From positions 1 through 46,501 of the forward strand of contig JACRFW010000027.1 of NCBI GenBank assembly GCA_016234265.1: DNA of 46,501 bases. Direction: 5' to 3'. The notes beneath the pieces are model-generated. The model had not been told where the DNA came from. It made no database searches and saw nothing but the letters and a program-made list of their open reading frames with translations. The number at the start of each line of letters is the position of its first letter. The stretch's first letter is position 1. The stretch comes from Candidatus Magasanikiibacteriota bacterium (lineage in GTDB: Bacteria > Patescibacteriota > Patescibacteriia > Magasanikbacterales > GWA2-37-8). Below, one piece after another: positions 1-46,501 of this stretch. The position numbers and the translations under genes are program-made.

Positions 1-75
1 ATTCACCAAAGCAACGCTCGCCACGAGCGCCAGCGCGACCACAGCAGTGCCGATAACAAAAAATTTACTCCTCAT
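1..75 (-). CDS. Partial CDS (N-terminus only): hypothetical protein with signal-peptide/TM-like start MRSKFFVIGTAVVALALVASVALVN
   Basis: ATG at 75-73 on the minus strand opens a hydrophobic N-terminus that runs off the window edge. It is not in the ORF track because it is incomplete. Confidence 0.3.
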   Translation of the reverse strand, partial: MRSKFFVIGTAVVALALVASVALVN

Positions 76-145
76 AAAACTATAGTTAAAAACAATACCT
101 TTAGTATAGCACAAAAAGTGACCAATAGTGTATACCGTAAAAATA

Positions 146-175
146 AGACAGACCCTAGTGGTCTGTCTTATTTTT
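146..175 (-). terminator. Hairpin (AGACAGACC-CTAGT-GGTCTGTCT) plus T-run; candidate intrinsic terminator ending the heat-shock/sigma operon
   Basis: A 9-bp perfect stem is followed by a U-tract on either strand. It overlaps the last codons of the 155..817 ORF. Confidence 0.45.
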
Positions 176-817
176 CCTCTTTTCCCGCCCCTCTATTTTT
201 TCCGGTCGTTGTTTACCCTGTTCTGGCTCTCGCTCTGCCTCATTCTCTTCCTCGCGTTTCACCGTCTCTTCCTTTCCCTCCAGAGTATCGGGGCGACGCT
301 CTAACCGCTCTTTCCGTTTCTCCAGCCGCTCATGCGCCCGGGCTTTTATCTCCGGGCTGGTGCTGGTAGCAATTTTTTGTTCTACTGCGGCGAGCGACCC
401 CTCATTTTTTTCTATTTCAGCTTCCACCTTTTCCACTCGTTTTTGCCGCCGCTTCAAAATATTTTTTTCCGCTTCACGACGAGTAATCTGTTTTAAATAA
501 AAGGCGGCTTTGGCTTCCGGGGTCGTTTTGATTTTTTCCTCAACCTGCTCTATCGCCCGCTTTACGGGGTATAAAATGGTTCCTTCCGTCACTTCCGGGC
601 TGGTATAGGCGTAGGCGCCGGTGGTGCCAGTCAGGACAACAATCATACCCGTGGCAAAAGCTCCGGCATAGCGTCGTATAAACCAGGGCGACGCCACTCC
701 ACCATAACGGGTTTCCCAGACCGTAAGTAACCGATTCTTGAGGGTACGCCGAAACGCGGCCCGGGGGTTGAGCTTTTGCTTGGCACGCCATAAATTCCAT
801 CTGGCCAGTAGGTTCAT
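155..817 (-). CDS. Putative anti-sigma factor-like membrane protein (single TM helix, charged coiled-coil C-terminal domain)
   Basis: Its start overlaps the stop of the ECF sigma gene. A TM segment GAFATGMIVVLTGTTGAYAY is followed by a K/E/R-rich extracytoplasmic region. There is no recognisable catalytic motif. Confidence 0.5.
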   Translation of the reverse strand: MNLLARWNLWRAKQKLNPRAAFRRTLKNRLLTVWETRYGGVASPWFIRRYAGAFATGMIVVLTGTTGAYAYTSPEVTEGTILYPVKRAIEQVEEKIKTTPEAKAAFYLKQITRREAEKNILKRRQKRVEKVEAEIEKNEGSLAAVEQKIATSTSPEIKARAHERLEKRKERLERRPDTLEGKEETVKREEENEAEREPEQGKQRPEKIEGREKRKNKTDH

Positions 818-1320
818 AAAAACTTCCGTAATTTCTTGAGCGCCCGGTGCGCCGCCACTTTTATCGCTCCCGCGGAGGCGCCTCGCCTTTCGGCTATCTC
901 TAGATAACTATACCCAATAAGATAGTGTAGAGTTACAATTTCGGCTTCGTTTGGCTCTATTTTAGCCAATAATTCATAGACAAGGGAGGTGTCTTTGGTT
1001 TTTTGCCAAGCGTTCAAAGCCTGTTTCAACCCCAGAAACTCGGCCTCCTCTTCCTCGCCGGACTCATCAACAAAGGTCAGCGGAGTGGTAACTTTTCGAT
1101 CGCGCCAGTAATTGGCCACATGGTTCTTTGCAATCGTCATGAGCCAGGCGGCTTTGCCCATGGTCTCATCAAAGTCGGCAAAATGATCCAGGGCTTTCAG
1201 AAAAATCTCGGAAACGAGATCTTCGGCCAGTTCACGGTCGCGGCAACGGAAAAAGACAAACCGATAGATTCGATCAATGTGGTCGTTGTAAAATTTGGCA
1301 AAGTCTTTTTTACTGGCCAT
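814..1320 (-). CDS. RNA polymerase sigma factor, ECF (sigma-70 regions 2 and 4)
   Basis: Region 2-like RIYRFVFFRCRDRELAEDLVSEIFLKA and a region-4 HTH at LHYLIGYSYLEIAERRGASAGAIKVAAHRALKKL. Confidence 0.85.
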   Translation of the reverse strand: MASKKDFAKFYNDHIDRIYRFVFFRCRDRELAEDLVSEIFLKALDHFADFDETMGKAAWLMTIAKNHVANYWRDRKVTTPLTFVDESGEEEEAEFLGLKQALNAWQKTKDTSLVYELLAKIEPNEAEIVTLHYLIGYSYLEIAERRGASAGAIKVAAHRALKKLRKFL

Positions 1321-1336
1321 AGGCCTGGGCCATAGA

Positions 1337-2437
1337 TTAGATCTCGCGGCCTAATTCCTCAAGAAGTTTCCGCGCCTGTTTGCTCACTTTTTTTGGCACA
1401 TTAATTTTTACTTTTACATATTGGTCGCCACGACTGGCACTACCGATTCTGGTGATGCCACGCCCCTTGAGCCGGATAAGCTGGCCGGATTCGGTGCCAT
1501 CGGGCACGACCATTTTCACCGGGCCGTCAATGGTTTCTACAGAAATAGTGTCGCCCAGAACGGCTTGCGGAAAAGTAATTGTACTTTCCGTATAAATATC
1601 AAAATCCTCGCGATGAAATATTTTTGATGGCTTAACATGCACGCGCACATATAAATCACCCGACCCGCCACCGTGCGGAGCGGCTTCGCCGTGGCTGGTG
1701 AGACGAATGGATTGACCGGTATCAATGCCAGCCGGAATCTTGACACTGATAGTAGTATTTTTGGCGACCACGCCATCGCCGCCGCAGTGTTTGCATTTTT
1801 TAGTGGCGAACTTTCCCCGGCCATGACAGGTCGGGCAAGCTGCCACCGTCTGCATCATGCCCAGAAACGTGCGCTGTTGTTGCATCACCTGACCTTGGCC
1901 CTTACAGGTACCACAGGTATCAAGTGAACTACCTGGCTCGGCCCCCTCGCCGCGGCAGACATCGCAGGCTGATTGTTTACGCAGTGACACTTCCCGCTCC
2001 ACGCCAAAAGCGGCTTCTTTGAAATCAATTTCCACGTCTACCTGAATATCTCGGCCCTGGGATTGCCCATGCCCTCCACCACCTCGGCCGGAGCCAAAAC
2101 CAAACATCCCGCCAAACAAATCTCCCAAATCAACACCGCCAAAATCAAAACCACCGCCGCCTTGCTGGCCGCGGGCTGCACGCATAAAGTCGTCCCAATT
2201 GGCTCCGCCGCCAAAGCCGCCTTGCTGTTCAAAGTCCGAGCCAAATTGATCATAGCGCTCGCGCTTGTTCTGGTCCGAGAGCACTTGATAGGCTTCGTTT
2301 ATTTCTTTGAACTTTGCCTCATTACCACCCTGTCGGTCAGGATGGTGTTGCATCGCGAGTTTTTTGAAGGCTTTTTTTATCTCGTCAGCCGAAGCGCCCT
2401 TCTCCACGCCTAGTATTTTGTAATAGTCTTTGGGCAT
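1337..2437 (-). CDS. dnaJ: Molecular chaperone DnaJ
   Basis: J domain with HPD ([30 protein letters not shown]), a G/F-rich linker, and four CxxCxGxG zinc-finger repeats. Confidence 0.95.
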
Positions 2438-2445
2438 AGCTTCCG

Positions 2446-2868
2446 TTACGGACCAAAATAAAAATTAAACTCTTGTTGCCATTCAGCTTTAATCTCATCC
2501 TTATATTGGGGATCCGAAACTGAAGATATATTGTTAATAATGACAGCTAAACGATTCTTAAGCAGAGCACAAAAAGCCCCAGCCGACTGTTCGCCCACAT
2601 TCATGTGAACACTCGCCAGCTCCTTTACCTCTTGAGCAATTTGTCGCCCCGCACTCTCAATAACAGAATAGTCCGGTCGTTCTTGCAAAGTCGCCTCGAG
2701 CAACCTTCCATACGTATCCCACAAATCCTGATGTTTTGAATTTAACTGCCCAAAGTCAACTATCGAAGCGGCATTCAGATCTTTACCGCCGGACTTTTGA
2801 ACAATTTTTTTAATTTGTTCCCGGAATACTTCTAAACGCACCTCTGGGCTTGTTTCAAGTTCTCCCAT
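2446..2868 (-). CDS. Hypothetical protein (141 aa) inserted between dnaK and dnaJ
   Basis: The ORF was trimmed to the internal ATG (MGELET...) that begins just after the dnaK stop. There are no recognisable motifs. Confidence 0.55.
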
Positions 2869-2878
2869 AGAAAAATAA

Positions 2879-4789
2879 TTATTTCTTGTCCTTATCATCA
2901 ACGACCTCACCCTCAATTGGACCTTGGTCTTTTGGCGCTTCGCCGCCTGGAGCGGCACCTGGCTGTGGGCCTTTAGCCTGTTCTTGTTGGTACATCTTCA
3001 TGCCGACAACTTGCGCGGCCTTGGAGAGCGCTTCGGAGGTGGTCTTGATCGCTTCCACATCATCTTTGTCTTTTACTTCTTTCACTTTGGTGAGCGCGTC
3101 GTTCACCGCTTTTTTCTCGTCATCGGTCACGGTGATCTTTTTCTCTTCCACGTCTTTCATCATTTTTTCCGTGGTGTAGACCATAGTGTCGGCGATATTT
3201 TTCGCTTCAATGAGCTCTTGTTTCTTTTTGTCGTCTTCGGCGTGCATCTCGGCGTCTTTCTTCATCTTTTCAATTTCATCTTTAGACAAACCAGAGGAAG
3301 ACTCAATCTTGATGGACTGTTCTTTGTTGGTGGCCTTGTCTTTGGCCTTCACATGCAAAATGCCGTTGGCATCTATATCAAAAGAAACCTCAATTTGCGG
3401 CACGCCGCGCGGGGCCGGTGGAATGCCGGACAAATCAAATTGACCGAGAAGTTTATTATCATTGAACATTGGCCGCTCCCCTTGCGCCACCCGGATAGAC
3501 ACAGCGGGCTGATTGTCGGCAGCAGTGGAGAAAGTCTGGCTCTTGGAGGTCGGGATGGTGGTGTTGCGTTCAATAAGCTTGGTCATGACAGCACCCATGG
3601 TCTCAATACCGAGCGACAGCGGAGTAACGTCCAAGAGAAGCACGTCTTTCACATCGCCCTTCAAGACACCGCCCTGCACGGCCGCGCCAACAGCGACCAC
3701 CTCATCGGGGTTCACGGTGATATTCGGCTTTTTGCCAAAATATTTTTCCACCATGTTGTACACCAGCGGCATGCGCGTCATTCCCCCCACCATCACCACT
3801 TCATTGATCTGACTAGTGGAAAGTTTGGCATCGGCGAGAGCCTGTTTCACCGGGCCCATAGTTTTATCCACTAAATCACCAACTAATTTTTCGAGGTCAG
3901 AGCGTTTCATCTTGAGCACCAAATGGCGCGGGCCATTGGCGTCGGAAGTGATGAAAGGCTGATTGATTTCGGTTTCTTGCGAAGTGGACAGTTCAATCTT
4001 GGCTTTTTCCGCCGCTTCTTTAATGCGCTGGAGCGCAAGTTTATCTTTGCCCAAGTCAACCCCGTCAGTCTTTTTAAATTCATCAATAATCCACTGCATG
4101 ATGCGCTGGTCAAAATCGTCGCCGCCGAGGTGGGTATCGCCGTTCGTGGCCAATACCTGCACGGAATCGGCGCTCACTTCCAGCACGGACACGTCAAACG
4201 TGCCGCCGCCGAGGTCGTAGACCATAATTTTTTCGTCTTTTTTCTTATCAAAGCCATATGCGAGCGCGGCGGCGGTCGGTTCATTAATAATGCGGAGCAC
4301 TTTCAAACCGGCAATTTCACCGGCGTCCTTGGTGGCCTGGCGCTGGGAGTCGTCAAAATATGCCGGCACGGTGATCACCGCTTCGGTAATTTTTTCGCCG
4401 AGGCGCTCTTCAGCATCGGCTTTCATTTTCTGCAAAATCATGGCCGAAATTTCCTGCGGTGATTTCTCTTCACCATTGAGAACCACCTTCACTCCGTCGC
4501 CCGCGCGTACAATCTTGTACGGCATCACTTTCAAATCGCGTTGCACCTCGGCATCATCCCACTTGCGGCCAATCAGGCGCTTGATGGAATAGAGCGTATT
4601 TTCCGGATTAGTAACTGACTGGCGCTTGGCCAGCTGCCCCACCAATCGCTCGCCGGTCTTGCTCACCGCGACGATGGAGGGCGTGGTGCGCGCGCCTTCT
4701 TTATTTTCCAACACCTTGGGCTGTCCGCCTTCAATGATGGCGACACAGGAATTGGTGGTTCCGAGGTCGATTCCGAGTACTTTGCTCAT
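2879..4789 (-). CDS. dnaK: Molecular chaperone DnaK (Hsp70)
   Basis: Hsp70 signatures [16 protein letters not shown] and [10 protein letters not shown] over a full-length 636 aa. Confidence 0.97.
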
Positions 4790-4980
4790 ATAATATACTT
4801 ATTTAATTCTTAAAATTTTATCTTCACTTTTTACTTCTGGACTTTCTGGGTTTGGCATACTTTATTTACAGATATTAATGGCGGAACTTGACAAATCTTT
4901 ATACTGTGCTATACTATCTTTAATCACGATGAGAGGACTACCAAAGGGTTTCGTCCCGCGGGAATGCCTCTTTAGACAAT

Positions 4981-5514
4981 TTAAAAGGTTCCATTCGGGT
5001 TCTGTCCCGTCTGGAGCCTTTTTTTATTTTTCTCCAATTTATTTCTAAACAACTGGATATTGGCAATAAAATGGCTGAATCGGCGCAGGAGCGAGGAAAA
5101 ATGCCGGTTCGGCACGATAATTTTAGCGAGCTTATCTTGATTGGCAAAATATTCCACCAAACAATGGAAATCGCCATCGCCGGTAACTATGACGGCTTTC
5201 TCATAGTGAGAATACTCAATCATTGCGTGCAAAACCAGGTCGGCGTCAACATTGCCTTTGACCGTCCGCATATCTTTATCTCTGATCTCTAAAGTCGGCT
5301 TGAAAATACAAATGTAGCCATACTTCTGCAGAGCCGCATACAAACCCTCATTCCCCACAACATACCCGATAAATAAAAAGGCTTTTTCAACCTGATATTT
5401 GTCTTTTAAAAAAATACGAAATCTCTGAAAATCCAAAAGCCAGCCCTGGCTCTTTACGCCCAGATTCAAATTCTGGCTATCAATAAACGCGTAATTGTTC
5501 TTTCTATCAATCAT
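4981..5514 (-). CDS. NYN-domain (LabA-like) putative ribonuclease
   Basis: YAFIDSQNL near the N-terminus and the TGDGDF motif. The likely ATG is at 5514, since the track start at 5532 is a GTG lying inside the upstream terminator. Confidence 0.7.
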   Translation of the reverse strand: MIDRKNNYAFIDSQNLNLGVKSQGWLLDFQRFRIFLKDKYQVEKAFLFIGYVVGNEGLYAALQKYGYICIFKPTLEIRDKDMRTVKGNVDADLVLHAMIEYSHYEKAVIVTGDGDFHCLVEYFANQDKLAKIIVPNRHFSSLLRRFSHFIANIQLFRNKLEKNKKRLQTGQNPNGTF

Positions 5515-5530
5515 AGTATCTAAAAAAACC

Positions 5531-5560
5531 ACCGGGCCCCTTACGGGGCAGGGTGGGTGG
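5531..5560 (-). terminator. Hairpin plus U7 downstream of hsp20 (minus strand)
   Basis: CCACC-CUG-CCCC GUAA GGGG-CCC-GGUGG followed by UUUUUUU on the minus strand. Confidence 0.4.
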
Positions 5561-5696
5561 TTTTAGCTACTACCAATATCCCACCCACCCCCACCCTTTG
5601 TCAAGTGTATAACTTAATGTGAAATTGTTAAGTAACCCTGCTTACTTATTTTTTTTCACTACTTTGACCCCGTCATTCGACTGGGCAAACACTAAT

Positions 5697-6143
5697 TTAT
5701 TTTCCATTCTTCTTTACTATTTTTACGTCTACTTTCTTTCCCCTATCAGCTGTTTCAGACTTCGGGCAGGTGATCTTTAGCATGCCATCTTCAAACTCGG
5801 CGCTCACTTTGTCTTCCAAAACGGCAGTCGGGAGCGGGATCTGGCGATAAAACTCGCCACTCCGCACTTCTTTGCGGTAATAATTTTTGTCTTCCACTTC
5901 GTGCTCGCTCTTGTTTTCGCCCTTCAAGGTCAAAACGCCTTTTTGCACGCTCACTTCCACATTTTCCGGCTTCACGCCCGCGAGCGGTGTTTCCACCACC
6001 ACAGCTTTGTCCGTCTCATACATATTGATGGCCGGAACAAAGGCTTGCATGCCCTTGCCGCCTATCACACTCGGCAGGCGGTTGAACATTTCATCAAAAT
6101 CTCCAAATGGATCAACCAGGGGGGACCAGCGAATGAGGGACAT
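5697..6143 (-). CDS. Hsp20/alpha-crystallin family small heat-shock protein
   Basis: Alpha-crystallin domain pattern (...ETDKAVVVETPLAGVKPENVEVSVQKGVLTLKGE...AEFEDGMLKI). Confidence 0.9.
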   Translation of the reverse strand: MSLIRWSPLVDPFGDFDEMFNRLPSVIGGKGMQAFVPAINMYETDKAVVVETPLAGVKPENVEVSVQKGVLTLKGENKSEHEVEDKNYYRKEVRSGEFYRQIPLPTAVLEDKVSAEFEDGMLKITCPKSETADRGKKVDVKIVKKNGK

Positions 6144-6174
6144 ATATTTAAAAAATTAAGAATTAAACTTTAAT

Positions 6175-6288
6175 TGTCATTCTGAACCCCTTTACGGGGT
6201 GAAGAATCTTCCGCTTATGCCATCGTGTGGTAATTGAGGCATAAAAGGAAGATCCTTCATCCCGAATACTCGGGATTCAGGATGACAG
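6175..6288. repeat. Palindromic repeat element, copy A: TGTCATTCTGA arm, CCCC-TTTAC-GGGG hairpin, GAAGAATCTTCC box, spacer, GGAAGATCCTTC box, TCCCGA-ATAC-TCGGGA hairpin, TCAGGATGACA arm
   Basis: Nested inverted repeat lying 1 nt past the grpE stop. The left 47 nt are identical to copy B. Confidence 0.8.
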
Positions 6289-6289
6289 T

Positions 6290-6817
6290 TTATTTCGCAA
6301 TTATCACCTTCGCCACCTTGATCACCCGGCCACCCATTATATATCCGCCATCCACTTCGCGTAAAATAAGCCCAGCTTCTTTCTCCGCTTTTTCTTCCCC
6401 CACCGTTTCATGAAATTTTGGGTCAAACTTTTCACCCAGCGCCTTAATCTCTTGTACATTGTGCGCTTTCAAAACCTCGCCAAACTGTTTCATAATGTGG
6501 CTGATGCCGTCTATCCAGTTGCGGAGCTGGCGCATGTCGCTCGTCACATCGTGGTGGTGGGCAAAGGCCTTTTTAAAATTGTCGTAGACGGGAATAAAAT
6601 CTTCCAGAATCTGTTGCTCACTCATCTGCGCCCACTCCGCGCGACGCGCGGCTGTTTCTTTTTGCAAATTTTGGTAATCAGCCACGGCCCGCTGCCAGCC
6701 GAGTTTGTATTCGGCGCATTGTTTTTCCAAATCGGTTGGCGGCTCGGCGCTCACCGCCTCGGAAGCGACTGCCTGTTCATCAGGTTTTATTAGTTGCTGG
6801 TTCGGTTCATCACTCAT
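6290..6817 (-). CDS. grpE: Nucleotide exchange factor GrpE
   Basis: GrpE-like length and C-terminal beta domain (GEKFDPKFHETVGEE...GGYIMGGRVIKVAKVII), sitting between hrcA and dnaK. Confidence 0.88.
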   Translation of the reverse strand: MSDEPNQQLIKPDEQAVASEAVSAEPPTDLEKQCAEYKLGWQRAVADYQNLQKETAARRAEWAQMSEQQILEDFIPVYDNFKKAFAHHHDVTSDMRQLRNWIDGISHIMKQFGEVLKAHNVQEIKALGEKFDPKFHETVGEEKAEKEAGLILREVDGGYIMGGRVIKVAKVIIAK

Positions 6818-6853
6818 AACGATTTAGCATTTATAATTTAACATTTAGCATTT

Positions 6854-7543
6854 TCAAATCAATTCTCTTACTTGCCTAAGCAAACTCCAATTATGTTTAT
6901 AGTCCATGCGTTGTGGGCCAAGTAATACAATGAGCGAGGCATCGTCCTCGCCAAAGCGCGAAGCGACCACCGAGAGCATTTCGCCAAAGGGGTGCTCGCG
7001 GCCTAAATATGGCCGGGGGTCGCCCCCGACGCGATCATAAAACCGCGGCAGGTATTCTTCACAGCGGTCAAAGACGCGCGACACGCTCGCGACCAGCTTC
7101 ATTTCGGCAAAGTCCGGCTTGCTGAAAAGATTGGAAAGGCCGGTGTAATACATTTTTTCGCTGGAGAATGCTACTATGACAGTTTCTTTGGAAAGATCAA
7201 CTAGCATCTTGGCCATATTTTTGCAACCGCTCTCATAGTCGCTCCCGCTTTTTTTCGCCGCGCCAAGCTTTTCGGTTTCACTGGCCTTGACTCCCAAAAC
7301 GGCGGGGTCAATTTTGCTCAAATAGAGTTCATACCCTTCGGTGGTCGGAATACGGCCGGCCGAGGTATGCGGGTGAGTGAGGTAACCGGCTTCCTCAAGA
7401 GCGCGCAGCTCGTTCCGCACAGTCGCTTCGCTCCAATCAAGCTCCCCTTCTTCCACCAAAAATCGCGACCCGATGGGCTCGGCGGTTTTGATGTAGCTAT
7501 CAATAACCATGGTTAAAAGCTCTTCTTGGCGTGGTTCTAGCAT
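6854..7543 (-). CDS. hrcA: Heat-inducible transcription repressor HrcA
   Basis: N-terminal winged helix EPIGSRFLVEEGELDWSEATVRNELRALEEAGYLTHPHTSAGRIPT. A CIRCE element lies immediately upstream. ATG at 7543 is preferred over the track's GTG at 7552. Confidence 0.88.
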   Translation of the reverse strand: MLEPRQEELLTMVIDSYIKTAEPIGSRFLVEEGELDWSEATVRNELRALEEAGYLTHPHTSAGRIPTTEGYELYLSKIDPAVLGVKASETEKLGAAKKSGSDYESGCKNMAKMLVDLSKETVIVAFSSEKMYYTGLSNLFSKPDFAEMKLVASVSRVFDRCEEYLPRFYDRVGGDPRPYLGREHPFGEMLSVVASRFGEDDASLIVLLGPQRMDYKHNWSLLRQVRELI

Positions 7544-7545
7544 AG

Positions 7546-7572
7546 TTATCACTCTTTACCTTTGAGTGATAA
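7546..7572. promoter_or_regulatory. CIRCE-like operator TTATCACTC-N9-GAGTGATAA
   Basis: Perfect 9-bp inverted repeat with a 9-nt spacer, matching 8 of 9 per arm to the CIRCE consensus TTAGCACTC-N9-GAGTGCTAA. It lies between the promoter -10 and the hrcA start. Confidence 0.75.
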
Positions 7573-7599
7573 TATACCGTTTCCCCTGTCCCCTGTCAA
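7571..7599 (-). promoter_or_regulatory. Sigma70-type promoter for the hrcA-grpE-dnaK operon (TTGACA, 17 nt, TATATT)
   Basis: Minus strand reads cccTTGACAggggacaggggaaacggTATATT, then CIRCE. Confidence 0.6.
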
Positions 7600-7624
7600 G
7601 GGGTCTGTTTTGTGTATAAAAAGG

Positions 7625-7724
7625 CTGTCATTCTGAACCCCTTTACGGGGTGAAGAATCTTCCGCTTATGCCCGTAGCGAATTTGGTAATCGGAAGATCC
7701 TTCGGTCGCGAGGGCTCTGGATGA
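7625..7724. repeat. Palindromic repeat element, copy B
   Basis: Same left half as copy A (47 nt identical) and the same GGAAGATCCTTC box. The right-hand hairpin differs and the right arm is TGGATGACA. Confidence 0.8.
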
Positions 7725-7735
7725 CAATTAAAACA

Positions 7736-7783
7736 ATTAAAAAACCCTGCACCAGTCCGCCAGCCGGCGGAGGTGCAGGGTTT
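7736..7783 (-). terminator. Intrinsic terminator after the SPFH gene: 12-bp stem AAACCCTGCACC...GGTGCAGGGTTT plus T-run
   Basis: Long perfect stem with an inner CCGCC/GGCGG pairing. The minus strand reads the stem followed by TTTTTAATTG. Confidence 0.6.
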
Positions 7784-7792
7784 AGTGGATTT

Positions 7793-8371
7793 TTACTCAG
7801 CTTTACTTATCTGCGAAATCTCGGTCAGAAGGACATTTTCCACGTAGATACCGCGGGCGTAGAAGATACGCTCCAGCTCGTTTTTGAGCTCCATTTCCAC
7901 CGTGTCGCGTTTAGAGCCAACAATGTCGGCGTAGTCAAACCGGCTAAAGACAATACGGATGCGGCTACGGATGGCGGGGCGGACGATTTTCGCGACGAAA
8001 TCTTCACCAATGGTCTGCCAAATGCTTGGCACCTGGTGGATATCCAAACGAAGCAAAATGGTGCCCTCAACGCCCAGGCGTTTGCTGTCTTGGGTCACGG
8101 CGGCAATGGGAATATCACCCAACGCGCGTTCGTGCTCAGGGTTGAACTGGCGAGAAATGCTGTATTCAAGTGTTTGAATGTTAAAAAGCTTGGCTTTCTG
8201 CCAGAACGGAATTTTGAGGTGCAACCCGGGAGTAAGCACTTTTTTGAGCACTCCGCGGCCCAAATCGTAGACACAGGCCACATATCCCGGCGGCACGTAG
8301 ATAAACAGGCCCTTCAAAACGTCATCAACGACAAACGAATACATTAACTTATCCAAAGATTCGGCAGACAT
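7793..8371 (-). CDS. SPFH/Band-7 (prohibitin/stomatin-like) domain protein
   Basis: Band-7 core pattern (VTQDSKRLGVEGTILLRLD...IVRPAIRSRIRIVFSRFDYADIVGSKRDTVEMELKNELE). No N-terminal TM helix is visible. Confidence 0.65.
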   Translation of the reverse strand: MSAESLDKLMYSFVVDDVLKGLFIYVPPGYVACVYDLGRGVLKKVLTPGLHLKIPFWQKAKLFNIQTLEYSISRQFNPEHERALGDIPIAAVTQDSKRLGVEGTILLRLDIHQVPSIWQTIGEDFVAKIVRPAIRSRIRIVFSRFDYADIVGSKRDTVEMELKNELERIFYARGIYVENVLLTEISQISKAE

Positions 8372-8396
8372 AGTGAAATGGTACGAAGTAAAACGT

Positions 8397-8469
8397 TGTC
8401 ATCCTGAACGAAGTGAAGGATCCCTTGCGTCTGTGTTTAAGGGATTCTTCGTTTCACTCAGAATGACAG
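8397..8469. repeat. Palindromic repeat element, copy E (TGTCATCCTGA ... TCAGAATGACA, about 73-nt imperfect palindrome)
   Basis: Arms plus an inner ACGAAGTGAAGGATCCCTT / AAGGGATTCTTCGTTTCAC inverted repeat, 8 nt past the yidC stop. Confidence 0.75.
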
Positions 8470-8477
8470 ACAAAGGT

Positions 8478-9188
8478 TTAATGATGGGTCGCGTCTTTCT
8501 TTTTATCAGGAAAAACGATGTGCCTAACGAGTGTTATGGTATCAGAGAATATCATGGTTGTCAAAATAAAGAGCGATTTTACCATGGGCAGGTACCAGAG
8601 CACAATGAATGTGAAAAGCGGGAAAAAAAGCAAATAATACATCTCCGAGCGCTCCCAGACCTTTCGCCCCCGGCTCTCCAAAAAGATGGAAACAAAGAGG
8701 TAGACCGAAGCGATGCCGGCCCAGAGCCAGTCGTGCACCCGGCCAATTTCAAAGCCGTAGAAATTAGTATTGATTTTCCCGGGAAAGTCAATGAAAGAAT
8801 AAAGAATCTTGATGACTTTATCGCCGGTGATTCCGCGAATGAAGACCTGATAAAGCAAAATCAAAACCAGAAGCTGAATAATGAGCGAGAGCACTTTGGC
8901 CCAGGGCGACATGTGGTATTTCTTCATTATCTGGCGAGCCACTTCTTTCTGCGCCACCCGGTCATTTTTATAAGACTGAAGCACTTTGCCGGCTTCATCC
9001 ACCACCTGCTGGTGGCGCACTTCATTATACTCGGAAATTATGGAGAGGGGCAGAAGCAGGATACGCAAAAATATGGTGAGCCAGATAACGGCCCAGCCCA
9101 GATTTTCGTTGGCGACATTGGAATAAATCCAGATCAGGGTGTTGAAAAGAGGCTGATACAGAACAGCAAACCAAAGGGTTGAGAGCAT
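8478..9188 (-). CDS. yidC: Membrane protein insertase YidC/Oxa1 family (short form)
   Basis: YQPLFNTLIWIY...LGWAVIWLTIFLRILLLPLS matches the first-helix motif of the YidC core, with several TM helices. The start was trimmed to MLSTLW. Confidence 0.8.
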   Translation of the reverse strand: MLSTLWFAVLYQPLFNTLIWIYSNVANENLGWAVIWLTIFLRILLLPLSIISEYNEVRHQQVVDEAGKVLQSYKNDRVAQKEVARQIMKKYHMSPWAKVLSLIIQLLVLILLYQVFIRGITGDKVIKILYSFIDFPGKINTNFYGFEIGRVHDWLWAGIASVYLFVSIFLESRGRKVWERSEMYYLLFFPLFTFIVLWYLPMVKSLFILTTMIFSDTITLVRHIVFPDKKKDATHH

Positions 9189-9251
9189 AGAAACTTCGCA
9201 AGTAATGCCGGAACTATAGCACAAAGCTGCCTGCGCCGCAACAGGTCTGCC

Positions 9252-9280
9252 TTGTAATAAAGCATTACATCATCTATAAT
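9252..9280 (+). promoter_or_regulatory. Sigma70-type promoter upstream of the znuA-like gene (TTGTAA, 17 nt, TATAAT), overlapped by a GTAAT-N5-ATTAC palindrome
   Basis: ccTTGTAAtaaagcattacatcatcTATAATcaac. The inverted repeat GTAATaaagcATTAC spans the -35 and spacer. Confidence 0.5.
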
Positions 9281-9301
9281 CAACACATTTACTGATACTT
9301 T

Positions 9302-10228
9302 ATGAAAATACGAACATTTTTAATTATAGCGGCCCTTTTGGCATTCTTGGCTATTACTTACTTTACAATGACGACCGGGACAAGAAATAGACCACCCGCA
9401 GTGGCAAACAAATTGCGTGTCGTCACCTCGTTCTACCCGCTCTACTACTTTGCTACCCAAATTGCCGGAGACAAGGCAATTGTTTATAACATTACTCCGG
9501 CCGGGGCCGAACCGCACGACTACGAGCCCACGACCCAGGATATGGCCCACATTGAAGATAGCAAGCTGTTGATACTGAACGGCGGCAAGCTGGAAGCCTG
9601 GGGAGATAAAGTAAAAAATACGCTTCAGAACACTGCCACTATTATTGTCTCTGTCGGAGACGATATCGCCAACCAGAAAGTAATTGAGGACGGAGAAACG
9701 GTGCGCGACCCGCATGTATGGCTTGACCCTGTACTCGCTAAAAAAGAGGCGACGACGATCGCCGACAGTCTGGCGGCGGTTGACCCCGCCAACGCGAACT
9801 TCTATGAAAATAACGCCACGCAACTCCTGGCCAAGCTCGATGCTTTAGACCAAAAATATCGGCAGGATTTGAGCAGCTGCAAACAAAAAAATATCGCCAC
9901 CGCGCACACCGCCTTCGGATATTTGGCCCGCGAGTATGAGTTTGAGCAGATAGCGATTTCCGGCTTGTCTCCTGATGCTGAACCCTCGGCCAAAAAACTA
10001 GCTGACGTTACTGATTATGTTAAAAAACATAACATAAAATATATTTTTTTTGAAAGTTTGGTGAGCCCGAAGCTCGCCGAGACGCTGGCGTATGAAACCG
10101 GGGCCAAGACGCTTGTTTTGAACCCTCTTGAGGGTTTGACGAATCAAGAAATTGCGCAGGGGCAGGATTATTTCACGGTAATGAGAAATAATCTCAAGAA
10201 TCTCCAAACGGCGCTTGATTGTAAGTGA
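9302..10228 (+). CDS. Metal (Zn/Mn) ABC transporter substrate-binding protein, ZnuA/TroA family
   Basis: Signal/TM start, SFYPLYYFA, GAEPHDYEP and DPHVWLDP motifs of the cluster A-I SBPs. No permease or ATPase gene is adjacent. Confidence 0.85.
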   Translation: MKIRTFLIIAALLAFLAITYFTMTTGTRNRPPAVANKLRVVTSFYPLYYFATQIAGDKAIVYNITPAGAEPHDYEPTTQDMAHIEDSKLLILNGGKLEAWGDKVKNTLQNTATIIVSVGDDIANQKVIEDGETVRDPHVWLDPVLAKKEATTIADSLAAVDPANANFYENNATQLLAKLDALDQKYRQDLSSCKQKNIATAHTAFGYLAREYEFEQIAISGLSPDAEPSAKKLADVTDYVKKHNIKYIFFESLVSPKLAETLAYETGAKTLVLNPLEGLTNQEIAQGQDYFTVMRNNLKNLQTALDCK

Positions 10229-10274
10229 AAATTGAAAATTGGTGAGAAAACTGGTATGCTAATGGGTACTACGT

Positions 10275-11597
10275 ATGAAAAAGTACCCATTATTTTTTAT
10301 AATACTCGCGCTAGTTTTCCTGGCCAGACCCATCTTCCCGGCTAAAGCAGCGCCGGACGCGGCCGTACAAGCGCAGCTGGAGCAAGACCTCAAGAGAATT
10401 GAAGCGCAAATTGCCGATTTTGAACAACAGTTGGCCGCCACCAAAGGCGAAAAACAGACGCTCGCTAACAAAATCAAACAGCTCAAGAAAGAGCAGGCTG
10501 GTCTGCAGTTAAAAATAAAGGCCACAGCGGTCAAACTCCAAGATATCCAAGTAAAATTAAAAAAGACCGAGCAAACGATTTCCGTTACCCAGCAGAAACA
10601 CGACCGGCTTAAAAATGAATTGGCCTCCCTGCTCCGCCAGCTTGAGCACAAAGATCGGGAGCTGTTTTTATTAAGTTTAACAGCGCGGGGCGGCTTGAGC
10701 GATGTGTTTGTACAGGTAAAAAATTATGAACTGCTCGCGCTGGATATCAACCGCCTGGTGAAAGAAGTCAAAGCCGCGGAACGCGCACTGGATGAACAGC
10801 ACGCGGTGTACGCGGACCAGAAAGACGACACGCAAAAACTCCTGACAGTGACAAATTTACAACAGAATGCGCTGGCCGGAAAATTAACCGAACAGAGCGA
10901 CCTGCTGAAAGTAACGCAGGGGCAAGAGACTGCCTATCAAAACATGCTTCAAGACAACCAGCGCCGGGCGGCGAATATCCGGAGCCGCATCTACGAACTC
11001 TTGGGCGTCGGCACCCAGATTAATTTTGGCCAGGCGGTGTCCATTGCCCAGTGGGTGTCGGCGCAAACCGGCGTCACGCCGGCGTTTCTCCTAGCTATTT
11101 TAACCCAAGAATCAAACCTGGGAAAAAACGTGGGCACCTGCAACCGGCCCGGCGACCCGCCGGAAAAAAGCTGGAAAGTGGTCATGAAACCAGACCGCGA
11201 TCAGGAGCCCTTTCTGGCCGTGACCAAAGATTTGGGACGCGATCCGGACATAACGCCGGTATCCTGCCCAATGCGTGACAAAAAAGGCAACCAGATCGGC
11301 TGGGGCGGGGCCATGGGGCCGGCGCAGTTTATCCCCTCCACCTGGGTGCGGCACACCAAAGAAGTGATGGCGCTGACCGGCAAAAGCCAGGCCGACCCCT
11401 GGGATATTCGTGACGCGTTTATCGCCGCGGCCGTTCTCCTCAAAGCCAACGGCGCAGACGCGACCAAAGACGGCCAATGGAAGGCCGCGATGCGCTATTT
11501 TTCCGGCGGCACTAATGCCCGCTACCGCTTCTACGGCGACAATGTGCTGACGCTCACCGCCAAGTACGAGCAGGACATAAAAGACCTGTCCGGCTAG
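10275..11597 (+). CDS. Secreted coiled-coil protein with C-terminal lytic transglycosylase (MltB/Slt-like) domain
   Basis: Signal peptide, a long heptad-rich region, and a C-terminal region carrying ...TQESN... and GAMGPAQFIPSTW. Confidence 0.8.
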   Translation: MKKYPLFFIILALVFLARPIFPAKAAPDAAVQAQLEQDLKRIEAQIADFEQQLAATKGEKQTLANKIKQLKKEQAGLQLKIKATAVKLQDIQVKLKKTEQTISVTQQKHDRLKNELASLLRQLEHKDRELFLLSLTARGGLSDVFVQVKNYELLALDINRLVKEVKAAERALDEQHAVYADQKDDTQKLLTVTNLQQNALAGKLTEQSDLLKVTQGQETAYQNMLQDNQRRAANIRSRIYELLGVGTQINFGQAVSIAQWVSAQTGVTPAFLLAILTQESNLGKNVGTCNRPGDPPEKSWKVVMKPDRDQEPFLAVTKDLGRDPDITPVSCPMRDKKGNQIGWGGAMGPAQFIPSTWVRHTKEVMALTGKSQADPWDIRDAFIAAAVLLKANGADATKDGQWKAAMRYFSGGTNARYRFYGDNVLTLTAKYEQDIKDLSG

Positions 11598-12595
11598 CCC
11601 ACCCGATTTTGTATTTTCCCCTGAGCGAAGGAAGTTATATTATCAACCGTCACATTGATAATGCGCTCCAGCGCCTCGGCGCTGTTAAACGCATTGTGCG
11701 GCGTGACAATGGTGTTCGGGTGATCAATGAGCAGGTTATTCACGAGCGTCGTTTTCAGCTTGAATTCAGTGTTGCCGTGGCGCATTACTTCTTCAAAGTT
11801 CTGTAACAAATTTTCATCTTCCAGAACATCCAGACCGGCACCGGCGAGCCGGCCGGAATTGAGCGCCGCCAAGAGCGCTTCAGCGTCCACGATGCCGCCG
11901 CGCGCGGTATTGATGAGGAGCGCCCCCGGTTTCATGAGCGCGAGGTTCTTTTTGTTGATGAGATGATAGGTAGCCGGAAAGAGCGGCGCGTGGATGGTGA
12001 CAATATCGGATTTTTTAAGCAGCGCCGGAAGCGCCACATAGGTGAAGCCAAGCGTTTGGGCGAGCGCCGGGTTTGGTTTGGCATCGTAGGCCAGTACTGC
12101 CATTTCAAAACCCTTAGCCATGCGCGCTACGTTGGCCCCGATATGGCCGGTGCCGATAACGCCGAGCGTCTTGCCTTTGATATCCATCCCGCGCAAACCG
12201 CGAAAATCATAGCGGCCCTCTTTCACACGCTTCACCGATTCAAACAGTTTGCGGGTGAGCCCTAAAATGAGCGCGAAAGCATGTTCGGCCACCGTGTTTT
12301 CGCCATAGGTAGGCACATTAGACACGGGGATCTGACGTTTTTTTGCCGCCCCCAGATCAATATGATCATAGCCCGTGCTCATGGTGGTGATATATCTGAG
12401 CTTCGGCAGGCGCGCCATAATGTCTTTTGTCGCCGCTGACTCAATAAACACCACCAATACTTCGGCGGTGGGATCGGCCGACACGGGCGTGAGAGCGCTG
12501 GTATGAATAGCGTGCGGAAAGCCGCGCAATTTAGCGCGGGCATAGTCTTTTAACTCTGGCCACAGATTATACACGACCACTTTTGGTTTTAGCAT
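11594..12595 (-). CDS. D-isomer-specific 2-hydroxyacid dehydrogenase (D-LDH / PGDH family)
   Basis: NAD-binding GxGxxG at GVIGTGHIGANVARMA, plus catalytic-region conservation. The start was trimmed to MLKPKVVVY. Confidence 0.85.
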   Translation of the reverse strand: MLKPKVVVYNLWPELKDYARAKLRGFPHAIHTSALTPVSADPTAEVLVVFIESAATKDIMARLPKLRYITTMSTGYDHIDLGAAKKRQIPVSNVPTYGENTVAEHAFALILGLTRKLFESVKRVKEGRYDFRGLRGMDIKGKTLGVIGTGHIGANVARMAKGFEMAVLAYDAKPNPALAQTLGFTYVALPALLKKSDIVTIHAPLFPATYHLINKKNLALMKPGALLINTARGGIVDAEALLAALNSGRLAGAGLDVLEDENLLQNFEEVMRHGNTEFKLKTTLVNNLLIDHPNTIVTPHNAFNSAEALERIINVTVDNITSFAQGKIQNRVG

Positions 12596-12609
12596 AAAAA
12601 AATACTTAC

Positions 12610-14475
12610 TCAATGAATAGACTGTTCCTCCGGGCGGCCAATGCTCGCGCGAAGGGCGTTTATAATAACTAGCACATCAATACCCTCCTGCATCACGGCG
12701 CCAACGAGCGGTGGAATTTGCCCGGCGGCGGCGAGCACCATCAGGAGCACGCTCAAACCGATGCCGCACCAGATGCTCTGGAGCGCCACGCGAATGGTGC
12801 GCTTGGCCGTGCGCAAAATAAAGGTAACGGAGGAAAGGTCGCCGCCCAAAAATATAACATCTGCCGCCTCGGAAGCGGCGGTGTGCTCTTCATTGCTAAA
12901 CACCATGCCGATATCGGCCGCGGCCAGAGCGGGGGCGTCGTTGATACCGTCCCCGACCATCGCGACCGTTTCCCGTTTCTGTTTCAGCTGCACCACGCCG
13001 TCTTTCTTCTGCTCCGGCGTACAATTGGCCCGAATGGTGACCAAAGACCCGACAGCGCCCAGATTTGCGATAATCTTTTTAGCGTTCTCTTCCCGGTCGC
13101 CGGTAAAAATATACAATTTGAAACCAAGCTGCTTCAGAGCTTTGATAATATCCGCCGAATCGCCTTTGAGGCGATCTTCAAACTCAAACCGGGCGATAGA
13201 TCCATCGGTATCTGTCTGTAACTCCACCGCGTTGCTGTGGTGGTAACGGCTCATCTTGGCGAGCGTATAGGCGCGCCCATGAATAGTGGCGGAGATGCCA
13301 GAGCCGAGCGACTCCACAATATTAGTCGCCATGAGCCGCTTCGCCCCGGCTTGCCGCGCCGCTTCCACAATCGCTTTCGCCAGCGGGTGCAGAGAGTTGC
13401 GTTCAATGGCTTCGGCGATACCCAGAACACTTTGCCGATCAAACTGTTTGTTTAAAATTTCCACTTTATTAACCACCGGCCGGCCCAGCGTGATGGTGCC
13501 GGTCTTATCAAGCACGACGACGGTGGCGCGCGCCAGCGCTTCAAAGCTCGTCAAGTTCTTCACTAAAATACGATTGCGGGCGGCCACATTCATGCCTCCG
13601 AACAAAGCGATGGGGGTAGCCAGAATCAGCGGGCAGGGGGTGGCTACCACCAAGACCGCCAACACCAGATTAATATCACGGCTAAAGGCATACGCTACCC
13701 CCGCGATGAACGCGGTCAACACCGTGAAAAAGATACTGTAACGATTGGCCAAGCGGAGAAGCGGCGCTTTCTCGGCCTGCGCGCGTTTTACCAATTCAAT
13801 AATTTTACGATACGTGGACTCGCGATCGGGCTTCGTTACTCTGACCACGGCCGCTTCGCCTTGATTCACGGTACCGCTCCTCACCTGGTCGCCCTCTACT
13901 TTTTCCATGATGTAGGGCTCGCCGGTCAGTGACGATTCATCAAATACCGCTTCTTTGGACAAGAGCTCGCCATCCAGCGGCACCACCTCGCCTTTCCGAA
14001 CCAGAATTTCCGTCCCGACCGCTACCCCCTCAATGGGCACGCGCACTTCAGCCCGGCCGCCTTGCCACAATACGACCTCATTCGGGATACGATTGGTGAG
14101 CGACGTGAGCGATTGTTTGGCGCGCGCGAGGCCATATTTTTCCAGCGTGGTGCCGCCCGAGAGCATAAGGACGATGACGAGACCGACCAGATACTCCCCG
14201 GTCAAAACGCTTACCAGAATAGCCGTGATGGCGATATAATCCAGCGCGAATTGTCTTTTGACGAGCGCTTTAAAGGTTTCTAAAAACAAATTAAAACTGC
14301 CGATAACGATGATGCCGATAGCAAACCAGCGGCCGGATGCGACCGAACGAAAAAATACCCCGTAGACTATCAAGCCGGCGAGCACAAAAATCGGCATCTT
14401 GAAAAATGAGAGGGTCTTGCGCGCTCCCGGTCCCGTTCCAAGGTCAAGTATTTTTGCTTCGGTCGCCTTAGTCAT
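12610..14475 (-). CDS. Heavy-metal-translocating P1B-type ATPase (no N-terminal HMA domain)
   Basis: DKTGTIT phosphorylation site, the CPx motif (ATPCPLILATP), and GDGINDAPAL. Confidence 0.9.
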   Translation of the reverse strand: MTKATEAKILDLGTGPGARKTLSFFKMPIFVLAGLIVYGVFFRSVASGRWFAIGIIVIGSFNLFLETFKALVKRQFALDYIAITAILVSVLTGEYLVGLVIVLMLSGGTTLEKYGLARAKQSLTSLTNRIPNEVVLWQGGRAEVRVPIEGVAVGTEILVRKGEVVPLDGELLSKEAVFDESSLTGEPYIMEKVEGDQVRSGTVNQGEAAVVRVTKPDRESTYRKIIELVKRAQAEKAPLLRLANRYSIFFTVLTAFIAGVAYAFSRDINLVLAVLVVATPCPLILATPIALFGGMNVAARNRILVKNLTSFEALARATVVVLDKTGTITLGRPVVNKVEILNKQFDRQSVLGIAEAIERNSLHPLAKAIVEAARQAGAKRLMATNIVESLGSGISATIHGRAYTLAKMSRYHHSNAVELQTDTDGSIARFEFEDRLKGDSADIIKALKQLGFKLYIFTGDREENAKKIIANLGAVGSLVTIRANCTPEQKKDGVVQLKQKRETVAMVGDGINDAPALAAADIGMVFSNEEHTAASEAADVIFLGGDLSSVTFILRTAKRTIRVALQSIWCGIGLSVLLMVLAAAGQIPPLVGAVMQEGIDVLVIINALRASIGRPEEQSIH

Positions 14476-14487
14476 CCGCCGTTTTTT

Positions 14488-14871
14488 CTATTGAACAAAC
14501 TCTCGGCCGTTTTTCGGCCAGCCGCGCACCAACAAAAGCGCGAGTGGCGCCCCCCAGTTAGCAAAGCGTTCTATAAAATCCCAAAATGATTCCCCGACAA
14601 TCGGCCTGACGAGAGCGGTGGCAAACCCCCAGAAAGCCGCCCAGAGAAGCACTACCCGAATCGGGCGCAACAGCATGATCAGCGCTACTACGATATCCGC
14701 CACTCCAATCACCGTCAGAATCGTAAGAGCGGTCGCATTGCCGACCCCAAATAGTTTGATCAACCAACCGGCCCACTGCGCTTTGCCCTGGAGCGCAAAC
14801 ATGGCGTGACCAAAAAACTCTCCGGCCACCGCGACACGCAGAATCCACTCTATTTTTTTGTTTGTGTCCAT
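14488..14871 (-). CDS. Small integral membrane protein (DoxX-like)
   Basis: Three to four predicted TM helices, with no catalytic motif. Confidence 0.55.
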   Translation of the reverse strand: MDTNKKIEWILRVAVAGEFFGHAMFALQGKAQWAGWLIKLFGVGNATALTILTVIGVADIVVALIMLLRPIRVVLLWAAFWGFATALVRPIVGESFWDFIERFANWGAPLALLLVRGWPKNGREFVQ

Positions 14872-14910
14872 AGATATTAAAGGTAAAAAATAACCTTAAC
14901 ATTTAACGCG

Positions 14911-15615
14911 TTACTGACGAACCGCCACCTCAAGAACGGTGGCGCGAAATTGTTCGGCAATAGCCTCCATCTCCCCCGCAGAGAATGCCCGATAACTAGC
15001 GAACGCCGGATTCAGCGTGGTGGCCGGGCGGAATTGCTGCAAAAAAACACAGCGTGCCCCCGCGAGTTCTTTCACCATCTGTTCAATCAGTATAGCAGAA
15101 TGGAGCTCTTTCACCAAGGTAACGCGAAACTCATAGCCAATGCCGCTTTGTTTAATGAGTTCCACTGTTTCCTTAATCTTCACCCGGGAAGCCAAAGCGC
15201 CCGCTAGCGCCTGGTATTCACTCAGGCTTGTTTTGTAATCCATGGCAATATAGTCAAGGCTGCCCGCGGAGAGAGCGGCGGCGACCACCTCGGGCCGGTT
15301 GCCATTGGTATCCAGCTTCACCGCAAACCCGCGCCGTTTAATTTCGCCCAAAAATGGCACCAGATCGTGGTGCATGGTCGGCTCGCCGCCGGTCACCACC
15401 ACCCCCTCCAAAAGCCCCCGCCGTTCGTCTAAAAAACGAAAAACAGCTTCAGTGGGGATAAAGCTGTCTTTCATCTTAGCCAAAAGCTCGGGCAGAACAA
15501 ACTCCGGGTTGTGGCAATAGCCGCAGCGAAAATTGCACCCGGCGGTAAAAACGATGGCGGCGCTTTTGCCCGGGTAATCAAGCATGGTGAATGGCTGGAC
15601 GCCGGAGATAAGCAT
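14911..15615 (-). CDS. nrdG: Anaerobic ribonucleoside-triphosphate reductase activating protein (radical SAM)
   Basis: CNFRCGYCHNPE radical-SAM cysteine motif. It lies next to nrdD. Confidence 0.9.
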   Translation of the reverse strand: MLISGVQPFTMLDYPGKSAAIVFTAGCNFRCGYCHNPEFVLPELLAKMKDSFIPTEAVFRFLDERRGLLEGVVVTGGEPTMHHDLVPFLGEIKRRGFAVKLDTNGNRPEVVAAALSAGSLDYIAMDYKTSLSEYQALAGALASRVKIKETVELIKQSGIGYEFRVTLVKELHSAILIEQMVKELAGARCVFLQQFRPATTLNPAFASYRAFSAGEMEAIAEQFRATVLEVAVRQ

Positions 15616-15638
15616 AAGCGGACGAAAGACGGCCGCCC

Positions 15639-15848
15639 TTACGCCGTCGCGGTGTTGGACGAAGTTGGCGTGAAAGCGGCGTAGTGTTTAATAAAGCGCG
15701 AGTTGGCAGCTTGGCACTCGGTGAAATGTTTACGGCTATAGTGTTCGCTTTTTTTACCGATATTAAAATGCGATACGGGCCGGTGGTAGCCCATCACACG
15801 CGTCCAGACTTCGCACCGAGTTCTTTGTTTTTGTTGGGTTGGTTCCAT
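15639..15848 (-). CDS. Stand-alone glycyl-radical segment of class III ribonucleotide reductase (NrdD C-terminal module)
   Basis: TRVMGYHRPVSHFNIGKKSEHYSRKHF matches the NrdD glycyl-radical consensus (RVxGY...N.GK..E...R). It is a separate ORF in a different frame, 35 nt after the nrdD stop. Confidence 0.7.
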   Translation of the reverse strand: MEPTQQKQRTRCEVWTRVMGYHRPVSHFNIGKKSEHYSRKHFTECQAANSRFIKHYAAFTPTSSNTATA

Positions 15849-15886
15849 ACAACAAAATAAAATTAAAAATTAAAAATGAATACTTC

Positions 15887-18007
15887 TTAACGGGCGGCGG
15901 CCGGGCTCGCGTGTTTTAGCCGGATAACCTGGTCGTAGCGCACGGCCCCCTCAAGGCCGAGCTCAGAATCACACTTCGGGCACCAGTCCCATTCCCCCGC
16001 CAGATACCCGTGCTTCGGGCAAATGGAAAATGTCGGGGTGATGGTGATGTAGGGCAGACGGAAATTGGAAAGAATGGTACGCACCAAGTTGCGGCAGCTC
16101 ACTCCATCGGAAACGCGCTCGTTCAAATAGCAATGCAGCACCGTGCCGCCGGTATAACGAGTCTGCAGACTGTCTTGCAGCTGAAGCGCCTCAAACACGT
16201 CGTCGGTATAGCCGACCGGCAGCTGCGAGGAATTGGTGTAGTAGGGCGCCTCCACGGTGCCAGCCTGGAGAATATCAGGGAAACGCTTCCGGTCTTCTTT
16301 GGCAAACCGGTAGGTGGTGCCCTCCGCCGGCGTCGCTTCCAGGTTGTACAGATTTTTTGTTTCTTCCTGATAGGTTTGCAGCCGCGCGCGCATGAAATCA
16401 AGTACTTCGCGCGCAAACTGCTGGCCGAAAGGCGTGGCAATGTCTTCAAGGTCGCCCGTGAAGTTACGGATCGCTTCATTAATGCCGTTCACGCCGATGG
16501 TGGAAAAATGATTTTTGAGGTAGCCGAGGTAACGCTTGGTATAGGGGAAAAGCCCGCGGTCAATCCACTTTTGAATTTCTTTGCGTTTGATCTCCAGCGA
16601 CACCTGCGCCAGATCCATGAGATACTCCAGACGTTTATAGAACCCCTCATGGTCGCCTTTGTGCTGGTAGCCAATACGCGCGGCGTTGATGGTGACCACC
16701 CCCACCGAGCCGGTCATCTCGGCCGAGCCAAAGAGCCCGCCGCCGCGCTTCTTCAGCTCTTTTAAATCCAATTGCAGACGGCAACACATGCTGCGCACGT
16801 CGCCCGGATTCAGGTCGGAATTAATAAAATTCTGAAAATAGGGCGTGCCATATTTGGCGGTCATCTCAAAGAGCGGCAGGTTTTTCGGATTGTCCCAGTC
16901 AAAATCTTTGGTGATATTGTAGGTAGGAATCGGAAACGTAAACGTGCGCCCCTTGGCGTCGCCCGCGATCATGACATCAATGAACGCTTTATTAATCACA
17001 TCCATTTCCGACTGCAGCTCGCCGAAGGTGAACGCAAATTCCTTTCCGCCCAGCAGGAGACGTTTATCTTTCAAATCTTCAGGTACTATCCAATCCAGGG
17101 TGATGTTGGTGAAGGGCGTCTGCGTGCCCCAGCGAGACGGAATGTTCAAATTGAAAACGAACGATTGCATGTTCTGGTAGACATACCCGTACACTTTGCG
17201 CGCGATATAGTCTTCCTTCTGCTCTGCGCTTCCAAATGTTATGCCCTCGGTAGCGATATCAGCCCGGAGCTCCAGTTCAAACTTTTTTACGAACGGCGCC
17301 AAGTAGGTATCAAAACTGGAAAAGGCCTGGGCGCCGGCCCATTCGTTCTGGAGTGTGCCTAAAAAATTCACCATCTGCGCCACGGCGCTGGACAGATGTT
17401 TCGGAGCTCCGGACTCAATTTTATCCGGCACGCCATTAAACCCTTCTTCCAGAAGCGCGCGCAGACTCCAACCGGCGCAATAGCCGGAAAACACGTCCAG
17501 GTCGTGAATATGCACATCAGCGTTGCGGTGCGCGTCGCCGACATATTTGGGGTAGGCCTGCTCCAGCCAGTAGTTGGCTATCACCTTGCCGGAGGTGTTC
17601 AAAATCATGCCGCCGAGCGAATAACCCTGGTTGGAGTTGGCATTCACCCGCCAATCCATCTGATAGAGATACTCGGCAATGGTTTTTTGCACTTCCACCA
17701 CGATATTTTTGCCGGTGCGGGACTCGGCGCGTTTCGCCCGGTAGAGAATATAAGCCTTGGCGGCCTCGGCCAAACCGCGCTTGATCAGGGTCTTCTCCAC
17801 AATATCCTGAATACTCTCCACGTTCGGCACGGCATCGGAAAACTGCGCGTCCACCGCCGCTATGACATCGCTGGTAACTGAACGCGCCAGCGCCACATGG
17901 CCCTCCTGCCCCACCGCCGAGAGCGCGCTCTCTATCGCCTGTTCAATTCGGAACGGAGTAAAATCAACCACGGCGCCGGTACGTTTTTGCACCTTTGCGA
18001 TAGGCAT
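15887..18007 (-). CDS. nrdD: Anaerobic ribonucleoside-triphosphate reductase NrdD (catalytic body, lacking the glycyl-radical tail)
   Basis: N-terminal ATP-cone, the class III active-site region (CCRLQLD...), and a C-terminal zinc ribbon CPKHG...CPKCD. There is no RVxGY motif before the stop. Confidence 0.93.
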   Translation of the reverse strand: MPIAKVQKRTGAVVDFTPFRIEQAIESALSAVGQEGHVALARSVTSDVIAAVDAQFSDAVPNVESIQDIVEKTLIKRGLAEAAKAYILYRAKRAESRTGKNIVVEVQKTIAEYLYQMDWRVNANSNQGYSLGGMILNTSGKVIANYWLEQAYPKYVGDAHRNADVHIHDLDVFSGYCAGWSLRALLEEGFNGVPDKIESGAPKHLSSAVAQMVNFLGTLQNEWAGAQAFSSFDTYLAPFVKKFELELRADIATEGITFGSAEQKEDYIARKVYGYVYQNMQSFVFNLNIPSRWGTQTPFTNITLDWIVPEDLKDKRLLLGGKEFAFTFGELQSEMDVINKAFIDVMIAGDAKGRTFTFPIPTYNITKDFDWDNPKNLPLFEMTAKYGTPYFQNFINSDLNPGDVRSMCCRLQLDLKELKKRGGGLFGSAEMTGSVGVVTINAARIGYQHKGDHEGFYKRLEYLMDLAQVSLEIKRKEIQKWIDRGLFPYTKRYLGYLKNHFSTIGVNGINEAIRNFTGDLEDIATPFGQQFAREVLDFMRARLQTYQEETKNLYNLEATPAEGTTYRFAKEDRKRFPDILQAGTVEAPYYTNSSQLPVGYTDDVFEALQLQDSLQTRYTGGTVLHCYLNERVSDGVSCRNLVRTILSNFRLPYITITPTFSICPKHGYLAGEWDWCPKCDSELGLEGAVRYDQVIRLKHASPAAAR

Positions 18008-18045
18008 ACTCGTACTTTTTTAAAAAATGAATAAAGACCTGCTGA

Positions 18046-18093
18046 TACTATACCTAGTGATATAAAAGTATCCTATTCCACTAGGTATAGTGT
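18046..18093. promoter_or_regulatory. Tandem NrdR-box-like operators (two 16-bp palindromic boxes, centres about 32 bp apart) in the nrdD promoter
   Basis: On the minus strand the boxes read ACACTATACCTAGTGG and TCACTAGGTATAGTAT, against the consensus acaCwAtATaTwGtgt. The arms form a perfect 13-bp inverted repeat with each other. They overlap the TGgTATACT extended -10. Confidence 0.5.
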
Positions 18094-18193
18094 TATAGAT
18101 AGTATACCACAAAATGAAAAAAAGAGTTATCCACAAGGTCATTCAACCTTGCGGGCAGCTCATCTGACCAGGCGAGTGGCCCGCGCGGACGGA

Positions 18194-18589
18194 CTACATG
18201 AAAAAATGATAGACCACCCGATAGGCGGCAATAAGCAAGAGCCAGTAGATAGAATGCTCCAGATCAATAAGGCCGCGGTAATTAAACCGGCCACCACGAT
18301 ATCTCCATAGGCGCCGCTTCAAAACGGCCAGCATAACCAGGCCGGAAACCAGCTCCAAAAGAACGGCCAGGATGGCGCCAAACAGCACCTGCAGAACGGC
18401 CGGCAGTGGAGTATACACAAAGACCACGTCCAGCACCACCGCGCCCACGCCATAAATAATTGAAAAGAATGGGATGAGCGTGCCGGGCGCGTAGCGCTTG
18501 TCCGCATAAAACCGAAAGCCGGTATCCAAAATCCAGCCTAAAAAACCACCAAAGATAAAGATATAAAGATAATAGAACGGGGTAGTCAT
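18194..18589 (-). CDS. Hypothetical integral membrane protein (131 aa, 4 TM)
   Basis: Hydrophobic helices only. It is the first gene of the nrd operon on the minus strand. Confidence 0.55.
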   Translation of the reverse strand: MTTPFYYLYIFIFGGFLGWILDTGFRFYADKRYAPGTLIPFFSIIYGVGAVVLDVVFVYTPLPAVLQVLFGAILAVLLELVSGLVMLAVLKRRLWRYRGGRFNYRGLIDLEHSIYWLLLIAAYRVVYHFFM

Positions 18590-18763
18590 AAGTGAGCGGT
18601 ACTATACCAGCTCTTTAAACAAAAAACCAGCCCCGATCTATCGGGACTGGCTACAGGGATACGCGTTGGAAGAAGTAGCGTATCACAAATTGAGATTAGT
18701 ATATCAGATGGGGTAGTTCTTGTCAAAGTTTGCCGGCCGAATTAAATGTGGATAACTTTATTT

Positions 18764-18792
18764 TTGATTTTCGGGAAATTTTCGGGTATAAT
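18764..18792 (+). promoter_or_regulatory. Sigma70 promoter (TTGATT, 17 nt, TATAAT) for the LexA-methyltransferase gene, with a 9-bp direct repeat ATTTTCGGG x2 in the spacer
   Basis: tTTGATTttcgggaaattttcgggTATAAT lies about 40 nt upstream of the ATG. Confidence 0.6.
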
Positions 18793-18832
18793 ATAACTAC
18801 CTAAAATCACCCCAAAATAAGTTCAACGAAAT

Positions 18833-20359
18833 ATGCAATCGCCAACCAGAAAACAGAAGGAGGTTTTGGATTTTATAACTTCTTACATAAATAAGCACAG
18901 CATATCCCCCACCATTGAGGAAGTGGCGAGGCGCCTTAAACGCGCGATTGGCACAATACACGAACATATGGAAGAACTGGCGGAAAAGGGATTAATCAAA
19001 AAAAATAATTCTGCTCGTGGTGTTGAAGTTGTGCAAAATGATAGTTTAATCAAAATACCATTACTCGGAACCATAGCGGCGGGTCAGCCCATAGAAGCAA
19101 TTAAAGAAAGAGAGGCCATAGCCGTACCCCAAAGTAAACTGCCTAACTCCGGTAATTTCTATGCCCTGAAAGTAGTCGGTAATAGCATGACTGAAGAGAA
19201 TATCAACGATGGCGACGTTGTGCTAGTCAAACAGCAGAGCGCAGCTGATAACGGACAAAGGGTTGTGGCCTTAATTGATAATTACGAAACTACATTAAAA
19301 AAAATGTACAAAGAAAAAAGGCATATCAGGCTGCAACCGGCCAACAAAACAATGAGCCCCATAATTATTTCTAGACAAACTCCGTTCGCGATACAAGGCA
19401 TCGTGATTGATGTGATAAAAAATGATGAGAATGCCTTTTTAGAAGAACCAATTACATCAAGAAAAATCAAAAGAAATACTGCGCTGCCTTTAAACCAAAT
19501 TATTTTAAATGATGCAACTGAAGAGCTACGGAAGCTTCCGAATGAAAGTTGCGATGTCGTCATAATTGATCCACCATATAATATCGGCAAGGATTTTGGA
19601 AACAACATTGATAAACGAGAGCTGAACGAATACATCGCATGGTGCAAAGAATGGATCGGCGAAAGTATCCGAACAATGAAACCGACGGGGACAATGTTTA
19701 TTTACGGTTTCAGTGAAATTCTTGCTCATCTTTCTGTTGAAATCCCCATAAACAAACGCTGGCTTATCTGGCACTACACAAATAAAAATGTCGCCTCTCT
19801 TAATTTTTGGCAGAGAAGCCATGAAGCAATTATCTGTGCCTGGAAAGATAAGCCGGTTTTCAATAGAGACGAGGTCAGAGAGCCATACACGGAAGGATTT
19901 TTGAACGGGGCGGCTGGTAAAATAAGAAAAGGAACAGTTGGTAGATTTAGCAAGGGTGGATTAGAAACTATCTACAAGGCGCACGAGGGCGGCGCTTTGC
20001 CAAGAGATGTTATAAAAATACCAGCCCTGGCTGGAGGGGCTGGTATGAATGAAAGGTGGTTTATTTGTAAAACTTGCGGAGGAAATATTTTTGAGCCGAG
20101 AGAACTTAAAAAACACATCGACCACAAAATTATTAAACACCCGACACAAAAACCGCTGGAGCTATGTAGGAAATTGATCAGATCATCGGCGCCCAAGAAA
20201 GATGGGGTGGTTCTAGTGCCTTTTGTCGGCACAGGAGCCGAATGCGCGGCCGCAAAAGAATTAAATCAAAACTATATCGGTTTTGAGATTAATCCTGACT
20301 ATGTGAAGATCGCTGAAAAAACCATTTCTTCTGTAAAGGTGACACCAAAATTATTTTAG
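18833..20359 (+). CDS. Fusion protein: LexA-like repressor (winged HTH plus S24 self-cleaving peptidase) fused to a beta-class N6A/N4C DNA methyltransferase
   Basis: N-terminus: HTH, the Ala-Gly cleavage site GTIAAGQPIEA, the Ser in GNSM and the Lys in TLKKMY. C-terminus: DPPY (motif IV) in VVIIDPPYNIG, HPTQKP, and FxGxG (motif I) in PFVGTGAECAAAKEL. It is a single uninterrupted ORF. Confidence 0.85.
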   Translation: MQSPTRKQKEVLDFITSYINKHSISPTIEEVARRLKRAIGTIHEHMEELAEKGLIKKNNSARGVEVVQNDSLIKIPLLGTIAAGQPIEAIKEREAIAVPQSKLPNSGNFYALKVVGNSMTEENINDGDVVLVKQQSAADNGQRVVALIDNYETTLKKMYKEKRHIRLQPANKTMSPIIISRQTPFAIQGIVIDVIKNDENAFLEEPITSRKIKRNTALPLNQIILNDATEELRKLPNESCDVVIIDPPYNIGKDFGNNIDKRELNEYIAWCKEWIGESIRTMKPTGTMFIYGFSEILAHLSVEIPINKRWLIWHYTNKNVASLNFWQRSHEAIICAWKDKPVFNRDEVREPYTEGFLNGAAGKIRKGTVGRFSKGGLETIYKAHEGGALPRDVIKIPALAGGAGMNERWFICKTCGGNIFEPRELKKHIDHKIIKHPTQKPLELCRKLIRSSAPKKDGVVLVPFVGTGAECAAAKELNQNYIGFEINPDYVKIAEKTISSVKVTPKLF

Positions 20360-21046
20360 TCCGGCGTCAATCTCTTTTTTCTTGGCCTCAAAAATATGAG
20401 GAGTGAAAACAACAAAACCATTCGGAAGTCTCCTTAGCTCCTTATTATCTTGGAATCTCTTGTACGGCAATTTAAATTCCCCGTTCTTCTTCTTTGGATT
20501 TTTGAAGTAATCGCCGCTCGGAACCTCATACTTAATGTCCACAAACTCCCCTGGTAGCGGATTTTTTGATTTGGGTTTTTCCTGTCGCACCTCTCTGCCA
20601 AGAGATTTCTTCTTAACCTGATAATTTAAAATTTTACCCAGATATTTGACTTGAAAGTCAGCTCCTTTGTGATCAAGCTCACCAGACATCTCTACTGTTC
20701 CATCACCAAAAACGGATTCGGCAACGTACCCAGCGTGAATTTGCGTAATGATGCTCGCCCATGTTCTGTAAATTCTTGCAGGCAAACCTTTACCAAAACA
20801 TGTTTTGCACATCCCAGTTTTTTCTTGAAAGTTACTAATCTCTTTCTTATATTCTTGCAAATATTCCTCGTAAAACTTTTCGAAACTCAAAAATTTCTTC
20901 TTTTCCCAATATACCTTGTACAGCATATTGATAGCTTGAATCTCCTTGGGCAAGTCCATTTCCACAATTTTAATAGACCGATATTTGTCACGGTAGGCCT
21001 CCAGATCAACCGACTGTAAAAAATTCCCAAATTCACCTAATAACAT
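20351..21046 (-). CDS. Hypothetical protein, possibly a PD-(D/E)xK restriction endonuclease partner of the adjacent methyltransferase
   Basis: Convergent with the MTase, overlapping its 3' end by 9 nt. It carries a GD...x10...DHK arrangement (FGDGTVEMSGELDHK). No other homology is recognisable by eye. Confidence 0.5.
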   Translation of the reverse strand: MLLGEFGNFLQSVDLEAYRDKYRSIKIVEMDLPKEIQAINMLYKVYWEKKKFLSFEKFYEEYLQEYKKEISNFQEKTGMCKTCFGKGLPARIYRTWASIITQIHAGYVAESVFGDGTVEMSGELDHKGADFQVKYLGKILNYQVKKKSLGREVRQEKPKSKNPLPGEFVDIKYEVPSGDYFKNPKKKNGEFKLPYKRFQDNKELRRLPNGFVVFTPHIFEAKKKEIDAGLK

Positions 21047-21062
21047 AGAAGATTATAAAAAA

Positions 21063-21152
21063 TGGCGGAAGGGAGGAGATTTGAACTCCTGAAGGTTTTG
21101 ACACCTTGCGTGCTTTCCAAGCACGTGCACTAGACCGCTATGCGACCCTTCC
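21063..21152 (-). tRNA. tRNA-Ser (anticodon GGA), type II with long variable arm; CCA encoded
   Basis: Manual fold: 7-bp acceptor, 3-bp D stem, anticodon loop UU-GGA-AA, a 16-nt variable arm, and T loop TTCAAAT. Confidence 0.85.
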
Positions 21153-21177
21153 GTGCTAATACGAACAAATTAAGACA

Positions 21178-21215
21178 GGGATCCTTCTCCCGACTGAGTC
21201 GGGATCAGGATGACA
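21178..21215. repeat. Palindromic repeat element, half-copy D (GGATCCTTC box, TCCCGAC-TGA-GTCGGGA hairpin, TCAGGATGACA arm)
   Basis: It is the exact reverse complement of the hairpin in copy C. The arm overlaps the lgt stop codon. Confidence 0.7.
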
Positions 21216-21996
21216 TCGGTTTGTTTTGCCGTTTGAGTCTAACAGAAATAAGGCTCGCCGTCAACGCAACCACGATGAGAAGCATGCCCCACTGCGCCGG
21301 GGTGAGCTGCGCGTAGCGAATGTCGCTGCCGGGCAGGTCGGTGGCGCGCAAAAAATCCAGAAAAAAACGACTGACCGCATAGAGCAGGCTGGAAAGTGTC
21401 GCCACCAGACCCCAGCGCATTTTGACCAACCGCTGGAACGACAGGGCGAAGATAATGAAAAGCACGAAGCCAAGTATGGACTCGTAGAGCCCCAGGTCGT
21501 GACGAGCGCCGCCGGGATAATTTACGGACAGCAGAAAATGCGACAGCGTACCCAGGTGGTCGTGAATAAGAAAACACCCGATACGCCCAATGCCCCAACC
21601 GAGCCAGAGGCCAAGAGCCGCGATGTCGCAATACGGCACAAACTCTTTCCAACTAAATTTGCGCCGTTTGGCGAAGAGCCAGGCTCCGAGCGCGGCCCCG
21701 ATGAACCCGCCAAACGACGATGCTCCCCCGCTCCAAACGGCGAATATCTCCGCGGGGTGAAGAAGGAAATAATCCAGGTTGTAAAAAACCACGTGAAAGA
21801 GCCGGGCGAAAATAAACGCCGGAATGAGGCACCAGAGCGTGAGGTCTAAAACGACTTCGGGAGAGAGAAAATATTTTTTCGCGAGCCACTGCATAAGAAG
21901 GACGGCCGCGACAATGCCCAGCGCCACCATGAGCCCCCACACCTGAATGGGGACGGGGCCGATGAGAATGGCGTTGTATTGGAAGTACGGGATCAT
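21205..21996 (-). CDS. lgt: Prolipoprotein diacylglyceryl transferase
   Basis: Multi-TM protein with the Lgt signature region GRIGCFLIHDHLG. Confidence 0.9.
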   Translation of the reverse strand: MIPYFQYNAILIGPVPIQVWGLMVALGIVAAVLLMQWLAKKYFLSPEVVLDLTLWCLIPAFIFARLFHVVFYNLDYFLLHPAEIFAVWSGGASSFGGFIGAALGAWLFAKRRKFSWKEFVPYCDIAALGLWLGWGIGRIGCFLIHDHLGTLSHFLLSVNYPGGARHDLGLYESILGFVLFIIFALSFQRLVKMRWGLVATLSSLLYAVSRFFLDFLRATDLPGSDIRYAQLTPAQWGMLLIVVALTASLISVRLKRQNKPMSS

Positions 21997-22038
21997 ATTA
22001 CATTTTCATTTCGAACGAAGTAAAGCGTCTCTCACGGT

Positions 22039-22137
22039 TGTCATTCCCCTGAAAAGGGGAATCCATGACTCTACTTTGTTCAACAATAGATTCCCGCTGG
22101 AGTTTACACTCACGAAAGTGGGTGCGGGAATGACAGT
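22039..22137. repeat. Palindromic repeat element, copy F (TGTCATTCCC arm ... GCGGGAATGACA)
   Basis: Matching outer arms with inner GGGG/CCCC hairpins. It lies 1 nt past the LOG-gene stop. Confidence 0.7.
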
Positions 22138-22138
22138 C

Positions 22139-23506
22139 CTATTTTAAATGCGACATAATATCGTCGGGACGATCAATAAATTTCAAGAATGACTCGTCAA
22201 TCTGACTGATGGTTTTGAATTTCACATTTAAATTATGAACAATATCAATCAGCGGTTGCCAGAACTCCCGCCCGTAAAGAATAATGGGCAGCGGTTCTAT
22301 TTTTTTCGTTTCTTGGAGCGTCAGCAATTCAAAAAGCTGATGGAGCGTGCCAAAACCGCCGGGGAAAAAAACAAAGGCCTCGGACGGGGCGGTGATAATG
22401 AGCTTGCGCACAAAGGGGAAAGAGAAGCTGATTGATCTGGTCAAGTAGTTATTCACCCGTTCATGTCCTTTAAAATGCACATTGATGCCGATGCTCTCCC
22501 CCCCATTCTCAAACGCGCCTTTGTTGGCGGCCTCCATAATGCCCGGGCCGCCGCCGGTAATAACCATGTGTTTGCTCTTAGCGAGTACCGCCCCCAGTTC
22601 GTTGGCGGCTTGATAATATGCTGAACCCGGGAGCACGCTCTTGGTGCCAAGCACCGTGACATCATGTTTAACTTTCGTCAAAAATTCAAATCCTTCCACC
22701 AATTCAGCCATGATGCGGAACACCCGCCAATCGGCGGCCCCCTCAAAATACAACGGACCGTTGGCCACTCCCCAGACATCAGAGTTATCGGTCGTATCTT
22801 TTATAAAGGAGAAAGCTTCTTCAGCCGTTTCCACCATGTGCCAGTCGGCAATATCTTTCTCGGACAACGAGTGCGCGAGCGCGATTGATTTTTGCTTTAA
22901 GAAATCCACAATCGGCTGCCAATATTCCCGACCGACCAGCACAATCGGAGTTTTTTCCATGAACCCCAGCTCCATGTAGTCCACCACTTCAAAAAACTCA
23001 TCCAGCGTGCCAAAGCCGCCGGGGAAAAAAACAAAAGCGTTGCCCGGGCTGGTCAGCATCACCTTGCGCGTGAAGAAATAATAGAAAGCGGTGGCTTTTT
23101 TGACGTAAGGGTTGATGCGCTGTTCAAAGGGCAGCTGAATGTTGAGGCCCACCGACTCGCCGCCGACTTCAAACGCGCCTTTGTTGGCGGCCTCCATAAT
23201 GCCCGGGCCGCCGCCGGTAATAGTGGTGAAGCCATGTTTGCCAAGTAACCGCCCGAGTTCCACGGCGACTTTGTAATATTTTTCATTGGGCGAAATGCGG
23301 GCCGAGCCGAGGACCACCACTTCTTTTTTTAGTTCGCTCAAAAATTGATAGCCTTCCACGATTTCGGTGACGATCCGAAAAATGCGCCAGGAATCGCGAT
23401 AGTTCACGGCGGCGCCAGTGGTATGAAAATGCGAGTCCGCAAGGGTTTTACCAGAAGAAACAGCCGAGGCGGGAGTGGCTGGTTGGCGCGTGGTTTTTTT
23501 GGGCAT
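22139..23506 (-). CDS. Tandem-duplicated LOG family protein (two TIGR00730-like cytokinin riboside 5'-monophosphate phosphoribohydrolase domains)
   Basis: The GGGPGIMEAANKGA motif occurs twice, with the PGGxGTxxE motif in each half. Confidence 0.85.
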   Translation of the reverse strand: MPKKTTRQPATPASAVSSGKTLADSHFHTTGAAVNYRDSWRIFRIVTEIVEGYQFLSELKKEVVVLGSARISPNEKYYKVAVELGRLLGKHGFTTITGGGPGIMEAANKGAFEVGGESVGLNIQLPFEQRINPYVKKATAFYYFFTRKVMLTSPGNAFVFFPGGFGTLDEFFEVVDYMELGFMEKTPIVLVGREYWQPIVDFLKQKSIALAHSLSEKDIADWHMVETAEEAFSFIKDTTDNSDVWGVANGPLYFEGAADWRVFRIMAELVEGFEFLTKVKHDVTVLGTKSVLPGSAYYQAANELGAVLAKSKHMVITGGGPGIMEAANKGAFENGGESIGINVHFKGHERVNNYLTRSISFSFPFVRKLIITAPSEAFVFFPGGFGTLHQLFELLTLQETKKIEPLPIILYGREFWQPLIDIVHNLNVKFKTISQIDESFLKFIDRPDDIMSHLK

Positions 23507-23524
23507 AGATAATTATTTTACGTC

Positions 23525-23609
23525 TGTCATTCCCAACTTGATTGGGAATCCATCATTCAACATTTCTAAAACTCTTGCTATGGATTCCCGCTTTTGCGGG
23601 AATGACACA
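23525..23609. repeat. Palindromic repeat element, copy G (nested: TGTCATTCCC/GGGAATGACA arms, GGGAATCCAT/ATGGATTCCC inner repeat, two small hairpins)
   Basis: 3 nt past the gatA stop. Confidence 0.75.
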
Positions 23610-23612
23610 CGA

Positions 23613-25097
23613 TTAATTGTTTGTTTCCAACTGGTAACCAACGTTCAGTACCTTTGCCTCTTTCAATCGAGCGCCGATTATTTGTATACCAATCGGCAAA
23701 CCGGATTTGGTCACGCCTGCTGGCACAGACAGGGCGGGCATGCCGGCGACCGCCGCCGGAGAAACCATCACGTCAGCCAGATACATGGCGATCGGGTCGT
23801 TGGCTTTTTCGCCGATGGTGAAAGCCGGGAACGGCGAAGTCGGGGTGATGAGCACGTCAACTCCACCAGATGGCGGATTGAATACTTTGTCAAAATCTTG
23901 TTTGATAAGGGTGCGGACCTGTTGCGTTTTTTTGTAGTAGGCGTCGTAGTACCCGGCGGAAAGTGCGTAGGTGCCGATGAGAATGCGGCGCTTTACTTCT
24001 TCGGGAAAACCGGTCGCGCGGCTCTTGGCGTAGAGATCATAAAGTGCGCCTTGTGACGACCCCTCACCCTCTGTCCCTCTCCCGCGGGGAGAGGGCTTAC
24101 TTCTGACACCATAGCGCACGCCATCAAGACGACCAAGATTTGAGCTGTCTTCGCTGGGTACGATGATATAGTAGACAGCGATAGCGTACTTGGTGTGTGG
24201 CAAACTGACATCCACAATTTTAGCGCCTAATTTCTTCAATTTTTCTATTTGTTTTTCCGTGGCCGCTTTTACTTCCGGGTCCATGCCGGCAATCTCGTAG
24301 TATTCCTTCGGCACGCCCACCTTCACGCCTTTCAAACTTTCTTCCAAAGCTTTTGTATAGATAGGCACCGAATCGGGCACAGTGGTGGCGTCGCGGTCAT
24401 CGCGACCGGCAATGGCTTCCATCACGATGGCTAAATCCGCGACTGTTTTGGTGATGGGCCCGACAGTATCCAGCGATGAGGCCATGGGCATGATGCCGTA
24501 GCGGGAATTGCGGCCGTAGCTGGGACGCAAACCAACGACGCCGCAAAAGCTCGCGGGCTGACGAATGGAGCCGCCGGTGTCTTCGGCAATGGCAAAAATA
24601 CATTGGTTGTCCGCGACCGCCGCGGCTGACCCGCCGCTGGAACCACCGGCGACCTTGCTGGTGTCGTGCGGATTTTTCACCGGGCCATACATGCTATTTT
24701 CATTGCTGGCGCCATGGCCAAAAGCATCGCAATTATTTTTTCCAATGAGCACCCCGCCCAGATCCCGAATTTTTTTGATGACCGTGGCATCAAACGGCGG
24801 CACATAGTTGTCCAAAATCTTGGCTGAGCCGGTGGAACGAATATCTTTTGTACAAATAGCATCTTTGACGGCAAACGGAATGCCGGTGAGGGCTTTGCCA
24901 TTCCCTGCCGCGAGTAGTTTGTCGGCGGCTTTCGCTTCCTCCAAAGCGGACTTTTCGGACACGGTGATGAACGCATTGATCTCTTGGTTGCGTTTTTTAA
25001 TAAGGTCTAGGCACGCGCGGGTCAGCTCCACAGCGGTAAATTTTTTCTTCTTCAGGCCCTCAGCGGCTTCGGTAATGGTGAGTTCGTTTAGCTTCAT
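23613..25097 (-). CDS. gatA: Asp-tRNA(Asn)/Glu-tRNA(Gln) amidotransferase subunit A
   Basis: Amidase signature GGSSGGSAAAVA...GSIRQPA. The start was trimmed to MKLNELTITEA, overlapping the gatC stop (ATGA). Confidence 0.92.
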   Translation of the reverse strand: MKLNELTITEAAEGLKKKKFTAVELTRACLDLIKKRNQEINAFITVSEKSALEEAKAADKLLAAGNGKALTGIPFAVKDAICTKDIRSTGSAKILDNYVPPFDATVIKKIRDLGGVLIGKNNCDAFGHGASNENSMYGPVKNPHDTSKVAGGSSGGSAAAVADNQCIFAIAEDTGGSIRQPASFCGVVGLRPSYGRNSRYGIMPMASSLDTVGPITKTVADLAIVMEAIAGRDDRDATTVPDSVPIYTKALEESLKGVKVGVPKEYYEIAGMDPEVKAATEKQIEKLKKLGAKIVDVSLPHTKYAIAVYYIIVPSEDSSNLGRLDGVRYGVRSKPSPRGRGTEGEGSSQGALYDLYAKSRATGFPEEVKRRILIGTYALSAGYYDAYYKKTQQVRTLIKQDFDKVFNPPSGGVDVLITPTSPFPAFTIGEKANDPIAMYLADVMVSPAAVAGMPALSVPAGVTKSGLPIGIQIIGARLKEAKVLNVGYQLETNN

Positions 25098-25098
25098 A

Positions 25099-25389
25099 TT
25101 AGTCTTCAAAAACTTCTGGCACCACCAGTTCATCGCCTTCGGTCTGAGGCATCTGAGCAATGATTTCTTTGGTGATGACACATGGTTCAACCTCGTCTTT
25201 GCGAAATACGTTGACGAGGCCCGTGACCTGAAAAGTAGGCTCCACACCCTTCGTGTCTACCTCATTCAAAATTTTCATGTAGTCTAAAACCGCCGAAATA
25301 GTTTCGGCGTGCCGCTTTTCTTCCGCTGGCGTGAGCTCTATGCGGGCTAGCTCGGCAATCTTTTTGACCTCCGCGATGGTGATAGACAT
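25099..25389 (-). CDS. gatC: Asp-tRNA(Asn)/Glu-tRNA(Gln) amidotransferase subunit C
   Basis: 96 aa with the GatC pattern (ITIAEVKKIAELARIEL...EPT), immediately upstream of gatA. Confidence 0.85.
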   Translation of the reverse strand: MSITIAEVKKIAELARIELTPAEEKRHAETISAVLDYMKILNEVDTKGVEPTFQVTGLVNVFRKDEVEPCVITKEIIAQMPQTEGDELVVPEVFED

Positions 25390-25461
25390 AGGTACAGTAT
25401 ATAAAAAAAACTATAAAAACGCAACTTTACAGGGCGCGTTAGATATGATACATAAGGAGCT

Positions 25462-25974
25462 ATGACAATTCACTCTCCACTTTTAAAAATAACATCTCAC
25501 TCGGAAGACGAAACAAAAAAGACGGCCGCGGCCTTGGCCAAAACACTCGCCGGCGGCATGGTGGTGTGCCTTCATGGTGAGCTGGGCGCTGGAAAAACGA
25601 CCTTTGTAAAAGGTCTGGCCGGAGGATTGGGAATAACAGAAAATATCACCTCCCCTACTTTCACACTGATGAATGTGTATAAAATACAGCCAACCCACCC
25701 CTACTCAATACCGCCTCCCGCAGCGAGCGGAATCCGCGATCTTTCGAAATCGGGACAAGCGGGGATTTTGACATTGGTGCACATTGACACCTATCGCCTC
25801 AAAAATGAACAGGAGCTTGTTGCTATCGGCGTGGAAGATTACTTGGGAGAGTTCGGCGTTGTGACCGTTATTGAATGGCCGGAAAAAATCGCGGGGCTTT
25901 TAAAAGGAAAAAAAGTGACCAATGTTACCATTGATCACCGCGGAGAAACTTCCCGCTCAATTGTTATTGACTAA
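25462..25974 (+). CDS. tsaE: tRNA threonylcarbamoyladenosine biosynthesis protein TsaE (P-loop ATPase) with a roughly 30-aa internal insertion
   Basis: GELGAGKTTFVKG Walker A, SPTFTLMNVY, then ...HIDTYRL. An AAGGAG SD lies 7 nt before the ATG. Confidence 0.85.
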   Translation: MTIHSPLLKITSHSEDETKKTAAALAKTLAGGMVVCLHGELGAGKTTFVKGLAGGLGITENITSPTFTLMNVYKIQPTHPYSIPPPAASGIRDLSKSGQAGILTLVHIDTYRLKNEQELVAIGVEDYLGEFGVVTVIEWPEKIAGLLKGKKVTNVTIDHRGETSRSIVID

Positions 25975-26395
25975 CCGCCGGGCACAGCGCCAACGCTTCT
26001 TGCTGCTCGGCCTCGCACTGTTCGTTAGCGGCAACGCATTTTTCAGTTTTACTCTGGGAAGAACAGCCGCGCGCAATCTTGCCGCAAAACGTGTTCGCTT
26101 TCTTAATCGCCCGCAGGCAGGTGGCGGTGGGATTCGTGGCGGCGCCACTGGAAACACTCGCCGCCGCGGCCCCGTCGCTGTCAGTTGCTTCCGCCGCTGT
26201 GATGACTACCGGAGCGGCTTCCTTTTTTGTCTTGGGCTTGATTACCAATCTCTTACTGACTGGTTTGGCTTTGGTATTCTTGGTTTTCACGACCTGTTTC
26301 ACTATCGGGGCGGGAGCCTTGGCCTCAACAAAGGCCGTGACTAATGGGGCAAGAAGCAAGGCCGCCATGATGACAGAAATGATAGTTTTTTTCAT
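25964..26395 (-). CDS. Hypothetical secreted protein (signal peptide, K/A-rich linker, Cys-rich C-terminus)
   Basis: N-terminal MKKTIISVIMAALLLAPLVTAFVEA, a low-complexity middle, and 6 Cys in the last 50 aa. Confidence 0.5.
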   Translation of the reverse strand: MKKTIISVIMAALLLAPLVTAFVEAKAPAPIVKQVVKTKNTKAKPVSKRLVIKPKTKKEAAPVVITAAEATDSDGAAAASVSSGAATNPTATCLRAIKKANTFCGKIARGCSSQSKTEKCVAANEQCEAEQQEALALCPAVSQ

Positions 26396-26511
26396 AGTGT
26401 CTGAACGGATAATTACTTAAAAATTCATCACTGCAACGAAAGGAAGCATGCCATAAACCAGAGATTTTGTCAAGATGGCAGGGCCTATTTTTATCTGAAA
26501 TAAGCGAAAAA

Positions 26512-27756
26512 TTACTTTTTGATTTTCTTGGAAACAAGGTACTTCTTCCCCTTCAGTTCAGCCGGCAGGTACTCCTGCTCCACCGGGATCGCGAAGTCGG
26601 GCGGGTATTTGTAGCCCTTCCCGTAACCAATGTCTTTCATAAACTCGGTGGACGCATTCCGGAGGTGAAGAGGCGCGCCGAGGTGCGAAGTGGCGCGGGC
26701 GTCTTCGGCCGCCGCAGAATAAGCGGTGTAAAGTAGATTTGATTTAGCAGACTTGGCGCAGTAGACCACGGCCTGGGCCAGGTGCACGGCGCACTCCGGC
26801 ATGCCGAGCTGATGGCAAGCTTGAAACGCCGCCGTGGCCTGGATGAGGGCTTCGCTGTTCGCCATGCCGATATCTTCACTCGCGAAACGCACCACCCGGC
26901 GAGCCACGTAGAGCGGGTCGGCCCCGCCCTCCAGCATCCGCGCCAGCCAGTAGAGAGCGGCGTCGGGGTCGGAGCCGCGCATAGATTTATGGAGCGCGGA
27001 AATGAGATTGTAAAACTCTTCCCCATTTTTATCAAACACAAAATGTGTTCGTTGCAATGCTTCTTTAATATCGTCGGCGGTGATGGCCGTCTTTTTCTTT
27101 TTTGCCGGCGACTTGGCCGCGGCTACGACAGCGAGCTCCAGGCCATTCAAAGCTACGCGCGCATCGCCGCCCGCGAGCTCGGCGAGGAGGCGCAGCGTCT
27201 TGTCCTCCACAGTGACGGGGTAGTTCCCGAGGCCGTGCTCGGAATCAGTAAGGGCGCGCTGCAAAACCCGGATGATATCTTCAGCCGACAAACGCTGTAA
27301 AATAAACACGCGCGAACGCGACAAAAGGGCGCCAATAATTTCAAACGAGGGATTTTCGGTGGTGGCGCCGATGAAAATAATATGCCCCTTTTCCACATGG
27401 GGCAGGAGCGCGTCCTGCTGGGCCTTGTTCCAGCGGTGGATTTCATCTATAAACAAAACAGTACGTTCACCGAGGCGACGCGACATGGTCGCTTGCTCAA
27501 TGACTTGGCGCAGATCCTCTTTGCCGCTCCCCGTGGCGGACAAACTGATAAAACGTGACTTAGTGTGCTCGGCAATGATGTGCGCCAGAGTCGTCTTTCC
27601 CACTCCGGGCGGGCCCCAAAAAATGAGCGACGAGAGTTGGTCGCCTTCAATGAGCTTGCGGAGCAGTTTGCCCTGGCCCACAATATCCATTTGTCCGACA
27701 AACTCAGCAAAGGTGCGCGGCCGTAAACGTTCGGCCAAAGGGGCGCTAGTGAGCAT
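26512..27756 (-). CDS. rarA: Replication-associated recombination protein A (AAA+ ATPase)
   Basis: GPPGVGKTTLAHIIA Walker A, DEIHRWNKAQQDALL, and the MgsA C-terminal domain. Confidence 0.92.
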   Translation of the reverse strand: MLTSAPLAERLRPRTFAEFVGQMDIVGQGKLLRKLIEGDQLSSLIFWGPPGVGKTTLAHIIAEHTKSRFISLSATGSGKEDLRQVIEQATMSRRLGERTVLFIDEIHRWNKAQQDALLPHVEKGHIIFIGATTENPSFEIIGALLSRSRVFILQRLSAEDIIRVLQRALTDSEHGLGNYPVTVEDKTLRLLAELAGGDARVALNGLELAVVAAAKSPAKKKKTAITADDIKEALQRTHFVFDKNGEEFYNLISALHKSMRGSDPDAALYWLARMLEGGADPLYVARRVVRFASEDIGMANSEALIQATAAFQACHQLGMPECAVHLAQAVVYCAKSAKSNLLYTAYSAAAEDARATSHLGAPLHLRNASTEFMKDIGYGKGYKYPPDFAIPVEQEYLPAELKGKKYLVSKKIKK

Positions 27757-27762
27757 ATGTAT

Positions 27763-28869
27763 TTACAAAAAATTTTCTACGCGGCGAACCCACCATTCTT
27801 TTATTTTGCTCCACACTCCCCTTTTTTTCCAGCGCTCCTCATCAAACGGCTGGGCGATTTTTTTCCATTCGTTAAAAAGCACGTTCAGATCATTCACCAT
27901 GCGCTCATCACTAAAAGAAACCCCGCTCTCCTCGTTAAAATAAAAGCTGCGCGGCGTGATGTTAATTGACCCGACATGCCCCAGCGTGTTGTCCACACTC
28001 ATGGCCTTGCCGTGGTTCATAGTCGGCAAAAAATAAATATTCGCCCCGGCTTTAAGAGTATGACCATAATACGTCAGGGCCAGCAGTTCCAGCAATTTAC
28101 TGTCGGTGCGCAGGGGCAAAAAAATATTCACCTTTACCCCGCGGCGGCGGGCGAGGGCCACCGCCTGCAAAAACTGCTTGTCCGGGACAAAATACGGCGT
28201 CAGAAAATTGACGCTTTCCTTGGCGACCGTGAGCGCCTGCACAAAGAGCCGGCGGGTTTTAGAGATTTTTTTGAAGCGCGGTGAATGGACAATAAACTTA
28301 AACTTCTCTTTCCACAACTTCAAATCATCCGACAATTTTGTTCCGAGTAATTTCCGGACGTTGCGCTTCTCACCGCCAGCCGAGATATAGCTTTTGGCAA
28401 AACCGCGCAAGAGCGGACGGGCCAGCGGGCCGGCGAGCTTCAGATACATATCATCCCAGCTCTGATAGGCCGCGTGGATATTAACGCCGCCCAGAAATAC
28501 CACCCATTCGTCAACGATCAGCACCTTGCGATGATTGCGAAACCACAACCGCGCCAACCATCTGGCCAGGCGAAGCTCGGGGTGCAAGCGATTGAAACGC
28601 AGCACCTCTACCCCGGCATCCCGCAGGCGCCTCTCCGCCGCCCAAGAAAAAGAAAAACTGCCATAGGCGTCTATAATGATTTTGACTTCCAGCCCGGAGC
28701 GGGCTTTCTCGCAGAGCGCGTCCACAAAACGTGAACCGGCGATGTCGTCAACGAAAATAAAAATTTCCCAAAAAATTGATTTTTGAGCGGACAAAAGAGC
28801 CTGGTACATAGCGTCCCAGGCTTCACTGGTCGTTTTGTAGAACTGATAGGAAAAATCCTTTTGTTCCAT
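27763..28869 (-). CDS. Phospholipase D family / cardiolipin synthase-like protein (two HKD motifs)
   Basis: HRKVLIVDEWVVFLGGVNI and NHGKAMSVDNTLGHVGSINI. Confidence 0.88.
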   Translation of the reverse strand: MEQKDFSYQFYKTTSEAWDAMYQALLSAQKSIFWEIFIFVDDIAGSRFVDALCEKARSGLEVKIIIDAYGSFSFSWAAERRLRDAGVEVLRFNRLHPELRLARWLARLWFRNHRKVLIVDEWVVFLGGVNIHAAYQSWDDMYLKLAGPLARPLLRGFAKSYISAGGEKRNVRKLLGTKLSDDLKLWKEKFKFIVHSPRFKKISKTRRLFVQALTVAKESVNFLTPYFVPDKQFLQAVALARRRGVKVNIFLPLRTDSKLLELLALTYYGHTLKAGANIYFLPTMNHGKAMSVDNTLGHVGSINITPRSFYFNEESGVSFSDERMVNDLNVLFNEWKKIAQPFDEERWKKRGVWSKIKEWWVRRVENFL

Positions 28870-28897
28870 ACGATGAGGCTGGGGTCAGCCTATTTCC

Positions 28898-28926
28898 AGT
28901 ATGGCACTTTCCCTCTCTACAGTCAA
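28898..28926 (-). promoter_or_regulatory. Candidate sigma70 promoter for cls (TTGACT, 17 nt, CATACT)
   Basis: Minus strand reads TTGACTgtagagagggaaagtgcCATACT, followed by a 5'-UTR hairpin AGGCTG-ACCCC-AGCCT and the ATG. Confidence 0.4.
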
Positions 28927-28995
28927 AATTAAAAAACATCGTTCGCCTGCTATATTTCCTTTTAAGAAACATGGCAGGGCAGTACGAACGATGTT
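28924..28995 (-). terminator. Long-range stem (AACATCGTTCG ... CGAACGATGTT, 11 bp perfect) followed by UUUUUUAAUUUU on the minus strand
   Basis: It closes the GC-rich island transcript, and is immediately followed by the cls promoter. Confidence 0.4.
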
Positions 28996-29430
28996 CTTTT
29001 CGTGGCCGCCCCCTTTACTCCCTCTTTTCTGATGGGCACTTCCCATCTTTCAGATGTGACTCCGACCGGATGCAGCCGTAGGCCGTCATCCGACTCCGGA
29101 TTTTCGCCAGGTGCCTCCCATCTACGGGCACATGAACATGCGAGAGGCGAGCGATCTAAAGACCGTCCGCCTCCCGTCCGGTTTGGGGCTGGGTGGCTAC
29201 GGTGCGTGTGGGGTGTCTCCTTCCTAAGGGTCCTCAACCTCCCACGGAGGGGGACGGAAGAACTTCTCCTTCCGACTCCTCATCCGCGTTCTGCTTCTGG
29301 CTCATGTGCCGCTCCTTGCCTGGCGCCATCTCCCCTGGGATGGCTTCGTGGGTAAAGCTGGAGAGAAGAAAAGCTGCGACGAAGAGTCGCTTACTTTCTT
29401 CCACCCATTTCTTTGGAAAGAACTAATGGA
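28925..29430 (-). ncRNA. Candidate structured non-coding RNA of unknown class (GC-rich island of about 500 nt)
   Basis: No plausible ORF (only R/P/S/G-rich reading frames), many local hairpins, and its own downstream terminator. It does not match the RNase P P4, tmRNA or SRP consensus by eye. Confidence 0.25.
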
Positions 29431-29466
29431 ACAAATTACCTTAAAATTTATTCCAGGTTTCACTAA

Positions 29467-30441
29467 TTAAACCTCACTAATCACATCAAATCCTTTAAAA
29501 CTACCCGTTAGTGCCAGGCCGATAATCTTTCCCTGGCAAATACTTTTTTCTCTAATTTTTTTAGCAGTTTCGTTTAGTGTTGACCCCGATCCAACGGCAT
29601 CATCTATAAGAAGGATATTGTTAAAGACAATGTTTTCGTCCACGACGAGAGTGTTTTTGGCATTCTCAACTCGGTCAGCCAATTTACTTAGAGTTTTCTG
29701 AGGTACAGCCACCGGGGTTTTAATTTTGATTATGGAAATTTTTTTGATGTTTCCGCCCAAACCCTTCTCCAAGCTTCGCATCAGCTGATGTTCGCGTTTA
29801 ACAGTTGGCGGTATAAAACCAATCCCATCAATTTTGTATTTTTTAATGAGCTTATCGACACTCGGTTTTATATTATTGATAATTTCTTTCATCAAATTTA
29901 CGTTTTGGCTTTGTTTGGCATAAAGCAACAGCTGGCCGAGCTTAGTTTTTCCGAAACGTTCAATGCTGTAGAAATCAAGATAAAAAACGTGATCCAAATA
30001 AACCTGATCAAATGTACTTTTCATTTTGATAAGTCCATCAATTAGCCCGCCTTTTTTATAGGCCTGATATTTGGCCAGAGTTTTTACATATTCTTGGGCT
30101 GTTTTTTGATGAGGCAGATTATTCTTGTCACACCAATAAACAAAACCGTTCACCCCTTCCTTTTTCTCTCCCGCGGGGGTAATTATTAGATAATTATCTT
30201 TGATTGGTTGCGCCAGCTTGGCGGTTATGTCGATCTTTATCGTAGTGTTAGGGGGCGCTTTAATAAAATAATATACCCGCGGAGGTTTGCCGGTTTTATC
30301 AATAGTTCCCGAGGCCATCAGTCTTGGCAGATGCTTAAACAAGGCCTGTCTGCTAATGCCAAGATGTTCGGCAATGTCGGCTCCCGAAACATGTTTTTTT
30401 TGCCTAATAAATTCTACTATTTTTTCTGTGGTTGTCAGCAT
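29467..30441 (-). CDS. Winged-HTH plus phosphoribosyltransferase-domain protein (PurR-like architecture)
   Basis: N-terminal HTH (HVSGADIAEHLGISRQALFKHL) and a C-terminal PRTase motif (ILLIDDAVGSGSTLNETAKKI). Confidence 0.8.
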   Translation of the reverse strand: MLTTTEKIVEFIRQKKHVSGADIAEHLGISRQALFKHLPRLMASGTIDKTGKPPRVYYFIKAPPNTTIKIDITAKLAQPIKDNYLIITPAGEKKEGVNGFVYWCDKNNLPHQKTAQEYVKTLAKYQAYKKGGLIDGLIKMKSTFDQVYLDHVFYLDFYSIERFGKTKLGQLLLYAKQSQNVNLMKEIINNIKPSVDKLIKKYKIDGIGFIPPTVKREHQLMRSLEKGLGGNIKKISIIKIKTPVAVPQKTLSKLADRVENAKNTLVVDENIVFNNILLIDDAVGSGSTLNETAKKIREKSICQGKIIGLALTGSFKGFDVISEV

Positions 30442-30541
30442 ATGTAATAACTATACCAGGTTGACAGTTAACTGTCAACTGTCAACATAGCAATTTTCGC
30501 AGTTTGTGAAGTTCTCTTTACCTCTCATTAGATAAACAAAA

Positions 30542-30580
30542 GACTTCGCCTCTCAACAAAGCTCGAGGCGAAGTCTTTTT
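30542..30580. terminator. Perfect 12-bp hairpin AGACTTCGCCTC...GAGGCGAAGTCT flanked by T-runs on both strands (bidirectional terminator downstream of tRNA-Glu)
   Basis: The plus strand shows the stem followed by TTTTTT. The minus strand shows the stem followed by TTTGTTT. Confidence 0.6.
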
Positions 30581-30582
30581 TA

Positions 30583-30657
30583 TGGTAGCCTCAAGGGGAA
30601 TCGAACCCCTATTCTCGCCTTGAGAAGGCGATGTCCTAACCGTTAGACGATGGGGCC
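30583..30657 (-). tRNA. tRNA-Glu (anticodon CTC), CCA encoded
   Basis: Manual fold: D stem GTCT/GGAC, anticodon stem TCGCC/GGCGA, loop TT-CTC-AA, T arm AGGGG-TTCGATT-CCCCT. The acceptor stem shows one C-A mismatch in my reading. Confidence 0.75.
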
Positions 30658-30703
30658 AAAATTATTTTTTGCCCCATTAAACTAACAAAAAAAATTGCTT
30701 TTG

Positions 30704-31204
30704 TCAAACCTTGTACACAAATATCCCCTGCTCTTTTTTAATCGGCGTGTGGCCGGGAATAGAGAACGCATAGGAAATAATGGTGGCGCCTGGCTTCATT
30801 TCCGTGAAAAGCTTGGGCGCAAGTTTGGCCATGGGTTTGGGGAAGAGAAAAGCGAAGACCACGTCGGCTCCGGAGAGGTCGGCCTGATAGAGCGATTGAC
30901 AACGCACTGACACGCGTCCAGAGAGGCCCTTGAGTTTTATGACAAGAAGCGTCCAGAAATATAAGACCGGGTTTAGCTCATAGCCAACGGCGTCGGCGCC
31001 ACGCTCGGCGGCGAGGAAAAGCAGGCGGCCGGCGCCGGAACCCAGATCAACCACGCGCAGACCTGGGCGAAGCGCCGCAAATTCCATCATTGCCCGCGCC
31101 TGTTTGTGATGGGTGGGTAAAAAAGGTACACCAATGATAGATGAGAGAGTAACAGTGAACAGCGCCACTCCCAAAATAAACAAAAGTACTTCTAAAAAAA
31201 TCAC
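30704..31204 (-). CDS. Class I SAM-dependent methyltransferase with N-terminal TM anchor
   Basis: Motif I VVDLGSGAGRL preceded by a hydrophobic helix. Confidence 0.75.
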   Translation of the reverse strand: MIFLEVLLFILGVALFTVTLSSIIGVPFLPTHHKQARAMMEFAALRPGLRVVDLGSGAGRLLFLAAERGADAVGYELNPVLYFWTLLVIKLKGLSGRVSVRCQSLYQADLSGADVVFAFLFPKPMAKLAPKLFTEMKPGATIISYAFSIPGHTPIKKEQGIFVYKV

Positions 31205-31291
31205 AGGAATAATATTGAATACTAAATGCTAAACATCAAATACCGAATGGCACAATGCATTGTTCGGTATTTAACATTTGATGTTCGGTGT

Positions 31292-32590
31292 TTATGGCTT
31301 GTTCATCCAGCTTTCTTCCTGCCGCACCAGAAGAGTAGCTGCTTCCAGCGGCTCGGCCATCACCTCTTTGACAATTTTCTCCATGCGCGAACCTTGGGAG
31401 CCTTTCACCAAAATAATATCGCCCGTGTTTAATTGTTCCTGTAAAAATTTTCCGGCGGCAGCCGAGTTATCAAAACGGGCAATGCGGTGTTCCTCAAATC
31501 CGGCCTCGCGGGCCGCGGCGGCCGTAATTTTTGAGGCCTCCCCGACCGTAATGAGAAAATCAATGCCAAGCTCGGCTACTTTGAAACCAATTTCGCGGTG
31601 CGCGGTTTCGGTTTCCGGGCCCAGCTCCAGCATATCGCCCAAGACAGCGTAGCGCTCGGAGCCCGCGGGCACGGGAATGCTCGCGAGCGTATCCAGGGCC
31701 GCCTTGGCCGCGACCGGGCTGGAATTGTAGGTATCATCAATGAGGAGGGTATTTTTAATGCCAGAGAGCAGGCGCAGGTGCCCCGGCAAAGAAACAAACT
31801 GCCGCAAAGACTCCGCAGCTTCAACCAAATTTATACCAAAAATACTTCCGACCGCGATGGCGGCGAGAGCTGACGGAATAAGGCTCTCACTCAAAGCGCC
31901 GGGTAAAAATACCGGCACAATATTTCCTTTGTAGTGAACTTTAAAATTCAAGCCCGTTGGTCGGAAGCCCGAAGCGTCGCATAGCACGTTCACGTCAGTC
32001 GCCCGAATGGCCGCGCCTTCCTTCAATCCATAGGTTAAAACTTCCGCCTTGGTAGCGCCCGCCTCCTCCATCACCAACTCATTATCAAAATTCAAAACGG
32101 CAAAACCATCGCGCCGGAGATGCGAGATGATAATTCTTTTTTCCTGGGCGATTTTTTTAATGGTTTTAAAAAATTCAGTATGCGCGTGCGAAATGGCGGT
32201 GAGCACTCCCACGGTGCACGGCGCCATTTCGGTGAGATATTGAATGTCCCCGGGTCGGTCGGCGCCCATTTCTAACACGAGCGTTTTTGGATAGTTGGCA
32301 TCGCGAACAATGAGTAAACGCAAAGCTTGGGCAAAAACCATAAACCAACCGAGAATTGAATGGCCGGGAGTTTTGGCCACGCCAATAATGGTCAGCGGCA
32401 CGCCGACCTGGTTGTTATAATTTTTGGCGCTGGCGCGAACGTCAAAACGTGATTCCAACACCATACGAATAGCCTCTTTGGCCGAGGTCTTCCCCACCGA
32501 CCCGGTAATGCCAATCACATCAGGATGATATTTTCTAATAATGGCCGAAGAGAACTTTTTAAGAAAATAGTGCAATATAGAAATAAGCAT
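31292..32590 (-). CDS. murF: UDP-N-acetylmuramoyl-tripeptide--D-alanyl-D-alanine ligase
   Basis: Mur ligase P-loop GITGSVGKTSAKE and the MurF-type LIDDTYNSSP motif. Confidence 0.85.
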   Translation of the reverse strand: MLISILHYFLKKFSSAIIRKYHPDVIGITGSVGKTSAKEAIRMVLESRFDVRASAKNYNNQVGVPLTIIGVAKTPGHSILGWFMVFAQALRLLIVRDANYPKTLVLEMGADRPGDIQYLTEMAPCTVGVLTAISHAHTEFFKTIKKIAQEKRIIISHLRRDGFAVLNFDNELVMEEAGATKAEVLTYGLKEGAAIRATDVNVLCDASGFRPTGLNFKVHYKGNIVPVFLPGALSESLIPSALAAIAVGSIFGINLVEAAESLRQFVSLPGHLRLLSGIKNTLLIDDTYNSSPVAAKAALDTLASIPVPAGSERYAVLGDMLELGPETETAHREIGFKVAELGIDFLITVGEASKITAAAAREAGFEEHRIARFDNSAAAGKFLQEQLNTGDIILVKGSQGSRMEKIVKEVMAEPLEAATLLVRQEESWMNKP

Positions 32591-32591
32591 A

Positions 32592-34388
32592 TTAGCGGTC
32601 GCCGGGTATGGCGTAATAATTTAAAGCAAATTGCATCACATCTTTAAAAACTGGCAAAGCGGTCTGTTCCGCCCACTTGCGCTCGGGCTCTTCGTATTTT
32701 ACCACCAAAACGAGCGCCGGGTCAGCGGCCGGAGCAAAACCGGCAAAGGTGTGGTTGGTGCGATTATCGCTATAGACACCGCGTTCGGCGATCTGCGCCG
32801 TGCCAGTTTTTCCGACGACATAATAGGTATTAATTTTGGCTGCCTTATAGTGATTTTCCACCACCGAAACGAGCATGGCGCCAAGGAGTTTGGCGGCATG
32901 CTCGGAGATAACCTGCTCCACCACCATGGGCGTCGCGGTTTCTTTTTCGCCGCCCGGATAGCGCACCTGATCAACGACATACGGCTTCATGAGTTTCCCG
33001 CCATTCGCAATGGCGGCATAACCGGCCGCCACCTGGAGTGCGGTGGCGGTGAGACCCTGTCCAAATGAACCGTTAGCGCCGAAAATTTCCCCTTTCTTTT
33101 TGAGCGAACTCACGTCGCCGCTCACTTCGGTGTTGAGAGCAATGCCGGTCTTATCGCCAAATCCAAATTTTTCAATGTACTGACGAAATTTGTCGGCTCC
33201 CACCTTTTCTTCCACCCACACGGCACCGGTATTGATGGATTTCTCCAGCACTTCCGTCATCGTTTGCTCGCCATAGCAGGACTGCATGGCGTTGCGCACA
33301 TGAAAACCATTGATTATCCGCTCACAGGGATCAGTATAGGTGGTATTGGGAGTAACCAAGCCGAGATCAAGCCCGGCACCCATGGTAAAGGCTTTAAAAA
33401 CCGATCCCGGTTCATAGGCGGTAAAAATGGCAGTATTGTTATAGACCGAGAGATCGTCTGCTTTGGAATAATTATTCGGGTCGTAATCCGGCAGGCTGCA
33501 CATAGCGAGAATCGCCCCGGTCTTCGGGTTCATCAGCACCAGAGCGGCGCTTTTCGCGTTATAATCTTTCAGACCCTGGCGTAAACGCTCACAGGCCGCG
33601 CTTTCCACCGCGCGGTCAATCGTTAAAACCAGGTCAGCGCCATTTTCCGAGGGCACCGTCGTGCGATCAGCGAGCGAAATCCAACTGCCGAGCGCGCCCT
33701 TTTCACCCATCGTGAACCCGCCCTTGCCGGCCAACTTCTTTTCCCAATACCCTTCAATGCCGTAGCGGCCGACAATATTGCCGGCTGAGTCGGAACCAGT
33801 AAAACCGAGCACGGCTCCGGCCAGCGCGCCTTCCGGGTAGTAGCGCATACTCACGCCGGTGGCATAGATCCCTTTCAAAGTGGCGGCCGTGAGACGGTCG
33901 GCAACGTCTGAGGGAACTTTTTTAGCGATCACCGCATATGAATCTGAGTGGTTGGAGAGTTTTGCTAGTGTGGTCTTCTGCTCCTCGGGTGTCTGGCCAA
34001 GCAGCGCTCCCACCTGCACGCTCGTGGTGGCTGTTTCCTCCGGAGAAATTTCCCGCGGATTCGCGTAGACAATGAAAAATTCTTTATTCACTGCCGCCGG
34101 GTATTCAATTTTCGTACGGGAGTCCTTAAAATAAATTCGCCCGCGGTCAGGGTGCAGCCTTTGATAAATTTCGTGGGAATTGAGGGCGAACAAGGCATAA
34201 TAGTCGTGCTGAACAATCTGGAGCATGAACAACCGAACGACAATCCAGATGGCGAGCACTAAAAAAAAGATGGCCACCACGCGCACGCGCGAGCGGTCAT
34301 CAATGGCCTGTGTTGACTTGTGATACATTCTCATACTTCTGCCGCTAGTATACCTTTTTTTCGCTCTCCGAGCAACAAAAAAGCCCAC
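32592..34388 (-). CDS. ftsI: Penicillin-binding protein 2 / FtsI-type transpeptidase
   Basis: N-terminal TM, SxxK (EPGSVFK), SxN (KSINTGA) and KTG (VVGKTGTAQ). Confidence 0.9.
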   Translation of the reverse strand: MGFFVARRAKKRYTSGRSMRMYHKSTQAIDDRSRVRVVAIFFLVLAIWIVVRLFMLQIVQHDYYALFALNSHEIYQRLHPDRGRIYFKDSRTKIEYPAAVNKEFFIVYANPREISPEETATTSVQVGALLGQTPEEQKTTLAKLSNHSDSYAVIAKKVPSDVADRLTAATLKGIYATGVSMRYYPEGALAGAVLGFTGSDSAGNIVGRYGIEGYWEKKLAGKGGFTMGEKGALGSWISLADRTTVPSENGADLVLTIDRAVESAACERLRQGLKDYNAKSAALVLMNPKTGAILAMCSLPDYDPNNYSKADDLSVYNNTAIFTAYEPGSVFKAFTMGAGLDLGLVTPNTTYTDPCERIINGFHVRNAMQSCYGEQTMTEVLEKSINTGAVWVEEKVGADKFRQYIEKFGFGDKTGIALNTEVSGDVSSLKKKGEIFGANGSFGQGLTATALQVAAGYAAIANGGKLMKPYVVDQVRYPGGEKETATPMVVEQVISEHAAKLLGAMLVSVVENHYKAAKINTYYVVGKTGTAQIAERGVYSDNRTNHTFAGFAPAADPALVLVVKYEEPERKWAEQTALPVFKDVMQFALNYYAIPGDR

Positions 34389-34417
34389 GGTTCCCCTGGG
34401 GCCTTAACTGACAATTA

Positions 34418-36283
34418 TTACCCCCCGCTCTTGGCTTGGCGGCGGGCCTCGTTTTCGTCCAATATCATTTTACGGATGCGGATACTGGCCGGCGTTACTT
34501 CCACAAGCTCATCAGGACCGATATATTCCAGCGCGTCTTCCAAATCCATCGTTCTCGGCGTATTGAAATGTTCGGCCTTGCCATCGCCTTTGCTGCGCAT
34601 ATTGGATAACTGTTTGGCTTTACAGATGTTCACTCGGATATCTTCGCCGCGCGCGTTCTGGCCCACCACCTGACCCTTGTACACTGCCACGCCCGGGCCG
34701 ATGAACATGATGCCTCGGTCCTGCACATTCAAAAGACCATAGAGGTTTGAAATGCCGGTTTCATGCGCCACGAGCGACCCTTGGTCGCGCTCGTGCCAGC
34801 CGCCCGGGTCGGTGTCATACCCCCAAAAAATAGTGTTGATAATGCCGAGGCCCCGCGTATCGGTCAAAAATTCCGTGCGGTAGCCAAAGAGCCCTTTGGT
34901 CGGAATAATAAACTCCAGCGAAGTGATGCCATTGTTCGCGTGCATATTCTGCAAAAGTCCGCGGCGCGTACCCATCTTTTGAATCACAATGCCGGCATAA
35001 TCATCCGGGACTTCAATGAAGACTTGCTCGTGCGGGGTTAAGGTTTTCCCATTCTCCTCTTTGTTAATTACCTGCGGCTGGGAAACCTGGAACTCGTAGC
35101 CCTCGCGGCGCATACGCTCAATGAGAATCGCCAGGTGCAATTCACCGCGCCCGGACACGATCCAACCCGCTCCGCCCGAAGCGGCGGGATCGCTATCATT
35201 ATCAATGACGCGGAGCGCCACATCAGTTTCCAATTCTTTAAACAACCGCTCGCGAATTTGGCGCGAGGTGCTGAACTTCCCTTCTTTACCGGCGAACGGA
35301 GAATCGTTGACAACGAACGTCATCTTCACGGTTGGTTCATCAATCGTAATGGTCGGGAGCGCGACTGGGTGTTCAATATCGGCAATAGTTTCGCCAATGG
35401 TCACCTCCGGAATGCCGGCAATGGTGACGATGTCCCCGGCTTTGATCGCTTCTTTTGTCTCTACTTTTTCCAAACCAAAAAAAGTCATGACCGAGGTTAA
35501 CCGATATTTTTTCATGACACCGGCGCGATCAATATGCATTATTTCCTGGTTGGCTTGGAGCGAGCCGTTATAGATGCGGCCGGTCGCCAAGCGCCCCTTA
35601 AAATTATCGGGAGCAATCGTGACTGTCAGCATCTGGAGCGGCGCCGTCGGGTCACCGGTAGGCTCGGGAACATATTTTATAATAGTTTCAAACAGCGGAG
35701 TAATATCCGTCATAGCCGAGAGGTCAGGGGTGAGGCCGGCCTTACCTTGTTTCGCGGCGGCATAAATAACCGGGAAATTGGCAACATCGTCGGAGGCGCC
35801 CAGTTCCAAAAACAGCTCAAAGGTTTTATCAAGCGCAAATTGCGGGCGAGCATCGGATTTATCTATCTTGTTGATGACGACAATAATGCGATGGCCCATG
35901 GCGAGCGCCTTTTTGAGCACGAAGCGCGTCTGTGGCATAGGCCCTTCTTTGGCGTCAACCAACAGCAAACAGCCATCAGCCATTTTTAAAACCCGTTCTA
36001 CCTCACCGCCAAAGTCGGCGTGGCCGGGGGTGTCAATGATATTGATCTTGGTGGGTTCACCCGCCGTAGCTTTGGCGGAGGCCGGGTCATTCCAGACAAC
36101 GGAAGCATTTTTAGAAAAAATGGTAATGCCGCGCTCGCGCTCCAGATCGTTGCTGTCCATGATGGCGGCCTGGCCAATCTGCTCTTTGGAGAGCTTGGTG
36201 TTGCTTTGGCGCAACAAGGCATCCACGAGCGTGGTTTTACCGTGGTCAACGTGAGCGATAATGGCGATGTTGCGAATTTTCAT
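34418..36283 (-). CDS. typA: Translational GTPase TypA/BipA
   Basis: G1 AHVDHGKTT, G3 DTPGHADF, and the BipA-specific C-terminal domain. Confidence 0.95.
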   Translation of the reverse strand: MKIRNIAIIAHVDHGKTTLVDALLRQSNTKLSKEQIGQAAIMDSNDLERERGITIFSKNASVVWNDPASAKATAGEPTKINIIDTPGHADFGGEVERVLKMADGCLLLVDAKEGPMPQTRFVLKKALAMGHRIIVVINKIDKSDARPQFALDKTFELFLELGASDDVANFPVIYAAAKQGKAGLTPDLSAMTDITPLFETIIKYVPEPTGDPTAPLQMLTVTIAPDNFKGRLATGRIYNGSLQANQEIMHIDRAGVMKKYRLTSVMTFFGLEKVETKEAIKAGDIVTIAGIPEVTIGETIADIEHPVALPTITIDEPTVKMTFVVNDSPFAGKEGKFSTSRQIRERLFKELETDVALRVIDNDSDPAASGGAGWIVSGRGELHLAILIERMRREGYEFQVSQPQVINKEENGKTLTPHEQVFIEVPDDYAGIVIQKMGTRRGLLQNMHANNGITSLEFIIPTKGLFGYRTEFLTDTRGLGIINTIFWGYDTDPGGWHERDQGSLVAHETGISNLYGLLNVQDRGIMFIGPGVAVYKGQVVGQNARGEDIRVNICKAKQLSNMRSKGDGKAEHFNTPRTMDLEDALEYIGPDELVEVTPASIRIRKMILDENEARRQAKSGG

Positions 36284-36407
36284 ACCTAGATTAGAAAATC
36301 CGCCAGGGGCGGATTCTTATTACGCTACGGCTCCAGTATACTACAGACTCGGGAAAAAATCAAGGGACTTCCGCCCGCTCTCTCCTTTGGCTCATTCTCA
36401 GCTATGT

Positions 36408-37106
36408 TTAAAAAATTTCTATATGAATACTTTTTGTGTTCAAGCCTTTGGCGAGGATAATGGCACGGACTTCTTTCACCATCTCCACGCTCCCACAGAT
36501 ATAGTACTCCCCTGCCGGGTCGCCCGCAATGTGGCTCGTTACCCGTCCACGCAGATTGCCCCACGGTTCTTCCGGCTGTGACAAGGTCACCTGGTAGGTA
36601 AAACCAGAAAATTTTTCGGCGTAGCGCTCCAGTCGCTCCAACCAAAAGAGGTCGGCCTGGTTGCGAACCCCAAACAAAAGTTCAGCCTGACCAGCTTTTT
36701 GTTCGGCAATGGCGCCAACCATACTGATGATGGGAGCGAGGCCGGTGCCGGTCGCGATAAAATATTTTTTTGGCTGATGCGTAGGCTGGCAGACAAACAT
36801 GCCCTTGGCGGCGCTCATAAAACCGTTGCCTCCGGGAGCGATCTCGGCAAAAAATTTAGATGCTTTGCCATCGGGGAGAACTTTCACACAAAACTCCAAA
36901 TAGTCTTCCGAAGGCAACGAAGAAATGGAATAACTGCGCCACACGTAGACCGCGCCATCCGGGATCTTGAACTGCACGAATTGCCCGGGTGCAAAACTAA
37001 AGCCATGCGGTCGCGCAAAACGCAGTTCCAGAATATCTTGGGCGATCATTTTTTTGGATTGGAGTAGTGCGGTATAGACTCGCGGTTCGGACATACTGGT
37101 TGACAA
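36408..37106 (-). CDS. FAD/NAD(P)-binding oxidoreductase (ferredoxin-NADP reductase-like fold)
   Basis: FAD site RSYSISS and NAD(P) site GTGLAPIISM. Confidence 0.8.
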   Translation of the reverse strand: MSTSMSEPRVYTALLQSKKMIAQDILELRFARPHGFSFAPGQFVQFKIPDGAVYVWRSYSISSLPSEDYLEFCVKVLPDGKASKFFAEIAPGGNGFMSAAKGMFVCQPTHQPKKYFIATGTGLAPIISMVGAIAEQKAGQAELLFGVRNQADLFWLERLERYAEKFSGFTYQVTLSQPEEPWGNLRGRVTSHIAGDPAGEYYICGSVEMVKEVRAIILAKGLNTKSIHIEIF

Positions 37107-37314
37107 AATAGCGATTTTCTAGTATATTTTACCTATCATTTAGCCAAATTTGCTTAAATAACTCTAGCATAGAGCGACCGATTTGGCAACGAAAATCATC
37201 GCATTTATATACTTTCTCTTTCTTAGGAAGAGAAAACCCCTCGCCCATCTGTACACCCCGACCCACGGCTTCCGCAATCGGGGTGTACAACAGGGCACTA
37301 AGCAGGGACACTCT

Positions 37315-38733
37315 ATGAAAAAAACCACTCAAAATTTTAAGACTCTGACCGCTGAAAAGCGCGAGCTTTACGACGGCCACAATAAAGAACAAACACGTTT
37401 TAAGGCTACTCCTGGCATCACTGAAAAATTGGTGCGCGAGATAAGCAAGCAAAAAAACGAGCCGGAGTGGATGCGGAAAATTCGGCTTCAAGGATTAGAT
37501 TTCTTCCGGAAAACCCCCCTCCCCGCCTGGGGGCCTGACTTGTCAAAACTTAATTTTGACAAGCTGGTTTATTTTGTTCGCCCGGATACGCAGGAAACGA
37601 CCTCGTGGGAAGACGTGCCAGCGGATATTAAAAAAACGTTTGATAGACTTGGTATCCCCGAAGCCGAAAAGAAAGCTTTGGCGGGCGTGGGTGCGCAATA
37701 CGACTCGGATATTGTCTACCACAACCTGAAGGCCGCTTGGGAAAAGCAAGGCGTGATTTTTGAAAACATGGACGTGGCGGTGCAAAAGTACCCGGAACTC
37801 GTCAAAAAATATTTCATGACCCAGTGCGTGCCGATCAACGACCACAAATTTGTGATGTTGCACGCCGCGGTCTGGAGCGGCGGCACCTTTATCTATGTGC
37901 CGAAAAATATCACCATTGACCTGCCGCTCCAAGCCTACTTCCGCATGAACGCCAAGTCCAGTGGACAATTTGAGCATACGCTCATAATCACCGATGAGGG
38001 CTCAAGCGTGCACTATATTGAAGGCTGCAGCGCCCCCCGCTATGGCACCAGCTCACTCCATGCCGGGTGCGTGGAAGTTTTCGTGCACAAAGGGGCGCGG
38101 GTGCGCTACTCGTCTATTGAGAACTGGTCCAAAGACACGTATAATTTGAATACCAAACGCTCGCTCGTGGACGAGGACGCGACGATGGAGTGGGTCAACG
38201 GCAATATGGGAAGCGGCGTCACCATGCTCTACCCGTCGTCCATCTTGCGCGGTCGCGGCGCGCGCTCGGACTCTTTGGGCATTGCGTTTGCGGGCCCCGG
38301 CCAAAACCAGGACACGGGTGCGAAAGCCATTCATGCCGCGCCAAACACTAGCTCGCATATTGTCTCAAAATCTATTTCGGTGAACGGAGGCATCAACACA
38401 TTCCGGGGTCTGATTAAAATTATGCCGATCGCGGAAAACGTCAACGCCTCCATGGTGTGCGATGCGTTGCTTATCGGAAAAAAATCAGTGGCGAACACGA
38501 TTCCGGAATTGAAAATCAAAAATGAACAAGTGAACGTGGCGCACGAAGCCCGTGTAGGTAAGATCGGCGAAGAAGAAATTTTCTTTTTGCAGTCGCGCGG
38601 ATTTAGTGAAACTGAAGCGACGCGTTTGGTCGTGTCCGGCTTTATTGAGCCCATCATCAAAGCCATGCCGGTGGAGTACGCGCTGGAATTGAATAAATTG
38701 ATTGAGATGGAAATGGAAGGGGCGGTTGGATAA
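37315..38733 (+). CDS. sufB: Fe-S cluster assembly protein SufB
   Basis: The SufB/SufD beta-helix core is conserved throughout. The start was trimmed to MKKTTQNF. Confidence 0.92.
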   Translation: MKKTTQNFKTLTAEKRELYDGHNKEQTRFKATPGITEKLVREISKQKNEPEWMRKIRLQGLDFFRKTPLPAWGPDLSKLNFDKLVYFVRPDTQETTSWEDVPADIKKTFDRLGIPEAEKKALAGVGAQYDSDIVYHNLKAAWEKQGVIFENMDVAVQKYPELVKKYFMTQCVPINDHKFVMLHAAVWSGGTFIYVPKNITIDLPLQAYFRMNAKSSGQFEHTLIITDEGSSVHYIEGCSAPRYGTSSLHAGCVEVFVHKGARVRYSSIENWSKDTYNLNTKRSLVDEDATMEWVNGNMGSGVTMLYPSSILRGRGARSDSLGIAFAGPGQNQDTGAKAIHAAPNTSSHIVSKSISVNGGINTFRGLIKIMPIAENVNASMVCDALLIGKKSVANTIPELKIKNEQVNVAHEARVGKIGEEEIFFLQSRGFSETEATRLVVSGFIEPIIKAMPVEYALELNKLIEMEMEGAVG

Positions 38734-38738
38734 AAACT

Positions 38739-39971
38739 ATGCAAAACATCAAAAAACAATTCCCTATTTTTTCCCGCCCCGAGGCGGGATCCCGCTACGG
38801 CGGGACAAACCACCCTAACATGATCTATCTTGATAGCGCCGCGACGACGCAAACGCCGAGTGTGGTGATTGACGCGATGAACGATTACTACACAAAAACC
38901 CGCTCCAATGTTCATCGGGGAATTTATGATTTGAGCGAACAGGCTACTGCCGCCTACGAAGCCGCCCGCGCGAGCATCGCCAAGTTTCTCAACGCCGAGC
39001 GCGAAGAAATTATTTTTACTTCCGGCACCACACATGGGCTAAATCTGCTTGCCTATTCCCTGACCCCCAAACTCTCGCACCGCGACAATGTGGTGCTCAC
39101 GCGCCTGGAGCACCACGCCAACCTGGTGCCGTGGCAACAGATGGCCAAGCACTATGGCTTTACTATTCGCTACATTGAATTAACACCTGAAGACGAGCTT
39201 GATCTGGCCTCGGCTGAAAAAGTGATTGACGCCAACACCAAAATCGTGAGCTTTGCGCTGGTATCAAATGTGCTTGGCACGGTGGCTCAGGCGAAAAAAA
39301 TTAGTGAGTTCGCCCACGCCCGCCGGGCGCTCACAATTGTGGACGCCGCTCAAGCGGTGGCACACTTGCCAATTGACGTAGAAAATCTTGATTGTGACTT
39401 TCTCGTCTTTTCCGGCCACAAACTCTATGGCCCGACCGGCATTGGCGTGCTCTATAGTAAAAAAGCGCTTTTGGAAGAATCGCTGGAGCCATTTTTCTTT
39501 GGCGGAGATATGATCAAGAGTGTTTCGTATACCGATGCCACATGGGCGGAGTTGCCAGAGCGTTTTGAGGCTGGCACCCAAAATATCTCTGGCGTCATCG
39601 GCCTCGGCGCGGCTGTGGAGTGGCTCGCGAGCCTCGGCTGGGACAAAATTGTGGCGCATGAACGAGAGATGATGGCCTACGCTTTAGATAAATTAAAAAA
39701 TGAGGTCACGATAATTGGTCCAGCCATCGGCCACATTCACCGCGTTGGCGTCATTGCTTTTACAATTCCCAGCATTCATCCGCACGACATCGCCGAAATA
39801 TTGAACCAGGACAACATTTGTATCCGCGTCGGTTTTCACTGCGCCGAACCGCTCCATCGTCACCTCGGAGCCGGGCCAACCGCTCGGGCATCGTTTGGAG
39901 TGTACACGACCAAAGAAGATATTGATAAATTGGTGAAAGGAATTGAAAAAGTGAAAAAAATATTTGCCTAA
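38739..39971 (+). CDS. sufS: Cysteine desulfurase SufS (class II aminotransferase V)
   Basis: PLP-binding SGHKLYGPTGIGVLY and the catalytic-Cys loop GFHCAEP. Confidence 0.93.
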   Translation: MQNIKKQFPIFSRPEAGSRYGGTNHPNMIYLDSAATTQTPSVVIDAMNDYYTKTRSNVHRGIYDLSEQATAAYEAARASIAKFLNAEREEIIFTSGTTHGLNLLAYSLTPKLSHRDNVVLTRLEHHANLVPWQQMAKHYGFTIRYIELTPEDELDLASAEKVIDANTKIVSFALVSNVLGTVAQAKKISEFAHARRALTIVDAAQAVAHLPIDVENLDCDFLVFSGHKLYGPTGIGVLYSKKALLEESLEPFFFGGDMIKSVSYTDATWAELPERFEAGTQNISGVIGLGAAVEWLASLGWDKIVAHEREMMAYALDKLKNEVTIIGPAIGHIHRVGVIAFTIPSIHPHDIAEILNQDNICIRVGFHCAEPLHRHLGAGPTARASFGVYTTKEDIDKLVKGIEKVKKIFA

Positions 39972-40335
39972 TATGTCTGGCACTCTGTACCACGAAGCAC
40001 TATTGGAGATCTACAAGCACCCCCTGAACAAGCAGGTGCCGTCTGATTTTTCTATTCAGCACAAAGAAATTAACTCTACCTGCGGTGACGAGGTAGAAAT
40101 TTTTATAAAACTGGAAAATGACCGCGTAGCAACAATTGGCTGGCAGGGTTCGGGCTGCGCTATTTCCCAAGCCAGCGCCTCGCTCACCACTGACGCCGTG
40201 AAAGGAAAAACCGCGGCTGTAATAAAAACGCTGACTCCAGAATCTGTGCTACACCTGCTTGGTCTCCCGAAATTGAACCCGACGCGCTTACGCTGTGCGC
40301 TCCTCGCTCTTGAAGCCTTAAAGAAAGCGCTGTAG
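39964..40335 (+). CDS. sufU: SufU/IscU-like sulfur acceptor (NifU N-terminal fold)
   Basis: Conserved CGD...GCAIS pattern. Confidence 0.85.
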   Translation: MPNMSGTLYHEALLEIYKHPLNKQVPSDFSIQHKEINSTCGDEVEIFIKLENDRVATIGWQGSGCAISQASASLTTDAVKGKTAAVIKTLTPESVLHLLGLPKLNPTRLRCALLALEALKKAL

Positions 40336-40338
40336 ACT

Positions 40339-41070
40339 ATGTCCCTGGAACTAAAAAATCTACACATCAACGTTGAAAAAAAGGAGATCGTGCGCGGTCT
40401 CTCACTTATTGTGCTCCCGGGCGAGGTGCATGTGATCATGGGGCCGAATGGCAGCGGCAAGTCTACGTTCGCGAATACACTCCTCGGCCACCCGAAATAT
40501 ACCATCACGAAGGGTATGATCGAATTAAACAAATTGAATATAACGAAATTGCCCCCCGAAGAACGAGCTAAGCATGGACTTTTTCTCGCTATGCAACATA
40601 CACCAGAGATCCCGGGTGTGAGTGTGGCCAACTTTTTGCGCCTGGCCATTGCTGCCCGCACGGGCGAGCGCAAGAACCCAATCGCCTTCCGCAAGGATCT
40701 TCTGGAAATGCTGGCCAAAGTCGGCCTGGCGCCCGACTTTGCCGCTCGTTCACTGAACGCCGGCTTCTCCGGCGGTGAACGCAAGCGCTTGGAGATGTTG
40801 CAGCTGCTCACTTTTGAACCAGCCTACAGTATATTAGATGAAACGGACTCTGGACTGGACGTGGATGCGCTCAAAATTGTTGTTGCCACCATTCAGACAC
40901 TGAAAAAAAGGGGGAAGGGCTTTCTCGTCATCACCCACTACCCGCGCCTGCTCTCGCACCTGAAGGTTGATACCGTGCATATTATGGCTCAAGGGAAAAT
41001 TGTCAAAACCGGCGGAGCGGAGCTGGCCGCGGAAATTGAAAAAGAAGGGTTTAAAAAATATGAAGAATAA
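40339..41070 (+). CDS. sufC: Fe-S cluster assembly ATPase SufC
   Basis: Walker A GPNGSGKST, ABC signature FSGGERKRLEM, Walker B ILDETDSGLD. Confidence 0.93.
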   Translation: MSLELKNLHINVEKKEIVRGLSLIVLPGEVHVIMGPNGSGKSTFANTLLGHPKYTITKGMIELNKLNITKLPPEERAKHGLFLAMQHTPEIPGVSVANFLRLAIAARTGERKNPIAFRKDLLEMLAKVGLAPDFAARSLNAGFSGGERKRLEMLQLLTFEPAYSILDETDSGLDVDALKIVVATIQTLKKRGKGFLVITHYPRLLSHLKVDTVHIMAQGKIVKTGGAELAAEIEKEGFKKYEE

Positions 41071-41362
41071 AAAAGAAATAACAAAGGACCAAGTTATTGA
41101 GGTGCTCAAAACCGTGCTTGACCCGGAGGTACATTTGGATATCTGGACGATGGGTTTGATTTATAATATTGAAATAAAAGACAAGGGTGTTGATATTCTC
41201 ATGACCTACACTACTCCCTTTTGCCCGTGGGGGCCGCAGCTCAATGATGAATTGACAACAGCACTAAAAGAACAACTCGGTATTAAAAATGTTAATCTGA
41301 CGATCACCTTTGACCCGCCGTACACCATGCCGCCGGAAATGCGGGCGATGTTTGGGATATGA
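41060..41362 (+). CDS. DUF59/MIP18-family Fe-S assembly protein (SufT-like)
   Basis: About 100 aa carrying the conserved TPFCPWG motif. Its start overlaps the sufC stop (ATGAAGAATAA). Confidence 0.75.
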   Translation: MKNKKEITKDQVIEVLKTVLDPEVHLDIWTMGLIYNIEIKDKGVDILMTYTTPFCPWGPQLNDELTTALKEQLGIKNVNLTITFDPPYTMPPEMRAMFGI

Positions 41363-41405
41363 CGGCTTGTCAAAAAAAGCCCCTAACCACTATACTAGTC
41401 GCGCT

Positions 41406-41693
41406 ATGGAAGAAATAAAAATACCGGCTGACCTGCCGAAACAAATCTCACAAAAAATAAGAGACGGCGGGCATATCCGCCGCATTGCGGTTGACCGCGC
41501 CAAGTGTATCGGCGCGAACTCGTGTGTCGCGGTCGCGCCCGGCGTGTTTCAGCTTGACGAAGAAAACCTAGCCTACGTCGTTGACCCGGGCTCTACCGAC
41601 GACGATACTATCCTTATGGCCGCGCAGTCCTGCCCGGTGTTGGCGGTACTTTTGTACGATGAAAACGGAAAGAAAATCTTTCCGGAGGAGTAA
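41406..41693 (+). CDS. Small ferredoxin (single-cluster type)
   Basis: Cys pattern DRAKCIGANSCVAVAP...AAQSCPV. Confidence 0.75.
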   Translation: MEEIKIPADLPKQISQKIRDGGHIRRIAVDRAKCIGANSCVAVAPGVFQLDEENLAYVVDPGSTDDDTILMAAQSCPVLAVLLYDENGKKIFPEE

Positions 41694-42047
41694 CTAACCG
41701 CGGTATTCTTTATTATTACGCGACGCTATCTGGCGTCGCTTTTTTGTATTTTGAAGTTTTACCTTATGCTTTTTCAGTTCGCGCTCCAGTTGATCTTTGA
41801 GCAGATCAATGGCAGCATAGACGTCTTTGGCGGTTTTTTTGGCAAAAATATCGTTGCCAGAAATTTCTACTTTGCATTCAGCGTAGAATATCTTCCCTTT
41901 CAGATGGTGCTTGGTCTCCACACCCACCACCACCGTTGCCCGGATAATGCCCGGAGAAAATTTATCCAGACCATTTATTTTTCGGCTGACGTAATTTTCT
42001 ATCGCATCTGTCAAATCTACTCCTTTCCCAGAAATTATAATCTGCAT
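41694..42047 (-). CDS. hpf: Ribosome hibernation-promoting factor (HPF/RaiA short form)
   Basis: MQIIISGKGVDLTDAIENYV... is typical of the YfiA/HPF N-terminal domain. Confidence 0.88.
   Translation of the reverse strand: MQIIISGKGVDLTDAIENYVSRKINGLDKFSPGIIRATVVVGVETKHHLKGKIFYAECKVEISGNDIFAKKTAKDVYAAIDLLKDQLERELKKHKVKLQNTKKRRQIASRNNKEYRG
41720..41746 (+). terminator. Intrinsic terminator of the suf-ferredoxin operon (GCGACGC-TATCTG-GCGTCGC plus TTTTTT), embedded in the C-terminal codons of convergent hpf
   Basis: A 7-bp GC-rich stem followed by a T6 run. Confidence 0.7.
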
Positions 42048-42077
42048 AGAGGTCGGGGTACGAATTAAAAATTAAAA

Positions 42078-43016
42078 TTACTTAACTATTTGGACCTCCT
42101 CCTCCAGCTCAACTCCACTAGTATTATACACCTTGGCCTTTATCTCTTCAACTAGGGCCAAGACATCGGCCTGGGTGGCGTCTTTATGGTTAATAAGAAA
42201 ATTGCCGTGCTCACGGGATACCATGGCCCCGCCGACGGCTAGGCCTTTGAGGCCTGCTTGCTCCGTTATCCAACCGGCAGGCACGCGGCCGGCCTCTACA
42301 AACGCTGCCGGTAACTCTGACGTCGGGTGCGGCCAGTCTTTGAGCGGAATATTTTTAAAAAAACTGCCAGCGGACGGGTAGGACGGATAATGCCCAGCGC
42401 GTTTTTTGAGAATTTCCTGCATGACAGCCAGGCTCTCGCGCGGGTTGCCGGGAGAGAGCGTAAACCAGGCCGCGAGCACAACCGTGGTGGAGCGTTTGAA
42501 CATACTGTCCCGATAACCAAAAGCACAATCGTCTGGCGTGAGCTCAACGATTTCGCTGTCCTGCCAAATTTTTATTTTTGAAACCGAGTGAGCAATATCA
42601 CCACCCACCGCTCCGGCGTTGCCGCGCACGGCGCCGCCAACAGTGCCGGGCAAGCCTGTTGCCCACTCCAAACCGGTGAGCGACTGCTGAACCGCTTTGG
42701 TTACGACGGCGCCAAACGAGACTCCGGCTTCGGCCATAATCATGTTCCCGTCCACCGTCATTTTGTTGGTCTTCACGCGGATAACCACACCGCGGAGACC
42801 GTTGTCCGGCAGGAGCACGTTTGACCCACCACCGAGCAAAAAATAATCTACGCCTCGACCGGAGAGAAAATTAAGCAGGTCGGTGAACTTTTTTGTGTCT
42901 GTTACTTCAACATAACGATCGGCTGGGCCGCCGATTTTAAATGTCGTAAACTTAGCCAAAAATTTGCGTAGGCTAACATCACCAAATTGCTGTAATTCCT
43001 TATACAAACTGTCCAT
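42078..43016 (-). CDS. murB: UDP-N-acetylenolpyruvoylglucosamine reductase
   Basis: FAD-binding TFKIGGPADRYVEV...LLGGGSNVLL. Confidence 0.9.
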   Translation of the reverse strand: MDSLYKELQQFGDVSLRKFLAKFTTFKIGGPADRYVEVTDTKKFTDLLNFLSGRGVDYFLLGGGSNVLLPDNGLRGVVIRVKTNKMTVDGNMIMAEAGVSFGAVVTKAVQQSLTGLEWATGLPGTVGGAVRGNAGAVGGDIAHSVSKIKIWQDSEIVELTPDDCAFGYRDSMFKRSTTVVLAAWFTLSPGNPRESLAVMQEILKKRAGHYPSYPSAGSFFKNIPLKDWPHPTSELPAAFVEAGRVPAGWITEQAGLKGLAVGGAMVSREHGNFLINHKDATQADVLALVEEIKAKVYNTSGVELEEEVQIVK

Positions 43017-43026
43017 ACAAGTAACC

Positions 43027-43055
43027 TTGTCAAAATGAGATTTTTTTAGTATACT
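43027..43055 (+). promoter_or_regulatory. Sigma70 promoter (TTGTCA, 17 nt, TATACT) giving a near-leaderless ATP-grasp transcript
   Basis: cTTGTCAaaatgagatttttttagTATACTttgtcaatATG. Confidence 0.5.
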
Positions 43056-43063
43056 TTGTCAAT

Positions 43064-44377
43064 ATGACTGGCAATTCTTTAACCTTTCTTCGGGGGCCTG
43101 TAGTGTACGTCTGCCGGGACATGGAACGAGCCCTGGGCCTACCACTTTCCACACAGAATTACTTCATCATAACAAACTCCAGCGCTTTTGCGAAGAGTGT
43201 AGCCGCGAAGAACAGAAACATCCTCCTGATCGTTGAAAACGCGCCTCTGGATACGCGCGACCTCTTGGCTCACCCCAAAACAGCCGCGTGGCTGAATAGG
43301 TTGCCCAATCCAAAAATTTTGGTCTTTAAAAATACTACTCAAATAGAAAAACTGTGCCGAGATAAAGGGTGGCAGCTCCTGAACCCGCCCGCGGAACTGG
43401 CCAAACGAGTGGAGGAAAAGATTTCCCAGCTCACTTGGCTCGGCCCCCTCCAAAAATATTTACCGCCACATAAAGTTATGCTCTGCAAAGATCTGGAATG
43501 GTCCAAAAAAAAACTTGCCCGGCACCGAACCGGAGGTTCCGGTGCTGGGTATATCGTGCAATTCAACCATGCGCACACGGGGCTTGGCACCATACTCATC
43601 AATTCGGCTCAATCGCTGGTTGAACTGAAGAAAAAATTTCCTAAGCGCAGTGTCCGCGTCACGGATTTTGTCAGCGGGCCGGCATTGACCAACAACAACG
43701 TCGTGTGGGGAAAACACGTGCTGATTGGAAACATCAATTACCAAATAACTGGATTAGCACCATTCACTAAGAGCCCATTTACTACCGTTGGTAATGATTG
43801 GGCACTGCCGAAGCACCTTATGCAGAGTAAACAAATTAGGCGGTTTAAGCAGATAGCTACCAACGTCGGGAAAAAGCTAGCCAAAGACGGCTGGCGCGGA
43901 CTATTTGGCATTGATACTATTTTGGATGAAAAAACCGACAAGCTGTACCTCATTGAGATCAATGCGCGACAGCCAGCATCAACGACGTTTGAATCACAAT
44001 TACAAGAAAACAAAAAAACAATAAAGCAAAAAAATAACGCAACGACGTTTGAAGCGCATTTGGCGGCATTACTGGGCCTTCCTTACAAAAAACAAAAACT
44101 AATTGCCATAACAGACGGAGCGCAGATTATACAGAGAATACCGAATACCGAACAACAAATATTAAATACCGAATACCGAATACCGAATCACAAACGACTA
44201 GCAAAAAGAATTAACGGATTAAAAGATTGCAAGATTATTGAATACGAAAATACCACCCCGGGGAGTGACTGGCTACGCATTCAGAGTAAAGCGGGTATTA
44301 TGGCCGGGCATAACAAGTTTAATAAGTTGGGAAAAAATATTCAAAATGACACCTACTATGTTATCACCAAAAGCTGA
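43064..44377 (+). CDS. ATP-grasp domain protein (D-Ala-D-Ala ligase-like C-terminal fold) with a repeat-containing C-terminal extension
   Basis: Gly-rich TGGSGAGYIV and GLFGIDTILDEKTDKLYLIEINARQPAST (compare the Ddl region RVDF..edg..YlnEvNT.PG.T). The C-terminus contains a TTFE duplication and a heptanucleotide SSR. Confidence 0.75.
   Translation: MTGNSLTFLRGPVVYVCRDMERALGLPLSTQNYFIITNSSAFAKSVAAKNRNILLIVENAPLDTRDLLAHPKTAAWLNRLPNPKILVFKNTTQIEKLCRDKGWQLLNPPAELAKRVEEKISQLTWLGPLQKYLPPHKVMLCKDLEWSKKKLARHRTGGSGAGYIVQFNHAHTGLGTILINSAQSLVELKKKFPKRSVRVTDFVSGPALTNNNVVWGKHVLIGNINYQITGLAPFTKSPFTTVGNDWALPKHLMQSKQIRRFKQIATNVGKKLAKDGWRGLFGIDTILDEKTDKLYLIEINARQPASTTFESQLQENKKTIKQKNNATTFEAHLAALLGLPYKKQKLIAITDGAQIIQRIPNTEQQILNTEYRIPNHKRLAKRINGLKDCKIIEYENTTPGSDWLRIQSKAGIMAGHNKFNKLGKNIQNDTYYVITKS
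44138..44186 (+). repeat. Heptanucleotide tandem repeat (ATACCGA)2, 14 nt degenerate, then (ATACCGA)3, inside the ATP-grasp coding region
   Basis: Read directly from the sequence. It encodes ...RIPNTEQQILNTEYRIPNH. Confidence 0.85.
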
Positions 44378-45164
44378 ACAAGTTATCCACGATTATCTCA
44401 ACCTTCCTTTCAAGGGAATCCCGGGCGCGCGAGCCCCCTATTTTAACAATGCCCGGCAAAGAGAGCGCGGGCAGCTGCGTGTACTCGTGGGCAAAGGCAC
44501 CCCCCAAGAAATTGTGGAAGAAGCAAAAATCATTTCCATCCAATACCACGCCGGCCTGTTTGATAAACAGGGTGACTGTTGCCTGCACAATGCCCATACC
44601 GGCAAACCGGTGACCCCCGACGACCTGCGCCGGTTCCTCATTGACCATAGTTTAGGCATTGAATGCTCAGGATTTGTCACCCAGGTGCTCCGAGCTCATT
44701 ACCGGGAAACGAAGGGCTTTGACTTTGTGAAAAAAATTACCGCCACTCCTCGGGCCGAAATTGTCCGTCGCCTGATTGCCTGGCTTCGGCCGGTGGAAAA
44801 TATCAATGTTGCCACCTACGCGAATGATGAGAACAGCACGCTCGTTCGAGGCTATGAGGAAATCAAGCCGGGCGACCTTGTTATCATGCTCAAGACGGGG
44901 CCACGCCAGGAACACGACCATATTCTGCTGATAACAGACGTACAGGGGAAAACGATTCACTACGCCCAGGCCCGGGCCTGGAGCCGCGAGGGAAAATACG
45001 ACCACGGCGTGGCGCGCGGCACCATTTCTATTACCCACCCCACCGAGAGCCTCTTGAAACAGGATTGGCAAGAATTGGGATACAATGGGGATGGTAATGA
45101 GACCTACATTGAAGCGAAACAGGCCAACACCCTGTGCATCAAACGATTACGCCTCAACACATGA
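44346..45164 (+). CDS. Cytoplasmic NlpC/P60-family cysteine peptidase/amidase
   Basis: Nucleophile motif ECSGFV, then PGDLVIML...EHDHILLITDV...TIHYAQA (His/His). There is no signal peptide. Its start overlaps the ATP-grasp 3' end. Confidence 0.75.
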   Translation: MTPTMLSPKAEQVIHDYLNLPFKGIPGARAPYFNNARQRERGQLRVLVGKGTPQEIVEEAKIISIQYHAGLFDKQGDCCLHNAHTGKPVTPDDLRRFLIDHSLGIECSGFVTQVLRAHYRETKGFDFVKKITATPRAEIVRRLIAWLRPVENINVATYANDENSTLVRGYEEIKPGDLVIMLKTGPRQEHDHILLITDVQGKTIHYAQARAWSREGKYDHGVARGTISITHPTESLLKQDWQELGYNGDGNETYIEAKQANTLCIKRLRLNT

Positions 45165-46273
45165 ACTTCCAACCGCTCCAACAATCACTCGTCTACTTGA
45201 TCGGATCAACAATCGCCGCTTTTTTGTGGGCACCGCTCCTCACGAAGTTTTTATATAAATATAACATCACCCGCCGGGGTGAGTTTGACCCGACGTTGCA
45301 GGGAGAGCGCCGGCATAAAGCCGGCACCCCCACCATGGGCGGGCTTTTGGTTATCGTGACGGTCACTGTCATTACCGTACTTTTCAATTGGCAACGTCGC
45401 TACACCTATGTACCGATTGGCGCTATGGGCATTGCGGCGCTCTTGGGGGCGGCGGACGATCTCTTGAATATCTTCGGCACCAAACGCCGCTTGCGCAATG
45501 TGCGCCACACCATCATCCTCATGAAAGTGCACAAACGTTGGTATATGAAACTGTGGTACGCGCTTACCATTCCCTGGATAGGGTTTCGTGATTTGGTAAG
45601 TATGTTTGGGTCTAAACAAGGGCGGGGCATTCAGGTACATGAAAAATTACTACTCCAATTTGGAGCGGGAGCGGTGACGGCCTGGTGGGTGTACGTGAAG
45701 CTCGGCGCCAGCTGGCAGACGATCAACTTTCCTTTTGACGGCAGTCTATACTTGGGGTGGTTTATCATTCCGGTGATTATTTTCTTTGTGATGTTTACGG
45801 CCAACGCGGTGAATGTGGCCGATGGCATGGACGGCCTGGCGGGCGGGTCGCTCATCGCGGCTTTCCTTGGCCTCACGGTCGTGAGCTGGGTGGAGGGACG
45901 CACGGCCTTTGCCCCACTGAACGCGACGGTGGTCGGGGCGCTCCTCGCCTACACCTACTTTAACGTCAAACCGGCCCGCTTCCAGATGGGGGACGTTGGC
46001 TCCCTTGGTCTCGGCACGCTGCTCGCTATCAACGCTATCGCTCTCAACAAAACATTGCTTATCCCCTTCTTCGGTTTTATTTTTTATGTGGAAATATTTT
46101 CCGTTATCCTGCAAGTTTTGAGCCGCCGCTTGTTTGGCCGACGGCTGTTCAAAATGTCCCCGCTGCACCATCACTTTGAAATTATGGGCTGGAACGAAGA
46201 AAAAGTCGTGATGCGTTTCTGGATTATTCAGGCTTTTATGGTGATGGTCGGCGTGTGGCTGGCGCTAAATTAA
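45161..46273 (+). CDS. mraY: Phospho-N-acetylmuramoyl-pentapeptide transferase
   Basis: NAVNVADGMDGLAGG and a multi-TM topology. Its start overlaps the preceding stop (ATGA). Confidence 0.93.
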   Translation: MNFQPLQQSLVYLIGSTIAAFLWAPLLTKFLYKYNITRRGEFDPTLQGERRHKAGTPTMGGLLVIVTVTVITVLFNWQRRYTYVPIGAMGIAALLGAADDLLNIFGTKRRLRNVRHTIILMKVHKRWYMKLWYALTIPWIGFRDLVSMFGSKQGRGIQVHEKLLLQFGAGAVTAWWVYVKLGASWQTINFPFDGSLYLGWFIIPVIIFFVMFTANAVNVADGMDGLAGGSLIAAFLGLTVVSWVEGRTAFAPLNATVVGALLAYTYFNVKPARFQMGDVGSLGLGTLLAINAIALNKTLLIPFFGFIFYVEIFSVILQVLSRRLFGRRLFKMSPLHHHFEIMGWNEEKVVMRFWIIQAFMVMVGVWLALN

Positions 46274-46275
46274 AC

Positions 46276-46330
46276 TGTCATTCAGATCCCGACTCAGTCG
46301 GGAGAAGAATCTTCCGCTTATGCACTCGTA
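46276..46330. repeat. Palindromic repeat element, copy C, left half only (TGTCATTCAGA arm, TCCCGAC-TCA-GTCGGGA hairpin, GAAGAATCTTCCGCTTATGC box), followed directly by a GIY-YIG gene
   Basis: It shares the 20-nt GAAGAATCTTCCGCTTATGC with copies A and B. Its hairpin is the reverse complement of the one in copy D. Confidence 0.75.
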
Positions 46331-46343
46331 TTACGTTTACATC

Positions 46344-46501
46344 ATGGCGAGTGCTAGCGAAGTGATATATATTGGTGTAACCAATGATATCCAGAGGAGA
46401 ATCTCGGAGCACAAGCAAAAGTTGGTTGAGGGGTTTACCCAACAATACAATTGTACTAAGCTAATCTACTACGAAGATTTTTCTGACATTAACGAGGCAA
46501 T
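46344..46501 (+). CDS. GIY-YIG nuclease family protein (partial, N-terminal 52 aa)
   Basis: VIYIGVTNDIQRRISEHKQK...LIYYEDFSDINEA is the typical small stand-alone GIY-YIG domain. It runs off the window edge. Confidence 0.75.
   Translation, partial: MASASEVIYIGVTNDIQRRISEHKQKLVEGFTQQYNCTKLIYYEDFSDINEA

What the first reader, a model, noticed from the sequence alone, without database searches (positions are those of the whole stretch)
46276..46501. A GIY-YIG nuclease gene sits inside one repeat copy; copies A and B look like the unoccupied version of the same site
- In copy C, the left half (arm, hairpin, GAAGAATCTTCCGCTTATGC) is followed 14 nt later by the start of a small GIY-YIG ORF.
- Copies A and B carry the identical 20-nt box, a roughly 20-nt spacer, and then the right half.
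- So the GIY-YIG gene occupies exactly the position of the short spacer between the two halves.
- This would be expected if the palindrome is either the homing target or the terminal structure of a GIY-YIG-carrying selfish element.
- The short copies would then be empty sites or non-autonomous derivatives.
- If so, a right half (GGAAGATCCTTC, hairpin, TCAGGATGACA) should sit just past the GIY-YIG stop, beyond the window edge.
Basis: partly seen in the sequence, partly recalled or inferred. Interest (0 to 1): 0.7.

Follow-up and report, generated by a model that had tools for sequence, protein, structure and literature searches.

The report
Ssn ssDNA-nuclease cassette and hairpin repeats
The contig ends in the start of a small GIY-YIG nuclease gene of the Ssn family (described in 2025), preceded by the DNA hairpin repeat such nucleases recognise, and the two short "copies" are gene-less pairs of that repeat; this is a known kind of system, seen here in a candidate-phyla bacterium.

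Summary
The ORF starts at the ATG at 46320, inside the 20-nt box, not 14 nt after it. The window is a complete 46,501-bp contig of a Candidatus Magasanikbacteria MAG, so nothing beyond 46501 can be read.

At the orthologous locus of a relative (MraY 88% identical, same gene order) the gene is 95 aa. The predicted right half (GGAAGATCCTTC, hairpin, TCTGGATAACA) follows its stop codon directly. Two further close homologues at other genomic sites are bracketed the same way.

The protein is 46% identical (E=2e-25) to the Neisseria SsnA orthologue. The repeats have the determinants of Ssn-related motifs: GTC, a palindrome, then C. Chenal et al. 2025 (PMC11893778) showed these nucleases cut single-stranded DNA just 5' of such hairpins, and that the repeats flank ssn genes.

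New here:
- Relatives have the mraY junction empty, with no palindrome, so the cassette with both hairpins is the inserted unit.
- Copies A and B carry the gene's start codon and look like gene-less derivatives, not empty homing sites.
- The gene evolves under purifying selection as strong as that on mraY.

Verdict: a new member of a known kind, of modest interest.

The parts
46276..46311 (+). Left hairpin unit (class-1 Ssn-related motif) of the cassette: TGTCATTCAGA, apical stem-loop TCCCGACTCAGTCGGGA, then GAAGAATC.
   Evidence: The basal part is identical in the orthologue L090, while the apical stem-loop there is a different self-complementary sequence.
46304..46323 (+). The 20-nt box: 3' arm of the hairpin (GAAGAATC), an 8-nt leader (TTCCGCTT), and the start codon ATG plus C.
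   Evidence: Three exact copies against 0.03 expected. It is 20/20 identical in L090, although synonymous sites between the two genomes are saturated.
46320..46501 (+). The 5' part (60 codons) of the ssn gene, a single-domain GIY-YIG nuclease. It is cut off by the end of the contig.
   Evidence: Pfam GIY-YIG E=6.7e-13. 87% identical to the 95-aa orthologue P0001. 50% identical, E=2e-16, to the N. gonorrhoeae SsnA orthologue. Y7, Y17, R27 and H31 are conserved.
6175..6287 (.). Copy A, a gene-less doublet. Left unit 6175-6208 (+), box 6201-6220 including the ATG, spacer 6221-6246, inverted right unit 6251-6287 (-).
   Evidence: As single-stranded DNA it folds at -30 kcal/mol, z=-6.9. It lies between grpE and hsp20.
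7626..7726 (.). Copy B, a gene-less doublet. Left unit 7626-7659 (+), box 7652-7671, spacer 7672-7691, inverted right unit 7696-7726 (-).
   Evidence: Its left 47 nt are 100% identical to copy A (family D7). It lies between the band-7 gene and the hrcA promoter.
8397..8468 (.). Doublet of minimal class-1 units, 8397-8422 (+) and 8443-8468 (-), with 7-nt apical mini-hairpins ACGAAGT and GTGAAAC.
21180..21215 (-). Solo class-1 unit with the same apical stem-loop as copy C. It supplies the last codons and the stop codon of the lgt ORF.
   Evidence: (I1: 36 nt, 92% complementary to 46276-46311).
22039..22135 (.). Doublet of NTS-like (class-2) units, TGTCATTCCC..GGGAATC: 22039-22066 (+) and 22086-22135 (-).
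   Evidence: The unit at 22039 matches the published SRM search string.
23525..23607 (.). Doublet of NTS-like (class-2) units: 23525-23553 (+) and 23580-23607 (-). Together with the doublet at 22039-22135 it brackets the LOG/SLOG gene at 22139-23506.
   Evidence: (I14).

Best explanation
Positions 46276-46501 are the left end of an SRM-ssn-SRM cassette.

What the parts are:
- The ORF encodes a ~95-aa single-domain GIY-YIG enzyme of the Ssn family (site-specific single-stranded-DNA nucleases).
- The 'halves' are its cognate Ssn-related motifs (SRMs). Each is a DNA hairpin with a fixed GTC 5' of the stem, a conserved 5-bp basal stem (ATYCN/NGRAT) carrying a tandem G.A/G.A step, a freely variable apical stem-loop, and a fixed C 3' of the stem.

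How it works, by analogy with the characterised Neisseria and Wolbachia enzymes (inferred here):
- The protein binds the hairpin when the DNA is single-stranded, for example incoming transforming DNA or replication and repair intermediates.
- It cuts a few nucleotides 5' of the GTC.
- The two units face outwards, so each strand of the cassette carries one cleavable site at its 5' boundary.

What is shown here:
- The whole cassette, hairpins included, is an insertion between mraY and the downstream gene that several relatives lack.
- Once present, it has been inherited vertically under purifying selection as strong as that on mraY. It therefore behaves as a resident, probably domesticated, gene.

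What is inferred about the short copies: A, B and the other doublets are gene-less pairs of the same termini. They are most likely derivatives of such cassettes (A and B keep the start codon). They serve as dispersed Ssn target sites in the chromosome.
For: Protein identity:
- Pfam GIY-YIG.
- P0001, the orthologue, is 46% identical (E=2e-25) to the single homologue in N. gonorrhoeae. That homologue is 94 aa and flanked by canonical NTS repeats.
- P0001 is 48% identical (E=1e-32) to a metagenomic homologue bracketed by near-canonical NTS.

Published biochemistry and association: PMC11893778.

Cassette architecture:
- The right unit follows the stop codon directly in L090/L003, L100 and L102.
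- 33/72 upstream, 34/72 downstream and 25/72 on both sides, against 1.6% in control windows.

Constraint at the DNA level:
- The TGTCATTCAGA arm and the 20-nt box are identical between the window and L090, although synonymous sites are saturated (27 differences over 34 synonymous sites).
- The apical stem-loop is replaced by a different palindrome.
- 158 distinct units share the same base and differ in their apical hairpins.

Selection: ssn dN=0.072; mraY dN=0.079 with dS=1.02.

Insertion as a unit: the junction is empty in L107, L111, L010 and L110, and occupied by a different small gene in L104.

SRM density: at least 12 units in 46.5 kb.
Against: - The gene is truncated by the contig end. 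Its integrity, its Glu and Asn catalytic residues and its right hairpin are not observable in this genome.
- No biochemistry exists for this protein or for class-1 hairpins.
- Class-1 units do not match the degenerate SRM search string published for the family. In this window only two NTS-like units (22039 +, 23607 -) and one apparently unrelated site (10111 -) do.
- In N. gonorrhoeae the repeat downstream of ssnA is in direct, not inverted, orientation, so the inverted bracket is not universal.
- The biological role outside Neisseria is unknown.
Confidence: 0.85

Rival explanations
1. Active autonomous transposon. The ~0.4-kb SRM-ssn-SRM unit would be a currently mobile, IS-like element, with the GIY-YIG protein as its mobilising nuclease. 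Copies A and B would be its MITEs. This overlaps with the best explanation; it differs in claiming ongoing self-mobility.
For: - Terminal inverted hairpin units extend to the start and stop codons.
- Proteins 80-87% identical sit at three unrelated genomic sites: mraY|225-aa gene, prfA|sua5 and purM|purL.
- Presence is patchy at the same junction among relatives with 88-91% identical MraY.
- A and B share a 47-nt left end at 100% identity.
- The 20-nt box is identical in short copies of three different MAGs.
- The authors of the Ssn paper note the IS-like layout.
Against: - No target-site duplications are visible at any junction inspected.
- GIY-YIG enzymes are not known to join strands (own knowledge).
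- Each strand carries only one cleavable orientation.
- At this locus the gene has co-diverged with mraY to saturation of synonymous sites, under strong purifying selection.
- A and B share left halves, but their spacers and right halves differ. That does not fit simple copy-and-paste of a whole doublet.
- No second full copy was seen in any genome sampled.
Confidence: 0.3
2. Classical GIY-YIG homing endonuclease gene. It would have inserted into its own palindromic target, and A and B would be uncut empty alleles.
For: - The gene sits in the centre of a palindrome whose short versions exist elsewhere.
- Many GIY-YIG enzymes are homing endonucleases (own knowledge).
Against: - Empty versions of the same junction carry no palindrome.
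- Both hairpins are intact in occupied sites.
- The protein is a bare 95-aa catalytic domain with no DNA-binding module.
- Characterised family members do not cut double-stranded DNA.
- A and B carry the ORF's start codon and lie at non-allelic loci.
Confidence: 0.03
3. The hairpins act at the RNA level, as terminators, stabilisers or regulatory elements, and the GIY-YIG gene is an unrelated neighbour.
For: - The units are intergenic and strongly hairpin-forming.
- Copy A gives a weak hit to a long-hairpin Rfam model.
Against: - No Rfam family reaches its gathering score.
- None of the units is called terminator-like, and none has a T-run.
- The units occur in both orientations relative to transcription.
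- The minimal apical element GCGAAGC is the classic DNA mini-hairpin (own knowledge).
- The conserved GTC and C positions are those shown to matter for ssDNA binding and cleavage, and SsnA does not bind RNA.
- The association with ssn genes is far above control.
Confidence: 0.03

Closest known systems
Ssn nucleases with NTS/SRM repeats (Chenal et al. 2025, Nat Commun 16:2388, PMC11893778)
   Same: - A single-domain GIY-YIG protein of about 94-95 aa, 46% identical to the Neisseria orthologue.
- The gene is flanked by hairpin repeats with GTC 5' and C 3' of the palindrome.
- The same repeats are dispersed through the genome, including a repeat-gene-repeat layout around another gene.
   Different: - The host is a CPR bacterium (Magasanikbacteria).
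- The cassette's own hairpins are a longer class. They have a tandem G.A step and a swappable apical stem-loop, and they escape the published search string.
- The start and stop codons lie within the extended inverted termini.
- Gene-less doublets retain the start codon.
- No biochemistry has been done for this member.
REP / RAYT (REPtron, REPIN) systems
   Same: - A small nuclease gene is bracketed by inverted copies of a hairpin repeat.
- That repeat is also scattered through intergenic DNA as singlets and inverted doublets.
- It is recognised as single-stranded DNA.
- The gene is single-copy, vertically inherited and probably domesticated.
   Different: RAYTs are HUH/Y1 transposases that cut and rejoin DNA. 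This protein is a GIY-YIG hydrolytic nuclease with no known joining activity. The two are not homologous.
Neisseria dRS3 repeats and intergenic mosaic elements (NIMEs)
   Same: - Short spacers are bounded by inverted copies of the ATTCCC-N8-GGGAAT repeat.
- The window's class-2 doublets, at 22039-22135 and 23525-23607, have nearly the same core.
   Different: The host phylum is different. Class-1 doublets carry a relic of the ssn leader and start codon.
GIY-YIG homing endonucleases (I-TevI, Seg proteins)
   Same: The catalytic fold and the pattern of Tyr, Tyr, Arg and His residues.
   Different: - This protein has no DNA-binding domain.
- Family members do not cleave duplex DNA.
- The target motif is not disrupted by the gene.
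- Empty sites lack the motif.
UPF0213 / YhbQ-type small GIY-YIG proteins (PDB 1zg2, 1ywl)
   Same: Similar size and the same fold family. They are the only solved structures detectable by sequence.
   Different: Similarity is only marginal (E=4e-4 and 0.017), so this is a separate family.

Membership tests
Ssn nuclease family (GIY-YIG, cd10448) with SRM repeats | Single-domain GIY-YIG protein of about 94 aa | tested here: met
   PF01541 is the only substantial domain. The window copy is cut at residue 60. The orthologue P0001 and its closest relatives are 94-96 aa.
Ssn nuclease family (GIY-YIG, cd10448) with SRM repeats | Sequence homology to Neisseria SsnA | tested here: met
   The comparison was to the only homologue in an N. 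gonorrhoeae chromosome, which is 94 aa and NTS-flanked. P0001: 46% identity, E=2e-25. Window fragment: 50% identity, E=2e-16. The N. meningitidis protein that was assayed was not available.
Ssn nuclease family (GIY-YIG, cd10448) with SRM repeats | Assignment to CDD model cd10448 | not testable with these tools
   No CDD library is available. There was no NCBIfam hit.
Ssn nuclease family (GIY-YIG, cd10448) with SRM repeats | Gene flanked by oriented hairpin repeats with GTC 5' and C 3' of the palindrome | tested here: met
   The left unit at 46276-46311 has TGTC-ATTCA..AGAAT-C. The right unit cannot be observed because the contig ends. It is present directly after the stop codon in the orthologue and in two other close homologues.
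Ssn nuclease family (GIY-YIG, cd10448) with SRM repeats | Repeat matches the published degenerate SRM search string HGTCWYN(0-2)YYVSBRHN(0-5)WNVSBRGN(0-2)RNCYNB | tested here: not met
   No class-1 unit matches; the stem is longer and interrupted by G.A. Only the NTS-like units at 22039 (+) and 23607 (-), plus one apparently unrelated site at 10111 (-), do. The string is a search heuristic of the paper, not a definition of the family.
Ssn nuclease family (GIY-YIG, cd10448) with SRM repeats | Cleavage of single-stranded DNA only, a few nucleotides 5' of the hairpin, on one strand | not testable with these tools
   This needs purified protein and oligonucleotides.
Ssn nuclease family (GIY-YIG, cd10448) with SRM repeats | Many dispersed copies of the repeat in the genome that carries the gene | tested here: met
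   At least 12 units in 46.5 kb: 12 matches to the arm against 1.8 expected, and units listed. The whole genome was not available.
GIY-YIG homing endonuclease gene | The unoccupied allele carries the recognition site, and the insertion disrupts it | tested here: not met
   Empty mraY junctions in L107, L111, L010 and L110 have no palindrome. The hairpins are intact on both sides of the gene.
GIY-YIG homing endonuclease gene | A separate DNA-binding domain linked to the catalytic domain | tested here: not met
   The protein is 95 aa and holds the catalytic domain only.
Insertion sequence with MITE derivatives | Terminal inverted repeats bounding the coding unit, and shared by short gene-less copies | tested here: met
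Insertion sequence with MITE derivatives | Target-site duplication at insertion junctions | tested here: inconclusive
   No direct repeats are visible at about 10 junctions. Some IS families make none.
Insertion sequence with MITE derivatives | Presence/absence polymorphism at orthologous sites, and occurrence at different sites | tested here: met
   The events are old: synonymous sites are saturated.
Insertion sequence with MITE derivatives | The encoded enzyme catalyses excision and strand transfer | not testable with these tools
   No such chemistry is known for GIY-YIG nucleases (own knowledge).
REP/RAYT | HUH/Y1 (IS200/IS605-type) transposase | tested here: not met
   The protein is GIY-YIG. 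The resemblance is in architecture only.

The most novel reading that the evidence does not exclude
The SRM-ssn-SRM unit is, or recently was, a self-contained mobile element of about 0.4 kb, one of the smallest autonomous DNA elements. It would be mobilised through single-stranded DNA nicks made by a bare GIY-YIG domain, plus host repair. The gene-less doublets that keep the start codon (copies A and B) would be its MITE-like progeny. The comparative data here are the first sequence-level indications of this: empty junctions without hairpins, the same cassette at three unrelated sites, and patchy presence among close relatives. The authors of the Ssn paper raise mobility only as a hypothesis.
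Probability: 0.3. Interest if true: 0.65.

Novelty: new member of a known kind. Interest (0 to 1): 0.3.

Why it matters
That shows the signal is real, but it is not new.

What this locus adds is modest:
- It places the system in ultra-small CPR bacteria.
- It shows a hairpin class that the published search pattern misses. This class has a G.A step and a swappable apical stem, which fits the reported tolerance of the enzyme to changes at the loop end.
- It gives comparative evidence that the hairpins and the gene are gained and lost together as one unit, while the resident gene is kept by selection.

This bears on two open questions. One is whether these repeats spread by Ssn-dependent mobility. 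The other is what Ssn does outside Neisseria. New Ssn and hairpin pairs also matter as candidate site-specific ssDNA-cutting tools.

Tried and rejected
Attempts to read beyond 46501:
- An exact look-up of the MraY ORF from the GTG start found nothing, because the start was wrong.
- The neighbouring gene gave only a Logan contig that ends inside mraY.
- A look-up through GrpE gave a Logan contig that breaks inside copies A and B.
- The window proved to be the entire NCBI contig.
- The box scan of genome contigs did not contain the source genome.

RNA-level checks:
- Rfam at gathering scores gave only two tRNAs.
- Rfam at permissive E-values gave only a spurious plant miRNA-precursor hit to the long hairpin of copy A.
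- The terminator scan did not call any unit.

Other database searches:
- PDB by sequence holds no Ssn structure, only marginal UPF0213 hits.
- NCBIfam gave no hit.
- The phage collection gave no homologue.

Getting the Neisseria SsnA sequence:
- The paper's supplements are not held.
- The third protein search returned no Neisseria entry among its 120 listed hits.
- The sequence was finally obtained from gonococcal chromosomes filed as plasmids.

Method and context checks:
- The published SRM regex proved too narrow for class-1 units.
- My first loose detector was noisy. I replaced it with one that requires GTC, a 5-nt arm, its complement and then C, tested against control windows.
- The window does not contain the prfA/sua5 or purM/purL junctions, so those empty sites could not be compared.
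- I rejected chance repeat, assembly artefact, classical homing and RNA element. The reasons are given under the rival explanations.

Full report
**1. The observation**

- The 20-nt box GAAGAATCTTCCGCTTATGC occurs exactly at 6201, 7652 and 46304. A 3-mismatch mirror copy lies at 6239-6258 on the minus strand. Chance expectation is 0.03.
- The arm TGTCATYCWGA occurs 12 times against 1.8 expected.
- Copies A (6175-6287) and B (7626-7726) each consist of a left hairpin unit, the box, a spacer (26 nt in A, 20 nt in B) and an inverted right unit.
- Copy C (46276-46323) has the left unit and the box, and then runs into a GIY-YIG ORF.
- One detail is wrong, and it matters. The ORF starts at the ATG at 46320, inside the box. 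It reads MHSYYVYIMASASEVIYIGVTNDIQRRISEHKQKLVEGFTQQYNCTKLIYYEDFSDINEA and aligns with full-length homologues from residue 1. Copies A and B therefore contain the gene's leader and start codon.

**2. Where the window comes from**

- An MraY protein 88% identical to the query sits in the protein collection on a single NCBI contig of exactly 46,501 bp. The source names it as from a Candidatus Magasanikbacteria MAG (P0123). The window is therefore the whole contig, and it ends inside the nuclease gene.
- The requested check of the 300 nt beyond 46501 is impossible in this assembly.
- Short-read contigs of the same sample break inside copies A and B or inside mraY. That is typical of repeats.

**3. 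The protein**

- Pfam assigns the 60 residues to GIY-YIG at E=6.7e-13. The orthologue scores 1.4e-14.
- The family is very large: 1,665 and 7,306 database clusters in two searches. Members are almost all 94-100 aa.
- Invariant positions in the alignment (Y17, R27, E30, H31) and the nearly invariant Y7 are present in the window fragment. The conserved R-E-K and N-P-x-W motifs of the full-length proteins lie beyond the contig end. From my own knowledge of GIY-YIG enzymes, these correspond to the catalytic Tyr, Tyr, Arg, His, Glu and Asn set.

**4. The system is published**

A text search led to Chenal et al. 2025 (PMC11893778). They report:

- a family of single-domain GIY-YIG proteins of about 94 aa (Ssn, CDD cd10448), whose Neisseria meningitidis member binds the hairpin repeat NTS (CGTCATTCCCGCGMAVGCGGGAATCYRG) only as single-stranded DNA;
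- cleavage a few nucleotides upstream of the repeat, on one strand only;
- that the three bases 5' of the palindrome matter most for cutting, and the C just 3' of it matters most for binding;
- that the loop can be replaced or extended;
- that 71% of homologues have at least one Ssn-related motif (SRM) nearby, and 42% have one on both sides;
- that the NTS-ssnA-NTS layout resembles an insertion sequence and REP/RAYT systems, with mobility left as a hypothesis.

No later paper on the subject was found.

**5. Membership**

- A gonococcal chromosome filed in the plasmid collection holds a single homologue of the orthologue P0001. It is a 94-aa ORF surrounded by canonical NTS repeats.
- P0001 is 46% identical to it (E=2e-25). 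The window fragment is 50% identical (E=2e-16).
- A metagenomic homologue bracketed by near-canonical NTS is 48% identical (E=1e-32).
- The only solved structures detectable by sequence are UPF0213 proteins, at marginal E-values, as expected for a separate family.

**6. Anatomy of the repeat**

- The cassette's unit is TGTC, ATYCN, GA, an apical hairpin, GA, NGRAT, C.
- In the window the apical part varies: a 4-5-bp stem in the left units of A and B, a 7-bp stem in C-left and in the solo unit at 21180-21215, and a 7-nt mini-hairpin in the doublet at 8397-8468.
- Across the window and the fetched loci I found 158 distinct units with this base. Their apical parts range from GCGAAGC-type heptamers to stems of more than 20 bp.
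- From my own knowledge, d(GCGAAGC) is the classic unusually stable DNA mini-hairpin, and tandem G.A steps are stable in DNA. That points to a DNA-level structure.
- A second class in the window is NTS-like (TGTCATTCCC..GGGAATC). It forms doublets at 22039-22135 and 23525-23607, which bracket a LOG/SLOG gene.
- Only two class-2 units (22039 +, 23607 -), plus one apparently unrelated site (10111 -), match the paper's degenerate search string. No class-1 unit does.

**7. The prediction about the right half**

- P0001 (87% identical over the 60 residues) lies on many groundwater contigs with the same gene order as the window: a 268-aa gene, mraY, ssn, a 225-aa gene, then a Mur ligase. MraY is 88% identical.
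- There the element reads TGTCATTCAGA-GGCCGCAGCC-GAAGAATCTTCCGCTT-ATG...(95 aa)...TAA-TAG-GAAGATCCTTC-hairpin-TCTGGATAACA. The next gene starts about 10 nt later.
- The gene therefore fills exactly the space between the two halves. Its start and stop codons lie within the extended inverted termini.
- P0004 (83% identical to P0001) lies between prfA and sua5. P0003 (80%) lies between purM and purL. Both are bracketed in the same way.
- In 72 more distant family loci with enough flank, a strict detector was used: GTC, a 5-nt arm, its exact complement, then C. It finds an outward-facing unit upstream in 33, downstream in 34, on both sides in 25 and on at least one side in 42. Control windows from the same loci score 1.6%. 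With one mismatch allowed, both sides score 33/72 and either side 56/72, against 11% in controls.

**8. Constraint and selection**

- Between the window and L090, ssn shows 27 synonymous differences over 34 synonymous sites (saturated). It shows 10 non-synonymous differences over 146 sites (dN=0.072).
- mraY shows dN=0.079 and dS=1.02. The gene has therefore co-diverged with its neighbour under strong purifying selection.
- Against this saturated background, the 11-nt arm and the 20-nt box are identical in the two genomes. The apical stem-loop has been replaced by an unrelated palindrome.
- This is the pattern expected if the protein reads the base of the hairpin and its flanks. It agrees with the published mutagenesis.

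**9. Empty sites**

The mraY|downstream-gene junction was examined in relatives:

| Locus | MraY identity to L090 | State of the junction |
|---|---|---|
| L107 | 78% | TAG-ctt-ATG, empty |
| L111 | 77% | 1 nt between the genes, empty |
| L010 | 70% | TAA-acaac-ATG, empty |
| L110 | 91% | 29 nt of a TAAGCA-type repeat, no SRM |
| L104 | 90% | 122-aa 23S-rRNA-IVS/bAvd four-helix gene with TAAGCAGATTAAGCA-like inverted flanks |
| L105 | 79% | decayed remnant of that gene |

- L090 keeps a piece of that flank just upstream of its left SRM.
- An MraY neighbour-joining tree gives (window,(L104,(L090,L110))) with short internal branches.
- The cassette, hairpins included, is therefore present or absent as one unit. 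The unoccupied junction carries no palindrome. The distribution needs at least two gain or loss events.

**10. What copies A and B are**

- They are not empty alleles of the copy C site. They lie in the heat-shock region, in the order band-7 gene | B | hrcA, grpE | A | hsp20.
- They share with the cassette the leader and start codon on the left, and the GGAAGATCC inner flank on the right.
- Seven short copies from three MAGs keep the exact box, followed by a C where the cassettes have an A. They share a loose spacer pattern.
- This fits gene-less derivatives of a cassette (MITE-like), or proliferating pairs of termini.
- One thing is not explained. A and B are 100% identical over their left 47 nt, but their spacers and right units differ. 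That suggests exchange between units, or movement of single units rather than whole doublets.

**11. Mechanism**

- Shown here: homology to Ssn; the hairpin architecture; DNA-level constraint on the hairpin base; the cassette as an indel unit; purifying selection; and dense dispersed units.
- Inferred from the published enzymes: the protein binds the extruded hairpin in single-stranded DNA and cuts 5' of the GTC. With outward-facing units, each strand then has one cut site at the cassette's 5' boundary.
- Inferred and uncertain: the biological role. In Neisseria it is restriction of repeat-bearing transforming DNA. CPR bacteria are thought to depend on DNA uptake (own knowledge).
- Also uncertain is whether Ssn cleavage plus host repair spreads the units.
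- I put 0.85 on 'Ssn-family cassette with cognate SRMs', and about 0.3 on the stronger claim of self-mobility.
- Classical homing and RNA-level explanations are each at about 0.03, for the reasons listed under the rivals.

**12. Verdict**

The system is already described, so this is a new member of a known kind.
- The added value is the CPR host, a hairpin class outside the published search pattern, the start and stop codons lying within the termini, and comparative evidence for gain and loss of the unit.
- Interest: 0.3.

Noticed in passing
window 22039-22135 and 23525-23607: Two inverted doublets of NTS-like hairpin units (TGTCATTCCC..GGGAATCYAT) bracket ORF 22139-23506 (-). The ORF is a tandem LOG/SLOG protein (PF03641 plus PF18306) with an internal 660-nt duplication. 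This is the repeat-gene-repeat layout reported around Neisseria genes. No cognate class-2 ssn gene is on this contig.
   Followed up: partly
L104 3614-4052; L105 3614-3861; L110 2513-2541; L090 2440-2465: The mraY|downstream-gene junction is an insertion hot spot in Magasanikbacteria. Besides the ssn cassette, it can hold a 122-aa 23S-rRNA-intervening-sequence/bAvd four-helix-bundle gene. That gene is flanked by TAAGCAGATTAAGCA-like inverted repeats. It is intact in L104 and decayed in L105, and only flank remnants remain in L110 and L090. It looks like a second small cassette type competing for the same site.
   Followed up: partly
window 8408-8414 and 8451-8457; many loci: The minimal apical element of the class-1 units is GCGAAGC, GCGNAGC, ACGAAGT or GTGAAAC. 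This is the sequence type of the classic ultra-stable DNA mini-hairpin. It is set between tandem G.A steps. Longer units replace it with arbitrary G+C-rich stems.
   Followed up: partly
window 21180-21215 (-) and ORF 21205-21996 (-): A solo hairpin unit next to a tRNA gene (21066-21152) provides the last codons and the stop codon (..C-H-P-stop) of the lgt (prolipoprotein diacylglyceryl transferase) ORF. Several database proteins likewise read through such units (for example ..CHPEQSEGS.., ..EDPSLRSG).
   Followed up: no
window 6175-6221 vs 7626-7672: The left 47 nt of copies A and B are 100% identical, but their spacers and right units differ strongly. This hints at exchange or conversion between units only 1.45 kb apart, or at mobility of single units rather than doublets.
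   Followed up: no
window 7550-7599: A CIRCE-like inverted repeat (CACTC-N9-GAGTG, 7550-7568) and a good -35/-10 match (7599-7571, minus strand) lie between copy B and hrcA. Copy B therefore sits just upstream of the heat-shock operon's control region.
   Followed up: no
window 31211-31292 and 44137-44188: AATACCGAAT-type simple repeats occur in direct and inverted arrangement (D4 and I4). The second set lies in the 3' end of the 437-aa ATP-grasp ORF, which is about 28 aa longer than its 409-aa homologue in L104. Similar repeats appear in L009.
   Followed up: no
L109 (N. gonorrhoeae NZ_CP119140.1, 2.17 Mb): Two complete gonococcal chromosomes are filed as 'plasmids' in the plasmid collection. 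The ssnA orthologue there carries no annotation in that table. Its downstream NTS is in direct, not inverted, orientation.
   Followed up: no
L003/L002/L005/L009 (CAZHFX01...): The MAG labelled 'uncultured Gammaproteobacteria bacterium' shares gene order and 88% MraY identity with this Magasanikbacteria contig. Its taxonomic label is probably wrong.
   Followed up: no
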